Shown here one piece after another: positions 1-51,560 of a stretch of DNA of 51,560 nt. A program made the translations under genes and the position numbers. The DNA is taken from assembly GCA_028688055.1 (NCBI GenBank), contig JAQTYZ010000004.1, positions 99,021 through 150,580 of the forward strand. Reading direction: 5' to 3'. This stretch comes from Patescibacteria group bacterium. GTDB lineage: Bacteria > Patescibacteriota > Patescibacteriia > Buchananbacterales > UBA6539. Numbering within the stretch: position 1 is the stretch's first letter; every line of letters begins with the position of its first letter. Below the pieces are notes generated by a model, which ran no database searches, was not told the DNA's origin, and was given only the letters and a program-made list of their open reading frames with translations.

Positions 1-1
1 T

Positions 2-160
2 TTTACTATTCTCGGCTCATCCGAAACGGATCCAAGTCAGGGGATCATTTCTCATAACTCGCCAATGGGTTCGGCTTTAATCGGCCACCGTGTCGGCGAC
101 AAAATTTCCTTCCAATCAAACGAAAAAATAATTACATGCAAAATAATTAAAATTTCTTAG
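2..160 (+). CDS. greA: Transcription elongation factor GreA, C-terminal fragment (gene starts before the window)
   Basis: Frame 2 translates as FTILGSSETDPSQGIISHNSPMGSALIGHRVGDKISF...KIIKIS*, matching the GreA/GreB C-terminal IS..SP.G.AL.G...G motif; not in the ORF track. Confidence 0.9.
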   Translation, partial: FTILGSSETDPSQGIISHNSPMGSALIGHRVGDKISFQSNEKIITCKIIKIS

Positions 161-192
161 CCCATTTTTTCGTTTTTTAATTTAAAAAACTA

Positions 193-221
193 TTGACTTA
201 CATCTAAAAAAAATGTAAGCT
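193..221 (+). promoter_or_regulatory. Sigma70-type promoter with a palindrome between -35 and -10
   Basis: TTGACT(193-198)-N17-TAAGCT(216-221); inverted repeat CTTACAT(197-203)/ATGTAAG(213-219). Confidence 0.55.
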
Positions 222-262
222 TTTTTTAATTTCAACGCCATTGGCAAGGAGGGAAGTAAGCC

Positions 263-541
263 ATGACTGCCTTGAATCGTACGTTTTCACTTTATGGCCA
301 GCGGCGGCATCGCCCTCGTCGAGACTGCCAACCACCTCACCATACCCCAGGCCTTTCCTTTGGTCAGGGCTATGCCGAAAAGGCACCTCGGTGTCCCAAC
401 TGCGGCTACGTCGAAAAACTTTTCGGAGCAACTGAGGTCCGCGCACATTGTCGCGTTAATCGCGGAACCTACGAAGTGTCGCCGCACGTTTGCGACGGTC
501 CGGAGGAAACTTATCGTCCCAGCGGCTATCGTCGCTTCTAA
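263..541 (+). CDS. Small hypothetical protein, possible zinc ribbon (CPNC plus two further Cys)
   Basis: AAGGAGG SD about 10 nt before ATG, own promoter upstream and terminator downstream; 92 aa. Confidence 0.55.
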   Translation: MTALNRTFSLYGQRRHRPRRDCQPPHHTPGLSFGQGYAEKAPRCPNCGYVEKLFGATEVRAHCRVNRGTYEVSPHVCDGPEETYRPSGYRRF

Positions 542-542
542 G

Positions 543-576
543 CTTTGCCTGTTGTCCCACCGGCAAAGTTTTTTTT
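543..576 (+). terminator. Intrinsic terminator
   Basis: CTTTGCC/GGCAAAG stem followed by T8. Confidence 0.8.
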
Positions 577-593
577 ATTACATAGTGACTGGT

Positions 594-631
594 TTGACAA
601 ATAGTTTTAAATTATATAAGATGCTTATATA
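594..631 (+). promoter_or_regulatory. Promoter of the marR operon with a putative MarR operator
   Basis: TTGACA(594-599)-N17-TAAGAT(617-622); perfect 8-3-8 inverted repeat TATATAAG-atg-CTTATATA (613-631) overlaps the -10. Confidence 0.7.
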
Positions 632-661
632 TTAAGAACCTAACAGAAATTAAAAGTAACC

Positions 662-1090
662 ATGTCGAACCGAAAACGAAAAATTGAAGAAATTTTAGAG
701 AGCTTTCAGGCAATCAAAAATAAAATGCAGTCCAACTCCACACCGCCTGATTATAAAGACTGCGTTACCCACTCGCAACTTTTTGTTTTGGCCATTATTA
801 GGCAACATTGCAATATCGGCATTAAAGAAATATCAAAAAAACTTAATATCTCTTCAAGTGCGGCTACCCAACTAGTCGACGGCTTGGTCGAAAACGGCTA
901 TGCCGTTCGAAAAACTGACTTAAAAGACCGGCGAGCGTTGCAGTTAGAGCTTACAGCTAAAGGATATAAATATATTGTTGACCTTAATAATAATCGGCTC
1001 AAGAATTTAGCAACATTATTTGACGCTTTAAACGATGACGAACTTGTAACTTTTCTAACGCTGCACAAAAAAATACTAGCAAAAAATTAA
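662..1090 (+). CDS. MarR-family transcriptional regulator
   Basis: wHTH pattern IKEISKKLNISSSAATQLVDGLVENGY and wing motif DRR..LELT.KG. Confidence 0.92.
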   Translation: MSNRKRKIEEILESFQAIKNKMQSNSTPPDYKDCVTHSQLFVLAIIRQHCNIGIKEISKKLNISSSAATQLVDGLVENGYAVRKTDLKDRRALQLELTAKGYKYIVDLNNNRLKNLATLFDALNDDELVTFLTLHKKILAKN

Positions 1091-1108
1091 CAGTTTAACG
1101 ATACCACT

Positions 1109-1726
1109 ATGGATTTTACTAAATTAGCTTCCCCGGAAGTTACCATAACAACTAGCACCGTCTTAAATAACAATGGGATCGAAACCATTATGGTTGAAAA
1201 TTCCGCCGCGGCTTTAGCAAAAATTAAGGAGTTAATCCCACCGGGAGCATCAGTAATGAACGGTTCATCCCGAACACTTGAAGAAATTGGATTTATTGAA
1301 TACTTAAAATCCGGCCAGCATGGCTGGAATAACCTCCACGAAGCCATCGTGGCCGAACCCGACCAAGTTAAACAAACAGAACTTCGTCACCAAGCCGAAT
1401 TCTCCGATTACTATTTAGGCAGTGTTCACGCTTTAGCCCAAACCGGCGAATTCATCATTGGCTCAAATACTGGTAGTCAATTACCCCATATTGTTTACAC
1501 TTCTCCCAATCTAATTTTTGTTATCAGTACTAAGAAAATCGTCCCAACGTTTGCTGACGCCATGACGCGCCTTAAGGAGCATGTTATTCCTCTGGAAGAT
1601 GTAAATATAATGAATAAATATGGTATTCACACAATGTTGTCAAAAATTGTCGTATTTTGTAAAGAAAATCCTAAACTGGGAAGAAAGGTTCGGATTATTT
1701 TTGTTAACGAAGACCTAGGTTTTTAA
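1109..1726 (+). CDS. LUD-domain (LutC/YkgG-like) protein
   Basis: GASVMNGSSRTLEEIG, DYYLGSVHAL..TG....S.TG and C-terminal E.LGF resemble stand-alone LUD proteins. Confidence 0.75.
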   Translation: MDFTKLASPEVTITTSTVLNNNGIETIMVENSAAALAKIKELIPPGASVMNGSSRTLEEIGFIEYLKSGQHGWNNLHEAIVAEPDQVKQTELRHQAEFSDYYLGSVHALAQTGEFIIGSNTGSQLPHIVYTSPNLIFVISTKKIVPTFADAMTRLKEHVIPLEDVNIMNKYGIHTMLSKIVVFCKENPKLGRKVRIIFVNEDLGF

Positions 1727-1748
1727 TTAGTTAGCTTCTAACCGCCCT

Positions 1749-2519
1749 ATGGCCAGTCAACCAATTATCTGCTTTGGGCAACAACCCTGTGGGTTTTTCC
1801 CAAAAAGATATTTAATCGCTAAAATTAATAGCGCCCAAGCGTTACAGCAAAAAATCGGCGGCAAAATTATTTTTTTTTATCATGATTCTGACCATGATTA
1901 CCGTGAAACGATAACGGTCATGCGCGACTGTCAAACCGGCGTTATTGATCGACTTAACTTCGAACAGGAAAACAAAATTCAAAAAAAATATTCACCACTT
2001 TACACAAAACGAATTCCCGCTGACTGGCAAGCGGTGACCGCCAGACGATTACCTCGCTTTACTGACAAAAAATTAATTACTATTTTTTCATCAATTAAAG
2101 GGAAGACCGTAGCTGATTTTTGCTTAGAACTTTATCAGCAAGCTGGGCTACTTGATAACATTGAGGTTGTTCGCTCTAGTGACAAGACTGTTCGTCATAA
2201 CGCGATTGACATGGCTGACGATTATTTTGTTGACCTAAATTATGAGAATGAAATTGTTCGAGCTAGATTTAAAGATGGTAAAGTCTTATTACACCGCGGT
2301 GGCGATCAATACATCGAGTTACCGAAACAGGTGATTGAAAAATCACAAATTAACCCAGATCGTAAACAGCGCTTTAGCTGGATGCAATCGGTGGTTCACT
2401 GCACCCATTATATCACCGGCCAAGGCGAAGGAAATTACCTGGAAACGCAAAATTTTCCTGACGTAATTTTTATTAACCGCGAAGAAATCACCGATCCAGA
2501 TTTTGCCTGGGTCGGCTAA
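1749..2519 (+). CDS. Short BshC-like protein (putative cysteine-adding enzyme, 256 aa)
   Basis: FGQQP ~ BshC TGQQ; FFYHDSDHD ~ FW...EDHD; NP...HYITGQGEGNY ~ SPN...YIGGPGE.AY; directly upstream of bshB and bshA. Confidence 0.65.
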   Translation: MASQPIICFGQQPCGFFPKRYLIAKINSAQALQQKIGGKIIFFYHDSDHDYRETITVMRDCQTGVIDRLNFEQENKIQKKYSPLYTKRIPADWQAVTARRLPRFTDKKLITIFSSIKGKTVADFCLELYQQAGLLDNIEVVRSSDKTVRHNAIDMADDYFVDLNYENEIVRARFKDGKVLLHRGGDQYIELPKQVIEKSQINPDRKQRFSWMQSVVHCTHYITGQGEGNYLETQNFPDVIFINREEITDPDFAWVG

Positions 2520-2529
2520 CAATATTGCT

Positions 2530-3228
2530 ATGACCAAAAAAATATTAGCCATCGGTCCTCACCCCGACGACCTTGAATTCTCAATCGGCGGCATTTTAAT
2601 CAAAGAAGTTGCCGCCGGCAACTCAGTGGAAATGTTAGTAATGTCCAAAGGTGAAGCGGCGAGCAATGGTTCGCCCGAGGTTCGCCAACAAGAAGCGGCG
2701 TTGGCCGCCAAAATTATCGGCGCTAAATTAGCGTTTACCGATTTTGGCGGCGATGGCCATTTGATTTACTCAACGGCCAATGTCATTAAGCTAGCCGAGC
2801 TAATTCGACAGCTTCGGCCCAATATTATTATCACTAACGGTGATGAACAAAATCAACATCCGGATCATGTTCAGGCGTCAGCCATCGTCAGAGCCGCCGC
2901 GCGCCTCGCTCGGTATGGCGGCATTAACGAATTAAAAAATATACCCCCCCACCAAATTGACGCTTTATATTTCTACTCAGCAACATTAAATACTACTTTG
3001 CCGCCTGACCTTATTATTGACATCACCAACGAAGTTAAAACTTGGGAAAAAACTATGACCGCCCATGCCAGCCAGCTAAAAACTCGAAAGTATGTTGATT
3101 TAGTAATGGCCCGAGCTAAAATTTTAGGCCTATCAATCAATACTGAATATGCTCAGGGTCTCTACGCCAATGACCCGTTGGTTATTGATTTGCCGTCAAC
3201 CATTAATTCATCAGCTAGAAATTTCTAA
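2530..3228 (+). CDS. bshB1: PIG-L family deacetylase, bacillithiol BshB1-like
   Basis: ILAIGPHPDD and HPDH zinc motifs; H.SQ; adjacent to bshA; start set at MTKKIL (2530). Confidence 0.82.
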   Translation: MTKKILAIGPHPDDLEFSIGGILIKEVAAGNSVEMLVMSKGEAASNGSPEVRQQEAALAAKIIGAKLAFTDFGGDGHLIYSTANVIKLAELIRQLRPNIIITNGDEQNQHPDHVQASAIVRAAARLARYGGINELKNIPPHQIDALYFYSATLNTTLPPDLIIDITNEVKTWEKTMTAHASQLKTRKYVDLVMARAKILGLSINTEYAQGLYANDPLVIDLPSTINSSARNF

Positions 3229-3229
3229 A

Positions 3230-4381
3230 ATGACAATAACCAAAAAACTTAAAATTGGAATTGTTTGTTATCCGACAGTCGGCGGGAGCGGCATCGTGGC
3301 CACTCAACTCGGTATTGCCTTAGCCAAACTTGGACATAAAATTCATTTTATCAGTTATCAACGACCTTTCCGCTTGCCAACCCAATCAAAAAATATTTAC
3401 TTTCATAAAGTACCAATTAACACTTACCAACTTTTCCGCTACCCGGACTACACCTTGCCGCTAGCCGTCACTATGACTGATGTCCATACCAAATATAAAT
3501 TAGACATTATGCACGTTCACTATGCCGTGCCCCATGCCACCGCGGCGTTATTGGCGAAACAAATAATTACCGACCACCAAAAGATTAAACCATTTAAAGT
3601 CATCACCACGCTCCACGGCACCGATATTACTTTAGTTGGCAATGACCAAAGTTTAAAGCCAGTAATTTGTTACTCCATTGGAAAATCAGACGGTATTACG
3701 GCGGTGTCAAAAAATTTGGCCACCGAAACAAAAAAGATTTTCTGTATCAATAATCCCATTGAAGTTATTTATAATTTTTATTCGCCAAAAAAAATAACCA
3801 AGTCACCGCAACTTATCCGTCGTGAACTAGGCCTAAACAAAAATACTTTTGTCATTAGTCACGCCTCCAACTTACGGCCCGTCAAACGAATTCCTGATTT
3901 ACTAAAAATATTTTCACAGGTTGAGAAAAAACATGATGCTAAATTGTTAATTTTGTCCGGTGGTGATTTTTCACCCTACTTGCCTTTAGCTAAAAAGTTA
4001 AAAATTGAGAAAAAAATAATTCTCAAACAAAACGTCGCTGACGTTGAAAATTATCTTAATGCTGCTGACTGCGGATTATATACCTCTGATCATGAAAGCT
4101 TTGGGATGAGTATTTTAGAGACCATGAGCTATGGTAAGCCGGTTTTAGCGACGCGCGCTGGCGGCGTGCCCGAAGTAATTACCAACCGACTTAATGGTTT
4201 GTTATATCAAGTCGGCGATATCAACGGTTTTACCTCTGGTATCGACGAACTAATTAATAATAAAAAATTATGGCAAAATATTTCCAGCGAGGGGAAAATT
4301 AAAGCCGAACATTATTTTTCAGCAGCTAAAATGGTAAAAAAATATTTAGACTACTACTCTAAAATCTTGGCCCAAAATTAA
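3230..4381 (+). CDS. bshA: N-acetyl-alpha-D-glucosaminyl L-malate synthase (GT4)
   Basis: KIGIVCYPTVGGSGIVAT.LG, HVHYAVPHA, TTLHGTDITLVG, H.SNLRPVKR, ESFG; start set at 3230, 1 nt after the bshB stop. Confidence 0.93.
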   Translation: MTITKKLKIGIVCYPTVGGSGIVATQLGIALAKLGHKIHFISYQRPFRLPTQSKNIYFHKVPINTYQLFRYPDYTLPLAVTMTDVHTKYKLDIMHVHYAVPHATAALLAKQIITDHQKIKPFKVITTLHGTDITLVGNDQSLKPVICYSIGKSDGITAVSKNLATETKKIFCINNPIEVIYNFYSPKKITKSPQLIRRELGLNKNTFVISHASNLRPVKRIPDLLKIFSQVEKKHDAKLLILSGGDFSPYLPLAKKLKIEKKIILKQNVADVENYLNAADCGLYTSDHESFGMSILETMSYGKPVLATRAGGVPEVITNRLNGLLYQVGDINGFTSGIDELINNKKLWQNISSEGKIKAEHYFSAAKMVKKYLDYYSKILAQN

Positions 4382-4515
4382 AAAAATAGTTATTACCAAC
4401 CAATCAACGACCGTCATTTAAAAATTTAAAAACATCAGCGTCAGCCTCTCCGGCTTTCAGCGAACTCTTAGCTGAATTAGAAAAATAATTTTCGACCCCT
4501 AAAATTACAGTCGGC

Positions 4516-4544
4516 TTGACAATATTGGGTTTATATGATAGACT
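4516..4544 (+). promoter_or_regulatory. csp promoter (extended -10)
   Basis: TTGACA-N17-TAGACT with TG at -15/-14; implies a 5' UTR of about 80 nt. Confidence 0.7.
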
Positions 4545-4632
4545 TATCTTGGTCAATCTGACCAAATAGTTATTGTGGAAATAAAGTCGAATTTCTACTA
4601 GCTAACTTAATTAACTTTATTTCTACATCATC

Positions 4633-4827
4633 ATGCAAGGAACAATCAAAAAGTTGACCGACAAAAACTTCGGTTTCATTAGCCAAGAAGGTGGAAAGGA
4701 TTTATTCTTTCACGCCAACGAGCTAGTCGGTGTCAGCTTCAGCGACTTAAGAGAAGGTGACGAAGTCACTTTTGAAGTCACTGACACCCCGAAGGGTCAA
4801 GCCGCTACGCAAGTAAAAAAAGCTTAA
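4633..4827 (+). CDS. csp: Cold-shock protein
   Basis: RNP1 FGFI and RNP2 LFFH, KG.QA..V. Confidence 0.95.
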   Translation: MQGTIKKLTDKNFGFISQEGGKDLFFHANELVGVSFSDLREGDEVTFEVTDTPKGQAATQVKKA

Positions 4828-4842
4828 CTTTTCTCAACTAAT

Positions 4843-4871
4843 AAAAAAATCGCCTCATCGGCGATTTTTTT
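4843..4871. terminator. Bidirectional terminator between csp and the DEAD helicase
   Basis: A7-TCGCC-tcatc-GGCGA-T7 between convergent genes. Confidence 0.85.
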
Positions 4872-4881
4872 ATTGTCAATT

Positions 4882-6132
4882 TTACTTATAGCGTTTTTGC
4901 TCACGATGCATTTTACGCCAATCTGTTTTTTTATCACCGCGATACGGTGAACGGCGCTTAAAATTGTTATCGCGACGTCCCGCGCTTCGCTCAATTTGAT
5001 CAGGCTCTGGTTCGGCTAGTTTTGTTAGGGGAATACTTTTTTTAATAATCTGCTCAATTTTTCTCACCGACTTCATTTCATTTGGCGAAACAAAAGTAAT
5101 AGCCATACCCGACTTACCAGCACGAGCTGTTCGGCCAATACGGTGGACGTAGTCTTCTAAATTATCAGGCAAATCAAAATTCAAAACTAACTCAATGCCC
5201 TTAACATCAATGCCACGAGCGGCAATATCAGTGGCGACTAAAATTGTATAACGGCCGTCTTTAAAGCCTTTCAAAGCTTGCGTGCGCTGACCCAAAGTTC
5301 GATCCGAGTGAATTTCCGCCACCGGATAATTATTTGATTTGATTTTGGCGGCTAATTTTTTGACGCCATGTTTAGTTCGAGAAAAAATTAAAATCGGGCC
5401 CTGGTATTTTTCCAAAATTTTTCCTAATTGTGGTAAACGATCTTCGCGTTTGATCACGATCATTTCTTGCGACACATTTTCCGCCGCCGTACCTGATGGC
5501 GCAACCTCAATGGTTACCGGCAAGCGCATATAATTTGTCACCATTTTCATAATGGTCGGCGGCATTGTGGCCGAAAACAACATGGTTTGGCGATCGGTTG
5601 GCACGGAACGTAAAATGTCCGAAATTTGCGGTGCAAACCCCATGTCTAACATTAAATCAGCTTCGTCTAACACTAAAATGGAAACATCTTTTAAACTTAA
5701 TTGTCCGGAAATTAAATGATCAATCAAACGTCCAGGCGTGGCAATGATGATATGTGGTTTTTGGTTTAGCGCCCGGAGCTGAGCGGGCTTCGGTTCACCA
5801 CCAATGATCACCGCTGTTCTTAAACCTAAGTCTTTACCAATAGCCTGTAAACTTTCATTGACCTGCGCCGCTAATTCTCGGGTCGGTAATAGAATTAAAC
5901 CTTTGCCACCTAGCTCACCCAAACGCTGGATCAACGGAATACCAAAAGCTAAGGTTTTGCCCGTTCCCGTCTGAGCAATGCCAACTAAATCCTTGCCCAA
6001 AATGCTCGTCGGAATCGACTTGAGCTGAATTGGAGTTGGTGTGTGATATTTTAGTTTTTCTAAAATCTCCATTAACCTAGGGTTGATGCCCAGGTTACCA
6101 AAGCCTTGCGGCTTAATGTTTTGTTCGGTCAT
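4882..6132 (-). CDS. DEAD-box RNA helicase
   Basis: Q motif, AQTGTGKT, PTRELA, ATPGRL, DEAD, SAT, HRIGRTARAG. Confidence 0.95.
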   Translation of the reverse strand: MTEQNIKPQGFGNLGINPRLMEILEKLKYHTPTPIQLKSIPTSILGKDLVGIAQTGTGKTLAFGIPLIQRLGELGGKGLILLPTRELAAQVNESLQAIGKDLGLRTAVIIGGEPKPAQLRALNQKPHIIIATPGRLIDHLISGQLSLKDVSILVLDEADLMLDMGFAPQISDILRSVPTDRQTMLFSATMPPTIMKMVTNYMRLPVTIEVAPSGTAAENVSQEMIVIKREDRLPQLGKILEKYQGPILIFSRTKHGVKKLAAKIKSNNYPVAEIHSDRTLGQRTQALKGFKDGRYTILVATDIAARGIDVKGIELVLNFDLPDNLEDYVHRIGRTARAGKSGMAITFVSPNEMKSVRKIEQIIKKSIPLTKLAEPEPDQIERSAGRRDNNFKRRSPYRGDKKTDWRKMHREQKRYK

Positions 6133-6270
6133 ATTTTTAGGGTCTCGAGTCTAAAATGTAGCCACTAAAAAATGACAAAAGATAGGATCGAGGAGAGGCA
6201 TTATTAAATTAAGTCTTCCGCCTCATTAAGATATAAAATTTTTCAATAAGCTGTACCTGATTGATTTGAC

Positions 6271-6299
6271 AGCATACCACAAACGACAATTACTGTCAA
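6271..6299 (-). promoter_or_regulatory. Promoter of the DEAD helicase
   Basis: Minus strand TTGACA-N17-TATGCT with TG extension; implies a leader of about 130 nt. Confidence 0.65.
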
Positions 6300-6365
6300 C
6301 TATTAGCCCCATATAGCAACTTTTGTTTATGTGCTATATTTGATAATATTAATTATAGCTAAAAT

Positions 6366-7142
6366 ATGACTGACTACAAAATCTTCGCTTTAAAGCTCGC
6401 CGCTCGCGCTGGTAAAATTATTAAAACTAATTTTAAATTTGGCATGGCCAAAAAGAATAAAGCTGACGGCTCACCAGTGACCCAGACTGACACCAAAATA
6501 AATACCCTAGTTATCAACGAAGTAAAAAAACGTTTTCCGAACCACAGCGTTCTGGGAGAGGAAGAGAGTAACTTACAAACTGACCGCGAATTTGTCTGGC
6601 TCTGTGATCCGGTTGACGGTACCATTCCATTTTCGCATGGCATTCCGATTGCAACGTTTGTTTTGTCTTTGACTCAAAACGGCCAACCGATCTTAGGTTT
6701 AATTTATGATCCCTTTGGTAATAATTTATATTTTGCCGAACCGGGGCAGGGGACGACTCATAACAATAAGTCCGTTAAAGTTTCAACCAATAAATCACTC
6801 GAAAGTGCCTTGATTTTCTGTGAATATTGGCAACAGGCAAAATTTAATACGCTACCGATCATTGAAGCGTTAGAAAAAACTGACTGCCACTGCCCAATTT
6901 ACAAATCAATTGCCTACGGCGCCACGCTAGTCGCTCGTGGCGAAGCTAGTGGTCTTATTTTTCCCGGCGCTCACGCTTGGGAAATGGCCGCTGTAAAAAT
7001 TATTATTGAAGAAGCCGGCGGTCAAGTGACCGATTTTTACGGCCGCAATCAAAGATATGATGGTGAGATAAGCGGCGGTGTTGCTTCGAACGGGTACATC
7101 CACCAAAAACTGATTGCGACTATCAAGCAAGCTATCTTATAA
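6366..7142 (+). CDS. Inositol monophosphatase family protein
   Basis: GEE, DPVDGT, WEMAA...I..EAGG.VTD motifs. Confidence 0.9.
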   Translation: MTDYKIFALKLAARAGKIIKTNFKFGMAKKNKADGSPVTQTDTKINTLVINEVKKRFPNHSVLGEEESNLQTDREFVWLCDPVDGTIPFSHGIPIATFVLSLTQNGQPILGLIYDPFGNNLYFAEPGQGTTHNNKSVKVSTNKSLESALIFCEYWQQAKFNTLPIIEALEKTDCHCPIYKSIAYGATLVARGEASGLIFPGAHAWEMAAVKIIIEEAGGQVTDFYGRNQRYDGEISGGVASNGYIHQKLIATIKQAIL

Positions 7143-7145
7143 AAC

Positions 7146-7180
7146 AAAAAAACAGCCCTAAGACTCAGAGCTGTTTTTTT
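7146..7180. terminator. Bidirectional terminator
   Basis: A7-CAGC ... GCTG-T7 between convergent genes. Confidence 0.75.
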
Positions 7181-7190
7181 GTTGCTATTT

Positions 7191-8483
7191 TTATAATCCC
7201 AGACTAGCATTCAGATTAACATTCACGTTGCCACGATTTCTTTCATTGTCATTGTCCTCACGTTCGTCCTCACGCTCACGACTGTTTATATTTTGGTTGG
7301 TTAGACCGTTTCGACTATCATCGCTTTCGCCCTCATCATCACCGGCCTTGATACCAATATCAACTTTTCCCGTTGACGTGCCTAAATTCAAATTACCATT
7401 AGCCTGATTAAGCAATCGATCAATTTCATTGATCGAATCACTGCTAGTCGCATTATCGTCCAGACGGTCTTCATGCTTTATTTTCAAATCAACCTTGAGC
7501 GATTCCGAGGCGTTAACAATGACTTGAGCTTCTTGAGCCTTTCGAGTCGCTTCCTGGAAGTTGGCAAAAGCCTCACCATAAGCACCGGCACTAAGTTTTA
7601 TTTGGCCGTCGTTAACCAAGGTAATAGCATCATTTAATCTCGCACTTGCTTCCTGATATACGGTGGCACCGATTCGGTCTTTCCGCGACGCAATCAACTT
7701 AGCTACTTCGTCGACTTTATTTTGAGCTGCTTGTTGTTTACCTTCAGCCGCTGCCTGATTATCAACCGCTGAACCATTGGTTGAGTCTTCCTCATTTTTA
7801 CCACGATCCTCGGAAATTGATTTAGCTTTATCTAAAACATCAGCGGCCAGGGCCGAAACCAAATTTGAATCTTGAGTATCACTATCCATCCCGAGCAGCA
7901 CTTCAGCATGGGCTTTCAAAATTGATTCTAATTTTGACTGAACCGCCGCGGCTTTTTCAGCATCGTTATGCTGGGCCAACTTGGCTGACAACTGATTAAA
8001 TTTTGTAAAATGATTTTCGATTGCCTGCCGTAATTGACCCTGAGTATCTGCTTGCAAGCGATTTTCAACAGCTAATTTTTCCGCTTCCTGAAGTCGACGG
8101 CTGGTTAATTCCGCCTCCCAATTGGCCTTGGCGTCGGTTGATAAATTAAAGGCCGAACGAACCTCTTCATTAATATTAATTTTGACTGGATAAAGAATAT
8201 CACCAGGTAAAGCTCCTTCAGCGGCAACTGATGTAACGCCGCTTGTGGCAATAATCAACGCAATAATAATTGAAGCTAACATAGTTTTTTTTATTAATAA
8301 TAAAGACGAAAAACTAAATTGTTCTTGTCGATGTTGTTGACGCACTAAATCTAAAATACTTACCGCCGGATTTTCCTCGATGTGCTGTAACAAATGATTT
8401 CTAATATTGATTCTATCGACAGCCTTAAAATCACTGACTTTAATCATTTTTACCAAGGTTTCAATTTTTTTATTCTGGTCCAT
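7191..8483 (-). CDS. DUF5667-like single-pass membrane protein, candidate anti-sigma factor
   Basis: TM segment followed by ALPGDILYPVK...E; overlaps the stop of the upstream ECF sigma gene; acidic low-complexity tail. Confidence 0.7.
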   Translation of the reverse strand: MDQNKKIETLVKMIKVSDFKAVDRINIRNHLLQHIEENPAVSILDLVRQQHRQEQFSFSSLLLIKKTMLASIIIALIIATSGVTSVAAEGALPGDILYPVKININEEVRSAFNLSTDAKANWEAELTSRRLQEAEKLAVENRLQADTQGQLRQAIENHFTKFNQLSAKLAQHNDAEKAAAVQSKLESILKAHAEVLLGMDSDTQDSNLVSALAADVLDKAKSISEDRGKNEEDSTNGSAVDNQAAAEGKQQAAQNKVDEVAKLIASRKDRIGATVYQEASARLNDAITLVNDGQIKLSAGAYGEAFANFQEATRKAQEAQVIVNASESLKVDLKIKHEDRLDDNATSSDSINEIDRLLNQANGNLNLGTSTGKVDIGIKAGDDEGESDDSRNGLTNQNINSREREDEREDNDNERNRGNVNVNLNASLGL

Positions 8484-8970
8484 GTTCCACTAATTTATTT
8501 AATTTTCTTAAAGCGCGATTAAGCCTGACTGATATGAGCGTTGCCGGTTTACCTAAAATCTCAGCGATTTCTTTTGGTCCATAGCCCTCCAGGTAACGTA
8601 GCGCAATAACTTCCCGAAACTCCTTACTTAGTAAATCAAGTTTTTCGATGGCCAAGGCCGCGTCGGCACATTCAGCCTGATTATCAATCCAACCAACCAC
8701 CGACTCGCCCTGATCAGCAATAAGCTGATCAAGTGACTGTTCCTTTTTTTTACGACTATAATCAATAATTAAATTCCGAGCCACCCGATAAAGCAGTGCC
8801 CTGGTATTTTTGACTTCATTACCCTTCACCATATAATCCCAAGTCTTGGTAAATGTTTCGGAAACCAAATCTTTGGCTAGCTCATGATTATATACTCGAT
8901 ACACGCAAAAACGATAAATGGCGTCGGCGTAATCGTCATAGGCCTTAATTAATTGCTCTTCTTGGCTCAT
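8470..8970 (-). CDS. ECF sigma-70 factor
   Basis: AKDLVSETF...W, LYRVARNLIIDYSRK, region 4 REVIALRY.EG..PKEIAEILG. Confidence 0.92.
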   Translation of the reverse strand: MSQEEQLIKAYDDYADAIYRFCVYRVYNHELAKDLVSETFTKTWDYMVKGNEVKNTRALLYRVARNLIIDYSRKKKEQSLDQLIADQGESVVGWIDNQAECADAALAIEKLDLLSKEFREVIALRYLEGYGPKEIAEILGKPATLISVRLNRALRKLNKLVEHGPE

Positions 8971-8985
8971 TGGTCACTATATAAT

Positions 8986-9011
8986 GACGTTAAAAGTCTC
9001 CTTTACTTACA
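8986..9011 (-). promoter_or_regulatory. Putative ECF-sigma autoregulatory promoter
   Basis: Minus strand TGTAAG-N16-CGTC, ending 15 nt before the sigma ATG; resembles SigX/SigM/SigW-type consensus. Confidence 0.55.
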
Positions 9012-9074
9012 ATTACATTTTAGCCTATTTTGATATAATATTTAATCTTATTAAACTTTGCTATAATTAGCTTA

Positions 9075-10814
9075 ATGAAACTACTCATCATTTACCTCAA
9101 AAAATACAAGGGCACCTTAGCTGGTGCTCTGGTTTTGGCAACCATTAATCAGCTTTTTTCGTTGCTTGACCCGCAAATATTTCGTTTAATTATTGATAAC
9201 TACGCAACTAAAACTGACCAGCTTGGCCACAATGAATTCGTCATTGGTGTGTTTCTGCTACTATTGGCATCAGTTGGTGCCGCCTTAGTGTCGCGGATTG
9301 CGAAAAGCTTTCAAGACTACTTTGTTAATGCGATCACGCAAAAAGTTGGCACTAGCTTATACGCCGACATGCTTAAGCACGCCTTCGCGTTACCCTACTA
9401 TGTTTTTGAAGATCAGCGCTCCGGTGAACTGCTCCAAAAAGCTGACAAAGCCAGAACTGATTCACAAATTTTTATCGCCAGTGTTATTAACATTGTTTTT
9501 CTGGCGCTGATTGGGATGGTGGTCGTTATCAGTTACGCCTTTTTTGTTCATTGGTTAATTGGCCTACTTTATATCTCAATGATACCGTTATTAAGCTTAA
9601 CAACTTTTTTTATCAGTCGAAAAATCAAAGCGGCTCAAAAAATAATCGTGTCAAGATCAACCAGTCTGGCTGGATCAATTACCGAGACTTTAAGAAATGT
9701 TGAAATGGTCAAAAGTTTAGGTCTTGAGGATCAGGAAACCAAAAGATTAAACGATGTTAATCAGGATATTTTAGAATTAGAATTAAAAAAAATTACCCTC
9801 ATTAGAACGCTGAGTTTTATCCAGGGAACATTGGTTAATGCCACCCGGTCTTTGTTATTACTTTTGATGCTCTGGCTAATTTTCCAACATCAAATGTCCT
9901 TGGGACAATTTTTTACCTTGATGTTTTATTCGTTTGCCATTTTCAGCCCGCTTTATGAACTAGGCACCGTGGCGGCTCAATACCAGGAAGCTCAAGCCAG
10001 CTTAGGCGTGGCACAACAAATTTTTAGCCAAAAGCCCGAGCCACGAGCTGTTAATCCCGAAAAAATTAACGGCTTAAAATCAATTCAGTTTAAAAATGTT
10101 AACTTCGGCTATACCAATAGTGACAGACTGGCCCTCGAAAATATTAATTTTGAAATTAGCAACGGTCAAACCGCCGCCTTTGTTGGCATGTCTGGTTCCG
10201 GCAAATCAACAATTATTAAACTACTAGTTGGTCTTTATCAAGCCCAAGTTGGTCGGGTTGAGGTAAACAACATTGATTCAAAAAAAATCGATCTTGATAA
10301 TTGGCGGCGGCGGCTTGGTTATGTCTCCCAAGATACCCAGCTGTTTGCCGGAACCATTGCCGCCAATTTAAAATTTGTTAGACCCAACGCCACTGATGAG
10401 GAATGCTATTTAGCCCTGGAACAAGCGTCAGTCAAAAATATTATTGAACGCGGCGAGCTTGGCTTGAACACCAGAATTGGCGAAGGCGGATTAAAATTAT
10501 CCGGCGGCGAGCGCCAAAGACTTGCCATCGCGCGAGCCCTATTACGACAGCCGCAACTAATTATTTTTGATGAAGCAACTTCTAACCTGGATTCTCTTAC
10601 CGAAAAATCAATCACCAATACCATTCAAGGGATCAACCAAACTAACCCCAACCTCATGATGATTTTGGTTGCTCACCGATTATCCACGCTGGCCCATGCT
10701 GATATAATCTATGTTTTAGAAAAAGGCAAAATTGTTGAGCAAGGTAATCATCAAGACTTATTAAATAAGCCTTCGCTCTATGCGGCGATGTGGCGTGAAC
10801 AGCAAGCTATTTAA
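9075..10814 (+). CDS. ABC transporter, fused permease and ATPase (exporter type)
   Basis: N-terminal TM helices; GMSGSGKS, LSGGERQR, IIFDEATS, AHRL. Confidence 0.93.
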   Translation: MKLLIIYLKKYKGTLAGALVLATINQLFSLLDPQIFRLIIDNYATKTDQLGHNEFVIGVFLLLLASVGAALVSRIAKSFQDYFVNAITQKVGTSLYADMLKHAFALPYYVFEDQRSGELLQKADKARTDSQIFIASVINIVFLALIGMVVVISYAFFVHWLIGLLYISMIPLLSLTTFFISRKIKAAQKIIVSRSTSLAGSITETLRNVEMVKSLGLEDQETKRLNDVNQDILELELKKITLIRTLSFIQGTLVNATRSLLLLLMLWLIFQHQMSLGQFFTLMFYSFAIFSPLYELGTVAAQYQEAQASLGVAQQIFSQKPEPRAVNPEKINGLKSIQFKNVNFGYTNSDRLALENINFEISNGQTAAFVGMSGSGKSTIIKLLVGLYQAQVGRVEVNNIDSKKIDLDNWRRRLGYVSQDTQLFAGTIAANLKFVRPNATDEECYLALEQASVKNIIERGELGLNTRIGEGGLKLSGGERQRLAIARALLRQPQLIIFDEATSNLDSLTEKSITNTIQGINQTNPNLMMILVAHRLSTLAHADIIYVLEKGKIVEQGNHQDLLNKPSLYAAMWREQQAI

Positions 10815-10818
10815 ACTT

Positions 10819-11370
10819 ATGCCAAATGAGCTAGAAAATAAAAAAGAGGTAGCTGTGTTCGGTGGCGGTTGTTTTTGGTGTACTGAAGCCATTTTTCAAA
10901 TGCTTCAGGGCGTGCGATCAGTAAAATCAGGCTATGCCGGCGGTACTAAGCCAAATCCAACTTATGAAGATGTCTGTACGGACAGCGACGGTCACGCGGA
11001 AGTTGTTAAAATTGAGTTTAATCCAGCCATCATTAAATTCCGCGATTTACTTGAAATTTTTTTTGCCACACACAATCCCACCACCTTGAACCAACAAGGC
11101 AATGACCACGGCGGACAATACCGCTCAATCATTTTATACGCGACGCCCGAACAAAAAACCGAAGCCGAAAATTACATTGAACTTTTAACTTTACAAAATG
11201 AATTCGACAAACCAATTGTTACCGAGCTTAAACCCCTGAACGAATTTTATGAAGCGGAAAATTATCACCAAAACTACTACCACAATAATGAGAGCAAACC
11301 CTACTGCCAAATCATTATCAGTCCAAAGTTGGCAAAATTTAAAGCGCATCATCCCAAATTAATCAATTAA
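10819..11370 (+). CDS. msrA: Peptide-methionine (S)-S-oxide reductase
   Basis: GGGCFWCTE, GYAGG, H.E, QYRS, AENYHQNYY; start set at 10819. Confidence 0.95.
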   Translation: MPNELENKKEVAVFGGGCFWCTEAIFQMLQGVRSVKSGYAGGTKPNPTYEDVCTDSDGHAEVVKIEFNPAIIKFRDLLEIFFATHNPTTLNQQGNDHGGQYRSIILYATPEQKTEAENYIELLTLQNEFDKPIVTELKPLNEFYEAENYHQNYYHNNESKPYCQIIISPKLAKFKAHHPKLIN

Positions 11371-11373
11371 CCA

Positions 11374-12108
11374 ATGAAAGAAACTTCCGAACTTTTTAAT
11401 TATCCTGAGCTTGTGTTTGCTGTGTCGGAGAAAAAAGACGGGCCGATGAAAATTTCCGAAAAGCAAACTCGCATCATACTAAAAAACCGCGACCGGTTTT
11501 TTACCTCACTGGGACTTGATTCTGATGTGGTAATTAGCGGCGAGATTGTCCATGGCAATAATGTCGCCATTATCGGCCGCCAAAATTTACAAACGACTTT
11601 AACCAATACCGATGCCTTAGTTACTGACCAACGAGGCATTTTTTTAGCAATAACCGTGGCTGACTGCTTACCGATTTTTTTGTTTGATCCGATCAATGAA
11701 GTTGTTGCCATTGTTCACGCCGGTTGGCGGGGCTTAAAAAATAATATTATTGAAAAAACAATCGGCACCATGACCATAAAATTAAATTCAAAATCATCGG
11801 ACATTATTGCTTACATTGGCCCAGCCATTGGCAGCTGCCACTTTGAAGTTAAATCTGATTTAGAAAAAATATTTAAAACTAATTACCCCAAAGCGGTTAT
11901 TTATCGAGACGATAAAATCTTTATCAACCTCAAACTTATTGCCCGACAACAACTACTAAGCCAAAATTTAAACCAAAAAAATATTTTTGCCAGTGTTGAC
12001 TGTACCTATTGTAAAGCTGAAAAATTTTATTCCTTTCGTCGTGACAAAACTCAACCGGTTAAAACCATGGTCGCATTAATCGGATTAAAAAAAGGTGCTT
12101 CCCGCTAA
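11374..12108 (+). CDS. pgeF: PgeF/YfiH (laccase-domain) family protein
   Basis: VHG, DALVT, VADCLPI, HAGWRG, IGPAIG..HFEV, CT.C....FYSFRR. Confidence 0.88.
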   Translation: MKETSELFNYPELVFAVSEKKDGPMKISEKQTRIILKNRDRFFTSLGLDSDVVISGEIVHGNNVAIIGRQNLQTTLTNTDALVTDQRGIFLAITVADCLPIFLFDPINEVVAIVHAGWRGLKNNIIEKTIGTMTIKLNSKSSDIIAYIGPAIGSCHFEVKSDLEKIFKTNYPKAVIYRDDKIFINLKLIARQQLLSQNLNQKNIFASVDCTYCKAEKFYSFRRDKTQPVKTMVALIGLKKGASR

Positions 12109-12140
12109 GGTTGCACCCCATTTGACGTTGCCTTGTTGGC

Positions 12141-13301
12141 TTACAGCCGCCGACCGATTTCCTCGGCCATTTCTTGTGTACCAAGGATCATGTCGGGTCG
12201 GTCGGTCAGCGACGCAAGATCGACCGTTCGAAAACCATCCAATAGCGCTGTTCGAACACCTCGCTCAATCGCGGCAGCGCCAATGTTTGCCCCAATGTGC
12301 TGGAGCATCATCGCCGCGGTCAAAATTCGACCGAGGGGGTTGGCTTTATTCTGACCAGCTAATGTCGGAACCGTGCCGGCACCGCTTTCAAACATTGCCA
12401 TACCATTGTCGGGATTAACCGCCGACGAACACATCATACCCATACTCCCGAGAGCGGCAGCGGCGCCATCGGACAGAATGTCACCATGTTCGTTGCCGCA
12501 AACAATAACTCCATGCAACGCCGCTGGTGTAAATAATAACGAGTTCGCTGAGTCAACCAATTGATGTCGTAGTTCGACATCGGGAAATTCCGATCTGCCA
12601 ATGGCAGTGACAACATCGCGCCAAAACTTATACCGCGCCATGATATTGGCCTTATCAATCGAAATCACAGGCAAACCTTTGGCTCGGGCATAGGCAAACG
12701 CGGCGCGGAAATATTTCACCAGCGTTTCCCGGCGATAATAGGCCAACTCGGACACTATTTCTTCCAAGCCAGTTACTTCCGCCTTACATTTAAGGCCGAG
12801 TTGACCGCTGGCGACCGTGCCAATATTACCCCTTAAGTCAGAGGTACCGAAGTAGCTGTCTTCCAGCAAAAAACGAACAAAATGCTGCTCAATACCGCAA
12901 GCCGGTATCTTGTCAGCCTTGACATTTGCCAAGTGCGACAACGCTGGGTGATAAATCATTGGCCGAAAATTCATCAGCAATTGCCATTGTTTTCGGATTC
13001 CCATCAGCACTCTGGTTTCCGGACGCATGTTCGGCTTTTGGACACCAATAGTACTGTCAAATTGCGGGTCGCCGACACCACCAAAAAACAACAGACCCGC
13101 CTCAGTGGCTTCTGCCAACGAAGAACTCGGAAAGGTGTCACCATAAGCGTCATAGGCGTTCCATCCCATCGGCGTATCGGTAAACCTCAGATCAACAGCA
13201 TCCAGCTTGGCAGCGTCAATGGCAATCTCGACTGCCGCCGCCATCATTTCCGGTGCCGCACCGTCGCCTCGCACTAAAGCGACTTTGACCGTCCTATTCA
13301 T
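12141..13301 (-). CDS. 3-isopropylmalate dehydrogenase-like beta-decarboxylating dehydrogenase
   Basis: GDG.APE, RPE, NFRP, DKAN, GDILSD.AA, ANP; GGAGG SD before ATG at 13301; visibly GC-richer than its neighbours. Confidence 0.82.
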   Translation of the reverse strand: MNRTVKVALVRGDGAAPEMMAAAVEIAIDAAKLDAVDLRFTDTPMGWNAYDAYGDTFPSSSLAEATEAGLLFFGGVGDPQFDSTIGVQKPNMRPETRVLMGIRKQWQLLMNFRPMIYHPALSHLANVKADKIPACGIEQHFVRFLLEDSYFGTSDLRGNIGTVASGQLGLKCKAEVTGLEEIVSELAYYRRETLVKYFRAAFAYARAKGLPVISIDKANIMARYKFWRDVVTAIGRSEFPDVELRHQLVDSANSLLFTPAALHGVIVCGNEHGDILSDGAAAALGSMGMMCSSAVNPDNGMAMFESGAGTVPTLAGQNKANPLGRILTAAMMLQHIGANIGAAAIERGVRTALLDGFRTVDLASLTDRPDMILGTQEMAEEIGRRL

Positions 13302-13477
13302 AACCAGGTTCCTCCACTTGCCTCGGTTAGATAATATCAACGCCACCTTATAATAATAAGTCCCCCGCGTCAACTGAGTGCCTGATTGATATTTTTTTGC
13401 TATAATAGGATATAATCAATCAATTAAAATTTTCCCTCGAAGTTATTTGAGGGTATTGATTCTCAATTCCGGCGGTG

Positions 13478-13606
13478 ATGTCTGGTTTTATCGCGGTCAG
13501 TATCACACCAGAAGCGCCAGTAATTATGGCGTCATTGACAATTTTTGCGGCTTGGGCATTTTTTACAATATTCTACCATCCCCAAAATAAAAAAGAACTA
13601 ATTTAA
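13478..13606 (+). CDS. Possible 42-aa hydrophobic small protein
   Basis: MSGFIAVSITPEAPVIMASLTIFAAWAFFTIFYHPQNKKELI*, between TGCTATAAT (about 13398-13406) and hpf; below the ORF-track cutoff. Confidence 0.3.
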   Translation: MSGFIAVSITPEAPVIMASLTIFAAWAFFTIFYHPQNKKELI

Positions 13607-13621
13607 TAAAATAATAAAAAT

Positions 13622-13954
13622 ATGAAAACAATCATCAAGGGAATTAAAACTAAAGTTACACCAGAAATTGAGTCATATATCGAAAAAAAGATCACCGAGC
13701 TGGAAAAATTTGTCTCACGCTTTGGCGACATTACCGTTTTTATTGAAATCGGCCAGTCCACTTTTCATCACAAGCATGGTGATATATTTTTTGCCAAAGC
13801 TGACGTCAAACTACCAAAAAAAACCATTCACGCTGAAGCTGAAATGAATGACTTATTTTCCGCCATTGATAAAATTAAGGATGAATTAAAAATTGAACTA
13901 AGGAAATATAAAGATAAGGCGGTATCAGAAATCTATCGCCAGACCAAGGGATAA
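13622..13954 (+). CDS. raiA: Ribosome hibernation factor HPF/RaiA (short form)
   Basis: TPEIESYIEKKI..L, HHKHGDIF, DLFSAID...DEL...LRKYK. Confidence 0.88.
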   Translation: MKTIIKGIKTKVTPEIESYIEKKITELEKFVSRFGDITVFIEIGQSTFHHKHGDIFFAKADVKLPKKTIHAEAEMNDLFSAIDKIKDELKIELRKYKDKAVSEIYRQTKG

Positions 13955-13973
13955 CCTTACAATCAAAAACATC

Positions 13974-13999
13974 AAAAATCGCTTTCACAGCGATTTTTT
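13974..13999 (+). terminator. Intrinsic terminator
   Basis: AAAAATCGCT-ttcac-AGCGATTTTTT. Confidence 0.75.
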
Positions 14000-14068
14000 C
14001 ATTGCAAAATAAAAATAGGGGGCTGGACATTTTATGTCGAAGTGCTAAAATGACTTTTATCATTTTTT

Positions 14069-15637
14069 ATGACTACCACCAATAATTTTGAGCCGAGCTC
14101 ACTAAAAAGCTCGACTCCGCTAATTGAGGAAAAAATCCAAACGCTACGTGAGAAGGTTTTGGAAAAGAAACCAGTTCTCAAATACATTGTAACCAAACAT
14201 GGTCAAAAAGTTCTTTATGACTATGCTAAAGAATACATTGAAGTTAACATTAATCCTCCGATTCAGCGGCGACAGGACGATTTAATCACAACTATTCAAA
14301 AAAGTGTCAGTGGTCGACTAGGAGAAGACATTGGACAAAGCGTAGCTAAGCAGCTTAAAAAATATTATTTCGTGTCAACCACTGATCACCATGGTCCAAT
14401 CTGCCATCCTTTTTTTCTTAATGGTAATTTAATTTCATCAGCGACTTACTTAGAAAATCTCGACCCAACTTTATCAAATGTCATCGTCTTAGCTTGTGCT
14501 AATATTTCGCTAAATAACTCGTCATTCCCCCGTGGTCTGTTATTCCATAGTAGTATTGGTAACCAGCAGGAAATGAAGCGTATATCATTTTCGCCAGCCA
14601 GCGATCGACTCTGTCCAGTCTATGGCTATCGACCTTATACAACCAATGATACTAGCCGCATTAAAACCGAACTTAAAAAATTATCTCGCGAAAATAAAAT
14701 AACTGAACGAGAGGAACAAAAAATTACTGAAATTATTAGCTCAATATATGAATCACAGCAAGTGATGGCATCAACTTCGTATTCAGAACAGTTAACGAAA
14801 ACAAATTTTGAGTTATGGGATAAATTCTTTACCCCTAATCACATTAAAGCCCCGAATTTAATATACATTGATCAAGAAAGCATTGTTGCGGAACTCATTA
14901 TTTCCTACCATTTAAATCAAGATACGATAATTAATCAATTTCTATTTAATCCAAAAATTGAGCCGCTGATCCACCAGTACTTTGACGGCATAACGGGAGC
15001 TTTTTCTCTCGAGTCTGAAAGCGGAACTTACTTTTTTTGGGCCTTACCAAAAGGGAAAAAATATCGACAACAACTCTGGAAACGCGGTACTAAATTAGTA
15101 ACTGCCGACGGTTTATTTTCTGTTGATCTGACTCCCCAAGGGATTGCCGAAGGATTAATTTCAAAACAATTGATTCCAAGTATGTTATTAACATTTATTA
15201 TTTTAGCATTTTACTATGGGCTAAAATGTTTGGGCGGTTTCAGCCAAGTTAACTATCTGACTTTCATGAAACAATCTTATATAAAAATGCTCACCGATTT
15301 TGAGTACTACAAAAGCATCGAGGTCTGCGCCCGATCGCAGACCAAAGAGCTTTGTGGCGAAGTGACCCTGGCCTTTATCAAGGACCACGCTGACAGATTA
15401 ATGCCAGCAACCGGACTTGACTTAATTTTACATGGCAACGATCTGACCTGGAAACAATTTGTCGAGCTAACAAAAAATATTACGGTCAGCGAAGCACTTA
15501 ATCCTCTGATGTCTGAATTTTATAAAATTATTTATCCTGAGATCAGCCGTGACCCAGAACTTGCTTCGATTACTCCTGAACAAATAACTGAATTGACTGG
15601 CTTAAGCAAAAAAATTAAGCCCTGCGCTTCGTTATAA
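14069..15637 (+). CDS. Hypothetical 522-aa protein, possibly a divergent BshC-fold ligase
   Basis: Long ORF with native composition; motif spacing resembles BshC (see findings). Confidence 0.8.
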   Translation: MTTTNNFEPSSLKSSTPLIEEKIQTLREKVLEKKPVLKYIVTKHGQKVLYDYAKEYIEVNINPPIQRRQDDLITTIQKSVSGRLGEDIGQSVAKQLKKYYFVSTTDHHGPICHPFFLNGNLISSATYLENLDPTLSNVIVLACANISLNNSSFPRGLLFHSSIGNQQEMKRISFSPASDRLCPVYGYRPYTTNDTSRIKTELKKLSRENKITEREEQKITEIISSIYESQQVMASTSYSEQLTKTNFELWDKFFTPNHIKAPNLIYIDQESIVAELIISYHLNQDTIINQFLFNPKIEPLIHQYFDGITGAFSLESESGTYFFWALPKGKKYRQQLWKRGTKLVTADGLFSVDLTPQGIAEGLISKQLIPSMLLTFIILAFYYGLKCLGGFSQVNYLTFMKQSYIKMLTDFEYYKSIEVCARSQTKELCGEVTLAFIKDHADRLMPATGLDLILHGNDLTWKQFVELTKNITVSEALNPLMSEFYKIIYPEISRDPELASITPEQITELTGLSKKIKPCASL

Positions 15638-15640
15638 AAT

Positions 15641-15674
15641 AAAAATCCCGCCCCTAACTGGGGGCGGGATTTTT
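15641..15674. terminator. Bidirectional terminator
   Basis: AAAAATCCCGCCCC-taactg-GGGGCGGGATTTTT between convergent genes. Confidence 0.88.
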
Positions 15675-15691
15675 AGTAATGGACGTTAATC

Positions 15692-15976
15692 TTACAAAAT
15701 GGCGTCTTTAGCTGCTTTCGCAACTCGGAATTTAACAACCGTCTTAGCTGGGATTTTAATCGTCTCGCCAGTTGCCGGGTTTCGGCCCATGCGAGCGGCT
15801 CGTGCCTTCTTAATCAACTTTCCCAAACCAGGAACGGTAAACTCACCACTTTTCTTGACTTCACTGTAAGCCAAGGAAACCATTGCGTCCAATAGGCCGG
15901 TAACTTCTTTTTTACCGACGCCAGCTTTATCCGCAAGTTCACTGATGACTTGCGATTTGGTCAAACCTTTTGCCAT
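15692..15976 (-). CDS. hup: HU family DNA-binding protein (copy 1)
   Basis: GLG, R.AR.GRNP.TGETIKIPAK.VVKF. Confidence 0.95.
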   Translation of the reverse strand: MAKGLTKSQVISELADKAGVGKKEVTGLLDAMVSLAYSEVKKSGEFTVPGLGKLIKKARAARMGRNPATGETIKIPAKTVVKFRVAKAAKDAIL

Positions 15977-16175
15977 AGAGACATTAAATTATTAATTAAT
16001 ATATAGTAAATATAGCAAATATACGCATTTTGAACAATAGAACTGGCCTTTTTTAAACAACTGTCAAGCGCTGGCAAACCATAAAAATCCGTTTTTTGGC
16101 TAAAATTAAACATAAATCTTGACATTTATAAAAATTTAGTTCATACTAGATACATTCTCTAAACACAAAAAAGCT

Positions 16176-17972
16176 ATGGAAATAAGGAATATTGCAATTA
16201 TTGCGCACGTCGATCACGGCAAGACAACCTTGACCGATGCTTTGTTGCGCCAGACCGGAATGGTGACTGACGAAAATGCGACCATGGACAGCAACGCGCT
16301 GGAAAAAGAACGAGGCATCACCATTTACTCAAAAAATACTTCCCTTTTTTATCACGATACCAAAATCAATATCGTTGACACTCCCGGTCACGCTGATTTC
16401 GGTTCTGAGGTTGAGCGAGTTTTGCGTTCAATCGACTCGGTTATTTTAGTGGTCGATGCCCAAGAAGGCCCGATGCCACAAACGCGGTTTGTTTTAAAAA
16501 AATCTTTGGAGCTTGGTTTAAAACCAATTGTCGTCCTTAATAAAATCGATAAACCAGCGGCCCGACCAGCTGAGGTTCATGAAGAAGTTTTAGAATTATT
16601 TATGGACTTAGGTGCTACTGATGAACAATTAGACTTCACAACCGTCTACGCCATTGCTCGCAACGGCATCGCCAAAAAAAATCTTACCGATAATTCCGAC
16701 AATCTTGAACCGTTACTCGATACAATTTTAGAAAAAGTAAAACCAGCAACGGCTGATGAAACCTTACCATTTCGCATGCAACCATTTAATTTAGGCTATG
16801 ATAATTATTTAGGCCGCTTAGCGATCGGACGAATTTATGACGGTACCGTCAAACCAGGCGAAAAGGTAACAATAAAAAAACCAGATGGCGAAACCCGAAC
16901 TGGCAATATCACCAAAATTTTTACCTTCGAAGGCTCAAGTAAAAAAGAAGTTACGAAAGCCGTGGCTGGTGACATTGTGATGATTGCCGGTTTACCAAAT
17001 ATTTATATCGGCGAAACAATCTGTCACAGCGTCGACCAAGAATCATTGCCGGCCATTACCATTGACGAGCCGACCATTTCCATTAATTTCTTAGTCAACA
17101 ACTCGCCCTTTGCCGGCCGCGACGGTAAGTTTGTTACCAGCCGACAAATTAAAGAACGGCTGGAACGCGAACTGGAAGTCAACGTCGGACTAAAAATTGA
17201 TTTTTCTAATTCCGACTACTATATCATTTTTGGCCGCGGCGAAATGCATATTGCCATTCTGCTCGAAAATATGCGCCGTGAAGGCTATGAATTACAGGTT
17301 TCGCAACCGAAAGTTATTATCAAAAATATTGACGGCCACAAAAATGAACCCTTTGAAGAAGTGACGATTCTAGTCCCCGAACAGCATTCCGGCTCCATTA
17401 TTGAAAATATGGCCAAACGCAAGGGTGTCATGGCTGAAATGAAACCGGAACATGGCCAAATCAAAATGATGTTTGAAATTCCGACGCGCGGACTCCTTGG
17501 TTATCGCAATCAATTTATTATTGACACCCGGGGCGACGGCATTATTTATTCTCGCGTCATCGGCTTTAAACCATTTGTCGGAGTAATCAACAAACGCTCG
17601 ACCGGATCAATGATTTCGATGGTAACAGGAGACACTTCGGGTTATTCATTATTCAATTTGCAAAATCGGGGTGAACTTTATGTCGGATCAAACGTTGAAG
17701 TTTATGAAGGTATGGTTATTGGCACCGTTTCCAAAGGTGAAGACATGGCGGTTAATCCGATTAAAGGTAAAAACTTAACTAATATGCGTTCGAGCGGCGC
17801 CGATGAAGCCATCATCTTAACGCCCCCGCTTAATGTTACCCTTGAGCGCGGATTAGAAATCATGGCCGAAGATGAATATCTGGAAATTACTCCCAAAAAT
17901 ATTCGCTTGCGAAAGCAACAGCTCTCGGAACAAGATCGAATCAGATCGTTTCGATCTAAAAAGAAAAACTAA
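16176..17972 (+). CDS. typA: Translational GTPase TypA/BipA
   Basis: [42 protein letters not shown]; TTGACA-N17-CATACT at 16119-16147. Confidence 0.96.
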
Positions 17973-18004
17973 CAAGTTTATCCTTAAATTTTTCTTAAAC
18001 TACA

Positions 18005-18032
18005 GATGGCCAGGCGCTAGCGCCTGGCCATC
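18005..18032. repeat. Perfect 28-bp palindrome between convergent genes
   Basis: GATGGCCAGGCGCT/AGCGCCTGGCCATC, with no adjacent T-run on either strand. Confidence 0.9.
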
Positions 18033-18054
18033 CTAATATAATATTCTGTAAATT

Positions 18055-18786
18055 TTATCTACTGCCGCCAAAAGGAACCAACTCCTCCAAAGGAGGATAT
18101 TCACCTACAAGTTTCTTATATTCACCTAAATTTTTCCCCGATTCTGAATGGATGACACCTGCGGCCATTTCCGTCATAACTCTTAAACGGTTTTGTTCAT
18201 CTCTTGGTAAATCCTCCCAGGCTCTAAGCTTTTCACCTCTTCCTTTTTCATATTTAACATACACATGTTCATCGTCTGGCGCTAAAATTCTAAAATCTCT
18301 ACTATCAAGACCAGACTCTGCTATTCGGTCGCTAATATCACGCAAGACATCTTGTTTCCAAGAAGGGTCAAACTTACTGTCTGGTTTTTCCATGATTCCG
18401 TGATAATTTGGTCTCATGACAGCGTCTGTTAGAACCCGATCAATTGCTTCCCTCATCTGCACTTTTTTTTCAGAGGCGCTCATAGTTTCAACAGCTGTTT
18501 TAGCTTTTTTGGTTTCATATTCTTTGCCAGCTGCTTCTCCAGCTGCTTGTGCCTCTTCCATCAATTCTTGGTGTTTTTGCTCTAACTCGGGCGGTTTCGG
18601 TAAACCTAAACTTTCCAAAGCATGAATTTTATCCCTATCGGCATGAATTTTATCCCTCGCAGGAACTTCGGCATAGGCCATTTCCGCTGCCTTGTCGTGA
18701 CTATAATCACGCGCTTCGTTTGCATTGGTTGGCGCGGTATCTTCACCTTGTTCCTCCTCCGGGTTATATGGCAATGTTTCACCCAT
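18055..18786 (-). CDS. Hypothetical charged helical protein
   Basis: Start set at MGETLPYNPEEE (18786); no motif recognised. Confidence 0.7.
   Translation of the reverse strand: MGETLPYNPEEEQGEDTAPTNANEARDYSHDKAAEMAYAEVPARDKIHADRDKIHALESLGLPKPPELEQKHQELMEEAQAAGEAAGKEYETKKAKTAVETMSASEKKVQMREAIDRVLTDAVMRPNYHGIMEKPDSKFDPSWKQDVLRDISDRIAESGLDSRDFRILAPDDEHVYVKYEKGRGEKLRAWEDLPRDEQNRLRVMTEMAAGVIHSESGKNLGEYKKLVGEYPPLEELVPFGGSR
18620..18657. repeat. In-frame tandem duplication, period 21 nt
   Basis: GCATGAATTTTATCCCT at 18620-18636 and 18641-18657, encoding RDKIHA twice. Confidence 0.9.
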
Positions 18787-19051
18787 ATGATAAAAATTAA
18801 TGAATAATTTACTTATACCTTGAAAATAAAACATAAGCACAAGTTTGTCAAGCATCCGTTCTCTTTCATGTCAAATATAATATTAGGAATTCAAATTTTA
18901 CTTTTTCCGACAACTAGCACCAACTTCAATGATAACTTCGGGACTACTGCTTAAAACATCAGCCTATTGCCGAGCATTATTATCGCTTATCCAAAAAGTT
19001 GACGCAGAAAGCTAAAAAGGTTAAAACTGATATATTAAACTAAACTGAAAA

Positions 19052-20050
19052 ATGATTATCTTAGCTCTTGAAAGTTCCTGCGACGAAACCGCCGCCGCAA
19101 TTTTAAAAACCGACGGGCGACGTTTTGATATTCTGAGCGAAAAGGTTTGGTCACAAATTAATATTCATAAAAAATTCGGCGGCGTGGTGCCAGAAGTCGC
19201 CGCTCGAAATCATGTACTAAAAATTATTCCCGTGCTTGAGGAAACTTTGATCGGGGCCGGAGTTAAGCCTAATAAACTTGATGCCATTGCCGTAACCGCC
19301 GGACCAGGGTTAATCACCTCACTAATAGTCGGGGTACAAACAGCTAAAACCTTGGCCTATGCTTGGCACAAGCCGTTGATTCCGGTCAATCATGTCAAGG
19401 CGCACCTCTACGCTAATTGGTTAAATAATCAGCCAATTAAATTTCCCGCCATCGGTTTAATCGTCTCCGGCGGACATACTGAATTAATTTTATTAAAAAA
19501 TCCGACGTCACTAAAAAAAATTGGTGCCACCGTTGATGATGCGGCCGGCGAAGCTTTTGATAAAACCTCTCAATTACTAAAATTAGGTTACCCCGGCGGA
19601 GTGGCCATCGCCCTTAAAGCTGAGCCAGGGGATTGTTCGGCCTTTAATTTTCCCCGACCGATGATCAACGCTGCTAACTTTAATTTTAGTTTTTCCGGAT
19701 TAAAAACAGCTGTACTGTACGCCACCAAAAAAATTAATAAACTCAACAACAAAATTATTGCCGACCTTTGTGCCTCCTTTGAACAGGCGGTGGTCGACAC
19801 TTTAACGGTCAAAACAATCCGCGCGGCCCACCAGTATAAAGCTAAAACGATAATCCTGGCCGGCGGCGTCGCCGCGAATAAAAAACTACGCATCACCTTG
19901 CAACAACAGGCGGAAAAAAATAGTTTTAATTTGAGCTTGCCGCTGATTAAATATTGTACCGATAACGCTGCGATGATTGCGGCGGCCGGTTATTTTGCGA
20001 AGCCTGCCAAGTTAGAAAAAATTAACGCTGATCCAAGTTGGGAAATATGA
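19052..20050 (+). CDS. tsaD: tRNA N6-threonylcarbamoyltransferase
   Basis: ESSCDET, GGVVPEVAARNH, H..AH, SGGHT, DDAAGEAFDK, CTDNAAMI. Confidence 0.96.
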   Translation: MIILALESSCDETAAAILKTDGRRFDILSEKVWSQINIHKKFGGVVPEVAARNHVLKIIPVLEETLIGAGVKPNKLDAIAVTAGPGLITSLIVGVQTAKTLAYAWHKPLIPVNHVKAHLYANWLNNQPIKFPAIGLIVSGGHTELILLKNPTSLKKIGATVDDAAGEAFDKTSQLLKLGYPGGVAIALKAEPGDCSAFNFPRPMINAANFNFSFSGLKTAVLYATKKINKLNNKIIADLCASFEQAVVDTLTVKTIRAAHQYKAKTIILAGGVAANKKLRITLQQQAEKNSFNLSLPLIKYCTDNAAMIAAAGYFAKPAKLEKINADPSWEI

Positions 20051-20469
20051 AATACCTCACCAAAAATGAAAAAGAAACCATGGCTTTAGGTAAAAAAATA
20101 GCCGCTACTTTTGCGGGTGGTGAAGTGGTTGCTTTACATGGCGACTTAGGAGCCGGCAAAACTACCTTAGCCAAAGGGATCGCGATTGGCTTAGGTATTA
20201 AAAATAAAATTACCAGCCCGACTTTTGTTTTAATGAATATCTACCAAACTAAAAATAAAACCGTAACCGAGCTCGTTCATCTTGATTGTTATCGCATTAA
20301 TAATTATCACGAAATGGAAATGATCGGATTTAATGAGTACGCTCAAAATCCCAAGGCGGTAACTTTAATTGAATGGCCGGAAAAAATTGCACCATTGCTG
20401 CCTAAGATAAGACGGGAAATATTCATCCGACTTCGGTCTGACCAGCAACGCGAAATTGAAATAAAATAA
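20047..20469 (+). CDS. tsaE: t6A biosynthesis ATPase
   Basis: GDLGAGKTT, SPTF, HLDCYR, IEWPE; ATGA overlap with the tsaD stop. Confidence 0.95.
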   Translation: MKYLTKNEKETMALGKKIAATFAGGEVVALHGDLGAGKTTLAKGIAIGLGIKNKITSPTFVLMNIYQTKNKTVTELVHLDCYRINNYHEMEMIGFNEYAQNPKAVTLIEWPEKIAPLLPKIRREIFIRLRSDQQREIEIK

Positions 20470-20499
20470 AAACCCCGGCCAAACCAACCGGGATTTTTT
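20468..20499. terminator. Bidirectional terminator
   Basis: AAAAACCCCGG ... CCGGGATTTTTT between convergent genes. Confidence 0.7.
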
Positions 20500-20510
20500 A
20501 AAATTTAAAA

Positions 20511-22247
20511 TTAAAGTCTTTCGGTGATATCCTTGGCCACGCGGAATATTTCTTCCACTGTCGTAATGCCGTCAACCGCCTTCAGTAAGCCATCTTGAAT
20601 CATCGTAATCATACCGTTACGAACGGCGATAGCGCGCATATCATATTCGGAAACATGCCCAGTCAAAATCAAATTTTCGACCTCTTTATTCATGGTCATC
20701 ACTTCAAAAATTCCCACTCGTCCCTTATACCCCAAACCCTGGCATTCTTCACAGCCACCGCCTTTATAAAATTTCAGTTTTTTAATTTGATCGGTTGGAA
20801 TTTTAAAACCAGACTGCTCGGGAAGCTCCGCTAAAATCTCCATCACTCGTGATAGCGTTCGACTATCTGGTTCGTCTTCTTTTTTACAAAATTCACAAAT
20901 TTTTCTAACCAATCGCTGACCAATCATCGCGTTAATGGCCGGTGCTAATAAAAATGGTTTTACTTGCATCGACAATAAACGCGGAATGGTTCCAGCGGCG
21001 TCATTGGTGTGAAGGGTAGTGATAACCAAATGACCAGTCAAAGCGGCATTAATGGCAATTTCCGCGGTTTCTAAGTCTCGGACTTCACCGACCATTACGA
21101 TATCTGGATCCTGTCGTAAAATCGATCTTAAACCGTTAGCAAAAGTATATTTTTTACTGTAGTCAATCTGGCTTTGATTAACACCATCAAGCTTATATTC
21201 AACCGGGTCTTCAATGGTAATAATTTTCGTCCCCGGATCATTTAACTTATTTAAAACCGCGTACAGGGTGGTGGTTTTTCCTGAACCAGTTGGACCAGTG
21301 GTCACAATCATGCCGTTTGGTTTTTCGATTTCAATTTTCAATGACTCAAAAGCTTTACCGCGCAAACCCAAATCTTCGAACATCAGCCCAACAGCTGACG
21401 ACATTAATAATCGCATCACCACGCTTTCACCGTACGCCGTTGGCAGCGTCGAAACTCGAACATCAATTTTTTCCTTAGTCATAAAAATGGTAAAACGACC
21501 ATCCTGCGGCCGGTCTTCCACATTAATCTTTAACTTCGAGACTAATTTAATTCTGGCAATAACTTGAGGCCAAACTTTTGGCTCCATTTCAGCGGCATCA
21601 TGCAAAATACCATCAATTCTAAATCTGACTTTTATTCCTTTCTCTTCCGCTTCAATATGGATGTCTGATGACCTTGATTTAATCGCCGCGGCAATAATCA
21701 GCGTCACCATGTCGGTAATTGAAATCTCACTCAATTTTTTATTTAAATCCTGCAACGTCGAAATTGAGGTTTCATATTTTTTTAACTCCTCTTCGGTTAT
21801 TTCAACACCACTGACAAACTTTCTGATTTTGGGAATAATGCGGTAAAGATTATAGGCAAAATTAAAACTATTCTGAGAAATCAAATACACTTGAACGTCG
21901 GCGTGATTTTCTTTCGCCAACATTTTTGTAATTTCCAATAATTTCGGATGTTGCGGATCGAGCGCGCCAATTCTAATGTCATTTGAGCCGCGAAAAAAGC
22001 AAACCGCCCCAAGCTGCTTGGAATCTTCTTCACTAAAAAGCGTTAAGGTTTCAGGACTGATCGGAAAACCTTTTAAGTCGATGTACTGCGCGCCAGCCAT
22101 TCCCGCTTTAGACTGAGCTTCACGCTCTTTTTCCTTGAGACCGATACTCTTCATCTTTTCATCAAATTTTTCGGTGACGTCGGCGGTGGCAACCCTCGGC
22201 TTAAGCGAGTCGATACTATCAAAAAAATTTTCTTTAGCTTGTGACAT
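20511..22247 (-). CDS. pilB: GspE/PilB family secretion or pilus assembly ATPase
   Basis: SDIHIE, GPTGSGKTTTLY, EDPVEY, LRQDPD, TGHL..TTLHTNDA, CxxC...CxxC zinc motif. Confidence 0.92.
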   Translation of the reverse strand: MSQAKENFFDSIDSLKPRVATADVTEKFDEKMKSIGLKEKEREAQSKAGMAGAQYIDLKGFPISPETLTLFSEEDSKQLGAVCFFRGSNDIRIGALDPQHPKLLEITKMLAKENHADVQVYLISQNSFNFAYNLYRIIPKIRKFVSGVEITEEELKKYETSISTLQDLNKKLSEISITDMVTLIIAAAIKSRSSDIHIEAEEKGIKVRFRIDGILHDAAEMEPKVWPQVIARIKLVSKLKINVEDRPQDGRFTIFMTKEKIDVRVSTLPTAYGESVVMRLLMSSAVGLMFEDLGLRGKAFESLKIEIEKPNGMIVTTGPTGSGKTTTLYAVLNKLNDPGTKIITIEDPVEYKLDGVNQSQIDYSKKYTFANGLRSILRQDPDIVMVGEVRDLETAEIAINAALTGHLVITTLHTNDAAGTIPRLLSMQVKPFLLAPAINAMIGQRLVRKICEFCKKEDEPDSRTLSRVMEILAELPEQSGFKIPTDQIKKLKFYKGGGCEECQGLGYKGRVGIFEVMTMNKEVENLILTGHVSEYDMRAIAVRNGMITMIQDGLLKAVDGITTVEEIFRVAKDITERL

Positions 22248-22301
22248 AAATTAAATCTTGCAATTATATTATAGCTTTTTTGATGGCCATAAACAAGCAA
22301 C

Positions 22302-22329
22302 AAAAAAAACCCTGCCGCGCGGGGTTTTT
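22302..22329 (-). terminator. Intrinsic terminator
   Basis: A8-CCC ... GGGGTTTTT hairpin after the 22344 gene. Confidence 0.6.
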
Positions 22330-22343
22330 AAAATAATTAAATT

Positions 22344-23297
22344 TTAACCCTTGAGTCGGCCCATCACTCTCCTAATGAATGACTGTAATAGATTCTTTTT
22401 GCTCGTAATAACTTCAAATACCAACGCCCACGTCGCCCAATAAAATACCGCTAAGTACATTTGGACGACCATAAATAAAGCGAGGACCAAACCAATAATC
22501 AAATAAACGCCAAAAATAAATCCGGCAAAAAACTTGATTGAGAAAAGTAATAAGAGCGCTAAAATAAAGAATAGATAAAGGCTAATTAATAGATAGACAA
22601 CAAACAATATTACCGCTATTTCAATGGTTGCCAGCCAATTGGCCCGAAATAGTTTCCAGCCGTTGGCTAACGCCTCACCGAATTTCCAGTGTTTTGTGAC
22701 AACGCCGCAAATCGAATATTTAACAAAAAATGAAATCAACATGATGATAACGGTCAACGCATAGAACGTTAAGGTAATGGCAAGACCAATACCTCGGAAA
22801 CTTAACAAAGCCATAATCGAAATAACCGCCAGCATCGCGCTAGTGGCTAACCTTAAAATCAAATTAAATCCTAAGACCGGCCAAAATTTTATCAAGCCAA
22901 TACCAATGCCTTCACCCCATCTGACCTGGCGGCCACGACTCGACTCAACACTTAAGCTAACCAAAGCGCTTTGCGAAATTACCATTAGCACCACGGCTAA
23001 AATGATAAAAACAATTATCATTAATGTTACCCCAAAAATCTCAACAAACCTTAAGGGATTAGTTGATAAAATGGCTGCCAAACCTTTGAGACCAGCAATA
23101 CTAAAAAATCCGCCTTCAGCTAAACCATTAACAAACGAGGTTATCATTTGCTCACCACTAAATCCGTAGGTACTTAATAAGAAACCGATTTCGGTGCTGC
23201 CACCGAACAACACTACAAAAAAACCAAAAAATAAGAGCATTGGTTTTTCACTCGCAACCTTTAACGCCTGCTTAAAAATTTGAAGGTAAGTGAGCAT
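22344..23297 (-). CDS. Multi-pass membrane protein of unknown function
   Basis: About 6-7 hydrophobic segments; 11 nt downstream of ftsH. Confidence 0.8.
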   Translation of the reverse strand: MLTYLQIFKQALKVASEKPMLLFFGFFVVLFGGSTEIGFLLSTYGFSGEQMITSFVNGLAEGGFFSIAGLKGLAAILSTNPLRFVEIFGVTLMIIVFIILAVVLMVISQSALVSLSVESSRGRQVRWGEGIGIGLIKFWPVLGFNLILRLATSAMLAVISIMALLSFRGIGLAITLTFYALTVIIMLISFFVKYSICGVVTKHWKFGEALANGWKLFRANWLATIEIAVILFVVYLLISLYLFFILALLLLFSIKFFAGFIFGVYLIIGLVLALFMVVQMYLAVFYWATWALVFEVITSKKNLLQSFIRRVMGRLKG

Positions 23298-23308
23298 ATT
23301 TTTTTATT

Positions 23309-25162
23309 TTAAGATATAACTTCAGTGATATTTGATTTCTCTTTTCCCTCATCAAAAATGGCCTCAAATTCAGCCTGCTCAATGGTTTCTTTCTTCATCA
23401 ATACCTCAACAATGTCATCCATCTTATTTCTTTTCTTCTTAATGATGTTCAGCGCCGTTTTAATGGCATCAGCAATAAAGCGACTAATTTCACCGTCAAT
23501 TTGTTCAGCAACTTTTTCACTGTAATCTCGCTGCTCCGTAATTTCTTTACCTAAAAAAATCAGCTCTTCACGCTTACCGAAAGTTCGCTGACCCAAAACA
23601 TCACTCATGCCATATTGCATAATCAATTGCTTGGTAATTTTTGTTGCTTCGCGTAAATCATTTGATGCACCAGTCGTGACATCACCAAAAACTTCTTTTT
23701 CCGTCACATGGCCCGCGACTAAAACCGCTAATTCGGCCAAGAACTCCTCCTTGGTTTGCAAATATTTATCACGTAGTGGCAACTTCAAGGTATAGCCAGC
23801 GGCTCGTCCACGCGATACCACGGAAACCTTGTGGACCGGATCGGCATTTGGCAGTTCATGAGCGACGAGCGCATGACCGGCTTCGTGATAAGCCGTAACT
23901 TTTTTCTCATGTTCGGACAAGAGATGACTTTTGCGCTCCGGTCCCAAAATGACTTTTTCGATACTTTCTAAAATATCAGCTAAATCAATCTTGGTTTTAT
24001 TTTTTCGAGCCGCAAAAATGGCCGCTTCATTAAGTAAATTATTAAGGTCAGCACCAGTAAACCCCGGCGTTCGCTGGGCTACTTTTCTTAAATCAACATC
24101 ATCGGAAAACGGCTTTTTCCGAGCATGAACTTTCAGAATCGCTTCACGGTCGTCAATACTTGGCGCATCTAAAACTACGCGCCGATCAAATCGACCTGGT
24201 CGTAATAGGGCAGCATCCAAAATATCCGGCCGGTTGGTGGCCGCAATCACAATAATATTTGTTGTCACGTCAAAACCGTCCATCTCGACCAAAATCTGAT
24301 TCAAGGTTTGTTCGCGCTCGTCATTTGAGCCACCCAAACCAGCCCCACGTTGTCGACCGACCGCATCAAGCTCATCAATAAAAACAATACAAGGTGAATT
24401 TCGCTTGGCTTTTCGGAATAAGTCACGAACCCTTGAAGCTCCAACGCCAACAAACATTTCCACGAATTCAGACCCGGAAATACTAAAGAAGGGAACATTG
24501 GCTTCGCCAGCCACCGCGCGAGACAACAAGGTTTTTCCGGTCCCCGGCGGACCAACGAGCAAAACGCCCTTAGGAATTCTGGCTCCCAAATTAATAAACT
24601 TTTTCGGATTCTTTAAAAATTCCACAATTTCCGCCAACTCTTCTTTAGCCTCCTTGGCACCGGCCACATCACGGAAAGTGACTTTATTTTTTTTATCCTG
24701 CGGGGCCACCTCGCGCGCTTTGCTTTGGCCAAACATCATCGCCCGACTATTAGCGCCTTGGACCTGGCGCATCATAATATAAATAAAGGCCGCCACCAAA
24801 ACAAACGGAATCAAAAACGGCAACAATAATTTCAACCATGAATCAACACTGGAGTCCTGCGTGACTTCAACTTTAACTTGTTTGAGTTGATCCGGATTAA
24901 CATTGTAATTTTTAAACAACTCACCCAACGACTCCGTCGGCTCTTTGCTAACTTCAGCGACCGTGTCATCTTTTAAAGTTAAATCAATTTTATCATTAAT
25001 AATCTTGATTGACTTAACGTCACCATTATTAATTTTTTCGACCATGGTCGTTATATCCATGTCAGTTTTATTCTGTGTTGGGCTGAGATACGTACTAAAT
25101 AACAAAGAGATGCTGATAAAGGCGATAAAAACGTAAAATAGATTTCGCGCGATATTTTTCAT
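23309..25162 (-). CDS. ftsH: ATP-dependent zinc metalloprotease FtsH
   Basis: Two TMs, [16 protein letters not shown] ([20 protein letters not shown]), HEAGH. Confidence 0.97.
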
Positions 25163-25173
25163 AGGTATTTATT

Positions 25174-25222
25174 AAAGTAAAAAACGGGTAAAGTTGTTAA
25201 CATTATACCCGTTTTTTACTTT
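25174..25222 (-). terminator. Long inverted repeat after rpsA, containing a TATAAT for ftsH
   Basis: 17-bp arms AAAGTAAAAAACGGGTA/TACCCGTTTTTTACTTT. Confidence 0.7.
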
Positions 25223-25232
25223 GTAATCAAGG

Positions 25233-26438
25233 TTAATTTGCCGCTGGATCGGCAATTTTATCTTCCGGGGCAATAACGTCTTTAACTTCTCTTACGGGTC
25301 CAGCTTCTTTTTCTTTTAAGGCTTTAATACTCAGGCCCAAGCGATGATGCGATGGCTCAATCGACAAAATCTTAAACTCAACAAGGTCACCAGATTTGGC
25401 AATTTCATTGGGATCGACGATCGGTTTTGAGGATAATTCAGAAACGTGAGCCAAGCCGTGGATGTCCGGATCTAACTCAACAAACAAGCCAAATGGGTTA
25501 ACCTTCAAGACCGTGCCTTTAACAATTTGGCCGACCTGATACTTATCGCCGACATTCTTCCAGGGGTCTTCAACTAACTTTTTCATCGACAAGAAAATTT
25601 TTGACCCCTCAACATTGATAATTTCAGCTTTAATTTTGTCGCCGACCTTCACAAAGTCGGTTGGATTATCAATGCGCTGCCAAGCCAACTCCGAAATGTG
25701 AACCAAGCCTTCTAATTTGTCCTTACCAAATTCGATAAAGACCCCAAAGTCAGTTACGGCCGTAACTTTCCCTTCGACCACATCACCAACTTTATAACTG
25801 GCGATAACATCCTTTTGCTTTTCTTCCCAGCCGGCTTTTTCGGAAACAATCAACTTCTCTTCGCCTTCGGTGACGTCGATTAATTTAACATCAAATTCCT
25901 GGCCGATATAACTTTTTAATCTTTCCAAAATCCGATTTTTATCGCCACCCGGAACGCGCGGATAATGTTCAGGCATTAGCTGTGAGACCGGCAAAAATCC
26001 CGGAATCTTACCAACCTTAACCATTAAACCGCCCTTATTGGCGTCAACAATCAGGGCTTTAACAATTTCTTCCTTGCCCTTAATTTCATTGAGAGTTTCC
26101 CAGGCTTTCTGGTGACCAGCAAAACGGAATGACAATTCCATTTCGCCATTTTCATTTTCCAATTCAATAACCGTCGCCTCAACTTCATCACCAACTTTTA
26201 AATTGGAATATTCATTAGATTCATCATAAAACTCCCGGCCACGAACAATGCCAGTCGTTAGTCCATCAATATCGAGCCGAATCTCCGAACGTGAAATATC
26301 AATAATCTTACCCTTAACCATGTCACCGATTTTCGGGATCTTAATAAAATCCCCCTCGGCTAATAGTTTTTTAAGCTGAGAGGTTGGGTCGCTAGAAACG
26401 TCGTTATTATTATCTTTTTCGCTAATTTCGTTTCTCAT
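25233..26438 (-). CDS. rpsA: 30S ribosomal protein S1 (four S1 domains)
   Basis: Repeated S1 motifs, e.g. DFGVFIE..GLVHISEL and PFGLFVE..GLAHVSEL. Confidence 0.88.
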   Translation of the reverse strand: MRNEISEKDNNNDVSSDPTSQLKKLLAEGDFIKIPKIGDMVKGKIIDISRSEIRLDIDGLTTGIVRGREFYDESNEYSNLKVGDEVEATVIELENENGEMELSFRFAGHQKAWETLNEIKGKEEIVKALIVDANKGGLMVKVGKIPGFLPVSQLMPEHYPRVPGGDKNRILERLKSYIGQEFDVKLIDVTEGEEKLIVSEKAGWEEKQKDVIASYKVGDVVEGKVTAVTDFGVFIEFGKDKLEGLVHISELAWQRIDNPTDFVKVGDKIKAEIINVEGSKIFLSMKKLVEDPWKNVGDKYQVGQIVKGTVLKVNPFGLFVELDPDIHGLAHVSELSSKPIVDPNEIAKSGDLVEFKILSIEPSHHRLGLSIKALKEKEAGPVREVKDVIAPEDKIADPAAN

Positions 26439-26607
26439 TTCAATTGTTGTTTAGCCTTATTCGATCTGAGCGAATTAAAGCCCTCGCCCGCTGGCGAGGT
26501 TATTTATTAAAGTTACAACTTCCAGAGCATATCATATCTGGTGATATTTGTAAAGGGTTAAGCCATTTTTGTTGCCGAAGGTAAATTATGGTAAAATCAG
26601 CTTAAAT

Positions 26608-27153
26608 ATGATCACCCCTAAGTCAAAAATTAGCCGCGAGAACTTCCGCAAAATGGTGGCTGGTGGCAAAAGCTATCTACCAACAAAAATTACCAAGGAA
26701 CTGAAAGCCGCTGGCTTTCACACCGTCCTGTCTGGCTCCCGCGTTGGGCGGGAGAAAGCGCTTAAGGCCATTAAGCATTTGCAAGGGAAAGGGCTGCTGA
26801 CTAAACTCAAATCGCCGTCAGTGCTTTTTCGCGCCGCCGGCATTTCTCAAGCTGAGGAGGACTTTGCGGCCGAACAAGCCATCAAGCAAAAACATATCCG
26901 AACCCAGATTAAAATGGATGTCGCGGAAGAAATGATTAATGACGAACGGGGCAAAAATGATAACCAATATGACCACCGGAGCATTTTAGGTAAAAGCGTT
27001 ATTGATGAGCTTGACGCCGAGGGCCACAACCGCAATCAAAAAATTAGCGACGAACGCCAAAAATCTAACAAGCCGAGCGCGACCAAAAGCGGTAAAATTA
27101 ACCGACCGCAATTAGCCGATATCAGTAATTTGCCGGATATGGATATCGGCTAA
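26608..27153 (+). CDS. Hypothetical basic/charged protein
   Basis: Start set at ATG 26608, 10 nt after TGGTAAAAT. Confidence 0.65.
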   Translation: MITPKSKISRENFRKMVAGGKSYLPTKITKELKAAGFHTVLSGSRVGREKALKAIKHLQGKGLLTKLKSPSVLFRAAGISQAEEDFAAEQAIKQKHIRTQIKMDVAEEMINDERGKNDNQYDHRSILGKSVIDELDAEGHNRNQKISDERQKSNKPSATKSGKINRPQLADISNLPDMDIG

Positions 27154-27282
27154 ACTTAAGCCAAAAAAATCGCTCAATTGAGAAAAAAAAATTGAAGAAA
27201 TTTTCTTGCCAATTTCACAGCTATCTGCTAAAATATAAGTGACAAAAGTGTCATTTTTTTAGTTAAATTTTTTAATATTTCT

Positions 27283-27930
27283 ATGGTTATAACCTGGTTT
27301 GGCCAATCCTGCTTTAAGGTTGAAGGCGAAAAAAACGTTTTAGTTATTGACCCATTTGATAACCAAACTGGTCTAAAATTGCCCCGCCTAACCGCCGATG
27401 TCGTCACGGTCAGTCATGACCATCATGACCACAATAACACCGATGGTGTTAAAGGTATTACTGGCCCGGAACCTTACGTTATTAACGCTCCCGGTGAATA
27501 TGAAGTAAAAAATATCTTTGTCCTTGGCATTCCTAGTTTTCATGATGACAAAAAAGGCGCGGAGCGAGGTAAAAACATTATTTTTCGTTATGAAATAGAC
27601 GGCATTAAATTCGCTCACTTGGGCGACCTAGGCCACCTGCTTGAAAATGGTCAAGTTGAAAAGTTAGAAGGACTTGATATTTTGATGATTCCGGTTGGTG
27701 GCGGCTATACCATCGATGGTAAGCAGGCCAACGAGCTGATCAGTCAGCTCGAGCCAAGAGTAGTGATTCCGATGCACTACAGCCTGCCAGGCAGCAAATC
27801 AAAGTTAACCAACCTTGACCCATTCTGCAAAGAAATTGGCATTTGTCCTCACGAACCGCTTAAAAAATACAAAATTATGAAAAAAGATTTGCCCCAAGAT
27901 GATTTGCAGGTTGTCGTTTTGGAACCTTAA
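27283..27930 (+). CDS. MBL-fold metallo-hydrolase
   Basis: ITWFGQSCF, SHDHHDHN, HLGDLG, IPVGG.YT, IPMHY; TTGCCA-N17-TAAAAT upstream. Confidence 0.9.
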   Translation: MVITWFGQSCFKVEGEKNVLVIDPFDNQTGLKLPRLTADVVTVSHDHHDHNNTDGVKGITGPEPYVINAPGEYEVKNIFVLGIPSFHDDKKGAERGKNIIFRYEIDGIKFAHLGDLGHLLENGQVEKLEGLDILMIPVGGGYTIDGKQANELISQLEPRVVIPMHYSLPGSKSKLTNLDPFCKEIGICPHEPLKKYKIMKKDLPQDDLQVVVLEP

Positions 27931-27939
27931 TGATGATTT

Positions 27940-28581
27940 ATGTCGTTACCTGGCGATCAAAATAATCTAACCCCTGAAAAAAAGAAATTTAACATTGAAG
28001 ATTTACCGGAACCAACGCGACGTTTTATTTGGAAGCTGTCGATTATTGTTATCATGGTCCCAGTCGTTATCATCTGGGTGGTAATCGCGAAAAAAAACTT
28101 TACAACCGAAAGTAAAAACAACTACGGCCTGGACGACTGGCGATCAATTTCCGAAAAAATTAATGAACTTTCAGAAGAAACCACCACTGACCTTAACGCC
28201 GCCAAAGAAAATCTTGGTTTAATGCCAGGCAGTAGCAGCACTGATCAAGTAACTAAAGATTTAAACGAAAGCCTCACAGCTGATTGGCCGACATACCATA
28301 ATTCGCTCGGAGCATTTCAAATTAAATTTCCGCCCCAATATCATTATGTTGAACCCACCGCGACCGGAACCGATTTGCTCGTTAGTTTTTTCCAACCCGA
28401 GATTGCCACCGCGACGCTCGAATTATATCGCTATCAGAATATTGATGACTTTACTAATAAACCAAATTTAAAAAAATATTGGCCGGCGGGATATTTTTAC
28501 ATTGTCGCTGTCGGTGCCACTGATGCCACGGCCACCCCACTAATACTCGACACTTTTGAACTTGGACCACAAAATTATTAA
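27940..28581 (+). CDS. Hypothetical single-TM membrane-anchored protein
   Basis: One TM (LSIIVIMVPVVIIWVVIA); C-terminal W.TY.N...FQIKFP segment. Confidence 0.7.
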   Translation: MSLPGDQNNLTPEKKKFNIEDLPEPTRRFIWKLSIIVIMVPVVIIWVVIAKKNFTTESKNNYGLDDWRSISEKINELSEETTTDLNAAKENLGLMPGSSSTDQVTKDLNESLTADWPTYHNSLGAFQIKFPPQYHYVEPTATGTDLLVSFFQPEIATATLELYRYQNIDDFTNKPNLKKYWPAGYFYIVAVGATDATATPLILDTFELGPQNY

Positions 28582-28587
28582 TTCCCT

Positions 28588-31170
28588 ATGGCAAAAAAGA
28601 CCCTAAAAAAAATTACTAAAAAACCGAGCCAACCAAAACCCGGCCAAAAAAATGCCAAACCAGAGCTACCATCAGCGGCTGACTTAAGCCCGGACACTGT
28701 TGATGAATCATTGCCAACTATTGCTGACAAAACTGACATTGGAAAATTAATCCAGCGACGGATTGTCGATGAAATGCAAGAGTCTTATCTTGACTATGCC
28801 ATGTCCGTGATTGTTTCGCGCGCCTTGCCTGACGTTCGAGACGGCTTGAAGCCGGTTCATCGCCGAATTTTGTATGCGATGTGGAGTATTGGCCTGCGTC
28901 CAAGCGCCAAATTCCGAAAATCAGCCACCGTGGTTGGAGAAGTCTTAGGTAAATACCATCCGCACGGCGACAGCGCGGTTTATGATTCATTGGTCAGAAT
29001 GGCCCAAGATTTTTCTTTGCGTTACCCCTTGGTGAAGGGGCAAGGAAACTTTGGCTCAATGGATGGCGATGGCGCAGCGGCCATGCGTTACACCGAAGCC
29101 AAACTGGCTAACATTGCTGAAGAGTTACTAACCGACATTGAAAAAAATACTGTTCAGTTTGTTCCCAATTATGATGGCTCTCATTCCGAACCAACGGTGT
29201 TACCGGCCAAACTGCCAAACTTATTGATTAATGGCACAGTTGGCATTGCGGTGGGTATGGCGACCAACATTGCTCCCCACAATCTCGATGAAATAATTGA
29301 TGCCACCATTCACTTAATTAATAATCCCGACGCGGCGGTCGATGATTTAATTAAATTTGTCAAAGGCCCTGATTTTCCAACCGGCGGCATTATTTTTGAC
29401 GCCAGTGAAATCAAACAAATGTACGCCACCGGCAAAGGCGGCATTGTGGTCCGCGCCAAGACTGAAATTGTCGAAACCAAAGGCGGCAGTTTCAATATTT
29501 TAGTGACCGAGATTCCTTATCAGGTAAACAAATCGACGCTCTTAGAAAGAATCGCTGATCTAGTTAAAGACAAAAAAATTGACGGCATCAAAGACTTGCG
29601 CGATGAATCCTCAAAAGAAGGCGTCCGAATTGTCATTGAATTAAAAAAAGATTCCTATCCCAAAAAAGTTTTAAATACCTTGTTCAAGCTAACCGATTTA
29701 CAAACCTCATTCCACTCAAATATGTTGGCGTTAGTCGACGGCATCCAGCCGCGCGTCTTAACGCTGAAAATGATTTTAGAAGAATATTTAAAACATCGCC
29801 AAGCAGTGATTCGCGCCCGAACTGAATATGATTTAGCTAAAGCCAAAGACCGCGCTCATATTTTAGAGGGTTTAAAAATGGCGCTGGCCAAAATTGATGA
29901 AATTATCAAAACCATCAAGCAGTCCAAAGACAAAGATGTCGCCAAAATTAATTTGATCAAAAAATTCAAATTAAGTGATCGCCAAGCGGTCGCCATTTTG
30001 GAAATGAAACTCCAGCAGCTAGCCAACCTGGAACGAATAAAAATTGAACAAGAACTCAAAGAAAAACTGGAATTGATCAAAGAGTTAGAATCAATTTTGA
30101 AATCAGCGTCAAGGATTTTAAAAATTATTGAGGCGGAACTCGTCGGCTTAAAAGAAAAATATGGTTCCCCGCGGCGCACGCAAATTATTGCCCATGGGGC
30201 CCAAAGTTTTTCGACCGAAGATTTAATTCCGGATGAAGATACCATTGTCACCATTACCAAAGACGGCTATATCAAACGACTGCCCCCAGATACTTTTAAA
30301 ACCCAAAGCCGTGGTGGTAAAGGCGTCTCCGGTCTGACCACCAAGGAAGAAGACATTGTCGAACACTTCTTTATGACTACCACTCACTCGGATATTCTAT
30401 TTTTTACGACCAAGGGCCGGGTGTTCCAGCTTAAAGCTTATGATATTCCGAAAGGCTCCAGAACGGCCAAGGGCCAAGCCATTGTTAATTTCCTCCAACT
30501 AGCGCCCGACGAAAAGGTTTCATCCTCATTGCCGCTAAGCGAACTAGGGGATTATAAATTCTTGGTTATGGTAACAACGCTGGGCAACATTAAAAAAGTT
30601 AATATTTCTGACTTTGACAATATCCGCCGTTCCGGGCTGATTGCCATCAAACTTAAAAAAAATGACGAGCTGGAGTGGGTCAAGCCGTCGACAGGTAAAG
30701 ATGATATTATTATGATCAGCGCCAACGGCCAAGCAATCCGCTTCCGCGAATCACAAGTTCGCCCAATGGGTCGCGGAGCGTCAGGAGTCAGAGGCATTAG
30801 GCTAAAATCAAATGACAAGGCCATTGCCATGGATGTTATTGATCAAGCCTTAGCTAAAATCGGCCAACTGCTGATTTTAATGTCAAATGGCTACGGCAAA
30901 CGCAGCGGCTTAAGCAATTATAAAACCCAAAGTCGCGGTGGCTCAGGCATTAAAACGGCAAAAATAACTCCCAAGACCGGCAATATTGTTGCGGCCATCG
31001 TCGTTAACTCGCAAGCCGTTGATGAAGATATGATTATTATTTCTGCCCATGGACAAGTTATCAGATTACCGCTAAAATCAGTTAATATTCTAGGACGAGC
31101 AACACAGGGTGTCAGATTGATGAAATTTAAAGAGCCAAACGACAAAGTCGCTTCCACTACTTTTGTTTAA
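28588..31170 (+). CDS. gyrA: DNA gyrase subunit A
   Basis: [29 protein letters not shown], GyrA box QSRGGKG, C-terminal pinwheel repeats. Confidence 0.97.
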
Positions 31171-31212
31171 TAAATTGATAAAAATTAATTTTTTAGTTAA
31201 AATACAAATATT

Positions 31213-31416
31213 ATGCCAGTACCAGCAAAACGAAGAAGCAGTTCCAAGGGCCGACGGGGCCGAGCCAATAAAGGCTTAGCTAAAAAAACCTTAGCCAAGT
31301 GTTCAAAATGTGGCAAACCAACAATGCCTCATCATGTTTGTCCATTCTGTGGCAACTACCAAGGCAAAGAAATCATTAAGTCAAAGGTTAAAAAGAAAGC
31401 CGGCAGCAAAAAATAA
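31213..31416 (+). CDS. rpmF: 50S ribosomal protein L32
   Basis: MPVPAKRRS, C..CG...PHHVCP.CG.Y; TTGATA-N17-TAAAAT ends 9 nt before ATG. Confidence 0.95.
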   Translation: MPVPAKRRSSSKGRRGRANKGLAKKTLAKCSKCGKPTMPHHVCPFCGNYQGKEIIKSKVKKKAGSKK

Positions 31417-31442
31417 TCGCCGCTCTTTAATTCTTTCACCCT

Positions 31443-31892
31443 ATGTCCAATCGCCATTTAGCGCGAACAATTGCGTTACAAACCCTCTACCAATGGGACT
31501 TTAATCATCTTGGTGCCGAAACCCTGCCTGAGGTTGTTCAGCGCAACTTAAAAGAGTTTGCCCCCCAATTTGACGACAAAGGTTTTATCGAACATCTGGT
31601 TGCCGGGGTCATTAAAAATCATAATGAGATTGATAAATTAATTATCAAGTACGCACCGGAATGGCCATTGGAACAAATTACGATGGTCGACCGCAATGTC
31701 CTGCGCATTGGCATCCAAGAAATGAAGTATGATGATGAAATTCCTGAAAAAGTTGCCATCAACGAAGCGATTGAATTAGCTAAAACCTTTGGCGGTGAGT
31801 CATCTGGCAAATTCGTCAATGGCGTCTTAGGGACTATCTATAAAGAAATTTTAAATAGCAAACAGGCCAGTGGCCCCGACAAAAAAAATTAA
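31443..31892 (+). CDS. nusB: Transcription antitermination factor NusB
   Basis: [33 protein letters not shown]. Confidence 0.95.
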
Positions 31893-31969
31893 CCATTAAC
31901 CCAGAGGTTGGGAAATTGGCATACTAAGCCATTAGCATTCCAATTTGCCAATCACTTCGAACCAAGTCC

Positions 31970-32662
31970 ATGAAAGACTTCTCTCGACTGGAAAAAAAAA
32001 TCCAAGTCAAATTCAAAAATCCTGATTTACTAAGACAGGCTTTTGTTCATCGTTCCTATATTAACGAAAATCCTCAATTCGAGCTGCAACACAACGAGCG
32101 TTTGGAATTTTTAGGTGATGCCGTTTTAGAATTAGTTGTTACGGAATATCTATATAATGACTACCCAAACCCGGAAGGCGAGTTAACCAACTGGCGTGCC
32201 AGTTTAGTTAACAGCCATATGCTGGCCAAATCGGCGCGCGAACTGGGGTTGGAAACTTATCTTTTTTTAAGCAAGGGCGAAGCTAAGGACACAAACGTCA
32301 AAGCCCGAAACTACATTTTAGCCAATGCCTTTGAGGCTTTAATTGGCGCCATCTATCTTGACGGCGGCTATAAACCATCGAAAGCGTTCATTGAAAAAAT
32401 ATTAATTCCACAATTACCAAATATTTTATCAAATAAACTTTATCAGGATCCTAAAAGCCAATTCCAAGAAATGGCCCAGGAGAAAACCGGCGTTACGCCA
32501 CACTATAAAGTTCTAAAAGAAAGCGGACCCGATCATGCCAAAAAATTTCAAGTCGGAGTCTATCTCAGCGACGAGCTAGTTGCCACCAGCACCGGAACCA
32601 GTAAGCAAGAAGCTCAAGTTAAAGCCGCCGCTAGTGCCTTGAAGAAAAAAAATTGGGGTTAA
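31970..32662 (+). CDS. rnc: Ribonuclease III
   Basis: HRSY, NERLEFLGDAVL, EALIGAIYLD, dsRBD KSQFQE. Confidence 0.97.
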   Translation: MKDFSRLEKKIQVKFKNPDLLRQAFVHRSYINENPQFELQHNERLEFLGDAVLELVVTEYLYNDYPNPEGELTNWRASLVNSHMLAKSARELGLETYLFLSKGEAKDTNVKARNYILANAFEALIGAIYLDGGYKPSKAFIEKILIPQLPNILSNKLYQDPKSQFQEMAQEKTGVTPHYKVLKESGPDHAKKFQVGVYLSDELVATSTGTSKQEAQVKAAASALKKKNWG

Positions 32663-32686
32663 CCCCGCTAAAAATTTTACAACCTT

Positions 32687-33727
32687 ATGAAAATTGACGA
32701 GTTGTTCAAAATTGCTGTTGAAAATAAAGCCTCCGATCTCCACTTGTTAGTCGGCATGCCGCCAATCTTAAGAATTGATGGTAACTTAACTCCCATTAAG
32801 GATCAAGACAAATTGACCAACAAGGATGCCCAAGAAATTATTTACCCCATTTTGACCGAAAAGCAAAAAGCCGTTTTTTTGAGTGAGAAAGAATTAGATT
32901 TATCACACGAAATTAAAACGGGCCAGCGTTTCCGAGTTAATATCCACTTGGAAAAAGATAATTTAGGTCTGGTGGCTCGCGTCATTTCCTCAAAAATTCC
33001 CACAATGGAAGATATTGAAATGCCCGACATTGCCTACAAACTTCTAGATATGACGCAAGGTTTAATCCTAGTCACTGGGCCAACCGGTTGCGGCAAATCA
33101 ACCACCTTGGCGGCAATGGTAAATTATATTAATAATCAACGGTCATCAAATATCATTACTCTAGAAGATCCCATCGAATTTTTATTTAAGCCAAATAAAA
33201 GTATTATCATCCAGCGCCAGCTTCACACCGATATGCTGACTTTTGAAAGCGCCTTGATTCACGTCCTGCGACAAGATCCCAATGTCATTATGGTCGGTGA
33301 GATGAGAGATCTAAAAACGATTGCCGCCACCATCACCCTAGCGGAAACTGGACACTTAGTTTTAGCCACGCTCCACACCCACAATGCGGCTCAAACCATC
33401 GACCGTATCATTGATATTTTCCCTTCCCATCAACAACAACAAATTCGACTGCAAGTCTCAATGACATTGAAAGCCATTCTCTCACAGCAATTAATTCCCA
33501 AAAACGACAAGGGTCGAGTGGCCACCCGAGAAGTTTTGCTCAATACGCCAGCGGTTTCAAACCTAATCCGAGAAAACAAAATTGCTCAAATAAAAACGGT
33601 TATTCAAACCAGCGCCGAGGATGGGATGATCACGATGGATCAGGATCTGATTAATTTATATAGCCAATCAATCATTACCAAAGAAGTTGCCCAGGCCCAT
33701 ATGGTTAATCCGGAAATGTTAAATTAA
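32687..33727 (+). CDS. pilT: Type IV pilus retraction ATPase
   Basis: ASDLHL, GPTGCGKSTT, EDPIEF, RQDP, AETGHLV..TLHT, AVSNLIRE. Confidence 0.92.
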   Translation: MKIDELFKIAVENKASDLHLLVGMPPILRIDGNLTPIKDQDKLTNKDAQEIIYPILTEKQKAVFLSEKELDLSHEIKTGQRFRVNIHLEKDNLGLVARVISSKIPTMEDIEMPDIAYKLLDMTQGLILVTGPTGCGKSTTLAAMVNYINNQRSSNIITLEDPIEFLFKPNKSIIIQRQLHTDMLTFESALIHVLRQDPNVIMVGEMRDLKTIAATITLAETGHLVLATLHTHNAAQTIDRIIDIFPSHQQQQIRLQVSMTLKAILSQQLIPKNDKGRVATREVLLNTPAVSNLIRENKIAQIKTVIQTSAEDGMITMDQDLINLYSQSIITKEVAQAHMVNPEMLN

Positions 33728-33755
33728 AAATTACCTCACCGTTAACCAAGGCTTT

Positions 33756-34379
33756 TTATTCGGCAAAATATTCATTGACTACCCTCACTAAATCATTGGG
33801 GCGCTCCACAATTTGATAATAATTCAGATCGGAAAAATAGTCTTTAGAATGGAACCCCCACGAGACAACGATTGAATCAATACCAACCTTGGCCGCCTCT
33901 TTTAAATCCCCGGCTGTATCGGTGACAAACACGCAATCGCTTTGGCTAATATTATATTCAGCTAGCACCATCCTCATTTTTTCAATCTTACTGCGGTGGA
34001 CATCGGCGCCATACACCTTATCAAACAGCTGATTGATATGATGCAGCTCTAAATAAGACTGAATAGGACTGTTGATCGAAGACGATACAACCACGAGCCG
34101 ATAACTGGCACTTAATTTTTTTAAGGCCGCAGGCATCCCGATAATTACCGGCAACTTCAAAAGCTTTTTAGCATACAGCTTAAACCATTCCTCCTGACTG
34201 ACCTTTTTATGATTACCATTTTGATGGTGACTATCCACCGAATCAAAAATATTCCCACAAAACATCTCGCGGTAATATTGTCGGCTAAAGCCAAGTTGCA
34301 ACTCTTCCACAATGGAATAAGCCGTCTCAAAGCTGTCGACGATCACTCCATCAAAATCAAAGAGAATAATTTTTTTCAT
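33756..34379 (-). CDS. HAD-family hydrolase (phosphoglycolate phosphatase-like)
   Basis: FDFDG motif I; start set at 34379, 9 nt after TGTTATAAT. Confidence 0.88.
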   Translation of the reverse strand: MKKIILFDFDGVIVDSFETAYSIVEELQLGFSRQYYREMFCGNIFDSVDSHHQNGNHKKVSQEEWFKLYAKKLLKLPVIIGMPAALKKLSASYRLVVVSSSINSPIQSYLELHHINQLFDKVYGADVHRSKIEKMRMVLAEYNISQSDCVFVTDTAGDLKEAAKVGIDSIVVSWGFHSKDYFSDLNYYQIVERPNDLVRVVNEYFAE

Positions 34380-34475
34380 CGTCGTACCATTATAACAAAT
34401 TTTGCTCTGTGTTGAAACTTGATTTTTTTTAAAAACCATGATAACTTGTCTTAGTTATTGATCTAATGTCGATTT

Positions 34476-34551
34476 GCGCTCGTAGCTCAATGGATAGAGC
34501 ACTTGGCTTCGGACCAAGGGGTTGTAGGTTCGACTCCTACCGAGCGCGCCA
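34476..34551 (+). tRNA. tRNA-Arg(UCG)
   Basis: Acceptor GCGCTCG/CGAGCGC, anticodon arm CTTGG-CTTCGGA-CCAAG, GTTCGA, encoded CCA. Confidence 0.96.
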
Positions 34552-34560
34552 AAAAATCAT

Positions 34561-34866
34561 ATGGAAAACGAACCAAGATTTGACCCTGATTTTCGAGCAA
34601 TACCAATGGCCGAAATTATCCTGCGAACGATTAAAGACGCTGGGCCCGAAGGACTATCCCTAACGCAAATTACTCAAGCCATCGACTTGGCGCAAAACCA
34701 ACGCGCTAAACAACAAGCCAAAACGGAACATGAATTTCCCAACACCATTGACCTGGGCGTACCTAATATCGAAATCGTCGAAGTAGTCTTAGACCAATTA
34801 GTTAAAAGTGGTCAAGTCGAGATCAAGGACGGACGCGTCCGAATAATTACCAACGAAAATAATTAA
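34561..34866 (+). CDS. Hypothetical protein, possible winged helix
   Basis: IILRTIKDAGPEGLSLTQI ... VVLDQLVKSGQVEIKDGRV; lies between two tRNAs. Confidence 0.7.
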   Translation: MENEPRFDPDFRAIPMAEIILRTIKDAGPEGLSLTQITQAIDLAQNQRAKQQAKTEHEFPNTIDLGVPNIEIVEVVLDQLVKSGQVEIKDGRVRIITNENN

Positions 34867-34867
34867 T

Positions 34868-34943
34868 GGGTGCATAGCTCAGTTGGTAGAGCAACTCCCT
34901 CTTAAGGAGATGGTCGGGGGTTCGAATCCCTCTGCGCCCACCA
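34868..34943 (+). tRNA. tRNA-Lys(CUU)
   Basis: Acceptor GGGTGCA/TGCGCCC, loop CTCTTAA, GTTCGAAT, encoded CCA. Confidence 0.95.
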
Positions 34944-35114
34944 AAGAAGTCTAATTGTCACACTAGTGGCAGATAGACTTCTTTTGATAAGATAAAAGAT
35001 TCGAACGGGCAGCGCTAGCGGCGAGCTGGCACAGCCGCCAGCGCTGCCCAGGGCAACGAGCCGTGACGCTATTTGAAGACACGGCGAGGCGGAAATCCCT
35101 CTGCGCCCACCAAA
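34925..35114 (+). repeat. 21-bp direct repeat of the tRNA-Lys 3' end flanking a structured spacer
   Basis: AATCCCTCTGCGCCCACCAAA at 34925-34945 and 35094-35114. Confidence 0.92.
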
Positions 35115-35160
35115 AAAACCACCTCGCTTCTGAGATGATTTTTTGCTATACTAAGATCGT

Positions 35161-35583
35161 ATGGCAACCGAGGCCGAAATCCAAAAAACCTTTAAAATTT
35201 CGCTGGAAGACGACAATCTTATTGTGGTCGAGCTATTGGGTAATGTCTCAACCGCTGCCGATAACGTTAAACAGGCCCAAATCATCAACCAAACATTTCA
35301 AAATATTTATCACAATGTTGAAAATTCGGCTTTTAAAACTTTGATTATTATGAGTGGCCTTGGCGGCGGTGCCCATTACCCTTCACCCCAAGCCAGACAA
35401 ATCTATCTTGATTTGCTCCGCAATGAAAAATTAAAAAAACTGGCCATCGTCGCCCCAAGCCCCTTGCTCCGAGCTATCATGAAATTTATTATTTCCGGCC
35501 GCGTTAAGGACAAGCCGCTTGAATTTTTTAACAGCCGTGACCAAGCCATTACTTGGCTCAACAGCGAAATCACTGAAGAATAA
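35161..35583 (+). CDS. STAS/SEC14 (SpoIIAA-like) domain protein
   Basis: KLAIV..SPLLRAIMKFI and FFNSRDQAITWL patterns; leaderless-type promoter. Confidence 0.7.
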   Translation: MATEAEIQKTFKISLEDDNLIVVELLGNVSTAADNVKQAQIINQTFQNIYHNVENSAFKTLIIMSGLGGGAHYPSPQARQIYLDLLRNEKLKKLAIVAPSPLLRAIMKFIISGRVKDKPLEFFNSRDQAITWLNSEITEE

Positions 35584-35586
35584 AAA

Positions 35587-35608
35587 TACCCCGCTAACTA
35601 GCGGGGTA
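35587..35608. terminator. Terminator between convergent genes
   Basis: TACCCCGCT-aact-AGCGGGGTA. Confidence 0.75.
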
Positions 35609-35626
35609 AAATTAAATCTTGAACCC

Positions 35627-35905
35627 TTAGCTCTTAAGAGCTTCTTTTAAATTCTTGCCGGCTTTAAATTTCGGCACGGTGACTGACGGGATATCAATTT
35701 TTTCCGACGGATTGCGCGGATTAACACCAATGCGCCCCTTGCGCGTTCTGGCGGAAAAAGCGCCAAAACCAGTTAAGGTAACTTCCTGGCCGGCTTTTAA
35801 TTTGTCGATAATGGTTTTGGTTAAAGTATCAATTACGTCTTCAACCTCTTTTTTTGAAACACCAACTTTGTTGGAAATCTCATCAATTAAGTCTGCCTTG
35901 TTCAT
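35627..35905 (-). CDS. hup: HU family DNA-binding protein (copy 2)
   Basis: MNKADLI, GFG.F, R.GR.G.NP, VPKFKAGK.LK; GGAGG SD. Confidence 0.95.
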   Translation of the reverse strand: MNKADLIDEISNKVGVSKKEVEDVIDTLTKTIIDKLKAGQEVTLTGFGAFSARTRKGRIGVNPRNPSEKIDIPSVTVPKFKAGKNLKEALKS

Positions 35906-35977
35906 GGTTGCCTCCCTGCCAACGCCCCTCGGGCCATTGCGGTTATTTTATATTTAATTAATTTTGATGAATATAGC

Positions 35978-36775
35978 TTATAATACTTTGACTTTTCTGT
36001 CCACCCTAACAATCGATTTGGCTTGTCGTGAATTATGGTCGATCTCAAGTAAAACGGCATTAACACTCACCTCGCCAACTTCCGGAATATCAAGTTTAAA
36101 GGTAGTCTTATCAACAAAACTTTGAATAATTGGTTCTTTGGTATCACCAATAATTGAATCAGTCGCACCGACCATACCAACATCGGAAACAAAAGCGGTG
36201 CCACTGGGCAACACCTTATGGTCCGCCGTTGGCACGTGAGTATGGGTTCCCAATACCGCGCTGACCCGGCCGTCAACATACCAACCAAACGCCGCTTTCT
36301 CCGAAGTTGCCTCGGCGTGAAAATCGACAATAATCGCGGCCAAATTTTTTGGCAATTCTTGTTTTAAGATTTCATCAATTTTCTGAAACGGTGAATCAAG
36401 TTCTTCTTTCATAAAAACTTGCCCCATCAAATTAACAATCATCACCGATTTCGAGCCAACCTCAATAATCCGAAAACCTTTACCCGGTACGGCGTCGGGA
36501 TAATTAGCCGGTCTGATCACAATCGGCTTTGGATCGACTAATAAAACCTCGGCTTCCGGTTTTGATAAAACATGATTACCGGAAGTAAAAAAATCTATAC
36601 CCGCTTCACGCAGCTCATTGATTATTTTCGAGGTAAACCCGACACCATGAGCCGAATTTTCCGCGTTGGCCAAAATCAAGTCAGGATTTAACTCCTGCTT
36701 TAGCTCGGGTAAAATTTGTTTGATGGCTTGACGGCCGATCCGACCAACAATATCACCAAAGAATAATATTTTCAT
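35978..36775 (-). CDS. ymdB: YmdB-like metallophosphoesterase
   Basis: GDIVG, NAENSAHG, TSGNH, DFHAEATSEK, GTHTHVPTAD, DVGMVG; downstream of rny. Confidence 0.93.
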   Translation of the reverse strand: MKILFFGDIVGRIGRQAIKQILPELKQELNPDLILANAENSAHGVGFTSKIINELREAGIDFFTSGNHVLSKPEAEVLLVDPKPIVIRPANYPDAVPGKGFRIIEVGSKSVMIVNLMGQVFMKEELDSPFQKIDEILKQELPKNLAAIIVDFHAEATSEKAAFGWYVDGRVSAVLGTHTHVPTADHKVLPSGTAFVSDVGMVGATDSIIGDTKEPIIQSFVDKTTFKLDIPEVGEVSVNAVLLEIDHNSRQAKSIVRVDRKVKVL

Positions 36776-36790
36776 CGTCAATAATTTAAA

Positions 36791-38317
36791 TTAACGAGCG
36801 TATTCAACCACTCTAGTTTCCCTAATAATGGTCACTTTAATTTCACCGGGGTAGCGTAACTCGGCTTCAATTTTTCTGGCAATGTCTTGGGCCATTTTCA
36901 TCGCCGCCAAATCATCAATCGCTTCCGGCACGACAAAGACTCTAATTTCTCGTCCGGCTTGCAAAGCATAGCAACGATCCACACCGTCAAAAGCCGTCGC
37001 AACTTTTTCCAAATCTTCCAGACGCTGCAAATATTGTTCATAACTGTCTTTGCGCGCTCCCGGTCGAGCGCCGGAAACGGCGTCCGCAACTTGGACAATA
37101 ATTGCTTCCAGCGTTTTTGGATTTGGATCATGATGACCGCGGGCGATATAAGCCACCTCTTCGGGTAAACCAAATTTCTTCAAAATATCATAGCCGATTT
37201 CCGGGTGCGTACCCTGGACTTCGTGATCAACGGCTTTTCCAATGTCGTGAAGCAGTCCGCCCTTTTTGGCGATACTAACGTCAGCCCCTAATTCCTGCGC
37301 CAACAAAGCCGACAAATGGGCGATTTCAATGGAGTGCTGTAAAATATTTTGGCCATAACTGGTTCGATATTTTAAGCGGCCGATAATCTGAATCAATTTT
37401 GGATCAAGCCCCGTAATGCCCAATTCATAAACGGCATTTTCGCCAGCTTCCTTAATCTCCAGCGCTAATTCGCGCTTGGCTTCGTCAATGGCTTCTTCAA
37501 TTTTAGCCGGATGAATACGGCCATCTAAAATTAATTTGCTTAAGGCTTTTTTGGCCACGTGACGGCGAATCGGCGAAAAGCCCGAGATGGTAATGGCCTG
37601 CGGGGTATCATCAACAATAATTTCGACCCCGGTCAATTTTTCAATCGTTCTAATGTTTCGTCCTTCCCGACCAATAATGCGGCCTTTCATTTCGTCTGAG
37701 GGTAAATCAATGGTGGTCGTGGTCCCTTCCGCCGCATGCGAAACTGAGCAGCGCTGAATAGCGAGGGTCAGCATTTCTTTGCCTTTTCGTTCAAGTTCCA
37801 AATTAGACTGATTAGCTAATTTTTTCATTCTTTCAACTAAGTCATCTTTAATTTCTCGCTCGGTATTATCAATCAAAACTTTTTTAGCATCTTCCTTGGT
37901 CAAATTGGCAACCTTTTCCAATTTAGCCATTTGTTCTTCTTTAATTTTGCCAATCTCCGCTTTCAACCCCTCAATTTTTTCCGCCTTATCCAATAACTCC
38001 TGTTTTTTGTTTTCCAAATCTAAAAGTTTTTGGTCAAACAAGGCTTCACGGCTTTCCAATCTTTTTTGCGATCTAATTAATTCTTGCTGCCGCTCCTTTT
38101 CTTCAAATTTGCCTTCTTCAATAATCTTGAGGGCCTTGTCGTTGGCTTCAAGCAAAATTTCTTTTTGCTTGGCCTTAGCGTCATTCAAAAGTCCTTCGAC
38201 TTTAGTCTCAATCGTATCTTTGCGCTTAACGGCCCACATTTTTCTCAGCTGATAACCAAAAGCAATCCCGCCGAGGATGGTCACAAACAGCGCGATTAAC
38301 CAATAAATTGTTGACAT
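36791..38317 (-). CDS. rny: Ribonuclease Y
   Basis: N-terminal TM, coiled coil, KH (KGRIIGREGRNIR), HD (LLHDIGK), RVVEYAR; start set at ATG 38317. Confidence 0.97.
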   Translation of the reverse strand: MSTIYWLIALFVTILGGIAFGYQLRKMWAVKRKDTIETKVEGLLNDAKAKQKEILLEANDKALKIIEEGKFEEKERQQELIRSQKRLESREALFDQKLLDLENKKQELLDKAEKIEGLKAEIGKIKEEQMAKLEKVANLTKEDAKKVLIDNTEREIKDDLVERMKKLANQSNLELERKGKEMLTLAIQRCSVSHAAEGTTTTIDLPSDEMKGRIIGREGRNIRTIEKLTGVEIIVDDTPQAITISGFSPIRRHVAKKALSKLILDGRIHPAKIEEAIDEAKRELALEIKEAGENAVYELGITGLDPKLIQIIGRLKYRTSYGQNILQHSIEIAHLSALLAQELGADVSIAKKGGLLHDIGKAVDHEVQGTHPEIGYDILKKFGLPEEVAYIARGHHDPNPKTLEAIIVQVADAVSGARPGARKDSYEQYLQRLEDLEKVATAFDGVDRCYALQAGREIRVFVVPEAIDDLAAMKMAQDIARKIEAELRYPGEIKVTIIRETRVVEYAR

Positions 38318-38336
38318 AAATTCTAGCTCCAAAAAG

Positions 38337-38566
38337 ATAGAGAGCTAAACGACGATTTTACTTTGTGGGGAGATTGCCCAGTCACCATTGACTTGAGCGA
38401 AAGACAGCTTAAAACAACAACCAACTGGTCGTTTTAGTTTAAACTGATTTTAGAGTCACGATTCATTAAAGTAATAATGCTGGAAAAGAGTTGATAAATC
38501 GATGAATTTGGACTCATTTCGGCTGTATTCCGCATCGCTAGAATCTCCTGTCGCCTAAATCTCTAT
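38337..38566 (-). ncRNA. Long rod-shaped structured RNA upstream of rny (6S RNA candidate or cis leader)
   Basis: Nested stems 38550-66/38337-53, GGAGATT/AATCTCC, GCGGAATACAGC/GCTGTCTTTCGC, GAGTC/GACTC; G-U pairs indicate the minus strand; TTGTCA-N17-TAGCCT upstream. Confidence 0.6.
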
Positions 38567-38636
38567 TTCGTTAAATAAATAATGTTACTCTGAGGCTACC
38601 ATAAATTCAGCTTTTTGACAAGGGTGGCGGTAAATG

Positions 38637-38663
38637 AAAAGAGCGGGGGATGGGACCCCGCTC
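38637..38663 (-). terminator. Terminator of the 72-aa ORF
   Basis: GAGCGGGG/CCCCGCTC plus TTTT on the minus strand. Confidence 0.8.
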
Positions 38664-38692
38664 GGGAAACAATTTAGCGCGAACTTTCGCGC

Positions 38693-48149: not shown

Positions 48150-49205
48150 CTAAAAAATAATTTTCTTATTTAACTTCAGCCTTCGGACGATCCCTTTATT
48201 GGCATCAACCTCTACTAAATCACCATCCTTAAAAATGGTGGTTGCCACTTTAGTGCCGATGATGCAGGGGATATTTAACTCCCGAGAAATAATAGCCGCA
48301 TGACAAGCAATCCCGCCCTCATCGGTTACGATTGCCTTGATACCACGTAACGCTGGTACAAATTTTATCGCCGTCATTGGCGTCACAACGATTTTGTTTC
48401 GTAAATTGCCCAAATCCGACTCCTTTTTAACTACTTTGACGCGCCCGGTTACAACCCCTTTATTAGCAATGCTACCTTTGATAAAATTTGATTCAATATT
48501 TTTACTCTTAAGATTACCCAAGAACCGATTTGCTTTTTTGCCAGTCAGAATCTTCGTTTTTCTTTTTAAAGTTAAAAATAAAACCGTCTTTTTTCTATTC
48601 TTTAAAATATCATTTTTTATTCCCTGACCACTTCTCAAAAACCTAACAATTTCTTCAGGTAAGGCATAAAATAGTAAACTACTTTTTATATTTTTTCTCT
48701 TTTCGATTGTGCTAAAAAATAATGGCAAAAATACTTTTTGTATTTTTTCATAATCAGCTACTCCGCGCGTCTTATTTATTTTAGCTTTTAGCTTATTAGG
48801 TAACTTACTTTCATCCAAGACCATGCCAAAATACTTTGGCAACGTAAATAAAGCAAAATAGTTTTGGTAGACATCAACAAAATTAATAAAAATTCTCACG
48901 AGTTGGTTATCATTGAAATTGTCTAAGGTTTTATAGGAGAGAAACTTTTTCATTTTTTCATTTTGAACGTCTAACCGGTCTAGTATCTTTTCAAACTCTC
49001 CTAATTTTTTGGTTTTCAAATAATTTAAAAATGCTTTATATTCATCTTCTAACCGCCAAGAATTAACCATGCCACACTGACATACCAATAAAAAATTTTC
49101 TAAATTTTTTCCAATATTCTTTTGATAATTTTTAAGATACCCAACCATGATGCAATAGGCGGTAAATAGATCACATTCTCGTTCAGTAAATTTAAGCCAT
49201 TTCAT
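48150..49205 (-). CDS. Protein with a C-terminal PEP-utilising (phosphohistidine swivel) domain
   Basis: GVVTGRVKVV, TDEGGIACHAAIISRELNIPCIIG, VEVDANKG; no recognisable ATP-grasp or PEP-binding barrel. Confidence 0.85.
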   Translation of the reverse strand: MKWLKFTERECDLFTAYCIMVGYLKNYQKNIGKNLENFLLVCQCGMVNSWRLEDEYKAFLNYLKTKKLGEFEKILDRLDVQNEKMKKFLSYKTLDNFNDNQLVRIFINFVDVYQNYFALFTLPKYFGMVLDESKLPNKLKAKINKTRGVADYEKIQKVFLPLFFSTIEKRKNIKSSLLFYALPEEIVRFLRSGQGIKNDILKNRKKTVLFLTLKRKTKILTGKKANRFLGNLKSKNIESNFIKGSIANKGVVTGRVKVVKKESDLGNLRNKIVVTPMTAIKFVPALRGIKAIVTDEGGIACHAAIISRELNIPCIIGTKVATTIFKDGDLVEVDANKGIVRRLKLNKKIIF

Positions 49206-49256
49206 ATATCTTTAGTATACCAAAAAAACTATCCACCGCAGGCCGAAGCCAAAACA

Positions 49257-49332
49257 TCAGCTTGCCGCGTCGCGTCGCTCCTCGCAATGACAAGGATGGA
49301 CAAATTGTCATTACGAGCGAAGCGAAGTAATC
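49257..49332. repeat. REP-like palindromic doublet, copy 1
   Basis: CTCGCAATGAC ... GTCATTACGAG core; 71 of 76 positions identical to 50871-50946. Confidence 0.88.
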
Positions 49333-49459
49333 CCTCAATGACAAAAAAGTAGACGATTCTTTTATTTACTATTCCTAACGTCCACTACAGACCACTGCTT
49401 ACATAAAAATTACCTTACTGAACGCCACTAGAAATTAAATTACAGTGCCTCCAGAATTA

Positions 49460-50125
49460 TTATTTAGCCAACAAATTCTCGATTATTTTTGGCGTAAGAT
49501 TAATCAGAGAATTAAGGTATAAATCGGCCTTTCTTAAATCCTGTGGCGGAGTCGATGGGCTTTGAATTGCGATACACTTACACCCTGCACTTTTTGCTGA
49601 ATCAACACCAGCCTTGGCATCCTCTAAAACAACGCAATTGTCTGGAGCAATTGATAATTTTTTAGCTGTCATTATATATACTTCCGGGTTGGGCTTGCCT
49701 TCTTTAACGTCATCGCCAGAGATTATTACATCAAAATATTTTCGGATCCTGAATTTATCAAGGACAACATCAATATAGGTTTTGGTCCCTGACGAAGCCA
49801 GGGCAATTTTGAATTTATGTTTATTAAAAATTTCAAGTGATTTATGCAACCCCGGCATCGCCTTAAGATCTTTTTTGACCATCGCTAAAAAAATTTCGTT
49901 TCTTTTTTGGTATAAAAATTCTATATCTATTTCTAATTTAAAATATTCAACTACCTCGACAAAGATATCAATAATTCTCCGACCAACAAACTTTGTTCGC
50001 ATTGCTACTGGTAACTCCTCAAAACTATGACCATATTCGTTAAATAATAATTCATTTGCTTTTTCATGTAGAGGATGTGAATCGACCATTAGGTCGTCCA
50101 GATCATAAATAATACCTATATCCAT
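49460..50125 (-). CDS. HAD-family phosphatase (beta-PGM/CbbY-like)
   Basis: YDLDDL.VDS, LASSG, GKPNPEVY, VVLEDA..G. Confidence 0.88.
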   Translation of the reverse strand: MDIGIIYDLDDLMVDSHPLHEKANELLFNEYGHSFEELPVAMRTKFVGRRIIDIFVEVVEYFKLEIDIEFLYQKRNEIFLAMVKKDLKAMPGLHKSLEIFNKHKFKIALASSGTKTYIDVVLDKFRIRKYFDVIISGDDVKEGKPNPEVYIMTAKKLSIAPDNCVVLEDAKAGVDSAKSAGCKCIAIQSPSTPPQDLRKADLYLNSLINLTPKIIENLLAK

Positions 50126-50205
50126 ATAATTAAATTATACCAAAAAATCGCCTATTCAGCGACCTTTATATGAAACACCTTACTGGATGATATTAGAACT
50201 GAGAT

Positions 50206-50805
50206 TTATTCCAATATTGAATTAGAGATAGAATTTCTGCCAAATTTAACCCCAAGTTTAATTGCAATAAGTACTGACAGACTTGCTAAACAAATATATA
50301 TCGGAAAGGCAAGCAAAATAAAATTAACTTTACCTACTGCCAAACACCCCAATAATCCGCCAAGAAAAGTCAGAGCCCAAGAACTTACTGTTTCAGAAGT
50401 AGGTTTTTGATAAGATTTTATCACCGTTAAAACCACACCGGTGGCATCAATAAAAATAACAATAAAAAGTGCAATAGCCGCCTCGCTAGTTAAATACCAC
50501 AACCAAAGCGCAAGAATCGCCCCAATAAAAGCTATGATATCTCGCTTTATTAACCCACCAAAACCATACTTAATAGCAAGGATAAAAATAAATAAATCGC
50601 CAATCGCCTGAGCTCCAGTCATTATTAAAGAGTATGAAGCACCTTCGGCCAATTGTGAAAAAAATGAAATTGATCCAAGTAATGACCAAATCAACCATGA
50701 TACACGCTCTGGTTTTGTGGTACGTTTAAAAATATCTCTTATATAAGGTACGAAAGATAATAAGATTGTTATGCCTGATAAATATCCTGCTATTTGGTAA
50801 ATCAT
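50206..50805 (-). CDS. Small multi-pass membrane protein (PQ-loop-like start)
   Basis: SFVPYIRDI...TKP...SWLIW; about 7 hydrophobic segments. Confidence 0.75.
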   Translation of the reverse strand: MIYQIAGYLSGITILLSFVPYIRDIFKRTTKPERVSWLIWSLLGSISFFSQLAEGASYSLIMTGAQAIGDLFIFILAIKYGFGGLIKRDIIAFIGAILALWLWYLTSEAAIALFIVIFIDATGVVLTVIKSYQKPTSETVSSWALTFLGGLLGCLAVGKVNFILLAFPIYICLASLSVLIAIKLGVKFGRNSISNSILE

Positions 50806-50870
50806 AATATTAATAGTATACCAAAAAACCGCCCCTTTAGGGTGGCTTTCATTTTAAAACCCGACAAATG

Positions 50871-50946
50871 TCAGATTGCCACGTCGCGTCGCTCCTCGCA
50901 ATGACAAGGATGGACAAAATGTCATTGCGAGCGCAGCGAAGTAATC
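50871..50946. repeat. REP-like palindromic doublet, copy 2
   Basis: GATTGC ... CTCGCAATGAC-N15-GTCATTGCGAG ... GTAATC. Confidence 0.9.
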
Positions 50947-51050
50947 TCGCAGTAACCAAAGTAAAAAAAATATTCTATTTTACTGATATATTAAATACTA
51001 AATCTGGATGACCTTAAAGATATAACATAATATACTACTGTAAATAAAGG

Positions 51051-51085
51051 CGGCTCGCGTTCAGGGTTTTACCGAACGCGAGCCG
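51051..51085 (-). terminator. Terminator of the last ORF
   Basis: CGGCTCGCGTTC/GAACGCGAGCCG 12-bp stem. Confidence 0.75.
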
Positions 51086-51091
51086 TTAAAT

Positions 51092-51560
51092 TCAGTCCTC
51101 CAAGATAGCAGCTGGAGCCTTCTCGTTCCAACTGCAATTTCGATATTCCCGTTCGGTGGCGCTAACCTCACGCCCAGCGGGAGAGTTTGTTATTTCCAAA
51201 CCGCTGACATATTCCTGGGTACCCACACTAAAGACCACGCCCCAAAAGTATACCCAACCGTGCCAGCTACTCGGGACAAGGTGTGGGCACTCCAACAGCG
51301 CATCTCGCAGGTTAGGGTGCAAAACCTGACGGTTTTCCAGTCCTCCCAAGACTTCATAACCCCAAATTCTTGCCACCCGCTGATCTTCGCCGAGATATAG
51401 AATTACTTTCCGTCCATTCACCCGCAAAAAACCATCGCGGCCTAGCCGTAACTCAACCCAGCCTTTGGCCTTGCTCCGGCTTTCACCAGCTACCGCCCCT
51501 TGGTTCGGTGAACGCGGCGTAAGATCTAGGTTGACGAGGACTGTACGGCTGTCCACTACA
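51092..51560 (-). CDS. Hypothetical protein, 5' end probably outside the window
   Basis: Frame stays open to the edge; L..N..D.LLE.PHLVP..W..WVYFWG segment; GC-richer. Confidence 0.65.
   Translation of the reverse strand, partial: VVDSRTVLVNLDLTPRSPNQGAVAGESRSKAKGWVELRLGRDGFLRVNGRKVILYLGEDQRVARIWGYEVLGGLENRQVLHPNLRDALLECPHLVPSSWHGWVYFWGVVFSVGTQEYVSGLEITNSPAGREVSATEREYRNCSWNEKAPAAILED

Follow-up and report, generated by a model that had tools for sequence, protein, structure and literature searches.

A three-gene cassette that would serve the synthesis of a bacillithiol-type low-molecular-weight thiol was identified in a 51,560-nucleotide stretch of DNA (referred to here as the window) from a bacterium of the Patescibacteria group. 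The cassette comprises a gene for a 256-aa protein, which we call mini-BshC, followed by the genes for a BshB-like deacetylase and for BshA (Table 1). We regard it as reasonably probable that the three proteins form such a pathway and that mini-BshC adds the cysteine.

Gene organization of the cassette

An earlier reading made from the letters of the DNA (the sequence-only reading) had placed a 256-aa open reading frame (ORF) with FGQQ, DSDHD, and NP...TGQGEGNY motifs upstream of bshB and bshA. This ORF is real, ends with a TAA at positions 2517 to 2519, and contains all of these motifs, namely, CFGQQPCG at residues 8 to 15, HDSDHDY at residues 45 to 51, NP at residues 201 and 202, and TGQGEGNY at residues 223 to 230. 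In the PIG-L gene, the first ATG is at position 2530 and leaves a 10-nt spacer after mini-bshC; an alternative TTG start at position 2503 would give an overlap with mini-bshC. The same gene ends with a TAA at positions 3226 to 3228 and the ATG of bshA is at position 3230, so that the 1-nt gap reported between bshB and bshA is correct. As a pattern match only, the promoter-like site TTGACA-17-TAAGAT upstream of marR may mark the start of a unit of five co-directional genes. No terminator-like site was found on the + strand between positions 662 and 4381, the next one being at positions 4839 to 4875, and an Rfam scan of positions 1 to 700 of the window retrieved nothing.

Table 1. Features of the window discussed in the text
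Feature	Position	Strand	Basis
Promoter-like site upstream of marR	594..622	+	Consensus scan, 10/12 matches
MarR-family regulator, 142 aa, with Cys34 and Cys50	662..1090	+	PF01047, E 1.8e-13
Stand-alone LUD-domain protein, 205 aa	1109..1726	+	PF02589, E 3e-27
mini-bshC (256-aa ORF)	1749..2519	+	AF2, Foldseek, hhalign, synteny
BshB-like PIG-L/LmbE zinc deacetylase, 232 aa	2530..3228	+	PF02585, TIGR04001, 6P2T
bshA	3230..4381	+	TIGR03999, BshA structures, junction reading
MsbA-like ABC exporter, 579 aa	9075..10814	+	ABC_membrane and ABC_tran
Methionine sulfoxide reductase MsrA	10780..11370	+	PF01625, E 5e-63

BshA and the BshB-like deacetylase

By sequence comparison, BshA is assigned at the family level, and its earlier identification proved unambiguous: it scored 425.8 bits with TIGR03999, above the equivalog cut-off of 273.7, and matched the solved BshA structures 3MBO, 2JJM, and 5D00 over its full length (residues 5 to 380; E values of 3e-90 to 5e-88). 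The preceding protein contains a PIG-L domain (PF02585; E 4.6e-23). Its top NCBIfam match is TIGR04001 (BshB1), with a score of 152.2 bits that is below the cut-off of 182.5, and its closest relative in the PDB is 6P2T, the GlcNAc-malate deacetylase 1 BshB1 (E 2.1e-27). The label bshB1 given previously thus holds as to the nearest solved relative but is slightly overstated, since the family cut-off was missed.

Predicted fold of mini-BshC

AF2 models of mini-BshC from the window and of a Verrucomicrobial homolog were of high confidence (pLDDT of 94.1 and 93.8, respectively). For both of these independent models, the top Foldseek match in the PDB was BshC of Bacillus subtilis (4WBD; probability 1.00, TMq 0.65 to 0.66), with E values of 7.8e-10 and 3.0e-10, respectively, and the structural match to BshC that had been anticipated was therefore found. 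It was the best match by six orders of magnitude, the second tier being class I aminoacyl-tRNA synthetases (E 1e-4 to 1e-2; TMq 0.3 to 0.5). BshC (YllA in B. subtilis; PF10079 and PF24850, TIGR03998) and mini-BshC have a class-I-synthetase-like Rossmann core in common. Like the class I synthetases GluRS, GlnRS, TyrRS, and class I LysRS, mini-BshC is predicted to possess a Rossmann core of five parallel strands into which two connecting modules are inserted, but it lacks the HIGH and KMSKS motifs, the anticodon-binding domain, and any other further domain. The positions of HIGH and KMSKS are occupied by GQQ, which follows strand 1, and by GxGE, which follows strand 4. An analogous reaction, the ATP-dependent addition of cysteine to the amine of a glucosamine, is catalyzed in mycothiol synthesis by the cysteine ligase MshC, a CysRS paralog that has the class I synthetase Rossmann fold also present in the mini-BshC core. 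However, no specific similarity of mini-BshC to MshC was detected, and the synthetases retrieved by Foldseek were GlnRS, GluRS, TyrRS, and LysRS.

With 256 aa, mini-BshC is about half the size of BshC (539 aa). Its description as a minimal catalytic core was accurate, because it covers approximately residues 85 to 385 of BshC, whereas the N-terminal segment and the coiled coil are missing from it and are not encoded in the vicinity. The end of the chain corresponds to BshC residue ~385 by motif inspection, and the hhalign pairs stop at residue 358. At the other end, GQQ is located at residues 10 to 12 of mini-BshC and the alignment opens at BshC residue 85, so that the N-terminal segment of ~85 residues is missing. 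The coiled-coil dimerization domain (PF24850) gave no Pfam match in mini-BshC. None of the neighboring ORFs within the 6-kb flanks of the 82 loci described below matched the BshC HMM, and these flanks contained neither a canonical BshC nor a separate coiled-coil gene. Compared with BshC, the protein lacks the N-terminal ~85 residues, ~50 residues of loops, and a coiled-coil dimerization domain of 154 residues, and the chemistry is hence unlikely to require these parts. Based on these models, mini-BshC appears to be a compact, sequence-divergent relative of BshC with a class-I-synthetase-like Rossmann core.

Sequence comparison with BshC

Mini-BshC carries no database annotation. Its score with PF10079 was 14.4 bits (E 0.025), below the cut-off of 27, and no NCBIfam model, TIGR03998 included, matched at an E value of ≤0.01. 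Among 30 diverse family members, 8 weakly matched PF10079 (best E 8.6e-4), which was the only Pfam family matched by more than one of them. Neither a phmmer search with the single protein nor a profile of 37 family members retrieved 4WBD from the PDB sequences. In an exhaustive HMM search of 1.84 billion representatives, the best 150 matches listed were exclusively short mini-BshC family members and fragments, with no BshC of ~540 aa among them. Using hhalign, comparison of the family with one BshC sequence resulted in a local match of 22 columns around GxGE..Y. With 19 BshC sequences, all from Bacillaceae, the alignment was colinear over 209 columns (mini-BshC 6 to 232, BshC 85 to 358), with a score of 25.5 (P 0.019) that was reached in none of 200 column shuffles (mean, 16.6; maximum, 24.9). 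Identity between the two families is ~15%.

The motifs GGQQxG, EDHD..E, SGD, R..MQE, and T...GPGE..YW of BshC have colinear variants in mini-BshC, namely, GQQPxG, DSDxD..E, SSD, R..WMQS, and T.HY.GxGE..Y, and the elements in common are GQQ..G, D-x-D-x-x-E, S-x-D, MQ, and T...G-x-G-E-x-x-Y. Before the common D-x-D, mini-BshC has HDSD, whereas BshC has AGED. Of the 30 columns conserved at ≥90% in both families, 15 hold the identical residue, including Q, G, D-x-D-x-x-E, S, MQ, T, and G-x-G-E-x-x-Y, a count drawn from an alignment that was optimized to find such residues. For membership in the BshC family, no sequence method reaches significance, whereas the structural evidence points the opposite way.

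Family size, distribution, and synteny

The mini-BshC family comprises more than 6,600 sequence clusters, at 50 to 72% identity and with a constant length of ~255 aa and ~35 invariant residues, indicating that the ORF in the window is not a chance frame. It is present in at least 551 species genomes, and no description of it was found in the literature searched. In one representative, P0268, both GQQ and HDSDHD have been lost. In the gene tree, the protein of the window is nested in a clade of 23 rows labeled Patescibacteria, which fits the CPR origin proposed for this DNA.

Synteny was analyzed in 82 loci, each from a different species, belonging to Patescibacteria, Verrucomicrobiota, Acidobacteriota, and Melainabacteria. 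Like bshC, mini-bshC is associated in genomes with bshA and bshB, as the sequence-only reading had supposed: a BshA homolog is encoded directly downstream on the same strand, with near-zero spacers, in 75 loci, and in 44 of these 75 bshB lies between the two genes. Three loci are interrupted by contig ends, and four (L011, L050, L065, and L070) contain mini-bshC without an adjacent bshA. Mini-bshC heads the bshB-bshA operon, whereas bshC of B. subtilis is unlinked (PMC5790435). The pathway had been considered unexpected in so reduced a genome but is not exceptional, since the cassette occurs commonly among Patescibacteria. Across clades, the cassette is not accompanied by any other conserved gene, so that a donor of activated cysteine, or any other partner, would have to be a housekeeping component.

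Neighboring genes

Upstream of mini-bshC are genes for a MarR-family regulator, for which the OhrR/MprA-type NCBIfam matches were weak and all below cut-off, and for a LUD-domain protein, the latter separated from mini-bshC by 22 nt. Both were rejected as conserved members of the cassette: homologs of MarR (E ≤1e-5) and of LUD were absent from the 81 other species loci, and LUD recurred only in the closest relative, L084, where it is also located directly upstream (74% identity over the 73 aa compared). As judged from these comparisons, LUD appears to be a lineage-specific add-on and MarR a local neighbor outside the conserved cassette.

Homologs of the ABC exporter encoded farther downstream were found in 11 of 22 CPR loci versus 1 of 59 non-CPR loci, and a near-ortholog (E 1e-145 to 1e-220) adjoins mini-bshC in 6 CPR loci. 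The exporter is thus possibly an accessory of the cassette in CPR. At the family level, there was no support for a CydDC-type thiol exporter; the protein is of a generic MsbA-like type and reached no NCBIfam equivalog (248 bits versus 435 for CydD). MsrA, encoded within 6 kb of mini-bshC in 3 of 22 CPR loci, provides redox-defense context only. No bacillithiol-dependent enzyme was recognized among the larger ORFs of the window.

Proposed pathway and alternative explanations

In the proposed pathway, the product of BshA is likely deacetylated by the PIG-L enzyme, giving GlcN-malate, and mini-BshC would then join cysteine, in some activated form, to the free amine by an amide bond. In Bacillus, BshC, which acts last in the pathway, is defined as being required for bacillithiol, its loss leading to the accumulation of GlcN-malate; its reaction, alone among those of the bacillithiol enzymes, has never been reconstituted, and its substrate and any required partner are called unknown in reviews (PMC5790435). 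The label "cysteine ligase" is therefore inherited from Bacillus genetics. Mini-BshC is most likely the enzyme of the cysteine-adding step in this bacillithiol-type pathway, and the lineages with the cassette probably make a protective thiol of this type using a half-size enzyme. A more tentative proposal, which we consider possible rather than probable, is that the proteins of the ~255-aa family are self-sufficient and represent a minimal form of the cysteine-adding enzyme.

Alternatively, a protein of the same fold and pathway position might catalyze a different reaction, adding a moiety other than cysteine to GlcN-malate or working with a different aglycone, and would then yield a new thiol or a nonthiol glycoside instead of bacillithiol. 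This is suggested by the half of the doubly conserved columns that differ, such as H45/D46/S47 in place of A/G/E, as well as R208, H220, and Y221; by the invariant blocks RLNF..NK.QKK.SPLY, ADFC, and LHxGG, which have no BshC counterpart; by the failure of HMMER to connect the family to BshC; and by the score of the BshB-like enzyme below the BshB1 cut-off. However, the equivalog-level match of BshA and its full-length alignment with malate-bound structures make a GlcNAc-malate intermediate likely, the acidic and GxGE..Y motifs shared with BshC do not vary in either family, and the cassette contains no conserved gene for making an alternative donor. We consider different chemistry to be unlikely, although it deserves consideration.

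Still less probable is a protein with the BshC fold that is not a ligase but binds or recycles GlcN-malate or its conjugates, has a regulatory role, or serves as a scaffold, with the ligase encoded elsewhere. The absence of canonical BshC, which covers only the 6-kb flanks of the loci, is compatible with this view, as are the four loci lacking an adjacent bshA and the loss of motifs in P0268. The strict conservation of the BshC motif residues across phyla and the order mini-bshC, (bshB), bshA with its near-zero spacers argue against it, and so do surveys that predict no low-molecular-weight thiol pathway in Verrucomicrobia (PMC6282198), which makes a common canonical BshC there improbable. The length of the protein, 47% of the canonical one, and the lack of both BshC termini could also indicate a truncated pseudogene, a remnant of full-length bshC, or one half of a split gene. 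This explanation was rejected and is effectively refuted by the constant length throughout the family, the intact flanking genes with spacers of 22 nt and 10 nt, the empty 6-kb flanks of the 82 loci in searches with the full-length BshC HMM, and the confident modeling of the chain as a complete domain.

Significance

A half-size BshC that retains the core residues and lacks the dimerization domain narrows down what is essential in this enzyme and is a simpler object for biochemical and crystallographic work. If mini-BshC is self-sufficient, catalysis would not depend on the coiled-coil and N-terminal parts that canonical BshC possesses, and a small monomeric enzyme would provide a tractable route to reconstituting the BshC reaction and identifying the activated cysteine donor. 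A direct test is possible in a cultured carrier, Thalassobacterium sedimentorum SDUM461004.

The published surveys consulted predict no such thiol for the lineages that carry mini-BshC; one survey gives "no documented or predicted" thiol of low molecular weight for Verrucomicrobia and other major lineages (PMC6282198). BLAST surveys published later accepted only matches of similar length with E values below 1e-20 (PMC12719100) and so could not detect the mini-BshC family. If the cysteine-adding role is correct, bacillithiol-type thiols would have a wider reach, and if the enzyme is also self-sufficient, bacillithiol or a very close analog would be the main low-molecular-weight thiol in many Patescibacteria and Verrucomicrobiota and in some Acidobacteriota and Melainabacteria. 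In CPR bacteria, whose genomes are very small, the retention of a pathway dedicated to redox buffering would be notable.

Organization of the gene row

Five co-directional genes on the + strand, with very short spacers between them, were read in the window (see table). The mini-bshC gene ends with TAA at 2517 to 2519, the deacetylase gene has its first ATG at 2530, and the deacetylase gene stops with TAA at 3226 to 3228, 1 nt ahead of the glycosyltransferase ATG at 3230, a gap already noted in the sequence-only reading. The FGQQ, DSDHD, and NP...TGQGEGNY motifs that it reported for the 256-aa open reading frame (ORF) were each found in the sequence. The promoter-like site (TTGACA-17-TAAGAT) ahead of marR and the terminator-like site, the first on the + strand after it, are pattern matches only.

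Features of the window
Feature	Position	Strand	Length
Promoter-like site	594-622		
MarR-family regulator	662-1090	+	142 aa
LUD-domain protein	1109-1726	+	205 aa
mini-bshC	1749-2519	+	256 aa
PIG-L deacetylase	2530-3228	+	232 aa
GT4 glycosyltransferase	3230-4381	+	383 aa
Terminator-like site	4839-4875	+	
MsbA-like ABC exporter	9075-10814		

The glycosyltransferase scored 425.8 bits against TIGR03999 (BshA; cut-off, 273.7) and aligned over its whole length to the solved BshA structures 3MBO, 2JJM, and 5D00 (E values of 3e-90 to 5e-88), which by sequence identifies it as BshA. The top family of the deacetylase was TIGR04001 (BshB1), with 152 bits, below the cut-off of 182.5, and its closest solved relative was BshB1 6P2T (E = 2e-27); judged from these matches it is BshB-like. 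The earlier name bshA thus stood, whereas bshB1 fell short of the equivalog level although 6P2T is still its best match.

The MarR regulator, encoded first in the row, has two cysteines (C34 and C50) and weak OhrR-type similarity, and in locus L002 a Fur-family regulator occupies its position; together these hint at redox-responsive control. The LUD gene is stand-alone, 22 nt 5' of mini-bshC. It is also directly upstream in the closest relative (L084, 3 to 224; 74% identity over the available part) and is absent from the 81 other species loci. It is a lineage-specific addition, and MarR and LUD were rejected as conserved cassette parts, LUD recurring solely in that relative. On a Logan contig encoding the identical protein (L083), genes for an HI0933-like FAD-dependent oxidoreductase and for GreA are found immediately 5' of marR (408 to 1652), in sequence that precedes the start of the window. 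A local G+C peak (0.54 versus ~0.41) at 44085 to 45992 coincides with a 635-aa ORF with bacterial TSP3 repeats, and L084 encodes a similar TSP3/CARDB protein downstream of the cassette.

Sequence family of mini-BshC

The 256-aa protein had no significant match in Pfam or NCBIfam, the top one being PF10079, the BshC Rossmann-like domain (14.4 bits, E = 0.025), and neither phmmer nor a 37-member family profile found BshC among PDB sequences. At E ≤ 1e-3 the family comprises 6,633 clusters, almost all of 253 to 265 aa and 50 to 72% identical; those that are named are called "hypothetical protein," and none carries a precomputed Pfam domain. About 35 positions of the family alignment are invariant across phyla, and constraint on the family is strong. 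When 1.84 billion representatives were searched exhaustively by HMM, 243 hits were returned; the best 150 consisted entirely of short family proteins or fragments, and none was a BshC of ~540 aa. Within the reach of HMMER, the family thus stands isolated. PF10079 was the sole Pfam family matched by more than one of 30 diverse members (8 members; best E = 8.6e-4).

Several members, among them P0074, P0058, P0097, P0032, and P0079, carry low-complexity insertions of 10 to 70 residues at two fixed loops (after ~105 and ~174 of family protein P0001 in alignment A1), indicating that these loops tolerate insertions. In P0268, a full-length representative, the core motifs are lost (LSEQ replaces FGQQ and WDSWH replaces HDSDHD), and it may represent a paralogue that has degenerated or been repurposed.

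Structural relationship to BshC

An AlphaFold2 model of the window protein, built from the family alignment (mean pLDDT, 94.1; pTM, 0.91), contains a five-stranded parallel Rossmann sheet (strands 6 to 11, 39 to 44, 139 to 142, 220 to 223, and 240 to 243) with two inserted modules, one helical with a hairpin and the other a four-stranded meander. The sequence-only reading had proposed a minimal catalytic-core BshC, and Foldseek gave a single PDB match at E ≤ 1e-3, namely, Bacillus subtilis BshC (4WBD; E = 7.8e-10, probability 1.00, TMq 0.65, 15% identity), followed by GlnRS, GluRS, and TyrRS (E ~2e-3, TMq ~0.33). A second model, from an independent alignment of members outside the Candidate Phyla Radiation (CPR) headed by the protein of the cultured Verrucomicrobiota strain Thalassobacterium sedimentorum (pLDDT, 93.8), again had 4WBD on top (E = 3.0e-10, TMq 0.66). 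The predicted fold is BshC-like.

The family profile was also aligned by hhalign to a BshC profile, for which the 4WBD sequence was recovered, BshC homologues were collected (Bacillaceae only, ≥45% identical), and 19 of these were aligned. With this Bacillaceae-only set, a single colinear alignment of 209 columns was obtained (mini-BshC 6 to 232, BshC 85 to 358; score 25.5, P = 0.019). In 200 column shuffles of the BshC profile this score was never attained (mean 16.6, SD 2.5, maximum 24.9), and reversal of the profile gave 16.8. Of the 30 aligned columns that are ≥90% conserved in both families, BshC being represented by Bacillaceae only, 15 hold the same residue (mini-BshC/BshC: Q12/Q91, G15/G94, A29/A113, D48/D134, D50/D136, E53/E139, W93/W179, F124/F213, S143/S232, M212/M337, Q213/Q338, T219/T344, G224/G350, E227/E353, and Y230/Y356). 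The core motifs of BshC are kept in mini-BshC. In comparison with BshC, it lacks residues 1 to 84, ~50 loop residues (largest gap, 28 residues at BshC 261 to 288), and everything beyond residue ~385, the coiled-coil domain, so that the catalytic-core description holds. Database-defined BshC membership failed, as score cut-offs were missed and the coiled-coil domain and N-terminal segment are missing; mini-BshC is most aptly regarded as a compact new variant of the BshC type.

Distribution and gene neighborhood

With one genome per species scanned, the family is encoded in at least 551 genomes. In 82 loci analyzed for neighborhood, the order was mini-bshC, bshB, bshA in 44 and mini-bshC, bshA, with no bshB between, in 31; three loci were cut by contig ends, and four (L011, L050, L065, and L070) had no adjacent bshA. 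Co-location, on which the initial proposal depended, is thus borne out: the linkage of mini-bshC to bshA is tight and widespread and usually extends to bshB. A full-length BshC HMM had no match within 6 kb on the flanks of these loci, which therefore contain no canonical BshC and no separately encoded coiled-coil domain over that distance.

A maximum-likelihood tree resolved two clades (98% SH-aLRT each), which by the submitters' own taxon labels correspond to Patescibacteria (23 rows, including the window protein) and to Verrucomicrobiota, Acidobacteriota, and Melainabacteria (59 rows). The usual upstream genes of non-CPR loci encode an SSF-type symporter (50 loci) and a ~859-aa PIG-L-domain protein (48 loci), just 5' of the cassette and on the same strand in the coordinates listed. 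The latter may replace BshB in the 31 loci without bshB. This large protein combines PIG-L and NPCBM_assoc, and it and the symporter recur 5' of the cassette in L018 (1620 to 5997), L057 (1534 to 4110), and about 48 other non-CPR loci. An MsbA-like ABC exporter was present in 11 of 22 CPR loci versus 1 of 59 non-CPR loci. Close homologues (E values of 1e-145 to 1e-220) adjoin mini-bshC in six CPR loci (L005, L006, L010, L012, L014, and L052), and in a seventh, L077, the homologue (E = 5e-193) lies ~2 kb upstream. The exporter reached no specific NCBIfam equivalog, so that it is only a possible exporter of the thiol.

Proposed function

We infer that mini-BshC performs the BshC step, in which it would add cysteine to GlcN-malate, and that bacillithiol or a close analogue of it is formed. 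The main rival is that the same scaffold uses a different donor or yields a different product, a view supported by the invariant blocks specific to the family and by the 15 doubly conserved columns that differ from BshC; the equivalog-level BshA match argues against it. Because reconstitution of the BshC reaction has yet to be achieved and the activated cysteine donor of BshC is still to be identified (PMC5790435), a more exact mechanism cannot be given for mini-BshC. The cassettes of the different clades share just three genes, an argument that anything else required is supplied by a housekeeping component.

Our literature search found no paper linking BshC to the CPR, and the few papers naming bacillithiol with Patescibacteria or Verrucomicrobia appeared unrelated, mostly from their titles and abstracts. 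In Verrucomicrobia and other lineages no low-molecular-weight thiol had been documented or predicted (Hiras et al. 2018, PMC6282198). That study and the 2025 NmbA survey (PMC12719100) accepted only proteins of similar length with a BLAST E value of <1e-20, and surveys with such criteria would have overlooked the mini-BshC family. The mini-bshC, bshB, bshA cassette is present in the cultured T. sedimentorum SDUM461004 (L059, 6001 to 6765), which makes direct thiol analysis feasible.

Follow-up and report, generated by a model that had tools for sequence, protein, structure and literature searches.

Introduction

Integrases that target tRNA genes commonly use identity blocks that extend from the T-loop or the anticodon loop to the 3' end of the gene, and many tRNA-integrating elements have repeats that start in the T-loop. 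Here we analyse a short insertion behind a tRNA-Lys gene in a stretch of 51,560 nucleotides from a Patescibacteria group bacterium (assembly GCA_028688055.1, contig JAQTYZ010000004.1, positions 99,021 to 150,580), which we refer to throughout as the window. We call the inserted unit, and its relatives elsewhere, a cassette.

Among described systems, cis-mobilisable elements (CIMEs) are recombinase-less, att-flanked derivatives of integrative elements in tRNA genes (PMC5704250). As with tRNA-gene integrative elements and CIMEs, the cassette sits at a tRNA 3' end, has a direct repeat that starts in the T-loop and leaves the tRNA intact. Further points shared with CIMEs are empty sites in relatives, tandem accretion at one site and the lack of a recombinase within the cassette itself. 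Unlike CIMEs, the cassette measures only ~170–250 bp in all, is gene-less and shows no recognisable remains of a parent element; its conserved part is a covarying multi-helix fold; one core serves seven tRNA identities, with the arm rewritten for each; and an inverted T-arm copy is present besides the direct copy. An autonomous partner was not found within 5 kb of 45 cassette loci or in viral, phage and plasmid sequence sets.

The folded single-stranded DNA sites of integrons (attC) and CTX phage offer another parallel, by way of resemblance and not of membership, in that structure is conserved beyond sequence. By analogy with these sites, the imperfect inverted arms of the cassette may fold to a stem that imitates a duplex recombination site, and the promoter-less units, arrayed in tandem at one attachment site, may depend on an enzyme supplied in trans. 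Unlike attC, however, the cassette was found without an integron integrase or attI context, its target is a tRNA gene, its arms do not fit R''/R' (RYYYAAC / GTTRRRY) beyond the T-loop GTT, and its central part is conserved in sequence.

MITEs, REP/BIME, Correia and RPE elements are likewise small, gene-less and structured and occur at many loci, and the cassette has short terminal inverted repeats (GGGATT...AATCCC) as MITEs do. It differs from MITEs in lying strictly behind tRNA genes, in a duplication of 14–66 nt that is not fixed and short, and in being apparently single-copy in the metagenome run X1 described below, where MITEs have many copies per genome. With TnpB/IscB omega RNAs and the tRNA-homing guides of CRISPR-associated transposons the cassette shares a scaffold of ~110 nt, a 3' end of ~20 nt identical to a tRNA gene and a position just downstream of tRNA genes. 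In contrast to omega RNAs, nuclease or transposon genes were not found nearby, there was no match to an omega RNA in Rfam, the first 6–7 nt of the would-be guide are locked in a helix (P1), and the tail is decayed in 9 of 30 loci.

Results

The 3' end of tRNA-Lys is duplicated around a gene-less spacer

ARAGORN finds three tRNAs in the window, including the target gene, tRNA-Lys(CTT), at 34868–34943 on the + strand (Rfam RF00005, 70.2 bits). Its last 19 nt plus AA form the first copy of a 21-nt direct repeat, AATCCCTCTGCGCCCACCAAA, which is present exactly at 34925–34945 and again at 35094–35114, both on the + strand and 169 nt apart from start to start. The duplication claimed in an earlier note, made from the letters of the sequence alone, is thus exact at both positions. 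The first copy is att-like and runs from A58 of the T-loop to CCA, plus AA. The second, which forms the right arm of the cassette, comprises AATCCC (the 3' strand of P1), the remaining tRNA-Lys 3' end, CCA and AA. It matches tRNA-Lys at 21/21 nt and the identity stops exactly at A58. Two occurrences of the 19-nt repeat core are seen in the window versus zero expected from 100 shuffles.

No ORF of at least 50 aa lies wholly within the spacer between the repeat copies, in agreement with the note's description of a spacer without a gene. The G+C content reaches 0.67 at 35000–35099 compared with ~0.42 in the flanks. A GTG-started 93-aa frame (35063–35344) starts in the 3' part of the element and enters the next gene out of frame, and was taken as spurious. 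The ORF between the two tRNAs (P0001) gave no informative family match.

A 7355-nt Logan unitig of run X1 covers 34914–35700 with zero differences and spans both repeat copies, so that a misassembly is unlikely at this level; X1 is a landfill metagenome and probably the source sample, and in that respect is not independent of the assembly. The same run has a single cassette copy at ≥80% identity and hence gives no sign of recent spread in this genome.

Relatives carry an empty site

The gene downstream of the duplication (35161–35583) is DUF7793/STAS-like, with few homologues, all of them in Patescibacteria. Contigs that encode these homologues keep the order rnc – pilT-like ATPase – tRNAs – DUF7793 – HU – ymdB – rny, such that gene order is conserved on both sides of the locus. 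One related Patescibacteria contig, L002, encodes a DUF7793 protein 65% identical to that of the window and has tRNA-Arg, 10 nt and tRNA-Lys in succession, with both tRNA sequences identical to those of the window. Immediately behind tRNA-Lys, L002 continues with AAAAATCACCTCGCGCTTGAGGTGTTTTTTTGTTATACTA...ATG, which is homologous to window positions 35113–35163. The empty-site comparison proposed earlier could therefore be made at this contig, and L004–L007 are likewise without the element.

Because L002 shows the flank directly behind tRNA-Lys, the window has 169 extra bp, made up of one repeat copy and 148 nt of new sequence that includes a new terminator hairpin. Relative to the cassette-free L002, the comparison thus identifies a 169-bp insertion at the tRNA-Lys 3' end. 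In the window, the right arm adjoins the original downstream flank without a gap (35113–35160 being homologous to the L002 sequence directly after tRNA-Lys). The candidate terminator that originally served tRNA-Lys (CACCTC...GAGATG plus a T-run) lies at 35115–35145 on the + strand; its homologue in L002, at 643–676, comes directly after tRNA-Lys. By the same alignment, this terminator is displaced by 169 bp through the insertion.

The insertion belongs to a family linked to tRNA genes

A scan of JGI metagenomes with TTCGAACGGGCAGAAGCGA gave 51 loci, 48 of which are cassettes; the other 3 are chance matches in coding DNA. As the family was gathered by one exact 19-mer, its breadth and taxonomic range are underestimated. 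A GTDB scan with a window-specific 18-mer produced 14 matches, about the chance expectation, and only one was real (L015), a cassette in a Ca. Kerfeldbacteria genome. We also built a covariance model, R1, from 24 metagenomic cassettes, with the window outside the training set. In the metagenome loci R1 has 42 matches of 55–137 bits, intact members scoring 80–137 bits.

Members share the core GGGATTCGAA-CGGGCAG...CTGCCCAGGRCAA...GGCGGAAATCCC. In the consensus, a terminator and 10–25 nt of spacer precede GGGATTCGAA, CGGGCAG, AAGCGAG, the P3 hairpin and GAGCG; next come the P4 hairpin, GCG, CTGCCCAG, GRCAAsGA, the P5 hairpin, CGAGGCGG and AAATCCC, followed by the tRNA 3' end. From left arm to right arm the cassettes measure ~105–175 nt. 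A hairpin with a T-run lies between tRNA and core in nearly every locus of the family, and most loci have a terminator behind the right arm as well.

For 30 sequence-distinct loci ARAGORN detects a tRNA on the contig ahead of the cassette; in 26/30 it is on the same strand with a gap of 44–65 nt. Seven amino-acid identities are linked to cassettes in this way: Gln, Ser, Tyr, Asn, Arg, Glu and Lys. The right arm is cognate to the neighbouring tRNA in 21/30 loci, and the cognate identity starts at T-loop A58 without exception. The arm copies 14–66 nt, typically 18–21, and mostly extends to the tRNA end plus 0–4 nt. It has CCA only where the neighbouring tRNA gene encodes CCA, and in L030 and L053 the arms include bases past the discriminator. 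Copies behind other tRNAs with the cognate 3' end, which the earlier note had proposed looking for, therefore exist at the metagenome loci. Together, the core behind many tRNAs and the empty site in L002 support the note's suggestion of a tiny, non-autonomous, tRNA-targeting element.

There are also departures from the simple arrangement. Tandem cassettes are present in L053 and L055 (the second copy being truncated). L043 has two R1-type cassettes, behind tRNA-Arg and tRNA-Lys respectively, and also, within the same GGATTCGAA...GAATCC boundaries, a core that differs. L041 and L026 carry additional copies of the tRNA end. We read the arrays in these five loci (L053, L055, L043, L041 and L026) as signs of repeated integration. 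The repeats of L037 and L055 reach 51 and 66 nt and include locus-specific terminators. Elsewhere the 3' part of the cassette is joined to different acceptor strands (for example ...GGAAATCCCTC-ACGTCCCACCA in run X2). The right arms of L015 and L028 are non-cognate to the tRNA in front, and overall the right arm is decayed or non-cognate in 9/30 loci where the core is still conserved (for example L043, at 126 bits).

The cassette fold covaries

RNAalifold, applied to 24 diverse members, recovered P2, which is invariant, and P4. All 8 pairs of P4 show compensatory changes (for example CG 14 / UA 10 at one pair, and UA 11 / AU 5 / GC 4 / CG 3 at another). For a test structure of P1, P2, a 2-bp helix and P4, 90.8% of the paired cells can pair versus 83.7% in shuffles, and 0/500 shuffles reach the observed value; there are 49 cells with double changes against 17 expected. 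When the partners are slid by 1–3 columns, pairing falls to 34–48%. P1 (GGGAUU/AAUCCC) covaries in its outer part: its seventh pair, which extends into the stretch of the right arm that is specific to each tRNA, shows AU 9, GU 4, GC 2, UA 2 and CG 1. Besides P2 and the hairpins P3, P4 and P5, ~35 unpaired bases within the cassette are conserved. Taken together, the substitution pattern indicates that the cassette fold is under selection.

The left arm, GGGATTCGAAC, repeats the T-arm segment GTTCGAATCCC in inverted orientation and is complementary to the right arm. This inverted copy extends to 22 nt in L053, genomic bases past the discriminator included. The + strand folds better than the − strand in 33/38 cassettes (by a mean of 4.1 kcal/mol, p = 2e-5), the window copy being among the five whose minus strand folds better. 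In the alignment G.U pairs outnumber A.C pairs, 17 versus 6.

The window copy is worn

All of the hairpins named in the earlier note (the terminator-like, the GC-rich and GCCGTG/CACGGC), and GATTCGAA, are present in the window. Directly behind the tRNA, a terminator-like hairpin with 19-nt inverted-repeat arms (AAAGAAGTCTAATTGTCAC / GTGGCAGATAGACTTCTTT) occupies 34943–34984 on the + strand, or to 34986 with its T-run (TTTT). A simple terminator scan missed it since its loop and mismatches fall outside the scan rules. As the hairpin is absent from the L002 empty site, it arrived with the insertion, and it is the predicted terminator that now ends the tRNA-Lys transcript. A short A-rich spacer (34987–34997, +) separates it from the left arm, GATTCGAAC (34998–35006, +), which corresponds to the family GGGATTCGAAC and so to the reverse complement of T-arm GTTCGAATCCC. 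A gap of 56 nt, which contains the hairpin, separates tRNA-Lys from TTCGAA and fits the family range of 44–65 nt.

The note had read this region as a T-loop split by an insert of about 88 nt. The right side of that reading holds, as AATCCC... is a direct copy of the tRNA from A58. The left side does not: GATTCGAA(C), with GATTCGAA at 34998–35005, is the family left arm GGGATTCGAAC, and it looked like a direct T-loop half because TTCGAA is palindromic.

The closing stem of the window copy is weak. The left arm has AAAGATT and not GGGATT; only GATT pairs with the right-arm AATC to give a P1 of ~4 bp, and the model alignment flags non-standard pairs here. The family trait of a P1 of at least 6 bp (GGGAUU/AAUCCC) is thus absent from this copy. 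Next, the family-invariant P2 (GGGCAG/CTGCCC) runs straight into a P4-like stem, forming one 16-bp GC-rich hairpin at 35007–35049 (+), with arms at 35007–35022 and 35034–35049 and 15/16 pairs formed. According to the model alignment the family J2/3-P3-J3/4 module (AAGCGAG...hairpin...GAGCG) is absent from the window copy. An otherwise identical sequence in run X3 has 48 extra nt exactly at 35012/35013, and contigs of runs X2 and X5 that match 34975–35012 (~87–92% identity) go on past 35012 with the canonical AAGCGAGATATGAGCC....

The rest of the core follows the family. The conserved junction AGGGCAACGA (35050–35059, +) corresponds to the consensus AGGRCAAsGA. The P5 hairpin, variable in length within the family, spans 35060–35085 (+) with GCCGTG at 35060–35065 and CACGGC at 35080–35085, and the core ends with the conserved junction GAGGCGGA (35086–35093, +). 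The + strand of 34986–35114 folds with z = −4.7. R1 matches 34994–35115 on the + strand with 57 bits (E 1.6e-14), the only match in 51.5 kb with both strands searched. On these matches, the insertion is a worn copy of a widespread, uncatalogued, gene-less cassette family of Patescibacteria. One internal module is missing and the closing stem is weak, and for these reasons the copy is probably decaying: a probable deletion derivative that has lost the P3 module and most of P1 and no longer moves.

Searches for a partner and for known families

We looked for genes that might accompany the cassettes. Across 45 loci, no integrase, transposase or reverse-transcriptase-like gene recurs within 5 kb. 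The only ORF family in more than 4 loci encodes a small GIY-YIG protein; it is present in 7 loci, where it lies shortly before the tRNA. No tnpB, iscB, cas12k or tns genes were found near cassettes. The core is absent from 2.9 million IMG/VR viral contigs (searched with three patterns) and, by BLAST, from 50,697 INPHARED phage and 72,556 PLSDB plasmid records. With the window copy and 15 family loci as queries, Rfam 15 returned only tRNAs, plus one group I intron elsewhere, at its gathering threshold, and no family matched the cassettes even at E ≤ 10. A full-text literature search that included the literal motif found no description of the cassette, and the family is apparently undescribed.

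No RNA runs contain the window or the L015 copy. No joint that skips the 169 nt is present in the assembled contigs of DNA runs, which drop rare variants, and at this level of contigs no recombinase, circular form or excision junction for the cassette was seen.

Several RNA assignments were tried and rejected. A tmRNA or permuted tmRNA would need an acceptor 5' strand, a T-arm and a tag frame, which the element is without, and ARAGORN and Rfam are negative. A COG2827 RNA match of 17.7 bits on the minus strand is weak and due to chance, since L004, a GIY-YIG locus, gives none. Against a T-loop intron or split tRNA, nothing ahead of the left arm resembles the remainder of a tRNA, and the tRNA upstream is complete. 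Candidate hammerhead and twister cores, spotted by eye, are motifs inside the covarying P4 stem and are unsupported by Rfam.

Discussion

A non-autonomous cassette that targets tRNA genes

The explanation that we favour, with moderate confidence, is that of a non-autonomous cassette that has tRNA genes as its target, att-like flanks and a terminator of its own; we infer both its movement and any action as RNA. In a circular or otherwise permuted form of the cassette the order would be core – tRNA 3' end – terminator. Entry would be by site-specific recombination in the identity block from T-loop to 3' end, catalysed by an enzyme encoded elsewhere and acting in trans. The tRNA would keep a perfect 3' end and gain the cassette terminator, and the original 3' end and terminator would come to lie behind the core. 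The fold under selection could work as single-stranded DNA, with a stem that imitates the duplex target, or as RNA.

Several observations sit uneasily with a simple att model. The repeats of 51 and 66 nt with locus-specific terminators in L037 and L055 are not expected from a fixed att core and would need re-integration at the same locus or another mechanism that creates duplications. The arms of L015 and L028 are also non-cognate. The long repeats, the non-cognate arms and the decayed tails leave room for a resident RNA function, or for a target-primed or template-switch mechanism; and the conserved core in the 9 of 30 loci with decayed or non-cognate arms argues that the core is selected for something besides integration.

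A bolder reading of the same cassette, which we put forward as speculation and consider rather unlikely, is a novel class of tRNA-gene-specific device, protein-less and either mobile or RNA in nature. Here a multi-helix core of ~100 nt would read the T-loop via GGGATTCGAAC and would be retargeted by acquiring inverted and direct copies of a tRNA end. It would work either as folded single-stranded DNA, a mimic of the target on which a host recombinase acts, or as an RNA that directs the insertion itself in the role of guide, ribozyme or template. The T-loop sequence read by the GGGATTCGAAC arm is near-universal.

Other explanations

A possible alternative, clearly less probable than the recombining cassette, is a resident non-coding RNA gene on the + strand, transcribed by read-through or from a promoter that is fused to the terminator upstream. 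Its 5' arm (GGGAUUCGAAC) would pair either with the 3' arm of the same molecule or with tRNAs, at their T-loop and T-stem. Such an RNA might be a regulator that binds tRNAs, a sponge, a decoy for processing or a guide scaffold whose 3' tail matches a tRNA. On this view the duplicated tRNA end belongs to the product and is no scar, which is compatible with mobility. Covarying helices with ~35 conserved unpaired bases, folding that prefers the + (tRNA) strand, the excess of G.U over A.C pairs, the terminator behind the right arm in most loci, and a core kept where the tail has decayed all point to such an RNA. However, a strong terminator hairpin and T-run lie directly upstream, the spacer after it is only ~10–25 nt and shows no consistent −10 element by eye, the window and L015 copies appear in no RNA run, and zero Rfam families match. 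A resident RNA alone also leaves the presence/absence difference between relatives and the tandem arrays unexplained. The proposal in the earlier note of a tRNA-like RNA with its own CCA end is not supported as stated: ARAGORN and Rfam find neither a tRNA nor a tmRNA in the element, its acceptor 3' strand has no 5' partner there, and the CCA tracks the neighbouring tRNA gene. We consider it a good deal less probable than a resident RNA gene that the cassette is a protein-less or RNA-templated element that propagates itself, with a core that would be a small ribozyme or template, recognise the T-loop via TCGAAC and be copied in by reverse splicing, target-primed reverse transcription or template switching. 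Two nicks would then account for the duplication, the first fixed in the T-loop and the second at a distance that varies. This would suit a repeat whose left edge is fixed at A58 and whose right edge varies over 14–66 nt, the pattern of target-primed insertion. It would also suit the bottom strand at a T-loop nick, which ends ...GGGATT-3', complementary to the right-arm AAUCCC and identical to the left arm, and the absence of a local association with a protein gene. Yet the arms copy genomic DNA: they lack a non-encoded CCA and include flanking bases (L030, L053), which argues against copying of a mature tRNA. No reverse-transcriptase gene was found linked to the cassettes, and the core of ~90–155 nt (arms excluded) is unlike any self-splicing or self-cleaving ribozyme in Rfam.

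Among the readings in the earlier note was a collapsed island scar, i.e. that 34946–35093 are the remains of the two ends of a large integrase-bearing island or prophage in tRNA-Lys. Such a scar would be expected to show an attL/attR-like repeat of the tRNA 3' end with its start in the T-loop. This idea is largely unsupported and we regard it as very improbable, given that the same compact, gene-less architecture and conserved core with covarying helices recur at ~40 independent, unrelated loci. The spacer between tRNA and core is always tiny, no integrase remnant was found nearby, and the viral, phage and plasmid sets hold no parent that contains the core. Less credible still, to the point of being negligible, is a chance duplication, an assembly artefact or a fragment of a tRNA- or tmRNA-like gene. 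A resemblance of GATTCGAACGGG to the tmRNA segment GGAUUCGACGGG is a lead only. The single unconserved occurrence or misassembly that the note itself raised is countered by the family, the covariation and the exact unitig across the region; the repeat never arises in shuffles and the family membership is significant.

Implications

For the window alone the result is modest, one decaying copy. If the favoured explanation of a recombining cassette is correct for the family, its members would be among the smallest site-specific mobile units described, ~170–250 bp and gene-less. They would occupy an essential tRNA locus at almost no cost, because the cassette supplies both a copy of the tRNA end and a terminator. 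In a passive attachment site one would not expect a conserved, covarying fold with ~35 invariant unpaired bases, and its presence points to a folded-DNA recombination substrate or a novel RNA activity in CPR bacteria. To our knowledge, the mobile elements and non-coding RNAs of CPR bacteria are almost unexplored. Cassettes and their partial tRNA copies will confuse CPR tRNA annotation and island prediction based on att sites, and R1 provides a sequence handle for finding the enzyme that would move them.

Differences at the tRNA-Arg/tRNA-Lys pair

In the window, the gap between tRNA-Arg and tRNA-Lys (34558-34867) is exactly filled by a 101-aa ORF, P0001 (34561-34866), which gave only marginal matches, HTH-like and PHROG (E 0.004-0.2). 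The two tRNA genes are just 10 nt apart in L002, a cassette-free relative with an identical tRNA-Lys, so that the locus differs between the two by a second insertion or deletion, at P0001. The locus in L006 that is syntenic with the window has a foreign fragment of a tRNA 3' end (GGTTCAAATCCTTTCGGGTGCGA; 3866-3920) immediately 3' of tRNA-Arg. We count this fragment as another sign that the tRNA pair may be an insertion hot spot.

Variation in cassette cores and tRNA-end copies

The window element also exists in a longer version: a groundwater run (X3) contains the exact element with 48 additional nt at window 35012/35013. On contig L043, a different GC-rich core, GCCGACCCGACC...GGGGGAAGAG (~8790-8910), was observed. 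It has the same boundaries as the cassette (GGATTCGAA ... GAATCC plus the tRNA-Arg 3' end), and it and a canonical cassette are arranged in tandem. The element type may be defined by its boundaries rather than by one core.

On L026 (7880-8640), a tRNA gene has its anticodon loop split by a group I intron (Rfam 56.9 bits); a cassette follows this intron-bearing tRNA, and the tRNA 3' end is present in three copies altogether. On L027, the tRNA-Gln end appears for a third time, together with the entire 110-nt spacer, ~240-380 nt past the point where the cassette begins. This unit terminates in GTGTGGATTCGAA, followed by TGGGAAATAG where the core would be expected, and represents either a cassette that has been truncated or a coreless left arm.

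A short CCTGCCTACCGGCAGGCAGG-type palindrome was found inserted at varied spots within or beside cassettes: at ~4630-4650 on L053, at ~3590-3640 on L054, within the covarying internal hairpin P4 on L057, and ahead of window 35057 on a contig from the public run X2. This palindrome may represent a mini-hairpin repeat of its own.

Small GIY-YIG ORFs beside tRNA genes

Small GIY-YIG ORFs (COG2827-like, 78-134 aa) adjoin tRNA genes on the 5' side. They lie upstream of the cassette-bearing tRNA on six contigs (L027, L031, L040, L046, L063 and L072); on L045 the ORF is ~2 kb downstream of the cassette. On L004 (3238-3650), the ORF, which has a counterpart in L005, has a copy of a tRNA-Lys 5' fragment on either side (GGGACGTTA ... 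GCTCAGTTGGTAGA), each copy being interrupted by a GC-rich hairpin of ~56 nt. This arrangement seems to be the equivalent, on the 5' side, of the 3'-side cassettes, and the small GIY-YIG protein is a possible candidate for a trans-acting nuclease.

Follow-up and report, generated by a model that had tools for sequence, protein, structure and literature searches.

A conserved 5′ leader of the RNase Y gene in Buchananbacteria, a candidate two-state switch of the ribosome-binding site

Introduction

In many bacteria, RNase Y is the enzyme that initiates decay for most mRNAs, and its dosage therefore matters. To our knowledge, self-control of this enzyme has been demonstrated only in Bacillus subtilis (in 2023), without a defined RNA structure there, and we know of almost nothing on gene regulation in the candidate phyla radiation. 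In Escherichia coli, a stem-loop in the leader of rne binds the enzyme and speeds decay, with no exchange between a closing helix (P1) and an anti-RBS strand. That leader (RF00040, rne5; RF01756, rne-II) is a large, conserved and structured 5′ UTR of the gene encoding the main decay-initiating endoribonuclease, where it serves feedback. The leader described here is likewise large, conserved and structured, but the enzyme is RNase Y and not RNase E, the downstream gene is rny, and neither RF00040 nor RF01756 matches it.

In B. subtilis, RNase Y cleaves its own 160-nt 5′ UTR, RNase J1 trims the RNA and the ribosome site lies within a structure; the reported preference of the enzyme is for AU-rich single strands beside structure (Korobeinikova et al., 2023; PMC10303841). 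The locus that we analysed resembles this UTR in its described features. A long 5′ UTR with its own promoter (the start being predicted) directly precedes rny, AU-rich segments, a 20-nt tail and an unstructured interior, lie in its 5′-proximal part beside structure, and the ribosome-binding site can be buried in secondary structure. The expected logic would also be alike, cleavage leading to 5′ trimming and then to loss of translation, with the cleavage shown in B. subtilis and supposed here. Unlike the leader described here, the shorter B. subtilis UTR has neither a conserved closed fold nor competition between a long-range helix and a ribosome-site hairpin in its description, and its ribosome-site structure reaches into the ORF.

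Two further systems offer points of comparison. In the add adenine riboswitch, a translational ON switch, the 3′ strand of the closing helix P1 also sequesters the ribosome-binding site, and stabilisation of P1 opens the site. The same overlap of the P1 3′ strand with the anti-RBS strand was found here, but our leader is much larger, with about 220 nt enclosed, shows no evident compact, highly conserved ligand core and has no known ligand. 6S RNA (RF00013) is similar in size and has a long closing stem, whereas the interior of our leader is multi-branched, a rod is not kept, and the element is tied, physically and structurally, to the ribosome-binding site of rny. Feedback leaders of major ribonuclease genes are thus already known; what is new here is a lineage-specific design with three unusually clear strands, namely a 5′ arm, an anti-RBS strand and the ribosome site; as these exchange, translation should go on or off. 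We found no description of a structured rny leader motif in the literature.

Results

Gene order, promoter and transcript

We analysed a stretch of 51,560 nucleotides, called the window below, in which an earlier note had seen a 230-nt rod-like RNA upstream of rny. On the minus strand, the genes run in the order clpP, a small ORF, the leader, rny and ymdB (Table 1). The RNA had been said to end about 20 nt before the rny ATG, and the distance is indeed 19 nt. A protein search returned relatives with 71–96% RNase Y identity, the nearest of which are labelled Candidatus Buchananbacteria, Patescibacteria group or Parcubacteria, and from these we retrieved 12 distinct leaders; the closest relative is L161, at 96% protein identity. 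The RNase Y loci recovered by scanning genomes and metagenome contigs were all distant, with no more than 69% identity. While rny and ymdB are adjacent in the window, two relatives carry a gene for a 23S-rRNA-intervening-sequence-type protein (PF05635) inserted between them (L163:2837-3199 and L174:2809-3186).

Table 1. Positions of the rny leader, its parts and the neighbouring genes in the window
Feature	Positions	Strand	Sequence and remarks
clpP	39806-39234	-	first in order toward rny
small ORF between clpP and rny leader		-	terminator at its end, 38663-38641
promoter	38593..38621	-	-35 TTGTCA 38621-38616; -10 TAGCCT 38598-38593; 17-nt spacer ending in TGG; read in sequence
5′ tail	38567..38586	-	AACATTATTTATTTAACGAA; AU-rich, 20 nt, predicted single-stranded; TTAATTTATTAA-like conservation in alignment A1
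P1 5′ arm	38550..38566	-	ATAGAGA-T-TTAGGCGAC; partner 38337-38353; proposed anti-anti-RBS strand
P2 5′ arm	38542..38548	-	GGAGATT; partner AATCTCC 38369-38375
5′ interior domain	38447..38541	-	AU-rich, weakly folded, ~95 nt; equivalents of TTCTAACTATTTA, ATATCA and AAAATTAGC in relatives
P4 hairpin	38405..38446	-	CAGTTTAAA...TTTAAGCTG with inner ACGACCA/TGGTTGT stem
P5 hairpin	38376..38398	-	abuts P2 3′ arm; sequence varies by species
P2 3′ arm	38369..38375	-	AATCTCC; fold and covariation
A-rich linker P2-P1, 3′ side	38354..38368	-	CCACAAAGTAAAATC; unpaired in the fold; A-rich in 12/12 species
P1 3′ arm	38337..38353	-	GTCGTTTAG-C-TCTCTAT; bases 38348-38341 (TTAGCTCT) double as anti-RBS strand
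ribosome-binding region	38323..38330	-	GGAGCTAG; Shine-Dalgarno GGAG 38330-38327; can pair with 38348-38341
rny	36791..38317	-	ATG at 38317; RNase Y, 508 aa; Pfam RNase_Y_N, KH and HD domains
ymdB	35978-36781	-	downstream neighbour of rny; ORF product YmdB

The rny ATG is preceded at about 270 nt by a sigma-70-type promoter (about 240–305 nt across the leaders), whose arrangement, TTGCCAAAAA-N-TaTGnTAGtCT, is common to all 13 Buchananbacteria loci at the same distance from rny. From this promoter, transcription is predicted to start near 38586. No intrinsic terminator was found between the promoter and rny in the window, and a search for a conserved terminator in 12 leaders gave only two isolated weak candidates. 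Since the conserved promoter lies upstream and no terminator precedes the gene, the RNA is very probably the 5′ leader of the rny mRNA, about 270 nt long and transcribed from its own promoter. The 20-nt tail at its 5′ end may be where RNase Y and a 5′ exonuclease enter, by analogy with the rny 5′ UTR of B. subtilis (PMC10303841).

Two other kinds of leader were considered and rejected. A transcription attenuator does not fit, as there is no conserved terminator and the CTTTTT that follows P1 is part of a hairpin at the ribosome site; this T-run is not conserved and reads, for example, CTCCCC in L170. A leader peptide could have been encoded by a 33-codon uORF on the minus strand (ATG 38535, behind GGAG), which is not kept in relatives: it is absent from L161, and its ATG is missing in a metagenome contig of ~91% identity. 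No ORF is common to the 12 leaders, and the one starting in the region 38527-38535 is probably a chance ORF.

Constraint on the leader was evaluated against L161. From the 5′ part through the interior to the 3′ part, the two leaders are 98, 75 and 79% identical, while the four-fold degenerate sites of rny are 47% identical. The leader exceeds these sites throughout and is under constraint over its whole length. Across the clade, identity of the interior falls to about 43%.

In most Buchananbacteria relatives, a SAM-I riboswitch-like element and a small ORF are found directly upstream of the rny leader. The SAM-I-like matches lie at L164:391-497 and L180:287-409, with weaker ones in L161, L163, L165, L168, L174, L177 and L182; scores range from 28.9 to 46.9 bits, and two of ten reach the Rfam gathering score (44.4). 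The small ORF behind the element, of 62–125 aa, was called in seven relatives. The Rfam scan of the window gave no SAM-I match at the gathering score. These matches suggest that the clade carries a divergent SAM-I variant.

The closing helices P1 and P2

Two helices close the leader. The outer 17-bp stem (38566-38550 / 38353-38337), here P1, and the GGAGATT/AATCTCC helix (38548-38542 / 38375-38369), here P2, were found where the earlier note had drawn them; both occur, along with the 3′-side hairpins, in the centroid structure of the window stretch, and both are backed by 11 relatives. P1 comprises 16 pairs and one U·C mismatch, with three G·U pairs, and is followed in the window by CTTTTT. 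P1 and P2 are kept with compensatory changes across the 12 Buchananbacteria rny loci. In the P1a part (ATAGAGA/TCTCTAT), alignment A1 shows ACAGGGA/TCCCTGT in L170 and the replacement of a G-C by an A-U pair in L165, L180 and L182, and in P1b the sequence differs in almost every species with complementarity retained. P2 reads GGAGC/GCTCC in L180 and AGAGA/TCTCT in L182.

These impressions were quantified in several ways. When the arms of the variable part of P1 were swapped between species, cognate arms paired with a mean of -7.7 kcal/mol, compared with -4.84±0.63 for permuted partners, and the cognate mean was not attained in any of 100,000 permutations. On a gap-free positional alignment, from which the pair counts of P1 and P2 were taken, 74.2% of the cells of the two helices are paired, versus 67.8±1.6 in shuffled alignments (0/500 as high) and 37–47% when the arms are slid against each other. 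The covariation score is 0.251 versus 0.183 (reached in 2/500 shuffles), and by positional count both sides have changed in 11 pairs, three of them in P2.

For the 230-nt stretch on the minus strand, the folding energy is -60.2 kcal/mol, and none of 200 dinucleotide shuffles folded as well (z -3.36). The value for the plus strand is nearly as good (z -2.73), and folding energy alone therefore cannot set the strand. About 9.5% of the P1 and P2 cells are G·U, which supports the sense strand, and the claim that G-U pairs fix the strand holds in that these pairs, together with the promoter and the gene direction, and not the energy, set it. The same G·U cells would be mismatches in DNA, and they bear on a reading of the repeats as a DNA-level feature, either an operator palindrome or a small mobile element bounded by terminal inverted repeats. 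Such a reading could draw on the inverted 17-nt arms about 200 nt apart and on an inverted repeat of 7 nt at the ribosome site. We regard it as extremely improbable, given also that the arrangement stands at the same position across 12 species, that no second copy was found in the window or in 186 loci, where the motif occurs solely upstream of rny in the sequence searched, and that a dimeric operator is ill-fitting, as the loop length of the ribosome-site hairpin varies among species. A dispersed repeat or MITE was rejected for the same lack of a second copy in the window and the 186 loci. An RNase III processing stalk also seemed less likely, with P1 of only 17 bp, short for a substrate of that enzyme, and a 15-nt one-sided loop before P2.

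The ribosome-site hairpin and the two states

The family consensus computed with RNAalifold consists of a single element, the hairpin TCTATCT(Y)(Y)-loop-(G)(G)AGATAGA, which takes in both the Shine-Dalgarno sequence and the nucleotides between it and the AUG. In the window, the hairpin is formed by TTAGCTCT and GGAGCTAG, and the last 39 nt fold into it by themselves, with -9.3 kcal/mol (z -2.41). Across the 12 species, 95.7% of its cells are paired, compared with 31–58% when the strands are slid. Its sequence is mostly conserved, and one pair has changed on both sides, which 49 of 500 shuffles do as well.

The P1 3′ arm is also the 5′ strand of this hairpin, and P1 and the hairpin are therefore mutually exclusive. 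In the folding models, the leader is able to adopt an open state, with P1 formed and the ribosome site free, or a closed state, with the hairpin formed. The ensemble energies of the two states in full-length RNAs lie -0.2 to +6.7 kcal/mol apart, mostly in favour of P1, and the P1 state prevails in 8/12 minimum-energy folds. As P1 is favoured in most full-length folds, switching would require a trigger. Between the Shine-Dalgarno sequence and the AUG lies a conserved spacer, AGATAGAAA, with complementarity to the P1 3′ arm. A triple change in L170 links the three strands: the shared nucleotide in column 108 is changed from A to G, and its partners in column 4 (P1) and column 125 (hairpin) are both changed from U to C. 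The three-part arrangement was present in 10/12 Buchananbacteria leaders and 9/20 leaders of distant Patescibacteria, compared with 11% of shuffles, a four- to eight-fold enrichment. We consider it likely, from these models, that the leader is a two-state translational switch at the ribosome site of rny.

The preference for P1 in most minimum-energy folds and the scarce covariation of the hairpin would also be expected of a constitutive structural leader, whose closed fold protects the mRNA 5′ end or fixes the level of translation and in which the hairpin is a by-product. We consider this unlikely: the spacer is conserved in complementarity to the P1 3′ arm, it has changed along with both of its partners in L170, and the three strands occur together well above the shuffled expectation.

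The interior of the leader and comparison with 6S RNA

Within P2, the leader divides into the 5′ interior domain and the two hairpins P4 and P5. In the 5′ interior no folding signal was seen (z of 0.05 for the window and -0.26 on average over 12 species); it nevertheless contains motifs shared with relatives, and it is 75% identical to that of L161. The P4–P5 region folds well, with z -3.71 in the window and a mean z of -3.6 across the family. A hairpin at the place of P4, after a UUGAC-like motif, was seen in 11/12 species, with a different sequence in each, and in L161 P5 is replaced at the same place by GUUCCGGUCAG/CUGACCGGAAC, with pairing kept and sequence changed. Consensus folding of the interior with MAFFT and RNAalifold, on the whole leader, on blocks or on a subset, returned only the ribosome-site hairpin or nothing. 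A long-range helix P3 (AAATTYCC with GGAAAATT) can be drawn in some species with a shifting register, and we do not claim it.

This interior is not the rod with an asymmetric central bubble that had been proposed, as it forms a multi-branch region made of a floppy ~95-nt 5′ segment, P4 and P5. A 12-bp stem between GCGGAATACAGC (38533-38522) and GCTGTCTTTCGC (38408-38397), one of the elements of that rod, can pair at this place but is absent from the minimum-energy fold; it loses 4/11 pairs in L161 and overlaps the supported hairpins P4 and P5. The terminal GAGTC/GACTC pairing is present in the window but loses 2/5 pairs in L161, and ATTCAT/ATGAAT is present on the minus strand. The expectation that the stems be conserved and covary in relatives was thus borne out for P1 and P2 and failed for the 12-bp stem and GAGTC/GACTC.

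The proposed identity as an unannotated 6S RNA was examined with covariance models. The Rfam models gave no 6S match at the gathering score on the 51.5-kb window, the 6S models gave none in 38200-38800 even at E<=10, and Rfam families had no match at E<=0.1 to the leaders of 14 relatives. Judged from these sequences, the leader is a conserved RNA of ~270 nt that matches no Rfam family, and is uncatalogued and lineage-specific, belonging to one group of ultra-small bacteria. The literature offered no paper placing 6S next to rny, as the earlier note had stated for some lineages, and no description of a 6S RNA in Patescibacteria.

A broader form of this idea is a stand-alone small RNA, of the 6S or another kind, that is possibly excised from the rny transcript and acts in trans, for example on RNA polymerase. 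In the window, a closing stem and internal loops of about 6S size would suit it, and the 6S RNA of E. coli is likewise processed from a longer transcript. In its favour, too, the rny mRNA of B. subtilis co-purifies with RNA polymerase (PMC11077062). Of the 6S rod, however, only the closing stems are conserved and not the large central bubble and the terminal stem. In place of a bubble between two long stems there are two 3′-side hairpins and a floppy 5′ domain, and the 12-bp stem clashes with both hairpins. The outer stem is moreover coupled to the rny ribosome site through the P1 3′ arm. On these grounds and the absence of an Rfam match we rejected 6S RNA as the identity of the element, and we hold any stand-alone RNA to be very improbable. 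A dual role, in which cis control of the ribosome site is combined with release by cleavage of the P1/P2 core as a stable trans-acting RNA of ~200 nt (a decoy for RNase Y, or an RNA polymerase binder replacing 6S), is scarcely more probable.

The interior also bears on an ON switch of riboswitch-like or protein-responsive type, in which a small molecule or a protein other than RNase Y would bind the domain closed by P1 and P2, stabilise P1 and free the ribosome site, following the logic of the add adenine riboswitch. The sharing of a strand between P1 and the anti-RBS pairing, the closeness in energy of the two states and an enclosed domain that has conserved motifs and is under selection would all be accommodated by such a switch. 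Those motifs lie, however, in a ~95-nt 5′ interior that has neither a folding signal nor a consensus structure and whose identity of ~43% across the clade is not what a compact ligand pocket would show. In the sequence searched, the motif was encountered only upstream of rny, and the rny-ymdB operon suggests no ligand. We therefore view an effector other than RNase Y as rather unlikely.

Discussion

The reading that we favour on balance, as a whole, is an rny leader in which P1 and the ribosome-site hairpin exchange, with autoregulation triggered by RNase Y. P1 and P2 bring the beginning of the leader together with the sequence immediately before the ribosome-binding site and enclose the AU-rich segment, P4 and P5. 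With P1 formed, the ribosome site would be free and RNase Y translated; if the P1 5′ arm were lost by cutting or trimming, or kept from pairing, the hairpin would close the site. We infer this effect on translation from the shared strand. RNase Y would cut AU-rich single strands, of which the leader offers the 5′ tail, the interior just upstream of P4 and the A-rich linker, and exonuclease trimming after such a cut would remove the P1 5′ arm, resulting in negative autoregulation.

RNase Y itself appears to be the most plausible trigger, by analogy with B. subtilis, and we propose it tentatively. The other suggestion of the earlier note, a cleavage-sensing leader, accordingly stands in part: the promoter, the lack of a terminator before the gene, the covarying closing helices and the ribosome-site hairpin speak for an rny leader, and the sensing of RNase Y is a step that we only infer.

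Leaders of rny from other Patescibacteria could not be aligned with the one described here. They fold unusually well (mean z -3.1), and their end-to-end pairing lies far above that of shuffles (mean z of -3.3 in 21 leaders). In two distant Patescibacteria (L007:2960-3000 and L004:2940-2990), the end of the rny leader is a GC-rich hairpin with a T-run at the ATG, or a long perfect palindrome, and other lineages may carry terminator-like devices at the same place before rny.

Two further observations concern other parts of the window. The longest infB ORF (41177-43243) shares its first 57 nt with a tRNA (43187-43257, minus strand, 70.8 bits), and the real start of IF-2 probably lies further downstream than the start of this ORF. 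A 95-nt direct repeat, 87% identical and with copies 1.6 kb apart (49252-49346 and 50866-50960), contains an internal palindrome, GTCATTRCGAGCG, and is possibly a small repeat element.
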